DNA of 64,000 bases, taken from contig NC_088799.1 of NCBI RefSeq assembly GCF_011386835.1, positions 66,092,001 through 66,156,000 of the forward strand. Reading direction: 5' to 3'. Positions 1-64,000 of the stretch are shown one piece after another. This DNA comes from Chrysemys picta bellii (taxonomy: Eukaryota). The notes under the pieces were generated by a model, which worked only from the letters and a program-made list of their open reading frames with translations, had not been told where the DNA came from and did not search any database. Both the position numbers and the translations under genes were made by a program. Within the stretch, counting starts at the first letter, position 1; every line of letters starts with the position of its first letter.

Positions 1-1130
1 GAACATCAAGCCTTCCTTACTGCTGTGCCAGCCAGAAGGTGACCAAGAGAAGAGTCGTCACTGATACAAGGACAGAACCACCAGAGACTCCAGTTCTACT
101 GTGCTGTGCTTCATCCTCCCAGCTATAACAATGCTCATCTGTCCAGAACGACCACCCATTGGGCTGTAGATAATGCTTTATTGGAGTTTCTCAGGATCCC
201 TAGGACTTTCCCTCTCCTGCATACAAATAGGCCTGGGCTCCCCCGTCTCTTCTGGGAAGGGTTGTGCTGGCCTGAAATTCCTCTTTTTGTGTGTGGGGTA
301 GTCATGTTAGCCTCACTCTCCCTAAAATCTCCTAAAATGTTGCGAGAAATAGTCTGTAAGCTCTTTCAGGCAGGGACCATCTTTGTGTTGTGTGGCTGTA
401 CAGGTCCTGGTCCTTGAGTGGACCCCCTAGGTACTACTGCAGTGTACAAGTAATAAATAACTGGCCTGGTTTTGCAGGCCCAAGTGGTTCAGAGCAGCCT
501 CCAAACTTTGGGATGTTTCTCTGAACTGAACCACCAGCAGTTTGTCTATGGCCAGCCACCGCACACTGGGTGTCCACCTGAGAAGACAGGATAGTCAATA
601 TTCTAAGCCAGATCTTCAGTTAGTAGGAATCTGTGACTGGGTTTAACTGGGTTTTTCTTAGATGCTATCCTCTTCTTCTGCCCTTGCCCATTCTGCCCTC
701 TAAGCATAGGGCCAGATTCTCAGCTGATGTTAATCAGCATAACCACACTGAAGTCAACCACTGATTTGCACCAGTTTAAGAGTTGACCTGACCTGATGCT
801 GGGAGGAGTAGGGAGGCCTGGGGAATGGGGAGAGGTAAGGACAAGAGGGAAGGGTAATATCTAAGAAAGTCAAAATTAAACTCCTGCTCCATTGCAGAAT
901 TTTAAATAAGATGTCCTGTGAGCACAGAATAACCAGATAACCAGAACTAACTGCAAGTCTATTTGTACAATGCCTAGCACAATGGGGTCCTGCCCAAAGA
1001 TGGGGGTTTCTAGGTACTTCCACAATACAAATAATACAGACATTTCTTAATAATAATAACTATAATTTCTATTATATTAAATAGTTACTATAATAGTGAC
1101 AGTAACTCCACTGTGGCTTTCTTTTTTTTA

Positions 1131-1307
1131 TCATCATCAGGGTTGGAAGGGCCGTCAGGAGATCATCTAATCTAACCCCCTGCTCAAAGCAGGACCAATC
1201 CCTAGACAGATTTTTACCCCAGTTCCCTAAGTGGCCCCCTCAAGGATTGAACTCACAACCCCAGGTTTAGAAGGCCAATGCACAAACCACTGAGCTATTC
1301 CTCCCCC
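1131..1307 (-). mobile_element. tRNA-derived SINE with CR1-like 3' tail (tortoise PolIII/SINE type)
   Basis: Reverse complement reads GGGGGAGGAATAGCTCAGTGGTTTGTGCATTGGCC...GTTGTGAGTTCAATCCTTGAG (A/B boxes), then a CR1 3' end (...CCCTTCCAACCCTGATG). Same family as 38207-38392. Confidence 0.85.
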
Positions 1308-2530
1308 AATTGTGTATCACTATTTTTCTTTCCTAACGAACAGCAGCTGATCAGACATTCCTCACTGGAGATAGCCCGTTGTTCACTGCAAGCAGCACAA
1401 GTGAAGCAAAGCCATTCAACCGCTCACTCACTGTGACTCAGAGTAACTCCCATCACCGCCAAACGGAGTTCTCAGTGACATGCTGATAATAAGCCTCAGC
1501 CACCAGATTCTGGCACCCTCAGACACCCTGAGTACCCCTCACTCCACCGAGATCAATAGGTTTATTCAGGGAGAACGGTACTACTTGATGTAAGGACATT
1601 GAAAACTGCTCCTGGGTCCCTATGAGGATGCAGAAAAAGACCAAGGCACCTTGTTTTGGGGTGGAGAAATAATAGCTGACTTTCCCCCCTCCTCTCACGT
1701 GATGGAGCTAGGGATTTTTAAGGACTGACAGGTGTAACCATTCCCCAGCAACCCCTCAGTTGCAATACTTCTACCTCTAACACAATGCTTCCCTAAACAA
1801 CTGCCTGTTCTTATATGGTAGAACCATCCCTGGCTTCTGCCTCAGCCAGACTTCTGAAGTCAAATGCTACCATCTTTCCCTGAACTTTCTTTCAATACCC
1901 AAAGAATGACTAGAAACTCCCAGCCCAGCCACCCAGGCCTGAAGAGAAAAAACACCCCTCCCAGCAGCACCCTGAAAATCCATGTAATATTCCTGCGCTA
2001 AGAATCCCTCAGAACTGAGCCCCAATTCCAGCCAGGAGACAAGATCATCTCATGTTAAAGGAGTGGACGTCAGAGTCTCTCACCAGTTAGCCTCTGCTGT
2101 CCGGCTGCTGGTCACACTCTCCTCCTTCCTGCAGTATTCAACTAAATCTAATCTGGATTTAAACTAGTCACTACCTGTAGCCTTCTTAATCCCAGGATGG
2201 GTTCAGACCAGGAGATCTGTGCATTATGGGAAATGTAGTTCTGACGGCTCTGCCTCTCCTGCTGCATTTTACAAGGCTGGAGGGTGAGTTGCTTTATCCA
2301 CAATGCCATGTGCATGACCACTGAATAAAGCAACAATCAGGTCCATCTCTGTTTTTAAATGGCTTGGAGAAATGGAGCACTCGGATTGGCCACTATGGTT
2401 TTCCAACAAAGACAGTATCTGCTGTAACAGATCACTCATTGGCCTAATCTCCCAATTACTATTCATGCCCTGTAGCACCTGCAAAGAGCAACAGCCATTC
2501 ACCGCTCATGTGGCATCCTTTCTTGGGGAG

Positions 2531-2740
2531 TATCAGAGGGGTAGCCGTGTTAGTCTGAATCTGTAAAAAGCAACAGAGGATCCTGTGGCACCTTTAAGAC
2601 TAACAGAAGTATTGGAGCATAAGCTTTCGTGGGTGAATGCCCACGCAAGGCATTGCGTCTGATGAAGTGGGCATTCACTCACGAAAGCTTATGCTCCAAT
2701 ACTTCTGTTAGTCTTAAAGGTGCCACAGGACCCTCTGTTG
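2531..2740. mobile_element. Penelope-like element 3'-end remnant as an inverted (hairpin) pair, with hammerhead motif
   Basis: Arms ~2570-2644 and ~2667-2742 are reverse complements. CTGATGA-A-GTGGG-N6-CTCAC-GAAAGCTT-ATGC at 2659-2694. Flanked by the direct repeat CTTTCTTGGGGAG (2518-2530, 2741-2753). Confidence 0.8.
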
Positions 2741-4879
2741 CTTTCTTGGGGAGAGTTGCCTTTGTTGCTCTCCTCCCACCCCCCTTTTAAAAATAAGATA
2801 TAACCGGCTCTTGTGAATTCACTAGTGTTTGTTTTTATTTAGTATCTTTATAAGGCAGCTACTGGGTAACATCTGAACACTCTATGATAAAGTCAGACAT
2901 ATTATTCAAATCAGATCTACCAGCTTGAATAGATCACCAGCCAGAAGCAAAGGATCCAGGACAGGGGAACCCAGGGTCCCACAGGCAAATGCAAGGAAAC
3001 AGTTCCCAAGTGATAGCAAAAAATTAAGGAAGATGGGTTATATATTAATCAGTGTAGAGAGCCCAAAATACAGCTTCCAAAACACATGGCCTTACAGCGT
3101 GTTCTGAAAGCAGCCAGCAGAAAGTATGTCAGCCAGAGAATAGGGTGAGCCTGATCACATGATTGGAACTTGCAGGTCAGTAAGTGAAACCCTGGGAGAG
3201 ACACTGTTCAAACTCACTGCAGCAAAGAAGAAATGGCTACTTAGATGGAATCAGACTAGGGAAGGCTGGATGGGTGACTGATAACTAGGTCATATGTAGC
3301 CCAAGCTTGAAATGCCCAAAGTTTTTACCATCTGGCTGCTGCTGGTCAGTGGCCTATGTAAAATGAACCTGGCAGGTATGAGTGCAGTTCCTACTGGGTG
3401 GGTGTAGAGGTCACAAAACCACCATCATAGGTGGCATGAGTTGGCAACCTCATCTGGTGCCCAACCAGAGGCCAGCTATTGAATGGTCATGGAGCCTGAA
3501 CTATGCCTGAGACCCTTTGGCTGTGCAGTGTGGGGAAGCTTATGTTGTCATTACTCTTGCTGCATGTGTTCTGTGGATAAATAGACTATCTGACACTTTC
3601 CACTGGATGCTTTTTGAAATGATTAAAGCAATTTACTACCCAGCTAGGTGCAGCAGGGTCAGCAAGAGAAGATGATGTTCCCTTATTTCAGAAGGAAACC
3701 AGGGAGCACCAATGGGAATCCAGATCTGCAAACCTGACACAGGAAGTGGGAAGAAAGTGCTGAGAAGCACTACTAGGGAAAGGGCTGTTTAGGGGCAATT
3801 AGCCCATTGAATTGGCTACAATCCTTGGACTACATTACTAACCGCATAGATGGAGAGGAACCAGATCTCCGGGCTCCATGGGATACTGCACACCTATGCA
3901 CCAGACTTGTTCACAATGCATTTAAAGCACAGGAGGATGTGGGTTGAAAGCTGTTTTCTAGGAATAGGAAGCACTGTGCGATGGGGCTGGCAGGTGTGAT
4001 AAACAGGGAGGGGCTGCTTGTTCTGCAACCCCCAGCCTCTTATCTCTCCCCCACAGGCTTCTGTTTGCCACACCCCTGTTTCCTGCCCCTGAAACTATCA
4101 TTCCCCCTACAGACAAAGGACTTGAGAAGGCTCCAAGCTGCAATTTTCCCAGTAGCTCAATTTTGACAGGAGGGAGGGCATCAGGGATGAAGATGCAGCA
4201 AAGGGAGAGGACATCATGAGCAAACTGAAAGGGATTTGGACAGATTAATCTGTGGGCTGGATACATGGCTCCTACAGCGCAGTGTATGGAAGCGGACAAA
4301 TAGAATCCAGCAGAACACAGAGCAGAAGACATGAAGGGGCACTGGGGAGAGAGGGGCAATATTAATTAGAAATCATGTGAAGGGCATTCAGCCCAAGAAG
4401 CGATGGACCATGCTATACACAAGGCTATGAGAGTCTGGAGGCAACGGGGAAGTACCAAAGACCCCACTGTCATTTGGGATATCGTGGGTATTCCTGGTGC
4501 CCGTTTTCTGTTAGGGAGGATATTGCTGGGACTGAAGATGGGCCACTGAATGTGTAGGGTTAGGGAGATGTAAATGATAGAGATCTGCCAAAAACCAGAC
4601 AGATAGAAGAAGGGTCATCTTGCAGAGAGAGAGAGGAAGGGATCAGAATGATACACATAAGCGGTTTAAAGACAGCAATGCTATTTTGGACTGCTGAGTT
4701 CAGCAGAGGTGGAGGGCATGGATGGTGAGGAGCATGCATGGCGTACCCCATGGCATGCAAATTTTGATTTCCAGGGGGCAACCCATCCTGTGGCACCTGC
4801 CAGTTCTTTTATCTTCTGGCCTCTTATGAATACCTTGACAGTTTTCTATCTGCTCTGATATTAGTAAATGAATAGCAAT

Positions 4880-4966
4880 GGGCCAGATCTGTAGGTGGTG
4901 TAATCAGCATAGCCCCAGTGAAATCCATGGAGCAACACTGATTTACTCCAGCTGAGGATGTAGCCC
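4880..4966. repeat. Old ~87-bp palindromic MITE-like hairpin element
   Basis: GGGCCAGATC... ...GGATGTAGCCC ends around an imperfect palindrome. Similar decayed copies at ~709-790 and ~60165-60242. Confidence 0.55.
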
Positions 4967-5636
4967 AATAATTCTTAGCACTTAGTGGTTTTGCTTTTCA
5001 TCCAAAGATCTCATCACAGTGCATGACGCTAACCAGGCAAGGTCCCTGCCTTAAGGGGGTTATTTACTAAACCAGATGGTTAAAATGATAAACAGGGCAA
5101 AAGAACCAGAGGAAAGGGGAAATACATCACAGTTCAGGGCAACTACACCAGTATTTCCCCCCTGTGCTCTAGTAATGACACCCTCTGTCAGGCATCCCGC
5201 TCCCCAGCCATCACCTCTTTTGGGTGGAGACTCGCATCTCTCTCCTTTCTGACCTTGGTATTTCCAGGCTGCGCAGTTCCCTGCCTTCACTGTGTTAGCC
5301 CAGCAAAAGACAATCTGAGCAGACGTTATCTCTTTGTCTTCCAAGACAGGTAACAGTGTGGCTGCCCAGTTATAGCTACGGAGCACACAGCACTTCCTGT
5401 GCAGGCCTCTTTTATTCTCTGAAGGTAAAAAGCACTACAGAAAAAACATACCCAAAACAGGAAAAGAATCTGCACACCAGCTAATAAGCTTACCAGAGAT
5501 CACCCCAACCCTAACAGGAGCTCTGGCTGGAGCACCCCACTGAAGGAGTATCCTTGTGGTTTCAAGGTCCGCTTCAGCTCAGAACAATCACACAGTCTTA
5601 TGGGGCCTCAGTGGGCCCAGTCCTTCCATCACTTCC

Positions 5637-6380
5637 CAGGGCTGCCCGGGGGGGTCAAATGGGGCAATTTACCCCAGGCCCCGGGCCCCACAGGGGCCCC
5701 CACGAGAATGTCGGAGGCTCCTCCCCGCCTTCACCTCGCCTTCCCCCATCCCCCAGCGCCTCAGCACGCCGCATCCAGGAGCGGCCCTGGACAGCACTGC
5801 AGCGGCGAGGCTCGGGTGGGGCCTGAGGTCCTCCCGCTCGGAGCCGCGTGGTAAGGGGGTGGGGCTGTGAGCTCCGGAGGGCCGAGCAGCAGGAGCTCCT
5901 GGATGCAGCTCGCTGAGGCTCGGGGGGAGGCAGCATGGTAAGCCCCTCTGAGCCGGGCACCCCCTGACCCCATCCCTGACCCCCAGCTCCAAGCCCAGCC
6001 CCTCTGAGCCGGGCACCCCCCGACCCCACCCAGCCCTGACCCCCAGCTCCAAGCCCAGCCTCTCTGAGCCGGGCACCCCCCGACCCCACCCAGCCCTGAC
6101 CCCCAGCTCCGAGCCCTGCCCCTCTGAGCCGGGCACCCCCCGACCCCGAGCCCAGCTCCCCACTCAGCCCTGGGCAACAGTAGTGCCACCCCCAGGCAGC
6201 GACAGCCCATTGGCACCAACCATCGCCATCACCCAGCAACAGCCCATTATGTAATTGCAAATGTATACATACCATTAAAGCATTTAATGTTTTAAAATAA
6301 TAGTATTGCAACTTTTTTTTAGGGAAGGGGCCCCCGAAATTGCTTTGCCCCAGGCCCCCTGAATCCTCTGGGCGGCCCTG
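5637..6380. mobile_element. hAT non-autonomous element (744 bp)
   Basis: TIRs CAGGGCTGCCC / GGGCGGCCCTG. Perfect 8-bp TSD TCACTTCC (5629-5636, 6381-6388). Confidence 0.9.
5942..6157. repeat. 60-bp GC-rich minisatellite, ~3.5 copies, inside the hAT element
   Basis: Unit CCTCTGAGCCGGGCACCCCCCGACCCCACCCAGCCCTGACCCCCAGCTCC... restarts at 6001, 6061 and 6121. Confidence 0.9.
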
Positions 6381-8863
6381 TCACTTCCCTAAATATTGAG
6401 GCCCTCTGTGGACCAGGGGTCCTGTCCATTTGCTGGATCAGGAAAAACCAGTTTAAAACCAGGCTATTTATCCAAAAATGCTTTGTTTGTTAGTCCCTGG
6501 ACTCCCTCTACCTCTGAACCAGTATACATGCATCTCTCCACGGGTGGCTTCAAAGGGCTGATAACCGGAGGAATTACATTAGTATCCCTCTCCTCCTCCT
6601 ACAGAAGTTACATATAATTCTACAACAACACATACACTAATTGCATTTTTAATAAAAATGGACCCTAAAGGTATTAACCTTAATTCAATAAGGTTTAACT
6701 TAATTCTGTAAAATTCATTCAGGATATGGCAGGAAATGATCAGTCTGTCACAGCTGCCCTGGGAGATTATCAGTATTTGTGATCATGTGGGCTGATCCAC
6801 TTGAGTCCTCACTCCATTGATTCCTTAGGGCTGATCTTGGGGAGGAATTTGCATAATGGCTTTGGAACTAATGAGCAGATTGCAAGCAAGGAGCAGGAGA
6901 GTCTGAGAACAGATTTCAGACTGCTAATAGTGATCCAGGTAGAATTGCCTGACATCAGTGAGGCAAGCAGAGCAAGCACAGAAAAAGTTATTGTTAATTA
7001 ATGTTTAATGCCAACATTGTATTCAGCACAGAAAACATGGACATAAAGAACCTAGACACAGCTAACAGAGCACAGTGGAAATCCAGAGCTGAAGAGAGTT
7101 TAGAGATTTGTTGTTTCCATATTTCTAACAAACTCCCTTCTCTTAAGCACTGCAGGAATTGGGACAAACTTCCAGAGATATGAGGCAGTGACGCACACTC
7201 ACCAGCTCAAGAGGGAGAAGAGCAGATTTTGGGGAGGAAAAGACAACACTTGGGACCCAGAACAGGGACTCTAGGAGATTGTGTGGGAGGGCCACCAGGC
7301 AGATAGGTGATAATGGGGCTACATAGGGACTAGTGGTGAAGGCTTGGGCCTATCTTCATTCTCTTTTCAGCAAGCTGGCTCTGGCTGTAGCACAAAGAAA
7401 TGCATTTCAGCTTGTCCCTTATTAATCAAAGCTCAGCACAGGCATCGTTCCTTCATAAACAACACCCCTGCCCAACACATACATGTTTCTTGCTTGCTAC
7501 ATATGATCAGCTCCTGCAATTGCTTTATCCCTTGACCACTAATCTGCAAATTGTATGTAACTCATTATACATTGGGCGTGTTGCAGGCTCCCCAGCATCC
7601 TTCCTCTAACACACCTTGCTGTGCACTGCTGTTTAATGGGTTAGGAGTGTAGGTCGTGTACATATACAGTCAGTGGGCAGATGGTTAATGAGTAACACAG
7701 GAAGTTTCCAACAGGATGTTGCTGCTAAATAGCGCGCATGTACACACACCCTTTGGTTGAGTAAACATCCATTAGAAACTCCTGCTGCTTCTTTCATGTA
7801 CCTCCTGGAGAAGGGACAGTGTACTCACCAACCAGGGGAAACGTGACGCCCTCCCGCACTTGCTGGCTCTGCTGCAGCCCAGAAAGGGGGGGAATAAGGC
7901 TGTGGCTGAAAGCCTGCTGCACTGCAGTTTATGGGCTAGGTGGTGTCAGCACTTCCATTGTAAGAACTCCCCTTCTGAGAGGACAATAAGATAACCCATC
8001 ACTTAGGGCTAAGACTTGGCTGCAAGGAGATATAACAGATGTGCTGGATATTGTCACTCACTTGTGTCCTCCAGGCCCCTCTTATAGCCCTCAGGACCTT
8101 CCTCACACATCCCCACTTCACAGTGCTCGTCTCTGGCAGAGAGAGGTTTGAACCCCTCACTGTTGCTCCTTGGGTCTGCCAGGAGGGTGGTGAATGAACA
8201 GTGCTAGGGAGAACCTCCCACTTTCCTGGAGCAGTTCATTGGACTCCCCTCAATTAACACTAAGGATCAGGCAAGTCCATAAAAGTCAGTTTCCAAATGG
8301 AATTCAAAGTTCAGCTGCCATTACTTTACTTCTCCCAGCAGTGGTCCTCTCACTCTCACAGGCGGCTTGTTTTGGACTGCCTGGACCTGCCACAGGTGCG
8401 CCAGCACAGCAGGGTGAGAGGACTGAACTGAATCAAAGCCCTGATCTCATTTAAAAATAGTTTATCTGAATAAAAACCCTAATCAAAATAAAAATAATGA
8501 ATAGTTTCCCCTTCTCTAGTCCCTTCTCTCCAAGGACGGCAAAGCGCTTTACAGACGTTTGTCTATTTAGTCTCACCTCACACCAGCTTGGCGAGAGGGA
8601 GGAGTATAACCTCATTGGGAAAGGGGGCTATAAAACTTGGTGCCCTGATTTTCTGAAGTTACCACTGAGTTCAGGTGCCTCGTTCTGAGACAGCTTGGGT
8701 CTGACTGTCAAAGGGGCTGAGATCGCCTGCCGCTCCCACTGATATTAAGTGGTGTGCATGGTTCGCAGCAAGTCAGGCAGAAGGTGTCAAGTTGGGCCCC
8801 ATCAAACCAAAGCACCTCCTTAGTGGCCTCTTTTAAAAGTGTGGCTGCAGGCGACTTGCCTAA

Positions 8864-9488
8864 GGCCTTGGCTACACTTGCAGCTGTACAGCGCTGTGAG
8901 GTAAACCTGTCTTCGTGCAGCTGAGTAGGGAAAAGCGCTGCAGTCTATCCACACTGGCAGCTGCCAGCGCAGTGGTGTGGCCACACTTGTAACATTTGCA
9001 GCTGTGTTGGGAGCGGTGCATTATGGGCAGCTATCCCAGCATTCATGTGGCTGCAACGTGCTTTTCAAAACGGGGGGGGGGGGGATTGTGACAGGGAGTG
9101 TGGAGGGAGAAAGAGTGCTTTTTGGAGCATGTCAGCTCTCTATTTTGCAAGTTCCGAACTCCCGGCCCCCTGCTCATTCATTCACTCACTCAAAGCAAGC
9201 TGCAATCTGTTTGCTTTTCTCTGTGGTAGGAGCTTTGAAACCTGCACTTCCGCATTCGAGGATTGGCCACTTGACAAGGTGATTAGTACAGCCCTGCAAG
9301 CGTTTACACTCACACCCGTGAGTCGTAGCCACTCTCCTGCAGCTGTTATTCCTCTTGGGGAGGTGGAGTACCTGCGTTGTACCCAGGGAGATACAGCGCT
9401 GTAACTGCCCTGCCAGTGTGGACGGGGAGTGAGTTACAGCGCTGGGGGAGGCTTTACAGCGCTGTAACTTGCAAGTGTAGCCAAGGCC
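8864..9488. mobile_element. PIF/Harbinger MITE (625 bp), same family as the 27941-31936 element
   Basis: Perfect 19-bp TIR GGCCTTGGCTACACTTGCA. TAA TSD (8861-8863, 9489-9491). About 180 bp at the left end and 140 bp at the right end closely match the ends of the 27941-31936 element. Confidence 0.93.
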
Positions 9489-9879
9489 TAAGGCACCCTA
9501 AGGGTATGTCTACACTACGAGAGTAGTTCGATTGTACTTAAATCGAATATGTGGAATCGATATTACAAAGTCGAACGTGTGTATCCACACTAAGGACAGT
9601 AATTCGACTTTGTGAGTCCACACTAACGGGGCAAGCATCGACATTGCAAGCGGTGCACTGTGGGCAGCTATCCCACAGTTCCCGCAGTCCCCGCTGCCCA
9701 TTGGAATTCTGGGTCGAGCCCCCAATGCCTGCTGGGGAAAAAAATGTGTCGAGGGTGGTTTTGGGTAACTGTCGTCATCCAACCATCACTCCCGCCCTCC
9801 CTCCCTGAAAGCGCCGGCAGGCAATCAGTTCGCACACTTTTCTGGAGAGTGACAGTGCGGACGCCACAGCACTGCGAGC

Positions 9880-11181
9880 ATGGAGCCCGCTGCGAGCATG
9901 GAGCCCGCTGCGACCATCGCTGCAGTTATGGCCGTTGTCAACACCTCGCACCTTATCATCCACCTTTTCCAGAGGCAGATGCTGAGAAATCGGGCGAGGA
10001 GGCTACGGCAGCGCGGTGAGGACATGAAGTCTGAGAGTGGCACAGACCTCTCACAAAGCACGGGACCCCGCGCCGTGAACATCATAGTGGCAATGGGTCA
10101 TGTTGATGCTGTGGAATGGCGATTCTCGGCCCGGGAAACAAGCACGAACTGGTGGGACTGCATAGTGCTGCAGGTCTGGGATGAATCACAGTGGCTATGA
10201 AACTTTCGTATGCGGAAGGGAACTTTCCTGGAACTTTGTGATTTGCTGTCCCCTGCCCTGACGTGCAAGGACACCCGGATGCGAGCAGCCCTGACTGTCC
10301 AGAAGCGAGTGGCCATAGCCCTCTGGAAGCTTGCAATGCCAGACAGCTACCGGTCAGTCGCGAATCACTTTGGCGTCAGCAAATCTACTGTGGGGGTTGC
10401 TGTGATGCAAGTAGCCAATGCAATCGTTGAGCTACTGCTGTCAAAGGTAGTGACCCTTGGAAACGTCCAGGTCATCATAGATGGCTTCGCCGCGATGGGA
10501 TTCCCAAACTGCGGTGGGGCTATAGATGGAACTCACATTCCTATCCTGGGACCGGACCACCAGGCCAGCCAGTACATTAACCAAAAGGGCTACTTTTCAA
10601 TGGTGCTGCAAACACTGGTGGACCATAGGGGACGTTTTACAAACATCAACGTAGGATGGCCGGGCAAGGTTCATGACGCTCGTGTTTTCAGGAACTCTGG
10701 TCTGTTTAGACGGCTGCAGGAAGGTATTTACTTCCCGGAGCAGAAAATAACTCTTGGGGATGTGGAGATGCCTATAGTGATCCTCGGGGACCCAGCCTAC
10801 CCACTAATGCCCTGGCTCATGAAGCCCTATACAGGCGCCCTGGACAGTGAAAAAGAACTCTTCAACTACCGTCTGAGCAAGTGCAGAATGGTGGTGGAGT
10901 GTGCTTTTGGACGTCTCAAGGGGAGATGGAGAAGCTTACTGACTCGCTCTGATCTCAGCAAAACCAATATCCCCATTGTTATTGCAGCTTGCTGTGTGCT
11001 CCACAATCTCTGTGAGAGCAAGGGGGAGACCTTTATGGTGGGGTGGGAGGTTGAGGCGAATAGCCTGACTGCTGATTACGCCCAGCCAGACAGCCGTGCG
11101 ATTAGAAGAGCCCAGCGGGACGCGCTGTGCATCCGGGAGGCTTTGAAAGCTAGGATCCTGAGTGAGCAGGGTAACCTGTGA
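9880..11181 (+). pseudogene. Harbinger DDE transposase (HARBI1-like, DDE_Tnp_4 type) with one in-frame stop
   Basis: ORFs 9880-10200 and 10210-11181 share a frame. TGA at 10198-10200 sits where the paralog at 12012 has Arg (QWLRNFRMRK). GAIDGTH, LGDPAY and VVECAF motifs are present. An 18-bp tandem duplication (9872-9913) repeats the start codon. Confidence 0.92.
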
Positions 11182-12011
11182 CTATTAAGTTTGTTTAAAG
11201 AGAAGCTGAACCTGCCCCCGTTTCTTTACCCACTTACTGTTGACTATCCTCTCCAGCTACATACCCCGTTCACCCCATCCCCCCCCTTCCAACACACGTT
11301 TAAAAATAAAATAAATGGAACTTTGTTAACACCGTTTTCTTTATTACGGATTTTGCGGTAAAGTGTTGAAACTGGGACGCAGACTGTGGTGGGGAGCGGG
11401 CGTAGTGATGTAAAGAATGCTTCTAAACTCGAGGAATGACAGGCTCCTGCTCCTAGAGAGGTCCGCAGTGGTGGACTGGTTGTTTCAACGGAGCCTGCCA
11501 CCCCTCCTTTTCGGGGGCTATGTGACTTTGTGGCGGGGGAGGACGGTTACAGATCCCCTGCTGCGTGGCTCTGTGATCCAGGATAAGGACCGCAGCATAA
11601 GATCTCTATCCACCCTCCCCTGCCACAAAGGGTATGTCTACACTACGGGATTAATCCGAATTTATATAATTCGAATTTGGGAAACAGATTGTATAAAGTA
11701 GAAATGTATGCGGCCACACTAAGCACATTAATTCGGCGGTGTGCGTCCAAGTACCGGGGCTAGCGTCGATTTCTGCAGCGTTGCACTCTGGGTAGCTATC
11801 CCATAGTTCCCGCAGTCTCCCGCGCCCATTGGAATTCTGGGTTGAGATCCCAGTGCCTGATGGGACAAAAAACATCGTCGCAGGTGGTTCTGGGTACAGC
11901 CTCACCTCCTCCCTCACTCCCTCCCTCCCTGCATGAAAGCAACGGACGGCAGACAACCATTTCGCGCCTTTTTTCCTGGGTGAACACTGCAGACTCCATA
12001 CCACGGCAAGC

Positions 12012-13313
12012 ATGGAGCCCGCTCAGCTCAAGACAGCAGTCATGAACATTGTAAACACCTTGCGCGTTCTCGTGGAGTTTATGCTGAGCCAGGACCAGAA
12101 AAACGAGGCAAGGAGGCAGCAGCGGCGGCAGCACAGCGACAAGCATGATGAGGACATGGACATGGACACGGACACAGAATTCTGTGAAACCACAGGCCCC
12201 GGTGCTTTGGAGATCATGTTGTTAATGGGGCAGGTTCTATCCATGGAACGCCAATTCTGGGCAAGGGAAACAAGCACAGACTGGTGGGACCACATAGTGT
12301 TGCAGGTCTGGGACGATTCCCAGTGGCTGCGGAACTTTCGCATGCGTAAGGGCACTTTCATGGAACTTTGTGACTTGCTGTCCCCTGTCCTGAAACGCCA
12401 GAATACCAAGATGAGAGCAGCCCTCACAGTTGAGAAGCGCGTGGCGATAGCCCTGTGGAAGCTTGCAACACCAGACAGCTACCGGTCAGTCGGGAATCAA
12501 TTTGGAGTGGGCAAATCTACGGTGGGGGCTGCTGTGATGCAAGTAGCCAAAGCAATCACTCAGGTGCTGCTACGAAAGGTAGTGACTCTGGGAAATGTGC
12601 AGGCCATAGTGGATGGCTTTGCTGCAATGGGATTCCCTAACTGTGGTGGGGCGATAGATGGAACCCATATCCCTATCTTGGCACCGGAGCACCAAGCCAC
12701 CGAGTACATAAACCGCAAGGGGTACTTTTCAATGGTGCTGCAAGCACTTGTGGATCACAAGGGACGTTTCACCAACATCAACGCGGGCTGGGCGGGAAGG
12801 GTTCATGACGCTCGCGTCTTCAGGAACACTACTCTGTTTAAAGGGCTGCAGCAAGGGACTTACTTTCCGGACCAGAAAATAACCGTTGGGGATGTTGAAA
12901 TGCCAATAGTTATTCTTGGGGACCCAGCCTACCCCTTAATGCCATGGCTCATGAAGCCATACACAGGCAGCTTGGACAGGAGTCAGGAGCTGTTCAACTA
13001 CAGGCTGAGCAAGTGCAGAATGGTGGTAGAATGTGCATTTGGCCGTTTAAAAGGTCGCTGGCGTTCATTATTGACTCGCTCTGACCTCAGCCAAAGAAAT
13101 CTCCCCATTGTTATTTCTGCTTGCTGCGTGCTCCACAATCTCTGTGAAAGTAAGGGGGAGACCTTTATGGCGGGGTGGGAGGCTGAGGCAAATCGCCTGG
13201 CTGCTGATTACGCGCAGCCAGACACCAGGGCGATTAGAAGAGCACACCAGGAAGCGCTGAGCATCAGAGAAGCTTTGAAAACCAGTTTCATGACTGGCCA
13301 GGCTACAGTGTGA
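12012..13313 (+). CDS. Harbinger DDE transposase, intact 433 aa
   Basis: Uninterrupted ORF with an HTH-like segment (LTVEKRVAIALWKLATPDSYRSVGNQFGVGKSTV) and the catalytic D-D-E motifs GAIDGTH / ILGDPAY / MVVECAFGRLKGRW. AATAAA follows at ~13415. Confidence 0.95.
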   Translation: MEPAQLKTAVMNIVNTLRVLVEFMLSQDQKNEARRQQRRQHSDKHDEDMDMDTDTEFCETTGPGALEIMLLMGQVLSMERQFWARETSTDWWDHIVLQVWDDSQWLRNFRMRKGTFMELCDLLSPVLKRQNTKMRAALTVEKRVAIALWKLATPDSYRSVGNQFGVGKSTVGAAVMQVAKAITQVLLRKVVTLGNVQAIVDGFAAMGFPNCGGAIDGTHIPILAPEHQATEYINRKGYFSMVLQALVDHKGRFTNINAGWAGRVHDARVFRNTTLFKGLQQGTYFPDQKITVGDVEMPIVILGDPAYPLMPWLMKPYTGSLDRSQELFNYRLSKCRMVVECAFGRLKGRWRSLLTRSDLSQRNLPIVISACCVLHNLCESKGETFMAGWEAEANRLAADYAQPDTRAIRRAHQEALSIREALKTSFMTGQATV

Positions 13314-13460
13314 AATATCTGTTTGTTTCTCCTTCATGAATACCTGCTCCCTTTATTGATTCTTTTTCTGTAAGGAACCCACCCTCCCCCTTCCCCCAGC
13401 TTGCTTTCAAACCAAATAAAGTCACTATCATTTAAAAATCATTTATTCTTTATTAATAGA

Positions 13461-14074
13461 TTAGAAAAAGAGGGAGGGAACCCGGGTGGGATTTGGGAGG
13501 AGGATCGGTGGGAAGGAAAAGGCCACTAAAAAAAGGTTAAAAAAATGACAGCCTTTTGCTTGGGCTGTCCACTGGGGTGGAATGGGAAGGTGTACGGAGC
13601 CTCCCCCCCCCCACGTTCTTACACATCTGGGTGAGGAGGATACGGAACATGGGGAGGGGGGAGGGGGGTACAGGGGCTGTAGCGGCAGTCTGTTTTCCTG
13701 CAGCCGTTCCTGAAGCTCCATCAGACGCCGGAGCATGTCTGTTTGCTCACGCAGCAGCCCCAGCTTTGCATCCTGCCTCCTCTGATCTTCCTGCCGCCAC
13801 CTCTCATCTCGAGCGTCTCTCCTCTCCTCACGTTGGTCCCTCCTGTCCTCACGTTGGTCCCTCATGTCCTCACGTTGGTCCCTCCTGTCCTCACGTTCAC
13901 TGGCTTCTTTCCTATACTTTGCAACCGTTTCCTTCCACTCATTCAGATGAGCTCTGTCACTGCGGCTGGATTCCATAATTTCTGAAAACATCTCGTCTCG
14001 CGTCTTCTTCTTACGACGCCTTATCTGTGATAGCCTTCGGGATGGAGGAGGGAGGCTTGAGGAATTTGCAGCTG
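13461..14074 (-). CDS. Harbinger Myb/SANT partner protein, exon 2 (nested element)
   Basis: Acceptor TTCCTCTCCCTACAG, phase 1 matches exon 1. Encodes RRRKKKTRDEMFSE and a charged coiled-coil. The tail appears frameshifted at the 10-C run 13603-13612: 8 or 11 C would give GGRLRTPSHSTPVDSPSKRLSFF*, matching the paralog. Confidence 0.82.
13826..13897. repeat. 21-bp tandem repeat (~3.4 copies) encoding REDRRDQ heptads
   Basis: Unit CCTCACGTTGGTCCCTCCTGT at 13826, 13847 and 13868, plus a partial copy at 13889. Confidence 0.92.
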
Positions 14075-14397
14075 CTGTAGGGAGAGGAAAGAAGAGAGAA
14101 TTGTTTAAAAAGATACATTTTGCAGAACAATGCTTATACTCTTTCACGGTGACCAACACTATTCACATTACATAGCACATGTGATTTCTGTGCAAGGTCG
14201 CATTTTGCCTCTTAATACTGAGTGCCTGTGCCTGTGGCTTTGCTGCTAGAGATCACAGGTCCGGGCAACAGAATTCGGCTTGCATGCGGCCAGGGTAAGC
14301 CATTGTCTTACGGCTTCTGCGCCCTCCTTTCCCACATACCAAGCAAAGCCCGTAGAGTGCTGCGGTTTTTCTGTTAACATTCAGCAGCAGCAGAAAA

Positions 14398-14600
14398 CAA
14401 ACTAACCACCCCCCCCCCCGCCATGAATTCTCTGGGATGATCACGGTACCCCTCCCCCCACCGCGTGGCTGGTAACAGGGAAGATCCCTGCAGGAACCAA
14501 ACTAACCCCCCCCCGCCGCCCCCCTCCCGCCATAAATTCTCTGGGATGATCACGGTACCCCTCCCCCCACCGTGTGGCTGGTAACAGGGAAGATCCCTGC
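14398..14600. repeat. ~95-100-bp direct tandem duplication in the Myb intron
   Basis: CAAACTAACC...AATTCTCTGGGATGATCACGGTACCCCTCCCCCCACCG(C/T)GTGGCTGGTAACAGGGAAGATCCCTGC at 14398-14491 and 14498-14600. Confidence 0.9.
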
Positions 14601-14749
14601 TAGCCAAACGCGAAAAGCTCAGGGCCAATTTCCCATCTGCGCTTGGCTAACTGCAGGGAAGGATTTATTTTCCGCCACAGGCAAACAGCCCAGTAGGAAC
14701 GGCCACCTCTGTCCCCTTAATTAAGTTCCCGTATTTCAACCAGGTTACC

Positions 14750-15040
14750 ATGAGTGATATCACTCTCCTGAGGATTACACAACAAGATAAAGAACGGATG
14801 TTGCTTGAATGCCAGCAAACACCGGGACCATACGCTGCCAGGCTTTGTCAGGCAATGATACCAGATTACTTGCTGCAAGCATGGCGTGGTCAAGTGTCCT
14901 ACCATGGAGGACGGAATAAGGATGCACTGCCCAGAAACCTTGTGGCAAGGCTTTTGGAGTACCTCCAGGAGAGCTTCATGGAGATGTCCCTGGAGGATTT
15001 CCGCTCCATCCCCAGACACGTTAACAGACTTTTCCAGTAG
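14750..15040 (+). CDS. Conserved 96-aa third Harbinger ORF (ORF3), antisense in the Myb intron, BEN-domain-like by pattern
   Basis: Aligns without gaps to homologs at 17326-17865 (63/96 identical) and 30639-30932 (43/96). ACCATG start context. ATTAAA at 15087-15092. Confidence 0.75.
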   Translation: MSDITLLRITQQDKERMLLECQQTPGPYAARLCQAMIPDYLLQAWRGQVSYHGGRNKDALPRNLVARLLEYLQESFMEMSLEDFRSIPRHVNRLFQ

Positions 15041-15140
15041 CTGAACTGACCGCGAATGCATCCCTAGTCCTCAGGGCAAAGTAATCATTAAAAACCGTTT
15101 GCTTTTAAAACAAGTTTTATATTTTAAAAGGTAAACTCAC

Positions 15141-15678
15141 CTGAGGTCCCTTCCATGGGGTCAGGGTCTTGGATACTGGCTTGGGAGGGTTGGGAGGGTA
15201 CTTCAGTCAGGGTGAGAAAAAGATCCTGGCTGTTGGGGAGAACGGAGTGCTGTGTGCTCTCTGCAAGCTCATCCTCCTCCTCCTCTCCCCCATCGCCAGA
15301 ATCCTCAGGTGTAGCTGATGAGACTATCCCCGACCCGGAATCCACGATCACAGGTGGGGTAGTGGTGGTGGCCCCCCCTAGAATTGCATGCAGCTCGGCG
15401 TAGAAGCGGCATGTCCGCGGCTCTGACCCAGAGCGACCGTTTGCCTCCTTTGTTTTTTGATAGGCTTGTCTGAGCTCCTTGACTTTCACGCGGCACTGAT
15501 CTGAGTCCCTATTGTGGCCTCTCTCCATCATGCCCTTGGAGATTTTTTCAAAAGTTTTGGCATTTCGTCTTTTAGAACGAAGTTCTGCAAGCACTGAATC
15601 CTCTCCCCATATAGCGATCAGATCCAGTACCTCCCGTACGGTCCATGCTGGTGCTCTTTTTCGATTATCGGCCTGCAT
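15141..15678 (-). CDS. Harbinger Myb/SANT-like DNA-binding protein, exon 1 (nested element)
   Basis: RKRAPAWTVREVLDLIAIWG...QCRVKVKELRQAY...CRFYAELHAIL (Myb_DNA-bind_4/trihelix type). ATG at 15678. Donor CAG|GTGAGT at 15141/15140. The spliced product is ~383 aa. Confidence 0.9.
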
Positions 15679-16353
15679 GGTTACCTGTGCTGATGAGCTA
15701 TCTGTGGTCACCTGTGCTCTCCACGCTGGGCAAACAGGAAATGAAATTCAAATGTTCGCGGGGCTTTTCCTGTCTACCTGGCCAGTGCATCTGAGTTTAG
15801 ATTGCTGTCCAGAGCGGTCACAATGATGCACTGTGGGATAGCTCCCGGAGGCCAATACCATCGAATTGCGGCCACACTATCCCTAATTCGAAATGTTAAA
15901 ATCGATTTTGGCGCTACTCCGCTTGTCGGGGTGGAGTACAGAAATCGATTTAAAGGGCCCTTTATATCGAAATAAATAGCGTCGTTGTGTGGACGGTTGC
16001 AGGGTAAATTCGAATTAAAGCTGATAAATCCGAATTAAAGTCGTAGTGTAGACCAGGCCAAAGTCACATGGGCCCCCCCCCACAGAACATGAAAACCACC
16101 TCCTAGACTGACCAGGGTGCCTAGTGACTGCAATGTGTGTATGACCTTCTGCTGAACCTGCCCCCGTGTCTGTACCCTGGTAAAGGTGACTGTCCTCTCC
16201 AATTACCAACCCCCTTCCTCCCCTTCAAACACACTCTCCTCTAAAAGAACATGATGGAAACAGTAATTAACAGAAACGTATATTTTATTAACAATTACAC
16301 AGTTAGGGGATGAAACTGGGATGGGGGCTTGGGTAGGCAGGAAGGAAAGGACT

Positions 16354-16823
16354 TCAAATTTTTGGGAATGAGAGCCTTCTGGTACTTGAGCAGTCTGCAG
16401 GGGTGGAGTGACAGTTTTCACGGCCCCTGCCGCCCCTCCTTCTTGGGACTTTGGGTGAGGGGGGTATGGGACTTTGTGGCGGGGGAGGGCGGTTAGAGAT
16501 AGACTGCAGCGGGGCTCTGTCCTCCTGCCTCCGGTCCTGCAGAACATCCACAAGGCGCTGGAGCGTGTCCATTTGCTCCCTCATTAGTCCAAGCAGTGTT
16601 TGAGTCGCCTGCTGGTCTTCCTGCCGCCACCTCTCCTCCCGTTCGCTGTGTGCTCACTGGTATTGCGACATGTTCTCCCTCCACTGGGTCTGCTGGGCCG
16701 CATCGGCTCGGGAGCAGCCCATAAGTTCTGAGAACATGTCGTCCCGTGTCCTTTTCTTTCTCCGTCTAATCTGCACCAGCCTCTGCGAGGGGGATGCCAG
16801 GGTAGGTCGGGAGACAGTCGCAG
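16354..16823 (-). pseudogene. Myb/SANT partner exon 2 (outer element) with a premature stop
   Basis: Acceptor TTTTTCCCATCCCACAG. Encodes RRRKKRTRDDMFSE. In-frame TGA at 16654-16656, after which the frame continues to RRLSFPKI*. Confidence 0.85.
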
Positions 16824-17325
16824 CTGTGGGATGGGAAAAAGGGAGTGAATTCCTCACAAAGATAATTTTTTGTGAACAATGAACATAGTCTTTCTCTGTG
16901 AACAAGACCATGCACAGCACCTATCACATGCGCACTCAGGACAAGGTCGAATTTTCGGCCTTCGCATTCAGTGCCTGGGGTCTTGCAGTGAAGATCAGAC
17001 AAGCGGGGCAGGACAGCAGAATTCGGGTAGCAGGCTGACATGGTAAGCCATAGACTTTTGGCTGCTTAAAACTTAAATTAGAGCAGTGCCCTCCTTTCAC
17101 GTTCAAAGCAATGCTCCTAGCGTTGGGCAGTTCCTGCTGCCGGCAATCTGGCAAGCATGAACTCTGCCCCTGTCCCACCCCCTCGCGGCTGTCCACGGGA
17201 AAGATCCCTGTATGCTGCCCCTCTCCCGCCTCCACCGCGTGGCGGTAAACCACCGGTGACAGTTCTGTAAAGGAACAGGCAAGCAGTCCCAATAGTAACA
17301 TTCCCCTAATTCTAAGAAGGTCACC

Positions 17326-17865
17326 ATGAGCGACATCACTCTGCTGAGAATTTCTGAGACCGAGAAAGACCGCATGCTGCATGAAAGCCAGCAAAAACCA
17401 GGGTCGTATGCCACCATGCTCTGCAAGGCAATGATCCCAGAGTACTTGATGATAGCCTGGCAAGGAAAAGTTTCCTACCACGGAGGCAGGGCCGGCTCCA
17501 GGCACCAGCTTCTCAAGCAGGTGCTTGGGGCGGCCGGTTGGGAAAGGGGCGGCAGGTCCAGGTATTCGGCGGCAATTCGGCGGACGGTCCCTCACTCCAG
17601 CTCGGAGTGAAGGACCTCCCGCCGAATTGCCGCCGCAGATCGCGATTGCGATCGCGGCCGCGGCTTTTTTTTTTTTTTTTTTTGGTTTTGGCTGCTTGGG
17701 GCGGCCAAAACCCTGGAGCCGGCTCTGCACGGAGGACACAATAAGGCCGCTCTCCCCAGGAACCTCATGCAAAGGCTTTCCAATTACTTCCAGGAGAGCT
17801 TAGTGGAGATGACCCATGAGGATTTCAGCTCTATCCCCGGACATATAGACCTTCTTTTCCAGTAA
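17326..17865 (+). pseudogene. ORF3 homolog of the outer element, split by a hAT MITE
   Basis: Removing 17487-17735 restores a 96-aa frame MSDITLLRISETEKDRMLHE...YHGGHNKAALPRNL...GHIDLLFQ*. Confidence 0.8.
17487..17727. mobile_element. hAT MITE (CAGGGCCGGCTC family, 241 bp)
   Basis: TIRs CAGGGCCGGCTCC / GGAGCCGGCTCTG. Perfect TSD CACGGAGG (17479-17486, 17728-17735). Confidence 0.93.
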
Positions 17866-18063
17866 CTGCACTGGCAAGGACTAAAAAGTAGAGCGCCTAG
17901 GGGAAACTAATCATGATAAACCGGACATTGTTAGATTCTTTTGCAGTAGTTGCACTGCCAAGGACTAAAACGTTAAGCGCCTAGGGCAAACAAATCATGA
18001 AAAACTCATTGTTAATATTCCTGTTCTGTTCAAAATAAATGTTTACATGTTTAAAACACTTAC

Positions 18064-18613
18064 CGACTGATCCTTCCCCTGATTCAGGGTCTGGGTTAAT
18101 GCCTGGGGACGGTTGGTAGGGGATCTCTGTGAGGGTGATGAAGAGATCCTGGCTGTCTGGGAAATCAGCGTTGTAAGTGCTGTCGACTGCCTTGTCCTCC
18201 TCCTCACCTTCCTCATCTTCCCCGTCCGCTAACTTCTCCGAGGAAGTGGCCATCGACAATATCCCATCCTCAGAGTCCACGGTCAGTGGTGGGGTAGTGG
18301 TGGTGGCCGCACCTAGAATGGAATGCAGTGCCTCGTAGAAACGGCATGTCTGGGGCTGGGATCCGGAGCGTCCGTTTGACTCTTTGGTCTTCTGGTATGC
18401 TTGTCTCAGCTCCTTGATTTTCACGCGGCACTGTGTTGCATCCCGGCTGTATCCTCTCTCTGTCATGGCTTTTGAGATCTTCTCGTAGATCTTTGCATTC
18501 CGTCTTTTCGATCGCAGCTCCAAAAGCACGGACTCATCGCCCCACACAGCGATCAGATCCAAGACTTCCCGATCAGTCCATGCTGGGGCCCTCTTTCTAT
18601 TCTGAGATTGCAT
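18064..18613 (-). pseudogene. Myb/SANT partner exon 1 (outer element)
   Basis: RKRAPAWTDREVLDLIAVWG...QCRVKIKELRQAY. Donor G|GTAAGT at 18064/18063, phase 1. Alternative upstream ATG at 18640. The gene is disabled by the exon 2 stop. Confidence 0.87.
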
Positions 18614-19555
18614 GGTCACCTCTGCTGGAGAACTCTGCATCGTTGCCAGTGCTGCTGAGCTCGCCACGATGTCCAAACAGGAAATGAGATTCAAACTGCC
18701 CAGACAGGAAAAGGAATTCAAATTTTCCCGGGGCTTTTCCTGTGTGGCTGGTCAGAGCATCCGAGCTCGGACTGCTGTCCAGAGCGTCAACAGAGTGGTG
18801 CACTGTGGGATAGCTCCCGGAGCTATTAGCGTCGATTTCCATCCACACCTACCCTAATTCGACATGGCCATGTCGAATTTAGCGCTACTCCCCTCGTTGG
18901 GGAGGAGTACAGAAATTGAATTTAAGAGACCTCTATGTCGAACTAAATAGCCTCGTTGTGTGGACGGGTGCAGGGTTAATTCAATTTAACGCTGCTAAAT
19001 TCGACATAACCTCCTAGTGCAGACCAGGCCTAAGCTTTTGTAGGAGTGTGCACATAATGATGGCCTGCAGTGGGGAATTCATGGCAAAATACACTACTTC
19101 TGTCTCAAGATAATGTGAGGAGAACCGCTCCAGGCTCTCCCTTCTGGCTCAGTTGGTGGAGAAGCTTCCTACACACCACAAAGGGCCAGCATGTCTTGCC
19201 TGCAACGTTCATTGACTTGAGCACAAGTCACACAGTGGGGTTCAACAGTAATAGGCTAAGTTTGCTCTAGTGTCTTACCACCAGCAACCAAATAGAGCAG
19301 AGCAATTACGGCAAAGCAGATGTTAAAAAAAACTCAAACCACTCACTGAACAAGGTAACACTCCCCCTTCCTGTATTGTCCACGGAGCAGTTGAGATTTC
19401 AGCCAGGGAAGCACCAGATAGCCAGGGCCATCCTTAGGATTTATGGGGCCCTATGCAGTATTATTAAACTGCTGCCCCTATGCCCAATGGCAGCCCAGAC
19501 TCGCATGTGTATTTTAGATAAGGATGGTCTTTTGAAGGATTTATTAAAAAAACTA

Positions 19556-19744
19556 CACCTCTACCCCAATATAACGCGGCCCAATATAACATGAATTCGG
19601 ATAGAACGTGGTAAAGCAGAGCTCCGGGGGGGGCGGGGCTGCGCACTCCGGCGGATCAAAGCAAGTTCGATATAACACGGTTTCACCTATAACGCGGTAA
19701 GATTTTTTGGCTCCCGAGGACAGCGTTCTATCGGGGTAGAGGTG
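19556..19744. mobile_element. Tc1/mariner (Tigger/pogo-like) MITE
   Basis: TIRs CACCTCTACCCCAATATAACGC / GCGTTCTATCGGGGTAGAGGTG with TA on both sides. Confidence 0.85.
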
Positions 19745-19904
19745 TATATGTCTGAAGATTCTAGCATTTAAACCTAAAGATGAATACTCAGATTGTGCAT
19801 CTAAAAATCTATGCAAGGATTTTTTAGAGATGTGATTTTATAATCTTCAGCAACACACTAATGAAATATTTTTAAAGCAAATTTTAAACTAAGATCCTGT
19901 AGAC

Positions 19905-20580
19905 CAGTGGTTCCCAAACTGGGGTTTGTGAACCCCTGGGGGTTCATGAAATGTTACAGGGGGTTCTCAGGAAAAAATTCCCTAATGGTGGACAGAGCTG
20001 TCCCTAGGGACCCCGGGCAGCACGGGGCCAGCAGCACGGAGCCCCTATCACACTTCAAGACTCCTTATAAGAAATGGAAAGGGAGGTGGATATTTTTTGC
20101 TGTTTTTAAAAAATGAAATAGGCAGCTAGTATTGTTTTTAAAATTATCAAGAAGAAGTTTAAGCTTTGTTGTAATGTGTGTTGTTTGCCTGGGCTGCTCG
20201 AGACCTGAATGCTTGTGTACGAGGAACTCTGAGTTGGCTTCTTAAATCCCTTCCTGCTGTTTCACATCTGATACTCCTTGATGAAACATAGGAGCCTTGT
20301 CTTATAACAGGCTTATTCAAAGTGATACAAGCTATGAAAGTGAGATCTTGGAAGAGTGTTGCCATTTTCATAATGTAATAAAAATACCATAATGATAAAT
20401 AATAATAGTGTGTAATAAGCATGTCAAAAACAAATTTTATATTTCCAAGATCACTGCTTTTATAATTTATACTCAGGTAAAGGAGAAAATCCCTAGAAAT
20501 ATTCATTTTTAGGAGGGGGTTCGTGAGACTTGACATTTTAGTGAAAGGGGTTCACAGGTTGTTAAAGTTGGGAACCACTG
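19905..20580. mobile_element. hAT non-autonomous element (676 bp)
   Basis: TIRs CAGTGGTTCCCAAACT / AGTTGGGAACCACTG. Perfect TSD CTGTAGAC. Confidence 0.92.
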
Positions 20581-21624
20581 CTGTAGACTAACATGTTCTG
20601 AGTAAATATTACCGTAATGCACAATTGTTTTTGGCAGTAAATTCAGAAACTGGCAGTATATACCTGGGGGTTGGCAAATGCCTGTTAAATGGCTTCATTA
20701 CCACTTGAAGGGCTCTTTAACAGTTTCAGTGTTGTGCTAATAGATCTGGCAGGCAGGAGGCTTTTTCACTTTTAAGTACTAGATCCCCTCTGGAGGAAGA
20801 CTCACCAGGCTGCAGCAGCCAGCTGTGGTGGGAGCCTGCAGGAAGGGTCAGAACAGGGAGAGAAAGAGGTGTGTGGGGGGGGTTGGATACTAAAACGCAG
20901 GAGTGGCCCAAATTTTGGGTGCCCTACACAGCCGTGTATGCTGTGTATGCCTAAGGACGGCCCTGCAGATAGCCCCGCTTGCAAACTCCCAGGGTAAGTG
21001 TTCAGTGCTGCTGGGTCAGGCAGACTTTTGTAGCGTTAACAATTTTACTTAACCTAGACTTACAAATATTGGTACAAACTGTCGTATGCCAAGAGATAGC
21101 GCTCTTTACAGTGTAACAGCAGAGGCGTGCAAAGGAAAGAAGCCAGACCACATTATCTAAAACTCCAACAAAACTTTACCATGACTGGAGACCTCCCACA
21201 GCAGCAGCAGCCTCCCCTAGAGCTGGTGACAGGTGGTGTGACCCACTAAAAGAACATTTTATTTCAATTTCCTTAGCCTCTCTCTTTCAAACCACAGCCA
21301 CCTGTAACCCAGCTAGTGGGGAAGGTGAAGCTAGTCACAATAGGAACTAACTACAGACACAAGCCATGTGCCTGAGTTTTCAGAGGAGCTAAGCATCCAT
21401 ATCTCCCATTGACTACAACATAGGTATGAGTGTCCAGCACCTCTGAAATATCAGGCCCAGCCAGAGCTGAGGGCCAGGGACCCTGCCCAGAAGCCCAAGC
21501 CTAGGCAAGTCGGGATTCTACCCACAGTCCCCCAAAAGGCAGTATTTTGGGGACAGGGATTCAGTACCACAGAAGTGTAACCAACCCCAAGCACTGAAAT
21601 CATCAGTCAGACCCCAAAAATAAC

Positions 21625-22808
21625 GACAGGTTTCAGAGTGGTAGCAGTGTTAGTCTGTATCAGCAAAAACAATGAGGATTCCTTATGGTACCTTAGAGAC
21701 TAACAAATTTATTTGGGCATAAGCTTTCATGGGCTAAAACCCACTTCATCAGATGCATGGAGTGAAAAATACAGTAAGTAGTATATACAGGGCCGGCTCA
21801 GGCGTTTTTGCCACCCCAAGCGGTGAAGGAAAAAAAAAAAAAAGCCGCGATTGGCGGCACTTCAGCGGCAGCTCAACCGCACCTCTGCATTCCTCAGTGG
21901 CAATTCGGTGGCGGGTCCTCACTCCAAGAGAGACTGAGGGACCCACCGCTGAATTGCCGCCGAAGACCCGGACGTGCCGTGCCGCCCCTTCTCATTGGCC
22001 GCCCCAAGCACCTGCTTTGTTCACGGTGCCTGGAGCCAGCCCTGAGTATATATATCACAGCACATGAAAAGATGGGAGTTGCCTTACCAAGAGAGAGGTC
22101 AGTATAAACGAGGCCAATTCAATTAAGATGGAAGTGGCCTATTCTCAACAGTTGACAAGAAGGTGCAGGTGATATATGCCATCATGTGCCAGCAATGCCC
22201 CTCTGCCATGTACATTGGCCAAACTGGACAGTACCTACACAAAAAAATAAATGGACACAAATCAGATATCAAGAATGGTAACATTCAAAAACCAGTAGAA
22301 GAGCACTTCAATCTCCCTGGACACTCAATAACAGACTTAAAAGTGGCCATTCTTCAACAAAAAAGCTATGAGAAACTGCAGAACTGGAATTAATTTGCAA
22401 ATTGGACACCATCAAATTAGGCCTGAATAAAGACTGGGAGTGGATGGGTCACTACAAAAAATAATTTTCCCTCTGCTGATACTCACATCTTCTTGTCAAC
22501 TGTTTGAAATGGGCGACGTCCACCTTGTTTGCATTGGCCTCATTAGTACTACAAAAGTAATTTTCCCTCTCTTGATATTCACCCCTTCTTGTCAGCTGTT
22601 GAGAATAGGCCACTTCCACCTTAACTGAATTGGCCTCGTTAGCACTGACCCCTCACTTGGTAAGGCAACTCCCATCTTTTCATGTCCTGTGATATATATA
22701 CTGCTTACTGTATTTTTCACTCCAGGCATCTGATGAAGTGAGTTTTAGCCCACGAAAGCTTATGCCCAAATAAATTTGTTAGTCTCTAAGGTGCCACAAG
22801 GACTCCTC
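21625..22808 (+). mobile_element. Penelope-like element fragment: GIY-YIG endonuclease remnant with an inverted 5' copy of the 3' tail
   Basis: VIYAIMCQQCPSAMYIGQTG...HFNLPGHS (from 22163) continues to ...KLDTIKLGLNKDWEW. The 3' tail at 22490-22808 is mirrored at 21625-22162. Hammerhead motifs at 21717-21756 (-) and 22725-22765 (+). Confidence 0.88.
21788..22044. mobile_element. hAT MITE (CAGGGCCGGCTC family, 257 bp) inserted in the Penelope fragment
   Basis: TIRs CAGGGCCGGCTC / GAGCCAGCCCTG. Perfect TSD AGTATATA. Confidence 0.92.
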
Positions 22809-25800
22809 AAAGATAATGAGACAGCCTTCTAAAAATCTCATGATTTTTAAAGCCAAATAAAGTCCACTGTTTTGTACCAATCTCTTGATTTTTTTCCACC
22901 TCTGGGGAAGCTGCTCCCTATCCCCAGTTTGCATGGGATCATCTCAGGGTCAAAATGCAACCTTAAATACATTCCTGTGCTCATTGAAACACATACACAG
23001 GCCTCCCTGTCCACTGCTTGGAGGGAACACCACTTACCCACTCATATCCCATGGGCATAGGGAGCTGCCATGTTATCCCTCTCTAGCTCCTTTCCAAGGA
23101 GACAAGACAGGCAGCTGCTGCACCATTCTCCCTGCAGGCTCCCACTACATGCCCCCCATATTCATGTCCCCCCCCCCAGTCTCCTGCCCATCACAATCTC
23201 CTCCTGCTTCCCAATGTCTGCTACCTGCATCCCCCCCACCCACTTGTCCCCTCATAGTTTACTGTCTTGTTTCTCAGCACTCTTACCCCACCTGCTGTGC
23301 CCAGAGCCCCATTTCCAGCACCTCTATGTTCTCCTGTTCCCTGCCTAGCCCACACATGGTGACAAAAGGGCCACCCATTTTCCCTGAAAGTGGCCTGTGG
23401 CTTCAGTCGAGTAATGGAAGATGGTGACCATTTTCGATAAGGACAAGCCTTCCCAAGGTTGAAGGCAGATACCAGCAAGTCACAGGAACCCTTAACCCTC
23501 CCGCCGCAATTTTCCAAGACTCACAATAAAAATCAGAGAGTTGGCAAAACTGCATCAGTGACCCTAAAATTCCAGGGCCAAATCCTAATCCATTGAAGTC
23601 AATGGGCATTTTGCTATGGGCCTGAATTCAGCCCATTGCTTCAGTCTATGTCAGGGTACACAGTCAAACATCCTGGCCTTGAGATAAACACCTCATCCCA
23701 GCTTTGGTTTCAACGGGGCGTAGCTATTCATGGCCAGATTCTGCTCTCAGCTACCCCAGTATAAGCCAGGAGTAACTGGAGGGAAGCCAGTGAAGTTATT
23801 CCCGATTTACTTCAGAGTGGGCGAGAGCTGAATCTCTCCCTCAGCCTCCAGGGAGAGGCCTCTGGGCTTCAACTCTCTTCTATTGTAGGAGCAGTTCCAG
23901 GTTTCCTTGGTAACCGTTGCCAGGTGAGACTGGGAGGTAGAATTTACTCCCCAGGTTGATAACAGAAGACGTTCTCCATTAGGGCTGCTAAAAAGCTACA
24001 CAGTGACCAAGAATCTAGTGTGGCTGCCAGTGGGCGTCGCCCACTGTGCGATAGATTCAGAGGCACGTGAAGGAGCATGCTGGCACCAGAAACTTCAGGG
24101 GCTGTTTAAACTCCCAGCCCACAAGTCCCTTAAGAGTCAGCACATATTTTAAAAATCTCGGTGTACATTGCTGCATTCCCTGAGATCCAGTGAACAAGGA
24201 CGGCTGTGATATCCTTAGAACTGAGAAGGAGCCGTGAGGATGGGGAGGCACTGGCGATTCACTCTGACAGGGATTGCTTAAGAACCGTGAGTATGAGTTA
24301 GGATGGGCTAGATTTGCTGTTATTTGGGACCCACGAAAACTGGCTAGGAATAGCCCAACTTGGTGAGAATTTGCTAGAACAAGATGGGATTGACTAGAGT
24401 TGGGAAGGAGGGTTAATGAGGTTAGCAGTTAAAACAGTGAGGCTAGGGATTACCTGGCACCAATTAGTGATGATTACAGTCAGCACTGGGTAAGGATTTC
24501 TTAAGATTCAGGAGGTCAGTGAAGACAACAAAAAGGAAAGGGTGACTGTGTCCTGATTTGCTCAGTGGAAAAGGGAGATCTGTTCTCAAGGGATCCATCT
24601 GATGCTTTCATAGGATCTGTAGAGAGTAGTGGGATCTGCTCTCTATGAACTCTTCTTGCTGTGCGGTGGGCATCATTTCCTCCTATGGTTCCAATACTGG
24701 CAAGGTAGATGGTAGCTGTAACATTCAGAGGGAGAGAGTGTTATTTTCTTGAAATGCCTCTTGTAATAAATGCCAACAAGTCAAAGCAAAATTGTGTGGC
24801 AAATATGAATGGTTAAATATCACACTGTCCCTTTAAATTCCAGTACAGCTCTGGCGGCTAATGATAAGTCGGATAATGGGGGCTTTAGACTCTGAGAACT
24901 AATTACACACAAACACCACATGGTCTGACTGGAATCACAAGATAACTGCTGCCTTTCCTGAGGAAAATTAGATGCTGATGAATTAAGGGCCTTCAACAGC
25001 CTGATGCTAGCTGACATGGAATAGCCTGATGGAGGGCTGCTGTAATAGGAGGAATGTTGTCACTAAACCCCCCGTTAGCTAGCAGTACATGTACCTCGCG
25101 TGTGGAACTAGCTAAAGTTCAGCTTGCTGTTGGATATCAGCACCCTGCCCTGGTGTCTTCCCCAGCTTGGCACTGGCACGCTGTCAAACAGGGCTAACAG
25201 AGCTCTCTTTTCCAGTCAATAGCTTTTTTGAGACATTTTGGGAGGGCGGAGTTAAATTTTCCTTTTGAGCTCACACACTACAGTGCTCTTAACCCCATGG
25301 AATGAAGGAAATGAGGGACCTGAAATCAAGTGTAGAGAGATAAGCAGCATCCCAGAGTATATTCAAATTCAGCATCTGAAAAACACTGCACAAACACCTG
25401 TTCATTCCTTATGAAACAAAGACATTTAAGCACATAGTGATGAGATGGGTAAGAAAACAGACGGGCTTGAAAGAGGTAAGGCAAACTGTTCCCAGAATGG
25501 GGAAACAGACCACGGGAAGAGCCAGATTGTTTCCCTTTGAATCCATTGGGATTTCTTGGGGGGCAGATCAGGGTGATGTACCCATCTGGATTAGGGCTTC
25601 ACACCCTGAGGATGCAGGAATGACTATTATGTGATTGACATACACAGATACTTGTTTGGGCTAGATTCAGTTGCAATAGGAGAATTAATTCCAACCTTTG
25701 CTCCGCGGAGGGAGAGGAGAGAATGTCCATAAAGGGCAGCCTTCTGTAAAGCTTGCAACCCCTCCCATTGGGCAACTGGACTAGTTTGCATAGCAGTTTG

Positions 25801-26947
25801 CTGCTAGGGGACAGGGGCTTTCAGTTTTCCCATGCCATTCCCATTCCAGGAGTTTTGTAGTGTATTTTACAGGAAAGGTGACCTTGGATGCAGCACTTGA
25901 TTTTCTGGCAGACCTTTGCTTTTTACCCAGTTTTTGTGCTGGGTTTCACTGGGGCACTTGGCCTCAATTAAGACAGCAAGCCCATGACAGAGACAGGCCT
26001 AGACGCTTTCCTCTAGCTTGTCTGTTACCCTTTCTTTCCCATTTCCCACACAGAGAGAAGTTAGCATGTAATTTCTCTGCACTAGACACCACTCCACAGT
26101 GCCTCTCCATTTGGGCATGGGGCATATCCCTCTCTTAACCTTTGATTACAGATTCTGAACAGCAATGCTGGACCTGAAGGATTCCTGGGCATGAGAGGGT
26201 TAACTTCCACTCTGGCCTGGGCTCCATTCCTGGTGGCCTCCTCATGCTGCTTGCAGCAATGACAATGGTAGGCATGATGTTGTGGCCCTGACCCTGCCTG
26301 GTACAGCCAGGTCACTCACAGACACACTCTGGCTGGCTCAGAGCATTAACGGGGCCACATAAGGTTAAACCTCCAGGGACCAGGTGAATCTGTTAATTAA
26401 AGAGACAAACTCTTACTACCTGGTTTATTGTAACAGTGTCACCTGCTGTGTGTATGGGAATTGCCACAAATCTGACAGAATTTGAGAGAATTACACTAAA
26501 TAAATCCACCAAAATAATAGACATGTCTTGATTTCTTTTAAAAGGCAATTCAGCAAACAAGCAGCAGTAACATTTCCCATGCCTGAGATTTATCACAAGA
26601 GAAACAATGAAATTCCCATCAACACTACCAACTCTCAGATGGTCACATAATATTACCCAAGTGTGTACCAAGTTATTATCTGCTCAGTATCTAATCAGAC
26701 ACTGACCAGTCACACTCGGCACAAAAGGTTGCTTTTATATAAGTCCGGCCCCAAGGCTGCTGCAGTTAGATCCATCGAATCTCTGACCCCAGGACTCCAT
26801 GCAGGTGCAGGATTCTGCCCAACTCAGATCTGATGACAGGATTGAGGCCTAATGTTGTACAAGACAAAAAAGAGCAATACAAAAGTCTCCAGGATGTCAG
26901 AAAGAAAAATCATATCAAAGCACTTTTCTAAAGCACCCCCCTGAAGT

Positions 26948-27044
26948 AAAAAGAAGAACAGGAGTACTTGTGGCACCTTAGAGACTAACAAATTTATTAG
27001 AGCATAAGCTTTCGTGGACTACAGCCCACTTCTTCGGATGCATA
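26948..27044 (-). mobile_element. Penelope-like element 3' tip (97 bp)
   Basis: Same tail as the other PLE copies (GTGGCACCTTAGAGACTAACAAATTTATT...AAGCTTTCGTGG). Flanked by the 11-bp direct repeat CCCCCTGAAGT. Confidence 0.8.
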
Positions 27045-28298
27045 CCCCCTGAAGTGTTTGCAATCCAAAGATTGCAGCATTATTTAGTGCAGGGAAACCT
27101 TGCGCTGAAAGCGAATGGAAGCAAAAGTAAAACTGACACATCTATGCTGAAATGCAAAAGCAGCAAAAATCCAGTCTGGGTTTTAACAAAGAATTGTTCA
27201 GTTTTAGTTATCTACACTATGTTGCTTTGCAAAATGGGTGAGTTTCTGACTTGCAAATGATTTTGAACCTACATTATCCCTTTAGCCACCAGTTTAGCTG
27301 GTCTAATCTTTGTAATTGTTCTGAACCCAGAGTTTCAATGTTGGTTTCCTTTATTTGTTGAATGTTTAATTTGTTAATATTTGGTGATTCCCATTTAATC
27401 CAGCTCCCTCATTCTGAGCTGCATTTTGCTTCTTTTCAGGGAGTGGAAAGAGGGCTTCAAAACACCCCTCCATCAGATCCCACAGCCACAGCTAAATATT
27501 TAGTCATTCCTCAATGCAAATTCTATTTGCAGAGAGATTTCTGATCCAAAATGGGGGATGGGGAACCATAGCTGCCTGTCTCTCCACTGAGACCCAGCTG
27601 CTTCTACCCCCGTTCATGACTATATTTGGGAAGCAGACAGTTTCTTTCTTGGCATGACCCAATGATTTCCTCCAGTAGTAATGCCTTCTTCAGGGTCCTA
27701 ATGCAACAGTGTTTCCAGGCAGACACCAAAGAACAGGAGAGAGGCTTGTTTTCAAGCAGCATGTGCTCAGCTCTCTGGTCTTTTAGCTCTTTAAAAGCAG
27801 CTTCTGTTCTCCATTTACAGAAGCTAAACTGCTGGGCAGGGAATATTTTGAACCGGAGAAGCCCATGAAGCATGGAGCTTCTTCTCCCTCTCCCCTCCTC
27901 CCCCCACCGCATATAAAATTATCTCATCAAACTTTATACAGGCCTTGGCTACACTTGCAGATGTACAGCGCTGTGAGTTAAACCTGACTTCGTGCAGCTG
28001 AGTAGGGAAAGCGCTGCAGTCTGTCCACACTGACAGCTGCCCTGTGCACTGTTGTGGCCACATTTGCGGCAATTGCAGCGCTACTGGGAGCGGTGCATTA
28101 TGGGCAGCTATCCCACAGAGCACCTTTTCCCATTCTGGCGCCGTGGGTTGTGGGAAGGGGGCGTGGGTGTGGGGGATTCTGGGTCCTGTCCCAATACCCC
28201 ATGATGCATCGCTTCGCCTCCCAGAAATCCCTTTGTTTCCGTCCACCTTTGGCGCCATCTTTCAACGGTTTCTGTGCAGCGCGATCTGTCTGCGGGAA

Positions 28299-29551
28299 AT
28301 GGAGTCCGAACTGCTGAGGCATATGCTGACGCATCTCGCCAGCACGTCACGTTTGGCTGTCGAACTATTCCTTAAGATCCAAAGTGACAGTGAGAGTGAA
28401 GGTGAGGAGTCCGACGATGCTATCGAGCCACGTAACGCGTACGACACAAAATTGCTTGTGGCATTCACGGACATGCTCCGCACCGTGGAACGCCGCTTTT
28501 GGGCTCGGGAAACAAGCACCGAGTGGTGGGATCACATCGTCATGGAAGTCTGGGATGACGAGCAGTGGCTGCAGAACTTTCGGATGAGAAAAGCCACTTT
28601 CATGGAACTGTGTGAGGAGCTCGCCCACACCCCGCGGTGCAAGGACACGAGATTGAGAGCTGCCCTGCCAGTGGAGAAGCGGGTGGCTATTGCAATCTGG
28701 AAGCTGGCAACTCCAGACAGCTACCGGTCGGTCGCAAACCAGTTTGGAGTGGGAAAGTCGACCGTTGAAATCGTGTTGATGCAAGTTTGCAAGGCCATTA
28801 ATCGCATCCTACTCAGAAGAACCGTGACTCTGGTAACGTGCAGGAAATAGTGGATGGCTTTGCACAAATGGGATTCCCTAACTGTGGAGGGGCGATAGAT
28901 GGGACGCACATTCCTATTCTGGCACCACCCCACCTAGGATCTGAGTATGTTAATCGGAAGGGGTATTTCTCTATGGTTCTCCAGGTGCTTGTGGATCACC
29001 GTGGGCATTTCATTGACATTAACACAGGCTGGCCCGGAAAGGTGCATGATGCACGCATCTTTCGGAACACTTGGCTGTTCAGGAAGATGCAGGCCAGGAC
29101 TTTTTTCCCAGAGCGTAAGATCACAGTAGGGGAAGTTGAAATGCCCATTGTGATTCTTGGAGATCCCGCTTACCCGTTAATGCCGTGGCTCATGAAACCC
29201 TACACAGGGAGCCTTGACAGCAGCAAGGAACGGTTCAACTACAGGCTGAGCCGGTGCCGAATGACTGTGGAGCGTGCCTTTGGCCGTTTAAAGGGCCGCT
29301 GGCGATCTCTGTATGGGAAGCTGGACTTGGCTGAAAACAGCATCCCCGTGGTTATATCTGCGTGCTGTGCCCTCCATAATATTTGTGAAGGGAAGGGTGA
29401 AAGCTTCACTCAGGCATGGACCTCCGAGGTTCAACACCTGGAGGCTGAATTTGCACAGCCAGAGAGCAGGGCTATTACAGGGTCCCAGCACGGGGCTGCA
29501 AAGATTAGGGATGCCTTGAGGGAGCAATTTGAGGCCGAAAACCAGCAGTGA
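28299..29551 (+). pseudogene. Harbinger DDE transposase with a 1-bp frameshift
   Basis: Start MESELL aligns with the paralogs. At ~28832, CTGGTAAC lacks one base relative to VTLGNVQ. The second frame (28838-29551) carries the GAIDGTH / LGDPAY / TVERAF motifs. Confidence 0.9.
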
Positions 29552-29714
29552 TATCTGGTGCCCTGCACGGGAGTCAAGTGCAGTAGTTCCAATCTTTAGG
29601 AATCAGTGTCTGCTTAGCAGACAAACAGACTTGCAGTGCCTGTTTATTTCCTGGGCTAAGGAGTCTTTTACTTTATGCAATAATAAAGAATGTTTTCAAA
29701 GCCAAAGAATCCAT

Positions 29715-30346
29715 TTATTGAAAAGAAAAAAAAATGTATTTATTGAAAAGGAACAAGGGGGTGGAGTGGGGAACAGTACAATCACAGATTTGCGTATGTC
29801 CTGTCTGGTGTGCTGTGCAGTGAATGCTGCACTTCAGGACAGCTATACTGTATGGTGATGGGGACTGAGTGCAGAGGCTAAGGGTCATGGTTTTCAGGGC
29901 TGGATGGTGAAGATACTGGTGTTGGAGGCAGTGGGTGGCGTGAAGAACACGGAAGTTGGGGAAAGTGGGTTGGAGGTGACAGTGGGGCACAACGGAAAGA
30001 GTTTTGGGACAAGGGCTGTAAGGGGTGGGGTGGCGTTTGCGGTACCGTTCCTCTTTCTGCATGGCTACCAGCTCCTGGATAGCATCTGCTTGGCGCTCCA
30101 GGATGCTTATGAGCCTATCAGTGCTTTGCCGCCGGTGCGCGGTGCTTTGCCGCCGGTGCGCTGCGTTTTCCTGGCAGATCCTGCTTTCTCTCTCCCTCCA
30201 GTTCTGTGCTTTCTCATTCTCTTTAATAGATTGCCGCATCACTTCTTGCAGCATGTCTTCTTTGCTTTTTCGCGGTCTCTTCCTGAGTCTTTGCAGTCTC
30301 TGAGCAGGCGATAAGAGGGACGGCTGAGGTCTCAAGGTTGGTGCAG
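29715..30346 (-). pseudogene. Myb/SANT partner exon 2 (third element), frameshifted tail
   Basis: Acceptor TTTTGCCTATACAG. Encodes RLRKRPRKSKEDMLQE. 21-bp duplication at 30121-30162. The PLQPLSQ homology lies in a shifted frame near 30030. The left coordinate is approximate. Confidence 0.75.
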
Positions 30347-30638
30347 CTGTATAGGCAAAATGCAACATTTAACAGAGGCAGCATTGTTTATACCAGACAG
30401 AGTAATGATTCCCCCCACACTTAAGGAGTAGAAAACACACAGGGTCTACACAATAGCATAATTTTCCCGTCCAAAACAGAGCACACACATCCCATGGGAG
30501 CCTCAAAATGGTGAGTAAGGGGGACTGATTGTTTCAGGGCAGCACTGTCCTCTGGGTTTCTGTGCCTTGGGGAGAGCCAACAGCTTCAGGGGGTACCTAC
30601 ACTGAACACTGTCCCAACATTTTCCACAGGAGTTCGTC

Positions 30639-30932
30639 CTGGACGATATCTCGCTGCTAAGGGTGACCTGGGAGGCAAGGGAGGGTCTTCTACTGCAATG
30701 CGGCTTCCGCCCTGGCCCATATGCAGCTTGCCTGTGTGCAGCAATGGTCCCCCCGCCCCTCGCGGCACAGTGGCACGGACACGTTAGCCTGGCTGGAACA
30801 AGGACCATGGTGGCTCTCCCGGTAAACCTGCGCAAGCGCATTGCACACGTTCTGGATGAGACATTCGAGAAGATTACCGAGGCCGATTACCGCGTTGTGA
30901 TAAACCACATCAATGCACTATTCCACATCTAG
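30639..30932 (+). CDS. ORF3 homolog of the third element (no ATG; CTG at the aligned start)
   Basis: LDDISLLRVTWEAREGLLLQCGFRPGPYAACLCAAMVP...ALPVNLRKRI...HINALFHI* is 43/96 identical to 14750-15040 without gaps. Preceded by the acceptor-like ACATTTTCCACAG at 30617-30629. Confidence 0.65.
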   Translation: MDDISLLRVTWEAREGLLLQCGFRPGPYAACLCAAMVPPPLAAQWHGHVSLAGTRTMVALPVNLRKRIAHVLDETFEKITEADYRVVINHINALFHI

Positions 30933-31006
30933 GCATGCATGCCTAACCCTCCTCTCCCAAAGATCCCGCACCGAAAAAATTCCTTCCCGGAAAAAAAACC
31001 GCTTAC

Positions 31007-31528
31007 CGGGAACCTGCTCTTCTGTTTGTCCTCCACCAAGTTCCGGCCGCTGCGACTGGCTACCTTCCTCCTGGCTCGAGAAGAGCTCCTGGCTGCATGG
31101 CTCCAGGGATTCCGGGATGTCTCCATCCGGCCCACCACCATCACTCCCGTTTTCCTCCTCCTCTTCCTCCCCCCTGCACACCAGCTCTGAAGTGTCCATG
31201 GTGGTGCTCGGAGTGGAGGTGGGGTTAACCCCAAGTATCGCATCCAGCTCTTTGTAGAATCGGCAGGTCGCAGGGGGAGCACCAGAGCGGCCATTTGCGT
31301 GCGGGCTTTGCGGTAGGCACTCCGCAGCTCCTTGACTTTAATCCTGCACTGCAGGGTGACCCGGTCATGGCCCCTTTCCATCATGTCCTTTGATACCTTC
31401 CCAAAGGTATCATAATTCCTACGGCTGGAGCGCAGCTGGGACTGGACAGCTTCCTCCCCCGAAACATTGATGAGGTCCAGCAACTCGCCATTGCTCCATG
31501 CTGGGGCTCGCTTGGCGCGTGGAGGCAT
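31007..31528 (-). pseudogene. Myb/SANT partner exon 1 (third element) with a 1-bp frameshift
   Basis: MPPRAKRAPAWSNGELLDLI...QCRIKVKELRSAYRK shifts at ~31300 into ANGRSGAPPATCRFYKELDAIL. Donor G|GTAAGC at 31007/31006. Confidence 0.85.
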
Positions 31529-33063
31529 GGTCACCTGGAAAGATTCGCTGATAGCACTCCATGCCACGCCGGGCTGAGCAAACAGGAAGGGGATTTTTAA
31601 AATTCCCGGGGAATGTAAAGGGTCGGTCACATGGTTGGTTACCTGAGGCCAGGGCAGTAGAGTTTGAACTGATGACCAGAGTGGCTAGAACAGGCATTGT
31701 GGGATACTGCCGAATAATTCTGGAGGCCATTCACAGCACATTGGGCGGCCACACTGGCGCCGCAGCGCTGCAGCGGCAGCGCAATACTCACTATTCCTCT
31801 CGGAGAGGTGGAGTACATGCAGCGCTGCAACCACGGAGATACAGTGCTGCACATGCCTTGCCAGTGTGGACGGGGAGTGAGTTACAGCGTTGGGGGAGCC
31901 TTTACAGCGCTGTAACTCGCAAGTGTAGCCAAGGCCACAGAGAGAAAATAAAGCTCATACAGTGAATTCTGTATTTGGGTTTTATATTTAGGATGAGCAA
32001 TATTGCAACCCCAAAATGTTCTGAGATCATGAGTCAGGGCCCAAAGATCATGAGGAAAAAACAGAACACATATATGTTGGGTAACCACAAGGGCTAGAAA
32101 CTCCCCCCCCCCTTTCCCAGTAATTAAAAGCCAAGATTCTCCCATGATCACAGGACTCAGAGAGCTGGGGCTTTAAGAAAAGTGCCAAATATTGTGAGAT
32201 TTGTAAAAACCAAGAAGACTTGGCAACACTGGCTGAGAAGAAGGATGGTCTTGTAGTTCAGGCCCAAGACTGGGACTCACCAGGTCTAGAATCAATTTCC
32301 TGCTCTGCAGCCATCTCCAGTGTTTGATCTTGGACAAGCCACTTCATCTATCTGTAAAATAGAACTAATGCTGTCTGTTTTGTCTATTTAGATGGTAACC
32401 TCTTCAAGGCAAGGCCTGTGTTTCACTATGGGCCTGCAGTGCCTAGCATAATAGGGCTCTAAGTCCTACTGTGATACAAATAAGTAATAATTAGTGTATT
32501 TGGAAAAGACTATGGGAAGCGTTCCGAGAAACCATCCACAAATAACTCTCTCCTAGCTGCTTTAGAGCAATGCTACATTATTCCTTGTTTTTAGCCCTAA
32601 CTTTCTTTATCATCATTTTGTAATTTCTATTGGGAAACTCTGGTCACCTCTTATCCAGGGAAATAAGAAACTCCCTCATCTGTTCCATTTCTTAGATACC
32701 TGATGCCACCTGGCACTATGCTCATCTTAGAGGCAGCAACCGCTTCTACAGCATGGCAACTAAAATGGCACACAACTCTCCAGATGGGAACTAACTCTTG
32801 CTTCACATGGAATGATTTATTTCTGTTCCCTCCCTCTGCTTGCAGTCACTCCTTGTTTACCTCTGTCCTATTTTGTACTGCTGCTCTGCAATAAACTGAG
32901 AGTTCAAGGCCTTCTCCATAGTAACCTCAGGCCCAGTTCAGCACAGATACATGCATGCCCATCCCATTGATTATAATTGGAATGCTAAGTGGATTTGGGA
33001 GCAGAATTTAGCTTGAGATCTTATGCTTACAATCTTGTTTTATGATCTGTCTGTTAAAGCACA

Positions 33064-33240
33064 AGATTGAGTCTGATGTAGGTTCTGATCCTGGCTCTAC
33101 CAGTGACTTGCTGTGTGAATTAGGGCAATTCCCTTAACCTCTCTCTGTGCCTCATCTATAAAATGGGGATGATCATACCAACCTCACAGTAGGAGATATG
33201 CAGCTTAATTGGTTAATTCCTGTGAAGTACTTTGAGATTC
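33064..33240 (+). mobile_element. Old MIR/CORE-type SINE remnant
   Basis: CORE-like GGCTCTACCAGTGACTTGCTGTGTGA...CTCTGTGCCTCATCTATAAAATGGGGAT. Confidence 0.55.
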
Positions 33241-34133
33241 TTGTACAGAAGGCAGCATTAGTGTGCTTATGTGCTAAGTAATTATATTTAATTCATTTAT
33301 CAGTAAATATGGAAAGACACAATTAAGAATCTATGACTATGTTGAGTTAGGAGAGCTCAGGCATTGCTCAATTGAAGGCAGGCTGCACTGGCAGCTTGCC
33401 AGAATCCTGAGGGTTGCATTTAATTTGCATAAATGGAGCAGATTACAAGTTGCTTTTATGGCTAATGAAAAGGTGTGGTCATGATTGGCCCCAGCATGCA
33501 ATGTTTCTTTAATGCTCAGATGAAGGTGGTGCATTGCATGCTGGGACCAGTCATGTCCACAGGCTGCGCCTGTGTGTTGAAGAGGATGCCAGCTGTGCTT
33601 TGTGCTAGGGGATGAATGTGTTATGTCACAATGTGGCATGAATGCCATTGTACTGTGATGCTGCATCAGCCCCTGAAGATATTTCAGCTCTGTTTGGAGA
33701 ATAGATCTATCACTACTGACTGTCCCACAAAAAAGAAGGCAGGTGGCAGCCATCCTGTTTCCTACAGAGACCATTGGAAAGCAGAGTCACCCAGTAAGGT
33801 CTAGAGGTAGATACAGAGATGCTACAGCAGTTTCCCATACTATTACTCTTATAGGCCATTGCAGCTGCAAGCTGGGACACTAACGGTCCTATCCAGCCTT
33901 CCCTTTCCTCTTCTCTCAGATAGAACATAGTTCCTTCTGGGGCTTCTGACATCCTCATGCTTGTAGCACCCCATATTAGCAGTCTGGTATAGTGCTGCCT
34001 AGGAGCGGAAGAGAAAACATTGACCGCTTGCTGAAAGCATAATTACTTGTTTACTACACAGCCCTGCTGAACACCCAATTGAGAAAGGAGCACAATAATG
34101 AAATACTCTGTTTTCTGTGCGTTTCAGAGGGAA

Positions 34134-34360
34134 AGCGTCTGATGGTAGAGAAAGCCCCCCAACATCTAACCAAATTCTATTCCCAGCTCTGCTACTGATA
34201 TGCTAAGTGACCCTTGGCAGCCTTCCTATGCCTCAGTTTCTCCTCGGTATACCAGGGATAACACTTACTTAACCACACCTCACAAGGGTTGTAAGGGTTC
34301 ATGTTTGCAAAGCACAGGGAGGCCGTTGGATGAAGGCTGCTACAGAAGGAGGTGAGGTAG
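34134..34360 (+). mobile_element. Old MIR/CORE-type SINE remnant
   Basis: CCCAGCTCTGCTACTGA...GTGACCCTTGG...TGCCTCAGTTTCTCC...ACCTCACAAGGGTTG. Confidence 0.5.
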
Positions 34361-36239
34361 TATTAGCAGTGGATAGTATCACAGCTTACTATTTTCCTAT
34401 AAATTTGGATCAATGCCTTTCAAGGCAGCCTAGTTGCAAAGGGACTGTCTGGCAAGCAGCTTTTAAAGCTACCTATAGCTTCTGGGTCTCCCTAAAATAG
34501 GAAAAATTGGCCAATCACAAACATTCCATGGCTGAGTCACATCTAATAGGTGCTGTCAGTATATATGATCATAGACCACCTATTGAATTCTGGCAGACAA
34601 GGAGAGTGCATATAGGCTCTGAGGACCTGTTGACAGGTGCTGCCTTGGGGTTGATGTTATTGGGGAAGTGGTCAGGGATGCTGACTGGGACATGGTGCTG
34701 GTCGCCAGGTCCTTCCCACATCCACAGTTGTGAAGTTTCCATAGCTTCAAGCCCTGACTGCAAGAGTATGGGGGCCCTGACCTGCAGGATGGAGGGAAAG
34801 GTCTATTCTGTTTCCTTGGTTCAAATCTTCATCCCCTTATGTTAGACAAGGAGCCATCCCACTTGTCTCCAGCTCACAGGCATATGGAGACCCGGGAGAC
34901 ACAAGGGAAAACACCCTAATCAATAGGCTAGGGGAGAGGGTTCAGGTGGGGCTCATAGGAATAGCTAGGAGAGGGTGCAGGTCAAAAGTGTTTTAAGATC
35001 TCATCAGTTTCCCTTTAGATTATAGAATAAAAGAAAATACCTGCTTTGTTTACTACAGGAATTCACATGCCACTGCAGAGGCCAGCTGCTCCAGCCCACC
35101 TCATCTTACCCAAATGCTGGCTGCAGCCATAACTTCTCAGTAACATCTATTCCCACACAGCCTCCCCTTACATAGAGAACCCGCTGAGACCAGACACACT
35201 TAACACAGAACCTGGTTACATCCATGACTCCTCAGCCACCGTTCCCCTCACCAAGAAACTAACTCTGGAAATAGGTCTGATCTCATTGTGCATTAGAAGG
35301 ATCCCCACTTTTCTGCCTCACAATTTATGCTTCTTAGGTAGCAAACAAACTCCACACCCGTAGGCTGGTCCTAGGTGGGTGAGAACAAAGATCTGAGAGT
35401 GATCTGCTGAGTTCCGCTCACATGTTAGCTTCTGTGGGCAGATCACTGTTATCTTCCTTCCTCCTTTGCAAAGCAGAGGAAAGGGTGCAGAGAATGGTAG
35501 AGAGCAGAAGGAATCTAACTTCAAGGGCCTAGCTAGGGTCTTCAGGGCAGCATTGGGCCAGTTAGCTAAGGAAAGCAGCAAGTACTTGGAGAGAGTCACT
35601 CAGTCAGCAGCCATAATCACAGCCAGATTTTCAAAGGAGCTTTGTGCACCCAACATGCTAAACTTTATTGAAAATCTAGTCCATAATGTCTAGGACGATA
35701 GTGCCAAACATCTGGCTACTTGATGCATTTATATGGTCTGCACAGTTTATGGTGATTCTGCAGAATTTCAGTTTTCATTTTAAAAAGTTTCGAGCCCTCA
35801 CAGTTGCAAAGAAAACCTTCCAAACACAAAGGGCGCGTAACCAATGCCGTCTGTAGAGAGTCTGACAAAATGACCGAGAGGTGAAATGACTGAAGGATGG
35901 GGGAGTTCCCACTAGGGGTTGACACTAAAGCCTAGAGAGGCTTACACTTTACAGATCGGCATTAACTATTTAATTGCTGATCATTTTAGTTGGGGAATTG
36001 AAACCCATGGGGGTGGGAACGCGGATCTGGTGCAGCGAAACAAATGCAGAGGGAAGAAAGCAGAGGGAAAAGGCAGGGAGGGAGGGAAAGAAACAGAGAA
36101 GGGGGAGGAAGGAAGAGCAGGACTAGCACTGGTCCCAGGGCGAGTGTAGGTCCCCTCTGCCTGGTGGGGGAGGGGGACATGCAACAAGGCACTGAAAGAA
36201 TAGCGATGAGGCTGATGGTGGGGGATACTTTGTGCCTGC

Positions 36240-37030
36240 CCCCCATTAACGCCACTGGGAGACCCTCTCGGGGTCCGTTCCCAGCCCTGAGTCCGAACGG
36301 CAGCCGGCTCCAGTCGCTGAGCCAGGCGTCGCACCGGGACGGGCGCTAGGACCCGGGAAGCCGGCGCACGGAAGCGCTCACACCTGCTGGGCCACATCAG
36401 CCGGGGCGAGCCCCGTAGCTGGGGGTGGGGAAGAGGGAATTGGACTGTCGGCTACTGCCCTGGCCGCGGAGCGCGCCCAGTCCGGCGCCGCGGCTGAGCC
36501 CGCTAGGGGGAGCAGGGCGGGTAGCCTCGCCCGAGGTGCCCGCGAGCGCCCGGGAGCTGGTCCCCGCCCCGTGCCCACGCGGTGCCGGGGGAGGGTGAGC
36601 CATCGGCGGGCGGCTCCTGCCGTGCGTGCCTGCGCTCAGCCCCTCTCTCCTCCTCCGCAGAGCCCCGCGCAGCTAGTCTCCGGTGAGGACGCCGCGGCCA
36701 GTTGCCCGCCGGGGCGCACGGAGCTCCTGGCTGCGGACAGGTTGTGCGGCGCGCTATGGACCCGGAGAGCCCGTCCGGCGCTGCTGCGAGCGGGGCGCAG
36801 CCTGCCAGCCGGGCCCGCTGTGTGCCGAGACCTCCAGCGTCGGGACAGGGGCATCTGCACGGCGCCGTCTAGGACGGGCACCTCTCCCTGCCCTGGATCC
36901 AGAGCAGCAGCAACTTCCCCGCGTGGATCTTCTTCGCCAACTTCTCGGCGCCGGCGGGAGCCCGTGTGACATTCCCCTGCACTGCAGCTCCCCACTCAGG
37001 CGGTGGCTCCTACGCTCCTTTGGAAAAGAC
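36240..37030. promoter_or_regulatory. CpG island, probable XKRX promoter / 5' region
   Basis: Abrupt GC- and CpG-rich stretch with no TIRs or TSD, 0.4-1.2 kb upstream of the XKRX ATG. Confidence 0.75.
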
Positions 37031-37431
37031 ACCAGTTCAGTTGCCTGAATTTGATACACTTTTTTTTTTTAACAGAAGCCAAGACAGCGCTCCCCAGGCC
37101 ATCGGATCACCATTAGCTAGCAGCCATTGCTGTTCTCCGTATCTAGGGTACAGTTGCCCCGTGACCGGTAGAAGCAGCCTGGCTCTGGGTTGAAAGTGAG
37201 GAAGTTGTACAGTCAATGCTCTTTTGTAGACTGATTCAACACACACTGCACATTGCCCCTGGTAGCAGGCTGCATCCCAGACAGAGGGGGCACGCCCACT
37301 GAAAAAGGATGGTTCTTAAAGGCTCCTGGGCTGAACAGGGTTAATTCATCACTGCATTAAACACTTCTGGGGCTCAAGGAAGGGGAGAATAGCTCAGAGC
37401 TGATAAGACTGGAGAGGCTGGGGTTCCAAGG

Positions 37432-37766
37432 ATGGACAACATGTGCGAGGTTCCCATTGGGGAATGTTCAGACCAACCCCCACTTGAAGAAAAAACAGGG
37501 GAGCCCCCTATAGCCCCCAAGACAAAGCCACCATTCAGTATCATCTTCTCCACACTTCTCTTCTGTGGCGAGTGTGTGGCTGCTGGGTTCCTGTGTTCCT
37601 CCTACAGTCACTCTGATGATCACTTCTGGCTTGCGATGACCATTCTCTTCATGCTGTATCCATCCATCATGGTCCAGCTGACCCTCATTTTTGTCCACAG
37701 GGATTTGACCAGTGACAAGCCACTGGTGTTACTGATGCACATTCTACAGTTGGGGCCTGTCATCAG
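37432..37766 (+). CDS. XKRX: XK-related protein 2 (XKRX), coding exon 1
   Basis: PFSIIFSTLLFCGE...SIMVQLTLIFVHRDL...LGPVIR matches recalled XKRX. Donor AG|GTGAGC, phase 2. Confidence 0.92.
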
Positions 37767-38206
37767 GTGAGCAGCATGAATACCTCCCCATCCCCATTGT
37801 AATACATACATGTTCCCCTCCCCCTGCCCCAATGAACTAGGGATGAGATGATCTGTACCCTGAGTCAACCAGCTGCACATTGAGTCAGTCCCAGGGACAC
37901 TGTGTTGACTAGGGAAGCTTCTTGTACAGAGTTCTAGTAGGGGATGATGCAGGAGCACTGGCTGTGATACAGCTCTCAGCTATTACAGTTCTACCCTGCC
38001 AAGAGTTACTGTTTGTACAGTGCTTTGTCAGTGGAAAGCATTATGAAGGCTAATATACTGTTACTAAAGAGGCTCTCTGGGGAGTGGTGTAGTAGCAGCT
38101 CTGGCTGTGGGTAAGTTCTTAGCTGCCCCTGTCCCTGTGGGGAGAGGTGTAGGAGCTGTGGGGTAGTTCCTAGATCCTTCCCTGTGGTACATGCTAGCTA
38201 TATGGG

Positions 38207-38392
38207 GGGAGAGGGATAGCTCAGTGGTTTGAGCATTGGCCTGCTTAAACCCAGGGTTGTGAGTTCAATCCTTGAGGGGGCCATTTAGGGATTTGGGGCA
38301 AAAATCTGTCTGGGGATTGGTCCTGCTTTGAGCAGGGGGTTGGACTAAATGACCTCCTGAGGTCCCTTCCAACCCTGATAACCTGATTCTAT
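38207..38392 (+). mobile_element. tRNA-derived SINE with CR1-like 3' tail
   Basis: GGGATAGCTCAGTGGTTTGAGCATTGG (A box), GTGAGTTCAATCC (B box), tail GGTCCCTTCCAACCCTGAT...ATTCTAT. Confidence 0.87.
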
Positions 38393-40871
38393 AGGTGCCA
38401 GGAGCTCCAAGCTACTGCATTTGGTTCTCTTTAGCATTATACAGGAGATTGCAATCTGTTTCCTCCTGCCCACAGCAAGGCAAGAGTAGTTATGAAAGGT
38501 CAAGTAAGCAAACTGGTTTTAGGCTTGGATTCAGCTGCCTTACAAAAAATAGAATCTGTAAATTAGCAAAACCTCATGAGGCTGAGACCATTCATCATCT
38601 CAAAATAGTGCCTGTTTTCTCTCTTCCTCCTCTACCCAAGGACAGGCTCAGAGGAATAAAGCCCTGGAGATTTTCTCTTCTCCTCCTAACCCCAATGGAA
38701 ATAAACCACAGGGGATTCCTACCCAGCCATCTCCCCCAAAGACAGTGGCCACTGGAACCTACTCAGGCAGCTTCCTGCCTCACCCCTTCCAGACTAAATG
38801 CTTACTGCCTCTCTGTAAGGGGAGGTCTGCAGTGAACTGTTCTCTAACAAAGGCTCCTTTTTCATGATTGCTTTTTGCACTTCTTGTCCCCTCTGAGTTA
38901 GCTGGCCACACTGAGAGACAGGGTGTTGGCTTATGAAGTCTGTGTAGTTGCCGCTGTATGGCACGGGGAGGGCGGGGTGAATTATCTTGCTGGGGCTGTT
39001 TCAGAGCTGAGATGAGAATAAGGTGTGGCTGGGAGTCCTGTCTCTGACTGAGGGAAGGCAGCTGTCACCTTGGGTTTGATGACGTGGGAAGGATGAGATG
39101 GGGAGACATGGGACAATGAAGGGAAGAGCATTGGTGCAAATGGGTGAGTTTTGGAACAGAAAAATCCTAGGAGCAGGGAGACACCCAGGGTGCTGTAGCC
39201 ACCCAGGGTGCTGTAGCCATAGGCCCAAGGGAGGGAGGAGGAGCTGGGTGCAGTAAACCGGAAGGGAAGAAGCCTAGGTCTCATTCCTAGAGAATGACAG
39301 TGATGCCTCCTTCCAGACAGGAATCTGCCCCTCCCAGTGTTAGCTCTGCCTGCTCCAGCAAGACAGCCTGTTTATACATACCCTATGTTGTGGGAAAGCC
39401 ATGCTGGCTGCATCAGAGCTCACTAAAAAAATAATAAAGCTTTTAAAACCAGTTTCTGTTTCCAGCTGGGCTGGGAAACAGGCTAGGTGTCTCTCTTCCG
39501 GCCTGCCCCCTGTGAGAGTGTCAGTCGCCCTGGGATGCACCCAGGTGGTGTTCAGGCATCTCCATGGAGAATTCTTGGGAAGGAGATAAGCAGGACAATA
39601 TGGTATATCTAGCCGCATCTAAACAACTAACTCCGAGCCCTCCACTTCATGCGGAGCCCACAAACCCCCAGAGATTCAGAGCTGCTACATCCTCTGACAG
39701 GAAGCAAAGAATGGAGGAGTATCAGGATGTCCCTCAGCACGCGATGCTTCAGCTCTAATGGGATAGTGCTGTCCTTGACTGAATATCCAAGTTTTTGAGG
39801 ACTTCCATCAGACCATTTGATCAGGATGAGACAGTTATTTTAGGGCTAAGTTTCCATTGCCAGTTTTAACGGTAGCATAAATTGTACCAGTGAGTAGAGG
39901 CCATCTGCAGGCCCTCTCTAATCCCACATCTTGCACCAAATGCCTGACTCGTCTTGCTGTGCAGACTAGCTGTGTGAAAGTACACAGCCAGATCTCTCTA
40001 CAATGGGATGCTGCTGCAAATGGCCTCCATCCATTTCAGCAGCAAAAGGCCAAATGTAGAGTGCCTGTAATGCCTTCTGTTGTGACGTCTGCAGGTACGT
40101 GGCTGTAGTGAGAGGAGCCTCGGAACGTTCTAGAGAGACTTCTCTACAAACCCTTTCAAGTGCAGCCCTGGAGTCCAAACTGCTGAGTCTCACCTGGTTT
40201 CACTGAGTCATACACTGGCTCTGGGCTCACTGGAAACTGGTTCTTTCGGATGAATGTGGCTTCAGTTCAGAGTTTGCAACACAACATGTAACCAGGCGAG
40301 ACTCGGGTCCCATAAGAGAAGTAGTGCAGAGATCTAATTCCAATTGATCTGAAAAATGGCCATTTCTCTTGTACCATTGATTGTCCTAATAAAGTTTTCC
40401 ACTATTGGTCCTAGAACACATTGGTCCTAGAAGCTAAACATATTTAGGTGTTAGCTCTCTTCAGCAAACCATTTCTCTTTCTCTCAAACTTACTCTGCCC
40501 CCCAGTGATTTTGATAGATATTGAATTGACCCTTCCAAGTGCTCAGAGTAACATAATGGGGATTTCCAAAGAAAACCAAGTGCCAGAATATTTCAGAGAT
40601 GCACAGAGTAAGAAGTGTCTCCAGGCTGGCAAAACCAACCATAAACTACCACATACAGCATAAGTAGAAGGACTCCCCACTCCCCCAACCCTTCACTTAC
40701 TCTAAGGAGGCCAGTGAGGATCTGGCTGAGGCAAAGACTCCCGGGTACCTGTTCCCTGGGCTAAAGTAAATCAAACAAAATGCATGGACAATGCTGCCTT
40801 TGGGGGAAAAGGCCATGTTACCAGAGCTGTCATGCCAACAGGTTAGGAAGGGGATCTCTCTCTCTTTAAAT

Positions 40872-40906
<35 letters not shown>
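40872..40906. repeat. (TA)n(CA)n compound microsatellite
   Basis: Read directly from the sequence. Confidence 0.95.
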
Positions 40907-41158
40907 CCCTCCCCTCTGCTCCTTTCAAGCATTGCAGCAGAGCAAAGTGTGTTTTGGGGTGCATGTTTCCCACAATGCAAATATAGAGCCCTGGTTTGGG
41001 AACGGGGTTGCTGTTTGCCTTGCCATGCTCTCCTTCACTAGTGGCCTCCTTGCTAAACTGCTTGAGTGGAATCAACAACCTCCTGCTGGGGAGCATGCCG
41101 ACAAGGAGACTTGCAGAGGAGCATGACGGGGTCCCTGGTGAGGGTGCAGGCTGGCTGA

Positions 41159-41470
<312 letters not shown>

Positions 41471-41921
41471 TAGTAACCAGTGAGGCTCAAGGTGCAGGCC
41501 CAGAAATTTGAGTGCTTATCCAAGTCTATCAGGTCTGCAAATGCACAGTGGAAGTCTTATAAGAACAGGCTAGTCCTCTAGTTCAACCCACTCTGGAATG
41601 GAAGGCAACAGATGTTTAACAGCACATAGCAATGCTGCACCATGCTTTGGGAGAGCAGGTGAAGAGCAATGCAGTATCCAAATGACAGTAGAGGGGAATG
41701 TTTAGGTAGTAAACTCAGACTTGTGGGTAACATCTTTGTGGAGCCTGTTTCATACCAGAGAAAAGATCCATGGCAGGTAGGGCAGCACACTGCTGAATAG
41801 GATGTCTTCGGCACTGGCTCGGATAGCTAAGATCTGAGTCTTCTAAACTTGATATATCACCCAAAAAGGGTGGAAAAGAAACATCTCTAGTTCAGTCCCT
41901 GGCTTATTTTTCCATGCAGCA

Positions 41922-41944
41922 CTCTCTCTCTCTCTCTCTCTCTC
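41922..41944. repeat. (CT)n microsatellite
   Basis: Read directly from the sequence. Confidence 0.9.
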
Positions 41945-41967
41945 GTAGAGTAAACCCCTGTAGGTGA

Positions 41968-42180
41968 GGGAAGGATGGCCTAGTGGCTAGGGCACTGGAG
42001 TGGGGCTCAGGACACCTGGGTTCAATTCCTGTCTCAGCCACTGACTGCCTGTGTGACCTTACAGAGTCACAGTCTATCCTGTGCCTCAGTCCCCCAACAG
42101 TTAATTGGGGATAATGCTTCCCTGCCCCATAGGGGTGTTGGGAGGCTAAAATCCATGAACCAATGTGAGGTGATCTGGGA
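41968..42180 (+). mobile_element. MIR/CORE-type SINE
   Basis: tRNA-like head GGGAAGGATGGCCTAGTGG...GGGTTCAATTCC and core GCCACTGACTGCCTGTGTGACCTT...TGTGCCTCAGT. Confidence 0.65.
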
Positions 42181-43248
42181 CTGTGGTGCCGAAGGCCATA
42201 ACAGTAGATCCCGATCTCCACCAGGGGCATAGTGAGGTAGGACTTTAACATCTCCCTTCATGTGATACTATTGCCTCTGTCTCCTTTGGAAGCTGTTTCC
42301 ATTCCAGAGCTCGTCTTACTGTTACGTATATTTTAAAATAATTTTTCGTAGTCACGTTTAAATCATCCCATATGGTCTGGTCTTGCTGGTGCAGCCACAA
42401 ATAAGTTCATGTGACGTCCATGGAAAAAGTCACTAAAGCTCTTATGATCCAGGCAAGGAAACAGACTCCAATCCAAAATAAACCTTAATTTAAGCTAATA
42501 GCATAAATGATGAGGAGGAAATTGGGTTTTATCCAATCAGTTGCTATTCCTAATGTACAATGAGTGCTGTGTTTAGTGACTATCTGCTTATAAAATCCTG
42601 AGAGCTCCCATCTCAGTCTCATTTAATAGAATTAGAGGGTGAGCGCCTCACTCGTGCTTTGAGCCATTCATGCTGCGTAAAAGGGCAGGAGCAGTGTAAA
42701 GAGGCCCTAAACGCCCTGCTTCCAGCATGGAAGGATTCCCCTGGTAGGGGCACTGTGTAAGATAAGCAAGTGAGGCTACCTCCGAGGACCCCCTTGTAAG
42801 TTGGGGTGTAGGGGTTGTGCTGGGGCAGGAGGGGTGTGCTGGGGTGAGGCCACAGCTTGCATCACTGGGGAGATTTGGGGGAAGCTATGGTAACAAAGAG
42901 AGGCTCCCAGAGCTGTCTACTCCAAGGGCCTCTCCAGACCCTGGACTGGTCCAGGACGGGGAGGGACCAAAAGTGGCTTAAAACCACCATAACTCCCCGC
43001 CCCCTGGGCTGCAAGTTTGTGCTGCTCCTCTGAGAAGCACAGCACAGAATCTCAGCCAGAGGGAGTCCCATAGGTCCATATCCTTGGCTGGTGTGATTCA
43101 TGGTAACCCTATTGACTTAGCAGCATTGTTGATTTCACTAGTCAGGGATGGGGGCTATAAATTTCAACTGGATTGCTCCCATGAGTAAAATTAAGCATGG
43201 ACCTGGCCCAGGACTGGTAAAGTAAATTGGATTTGGGTAGGGAAGATG

Positions 43249-43492
43249 ATCTCATGGATAAGGTGCAGGCCAGGAAGGGAGGAGACCTAGGTCCTTGTGT
43301 GGCTCTGCCACACATTTCCCGTGTGACCTAGAGCAAGCTCTAACTTGTGACTCAGTTTCCCCCATCTGTAAAATGAAGATAACAGCATGTACCTACCTTC
43401 TGCAGGTGTGGTGAGGCTATATTAATTAATGGTTGTGAAGCACTGTGAGATCTGCAGATAGAAGAAGCTCAAGAAGCACAAAATAGTAGTAT
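43249..43492 (+). mobile_element. MIR/CORE-type SINE
   Basis: Core GTGTGACC...CTCAGTTTCCCCATCTGTAAAATG...TACCT. Confidence 0.6.
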
Positions 43493-43644
43493 TGCATCTA
43501 ATGTATTACAACTTGAGCCTACTATTGTTAAAGTCAAAGGGAGGTTTTTCATTGACTGGGAGCAGGATTGGGCATATAATCAGTAAATGTTGTAAACCAA
43601 GCTTTCCAATTCCTCATGTATGTAAACAATGTAACCTCCTGATG

Positions 43645-44049
43645 CAGTGTCTCTCAACCTTTCCAGGCTACTGTACCCCTTTTAGGAATCTGATTTGTCT
43701 TGCATACCCCAAGTTCCACCTTACTTAAAAACTACTTGCTTACAAAATCAGACATACAAAAGTGTCACAGTACACTTGCTGAAAAATTGCTCACTTTCTC
43801 ATTTTTACCATAGCATTATAAAATAAATCAATTGGAATATAAATATTGTACTTAACATTTCAGTGTGTAGTGTATAGAGCAGTATAAACAAACCATTGTC
43901 TGTATGAAAATTTAGTTTGTACTGACTTGCTAGCACTTTTTATGTAGCCTATTGTAAATCTAGGCTAATATCTAGCTGAGTTGATGTACACCCTGGAAGA
44001 CCTTTGCATACCCCCCAGGGGTACATATACATCTGGTTGAGAACCACTG
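43645..44049. mobile_element. hAT non-autonomous element (405 bp)
   Basis: TIRs CAGTGTCTCTCAACC / GGTTGAGAACCACTG. TSD TCCTGATG / TCCTAATG (1 mismatch). Confidence 0.85.
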
Positions 44050-46183
44050 TCCTAATGTACCTGGGATATAAAACTGGTGTTTATCACTAGCTTACATAAA
44101 AGTTTACTAGTTCAGAAAGTGGAGATTTCCATTCCTGTGTATGTCACATATGCCTTAAGCTGCTAAACACTTACACACCCAAAGGGGTGTGAATTAATAG
44201 GAGAATGACACCCAGTTTCCACTGACCTTCATGTCCACGTGCAATTTAAGGTTTTGTGCAATGAGCAGTATTCCAGGTCACAAATAACGCACTGCTCTCT
44301 AGGAAAGAAGAGGAGATTATTCACAAAGCACAAAAAGAAACTCTCCTTTTCATTCTGTGAGGCTCTTCCAGGGTCTACCTGCACACTCTGTATCCTCTGT
44401 AACTGTAAAACACTCTGGGTCCCACATTGTGATCCATGCATCACTGGGGACTTGCTGGTGGTTCATGGAGTGCTGACTAGCCAGACTGTGCTGCCTGCCT
44501 TCCTTGCAGGACAGCTAAAAGCACCTTTCCCCCCTAGTATTACTTTTGTACATAAGCCATAGTTGCCCAGGGATGCTGTATGATCATGAATGTTAGGAAA
44601 AGCGTCCCCTAGAAAATCTCCATTAAGGTGTGAGCCACACTATGAACATTTTTGAGAAGCTCTGGAATAAAATCTCTGGCCATTCCAGCAACAGATGCAG
44701 GAAAGTAACCCTAGTTCAGGCATTTGCATAGGGGACTTGTCTGTACATCTTGAATCTACATGCCACAGTAGCAAATGCATCATTTACTCACTACACCCGA
44801 GATCAAAAGCAATTTCCCTTTATGGCTGCAGCACAGTTTCCCTGTCTAGGCTGAACTAGAGTGACCAGGGCAGCTACGTTTCCTGTATATAAAGGCTGAC
44901 TTTGTAACACAGAGGACAAAAGCTCACTCCTCCCACACATACTACAGTACATTGATATCATAGTATCTGATCCTTTGCCTGGCTACTGCTGAAACATGAG
45001 ACAAAGTATGTCCTGCATTGACTTGCTATGGCTCACAGGACATTAGGCACTAAATAAGAGTGGACAGAGACTTGCTTAAACATAACTCTCCTAGCAGAAT
45101 CTGTCAGAGATTGCCCGGTGGCAAGTCTGCAGCCACTTTCTTCCCTAGTTTATAGCTGTGTTAGGTGCGGATGCAAACTGTAATTGTGTCTGATGACAGA
45201 TTCCAATGCAGTTACAAGCCTCAGTTTGGACAGGGCCTGAGTGGGTAACAGTTGTAGAGACAGAAAAGGGAATGGGGCCAAGCAGGATTCATGGCTGTCC
45301 TGCAGCCTGTCCTCCTTGCTACTGCACTAACTACCTAGGTGCTTATACCACACCGGTCCCCATTGTATTTGAGCACCTGGGCCACCAGATCTTGCCCAAT
45401 TACAGCCGCACAACCCCGCCAAGAGCAGAATTTTACCCTAACTCAGAGGTCTTAAGCCAAATTCAGGCCTAGCTGATGCAGGGGCAGCCTTGGCTCTGGG
45501 CCTGCTGGTATCTGGGCTCAACTGAATCTCCTTTCTGGAGTGACATGGGGTTTGTTAGCTGTCTGAATTAGTGGGGTGGGGGAAGGAGTAGATGGTACTG
45601 AGCACCCACTCACCCAGCAGGTAAGAGGGAATGCAAATGTTCCCACTTACTCTGGGCAGAAGATGGTCTTGGGTGGCTACACTTATAGCTACAGGAACAA
45701 GAAAGAGGCTTGCTGGGGAGGATTTAGGGCACCAGGACATACTGTCTTCACCAGGCCGTTCTCAGCTGGGACATTCCTTTCCCATTTGGGATCTAGCTAA
45801 CCAGACTGTTTCTGTCCCTCACCTGCAGCTGCTGCAGGCCCCTGCTGCTGCCTGCCACAAGCTATTCCTCCCCTGCCCCTCGCCCGTTCCCAGCCCCTTT
45901 TCATACCACTGGGACCATTCTGCCCCAGTGCCAGTTCCAAACCCCTCCTCCCACCCTCCATGAGTCATCCCTCCCCAGTGCCTGCTTGAATTGGGCATGA
46001 GTTGTCCCTCCCCAGTACCCACTCCAAGCCCCTGTCCACGCCGAGACCTTTGTGCTTGACCCAGGGTCTGCTTGGACAGTGGGGCAGAGGGGAAGGCATG
46101 GACTAGAGCAGCACGTGTGCATTGCCCTGTGTAACCACCACTCTAACCACCCCTGGTCACCACCTTTCTTCCCTCCCGTGCAG

Positions 46184-46929
46184 CAGTCCTGATGGGCATC
46201 TGCCTGGTATCGGTCACCTATGGGGCGCTGGTCTGCAACATCCTGGCCATCCAGATAAAATACGACGACTACAAGGTCCAGCTGCGGCCGCTGGCATTCA
46301 TCTGTATCGTCCTGTGGCGCAGCCTGGAGATCTCCACCCGTGTGGCCGTCCTGGTGCTCTTCTGCAGCGTCTTCAAGCACTGGATCATCCCCATTATGCT
46401 CGCCAACCTGCTGATCCTTTTCTTCCTGCCATGGGTGCAATTCTGGCGTAGTGGCGCCCGGCTGCCTGACAATGTTGAAAAGAACTTTAGCCGGGTGGGC
46501 ACTGTGGTGGTGCTGTGCTCCGTCACCCTCCTGTACGCTGGCATCAACCTATTCTGCTGGTCGGCCGTGCAGCTGAAGCTGGCTGACCGGGACCTGATAG
46601 ACAAGGCACAGAACTGGGGCCGGTTGGCCATGTACTATGCTGTGCGGTTGGCGGAGAATGCTGTCCTGCTTGTCCTCTGGTACCTCTTCAAGACAGACGT
46701 GTTTAACTACATCTGCGCCCCACTGCTGGTGCTGCAGCTGCTAGTGGGCTACTGCCTGGCGATCTTCTTCATGCTCCTCTTCTTCCAGTACCTGCACCCA
46801 TGCCGCCAGCTCTTCCAGCACAATGTCTCTGACTTTCTGCAGTGTGTCTGCTGCCAGCGGTGTGCACCAGTCAGGCCCATACAGCTCGATACACCCTGCG
46901 AGTCTGGCGTGAGGCACAGCATCGTCTGA
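46184..46929 (+). CDS. XKRX: XKRX coding exon 3 (terminal); full protein 446 aa
   Basis: [21 protein letters not shown]...WRSLEI...[20 protein letters not shown]...FFQYLHP...RHSIV*. Acceptor CCCGTGCAG. Exon lengths 335+260+746 = 1341 nt. Confidence 0.95.

Positions 46930-64000: not shown

Follow-up and report, generated by a model that had tools for sequence, protein, structure and literature searches.

The question raised by this locus is whether the open frame that lies within the Myb intron of each of three turtle Harbinger transposons adds a third coding module to these elements and, if so, what kind of protein it encodes and how it is expressed. Harbinger/PIF elements are textbook two-protein DNA transposons, and their domesticated pairs include HARBI1/NAIF1, ALP1/ALP2 and HDP1/HDP2. 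From the letters of the sequence, the initial annotation had proposed a free-standing third gene encoding a BEN-like domain, and had stated that Harbingers are usually described as two-gene systems. On this last point the open literature searched agrees, as the elements are described there as having two ORFs (PMC4482050, PMC9392472, PMC9710019). Neither a third ORF nor a BEN domain linked to Harbinger/PIF was found in the open full-text literature searched.

The window, that is, the whole 64-kb stretch of Chrysemys picta bellii DNA that was analysed, is free of N and contains three Harbinger elements, each with a DDE_Tnp_4 transposase on the + strand and a two-exon Myb/SANT-like gene on the minus strand. 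Element 1 (11630..16059, + strand, 4430 bp) has every coding part intact and is nested in element 2; reading of its end sequences revealed a 3-bp target duplication, AAA (11627-11629 and 16060-16062), and inverted ends at 11636-11665 and 16024-16053. Its transposase ORF (12012..13313, + strand, 433 aa), which is followed by AATAAA at 13415, matches DDE_Tnp_4 (PF13359, E = 5.2e-36, 12012-13310), and its Myb gene matches Myb_DNA-bind_4 (PF13837, E = 1.7e-20, 15124-15711, minus strand). The latter gene consists, on the minus strand, of exon 1 (15141..15711), which contains the Myb/SANT-like domain, an intron of 1066 nt (14075..15140), and exon 2 (13461..14074), with GT-AG junctions (donor CAG/GTGAGT, acceptor ...ctccctacag/CAGCTG); the exon that is the subject of this study, hereafter the BEN exon after its predicted fold, occupies the opposite strand of this intron. 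With intact transposase, Myb and BEN frames, element 1 looks like a recently active copy.

Element 2 extends over about 9.9-11.6 kb and 16.06-19 kb, split by element 1 in a Harbinger-in-Harbinger arrangement, and its transposase remnant (9898..11181, + strand) shows 71% amino acid identity to that of element 1 and an in-frame TGA at 10198. Element 3 (27941..31936, + strand, 3996 bp) has perfect 18-nt inverted ends (GGCCTTGGCTACACTTGC) and a 3-bp duplication, ACA, and a frameshift near 28832-28850 splits its transposase ORF (28299-29551, + strand) over two frames. Elements 2 and 3 are dead copies; their BEN frames nonetheless remain open. The usual Harbinger target duplication is a 3-bp TWA. 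The inverted ends and 3-bp duplications that characterize Harbingers were found in elements 1 and 3, with duplications reading AAA and ACA instead of TWA. A search of the whole window against Rfam gave no matches.

The 96-97-codon + strand frames reported in the initial annotation inside the Myb intron of all three elements were recovered at the same coordinates, and the ungapped identities of 63/96 and 43/96 were reproduced exactly; copies 2 and 3 share 34/96 residues in an ungapped alignment. In element 1 (copy 1), the frame as first described comprises 96 codons plus the stop (14750-15040, + strand) and belongs to an exon at 14744..15040, preceded by the phase-0 acceptor ttcaaccag/GTTACCATG, with its AG at 14742-14743. 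In element 2 (copy 2), the exon starts on the + strand at 17320 (acceptor ctaagaag/GTCACCATG; ORF from 17326) and is divided into a 5' part (17320..17486) and a 3' part that includes the stop codon (17736..17865) by a 241-bp hAT-type MITE (17487..17727) with inverted ends CAGGGCCGGCTCC.../...GGAGCCGGCTCTG and an 8-bp target duplication, CACGGAGG, at 17479-17486 and 17728-17735. In element 3 (copy 3), the + strand exon lies at 30630..30932 behind the phase-0 acceptor ttttccacag/GAGTTCGTCCTG, and its frame (30639-30932, + strand) comprises 97 codons plus the stop. The stops align within one codon, as had been claimed, those of copies 1 and 2 being flush and copy 3 being one codon longer. The accompanying statement that the ATGs have A at -3 holds for copies 1 and 2 (ACCATG) and fails for copy 3, which has CTG at 30639, no ATG, and a GTG at 30663 as its earliest possible in-frame start.

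Polyadenylation signals follow the frame in two elements, in agreement with the earlier description. In element 1, ATTAAA is located on the + strand at 15087..15092, 47 nt past the stop, and is kept in the Malaclemys and Chelonia copies; in element 2, AATAAA occurs at 18034, 169 nt past the copy-2 stop. Neither AATAAA nor ATTAAA was found in the 300 nt after the stop of copy 3. Upstream of the exon, a conserved 25-nt block, cacaggcaaacagcccagtaggaac (14676..14700, + strand), lies 44-68 nt 5' of the acceptor and is recognizable when elements 1 and 2 are aligned with two copies from other loci; it may act as a signal for splicing or belong to an internal promoter. The segment 14650-14799 shows 97% identity between close copies, versus 89-92% across the remaining intron. 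The original description of the frame as antisense in the Myb intron is true, and the exon is also sense to the transposase and downstream of it, which is the more informative description.

The frame is real coding sequence under purifying selection. It is stop-free in the three copies, and most of the other frames contain 1-9 stops per copy, except for one minus frame, which is free of stops in copy 1 alone. The differences between copies 1 and 2 are distributed among codon positions as 22/12/38, and the earlier observation that their first nine codons differ only synonymously (AGT/AGC, GAT/GAC, CTC/CTG, AGG/AGA) was reproduced. Codon frames were compared by the NG86 method among the window copies and copies from five other loci (Malaclemys, Chelonia, alligator and one short-read contig). 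The dN/dS ratio of the BEN frame was 0.22 between copies 1 and 2 (Fisher p = 7e-8) and 0.38 between copies 2 and 3; between copies 1 and 3, dS was saturated, with pN of 0.41 versus pS of 0.75. For the element 1/element 2 pair, the transposase gave a ratio of 0.30 and Myb exon 1 one of 0.17. When the five extra loci were included, the 36 pairwise comparisons gave between-family values mostly between 0.13 and 0.45. The remaining five frames gave ratios of 0.5-2.6, with stops in most.

Comparisons at the nucleotide level point to the same segment. In a blastn alignment of elements 1 and 2, the central ~840 nt of the intron contain a single conserved island, positions 14726-15048, and, in the comparison of element 1 with a 91%-identical Malaclemys copy, the BEN exon reaches 98.6%, the highest identity of all segments (transposase, 93.6%; Myb exon 1, 95.3%; non-coding, 85-92%). 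The window copies represent three distinct Harbinger families, and the BEN frame is conserved in each. Two other assignments of this segment were considered and rejected. A minus-strand ORF of 114 aa (14717-15061), open in copy 1, is interrupted by stops in copies 2 and 3, has a dN/dS of about 1, and is a by-product of the sense frame; membership of the exon in the Myb gene is excluded because it lies on the wrong strand.

An AG acceptor in phase 0 was found directly upstream of the three copies, 6-9 nt 5' of the frame start originally given. A candidate donor, also in phase 0, is present in the element 1 transposase on the + strand (12300..12311, TTGCAG/GTCTGG), its last exon base being 12305, after transposase codon 98, and equivalent + strand candidates occur in element 2 (last exon base 10173, CTGCAG/GTCTGG) and element 3 (last exon base 28547, ATGGAA/GTCTGG). 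Joining donor and acceptor in silico yields an open frame in all three elements, of 196, 190 and 182 aa in elements 1, 2 and 3, respectively. Conservation of this donor does not constitute independent evidence, because it sits in a conserved coding motif (VLQ/VWD); moreover, the element 3 donor would be a weak GAA/GT, and the donor used in a Chelonia relative is absent from the window copy.

The evidence for splicing comes from annotation-pipeline gene models (RefSeq for Malaclemys, BGI for Chelonia, and models from alligator). In the Malaclemys RefSeq gene LOC128825970, isoform X1 (P0124) contains transposase residues 1-98, and isoform X2 (P0007) has this transposase exon behind an alternative 5' exon; in both, the transposase part ends with ...WWDRIVLQ and is joined to the BEN exon. 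The genomic junction reads TTGCAG/GTATGG ... aaccag/GTGAGC, its donor being homologous to the candidate site of element 1, with ATTAAA 32 nt past the stop. The locus of this fusion model (L006, 7963-10471) is an internally deleted Harbinger in which most of the transposase is gone except its N-terminus, and in which the Myb gene is retained together with the BEN exon. Three Chelonia models (P0003, P0008 and P0035) and one from alligator (P0060) also link 5' portions of the transposase to the BEN exon; GT-AG junctions were verified in P0124, P0003, P0008 and P0060. The Chelonia and alligator models share the acceptor and differ in their donors; since the BGI models of Chelonia use several donors, some of these may be ab initio guesses. 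Two short-read contigs (L007 and L008, for P0112 and P0014) follow the genome colinearly through the intron and the Myb exon, and are genomic rather than spliced. Across database proteins, the domain is C-terminal in many and is preceded by a transposase N-terminal match in nine. A fold model of the fusion predicts an N-terminal helix at residues 4-36 (33 residues, pLDDT about 80) and a BEN part with pLDDT > 92, separated by an acidic disordered linker and short helices.

Regarding the nature of the domain, the claim that it is a BEN domain stood by predicted fold and did not stand by sequence. The Pfam BEN model (PF10523, gathering score 23.2 bits), proposed as a check in the initial annotation, gave no match to the three window copies at E <= 10. 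A profile search of 1.84 billion representative proteins retrieved 109 relatives of the domain, and an alignment of 81 near-full-length domains among them shows the conserved pattern D-I-x-L ... P-x-x-Y-A ... W-x-x-x-V-x-x-x-G-x-R-x-K-x-A-L-P-x-N-L ... F ... D ... I-N. Weak matches to Pfam BEN were found in 19 of these 81 relatives (E <= 10, best 0.0023), with any other family matching three at most; their scores, 13-15 bits, lie below the cut-off and span model positions 20-75 of 76. When PDB chains were searched by sequence and by profile, with 5-sequence and 81-sequence profiles and two distant relatives, no BEN chain was found, and the matches obtained, such as TFIIA gamma, were at chance level.

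The structural comparison suggested alongside, AlphaFold and Foldseek against BANP, BEND3 and Insensitive, had the opposite outcome. AlphaFold2 run with the 81-sequence alignment predicted five helices and a small hairpin with high confidence (pLDDT 97.1, pTM 0.88), and BEN domains accounted for 18 of the 19 top Foldseek matches in the PDB (BEND3 BEN3/BEN4, BEND6, NACC1, BANP and Insv). The best match was BEND3 BEN4 (7w27_C; probability 1.00, TM 0.68/0.60, rmsd 2.8, 95 columns); TM values of the structure matches were 0.55-0.68 over the whole domain, with weak Foldseek E-values of 0.03-2.6. In a library of viral structures (BFVD), poxvirus and bracovirus BEN proteins ranked at the top. The frame is therefore called here a divergent BEN-fold domain on the basis of the predicted model, below Pfam-level membership. 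By residue count, the turtle domain is near neutral in charge, and it lacks the basic tail found at the C-terminus of the relatives from fish and frogs, so that DNA binding by it is not assured.

Among database proteins, the frame is matched best by a RefSeq protein of Malaclemys terrapin, at 99% identity. Close relatives were found in Malaclemys, Chrysemys, Trachemys, Chelonia, Caretta, Mauremys and Gekko, and more distant ones in Pelodiscus and Alligator, the alligator copy lying 2.6 kb downstream of a degraded Harbinger transposase. Remote relatives (20-28% identity) comprise "Pat-like" proteins of Xenopus, sturgeon and zebrafish, along with the C-terminal portions of gene models from frogs and teleosts. 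At the one sturgeon locus examined (L005, in which 3.3 kb are N), no Harbinger genes were found nearby. The linkage of the exon to Harbinger is shown here only for reptile elements, not for Harbingers in general. Proteins called "Pat" or "Pat-like", a name taken from a germ-plasm protein of Xenopus, zebrafish LOC541387 and a Pelodiscus gene (P0087, P0110, P0051, P0099) have a related C-terminal domain; weak Pfam BEN matches were obtained for the zebrafish protein and other relatives, and none for P0087 and P0099. Judging from these similarities, the "Pat"-related vertebrate family may be an unrecognised BEN branch. In three very long gene models (P0044, P0050, P0081), part of the domain is repeated 6-10 times in tandem, and these repeats look like amplified fragments.

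The exon also appears in host genes. It is the annotated terminal exon of TEDC1 X5, PFKFB4 X4, RAB3C X3 and LOC128826488 X2, and the turtle RefSeq models of host-gene isoforms ending in it (P0006, P0027/P0117, P0002, P0013 and P0005) belong to TEDC1, PFKFB4, RAB3C, a glycine-transporter-like gene and a CDK-like kinase. For PFKFB4, the isoform is annotated in Trachemys as well as in Chrysemys. The acceptor of the exon is thus treated as usable time and again by annotation pipelines.

How the frame is expressed can be judged from its 5' end. Had it been a free-standing gene, as initially proposed, a 96-aa protein would be made from the ATG at 14750 under its own promoter in the Myb intron. The families of copies 1 and 2 do keep ACCATG, with A at -3, the 25-nt block 44-68 nt upstream could be a promoter element, and several database models start at or near this Met (P0010, P0014, P0026). 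However, neither copy 3 nor its family has the ATG: the sequence in element 3 and its relatives is (E)F-V/I-L-E-D-I-S-L-L, without Met; Leu, Val or Ile occupies the "start" column in element 3 and at least eight relatives, and Met is a minority residue there, present in 11 of about 30 close and 1 of 43 distant relatives. Conservation as coding sequence extends, in addition, to the two or three codons that precede the ATG, the Val codon two positions upstream varying synonymously among copies (GTT/GTC/GTG), and all the multi-exon gene models checked use the AG acceptor directly upstream. A free-standing gene is thus rather unlikely. Instead, the Leu starts, together with the phase-0 acceptors and the gene models, lead to the frame being read as an alternative terminal exon, and it is probable, with some reserve, that it forms the coding part of a 3'-terminal exon in the transposase transcription unit, yielding a protein composed of the transposase N-terminus and the BEN-fold domain.

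Two further alternatives concern the identity and the value of the domain to the element. The resemblance to BEN could be one of chance, the domain being a small helical one of unrelated origin that serves, for example, in protein-protein binding only. The failure of Pfam BEN to match the window copies, that of sequence and profile searches to find BEN chains in the PDB, and Foldseek E-values above 0.01 are consistent with this; against it, almost all of the best matches in each of two independent libraries of structures are BEN domains, at TM 0.55-0.68, and the weak matches of 19 of the 81 relatives converge on a single Pfam model, over positions 20-75 of 76, which makes chance resemblance improbable. 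The exon could also be a passenger, a host BEN-type terminal exon captured once and devoid of function in the element, whose conservation would simply be due to the copies being young. Distant relatives with other N-termini ("Pat-like" proteins) in fish, frogs and turtles make a host origin plausible, and the layout of acceptor and poly(A) site is that of a captured terminal exon. Youth, however, fits poorly with between-family dS values from 0.9 to saturation at which dN/dS is still 0.13-0.45, with the retention of an open frame by at least five diverged turtle families, with an alligator relative that lies beside a degraded Harbinger transposase, or with a constraint equal to that on the transposase and Myb genes. 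A mere passenger is accordingly very improbable.

Under the terminal-exon reading, expression would proceed as follows. Transcription would begin at the transposase end of the element and could have two outcomes. Polyadenylation past the transposase ORF, at the AATAAA at 13415, would give the full DDE transposase. Alternatively, read-through into the opposite-strand Myb intron would allow a donor within the first ~100 transposase codons (12305/12306 in element 1) to be spliced to the acceptor at 14743/14744, with polyadenylation of the spliced form at the ATTAAA at 15087. The product, of about 182-196 aa, would combine the transposase N-terminus, predicted to comprise a long helix, an acidic linker and a conserved FWARETSTDWWD motif, with the BEN-fold domain, and would have neither the helix-turn-helix nor the DDE catalytic domain. 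In the families of elements 1 and 2, the internal ATG could also give the 96-aa domain alone. Production of this isoform in vivo is put forward from the sequence signals and gene models.

Solved BEN domains bind specific DNA and have mostly repression or insulation roles. By analogy with them, the BEN domain of the product may bind DNA or chromatin partners, and the fusion protein would then be a catalytically dead regulator or targeting factor, for instance an autorepressor like the truncated P-element proteins. A passage of PMC9710019, citing Sinzelle 2008, states that the Myb-like protein of Harbinger3_DR binds the transposase and carries it into the nucleus. As a hypothesis, the fusion protein might perhaps compete with the full-length transposase for the Myb-like partner. 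That reptile Harbingers make, through alternative splicing, a third functional protein formed by the transposase N-terminus and BEN, lacking the catalytic core and regulating or targeting the element, is a serious possibility that stops somewhat short of probable.

Several known systems resemble parts of this arrangement. Other PIF/Harbinger elements, such as zebrafish Harbinger3_DR, share with the turtle elements a DDE_Tnp_4 transposase, a convergent Myb/SANT-like gene, short inverted ends and 3-bp duplications, whereas the turtle elements add a conserved BEN-fold exon in the Myb intron and have AAA/ACA in place of TWA. The predicted five-helix fold with its hairpin superimposes on the BEN-DNA complexes of BEN proteins (BEND3, BEND6, BANP, NACC1 and Drosophila Insensitive); unlike these, the turtle domain is transposon-encoded, is 10-20% identical to them, stays below the Pfam threshold, and its DNA binding is putative. 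The nearest named sequence relatives, "Protein Pat" and Pat-like proteins of Xenopus, sturgeon and zebrafish (LOC541387), were recovered at profile E-values of 1e-8 to 1e-4; they too have the domain at the C-terminus, some with weak Pfam BEN matches, but they are 20-28% identical and have coiled-coil N-terminal regions and a basic C-terminal tail.

Truncated P-element repressors (66-kDa, KP) arise by alternative splicing or deletion. Like them, the proposed turtle product would be a shorter protein sharing the transposase N-terminus and lacking the catalytic domain, and thus a candidate regulator of its own element; the P repressors, however, keep their own THAP DNA-binding domain, whereas the turtle product would drop the helix-turn-helix and gain BEN. 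Vertebrate host-transposase fusion genes reportedly formed through splice-site capture, as Cosby et al. are said to have described in 2021. The turtle case is comparable in that a transposon exon with its acceptor serves as an alternative exon in TEDC1, PFKFB4, RAB3C and the glycine-transporter-like gene, and differs in that an accessory BEN exon is captured, rather than a transposase DNA-binding domain. In addition, a passage of PMC10579616, citing Pan et al. 2023, attributes a BEN-like fold to DUF3504 of Crypton-derived ZMYM proteins, and therefore, as far as that passage goes, transposon-linked BEN-like domains have precedent. Identity of the frame itself with DUF3504 was considered and rejected, as the two occupy separate regions in P0036 (ORF3-like repeats at 1152-1472 versus DUF3504 at 1629-1794).

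A conserved third coding module would alter the Harbinger parts list for at least one vertebrate lineage, and a protein joining the transposase N-terminus to BEN provides a concrete candidate for self-regulation or targeting of the element. The exon is, moreover, a natural source of BEN-domain exons for host genes, and several turtle genes have annotated isoforms ending in this way. If reptile Harbingers do make such a third protein, the elements would also supply host genes with BEN exons, since an acceptor and a poly(A) site come with the exon, and BEN would be another transposon-dispersed DNA-binding domain in vertebrates.
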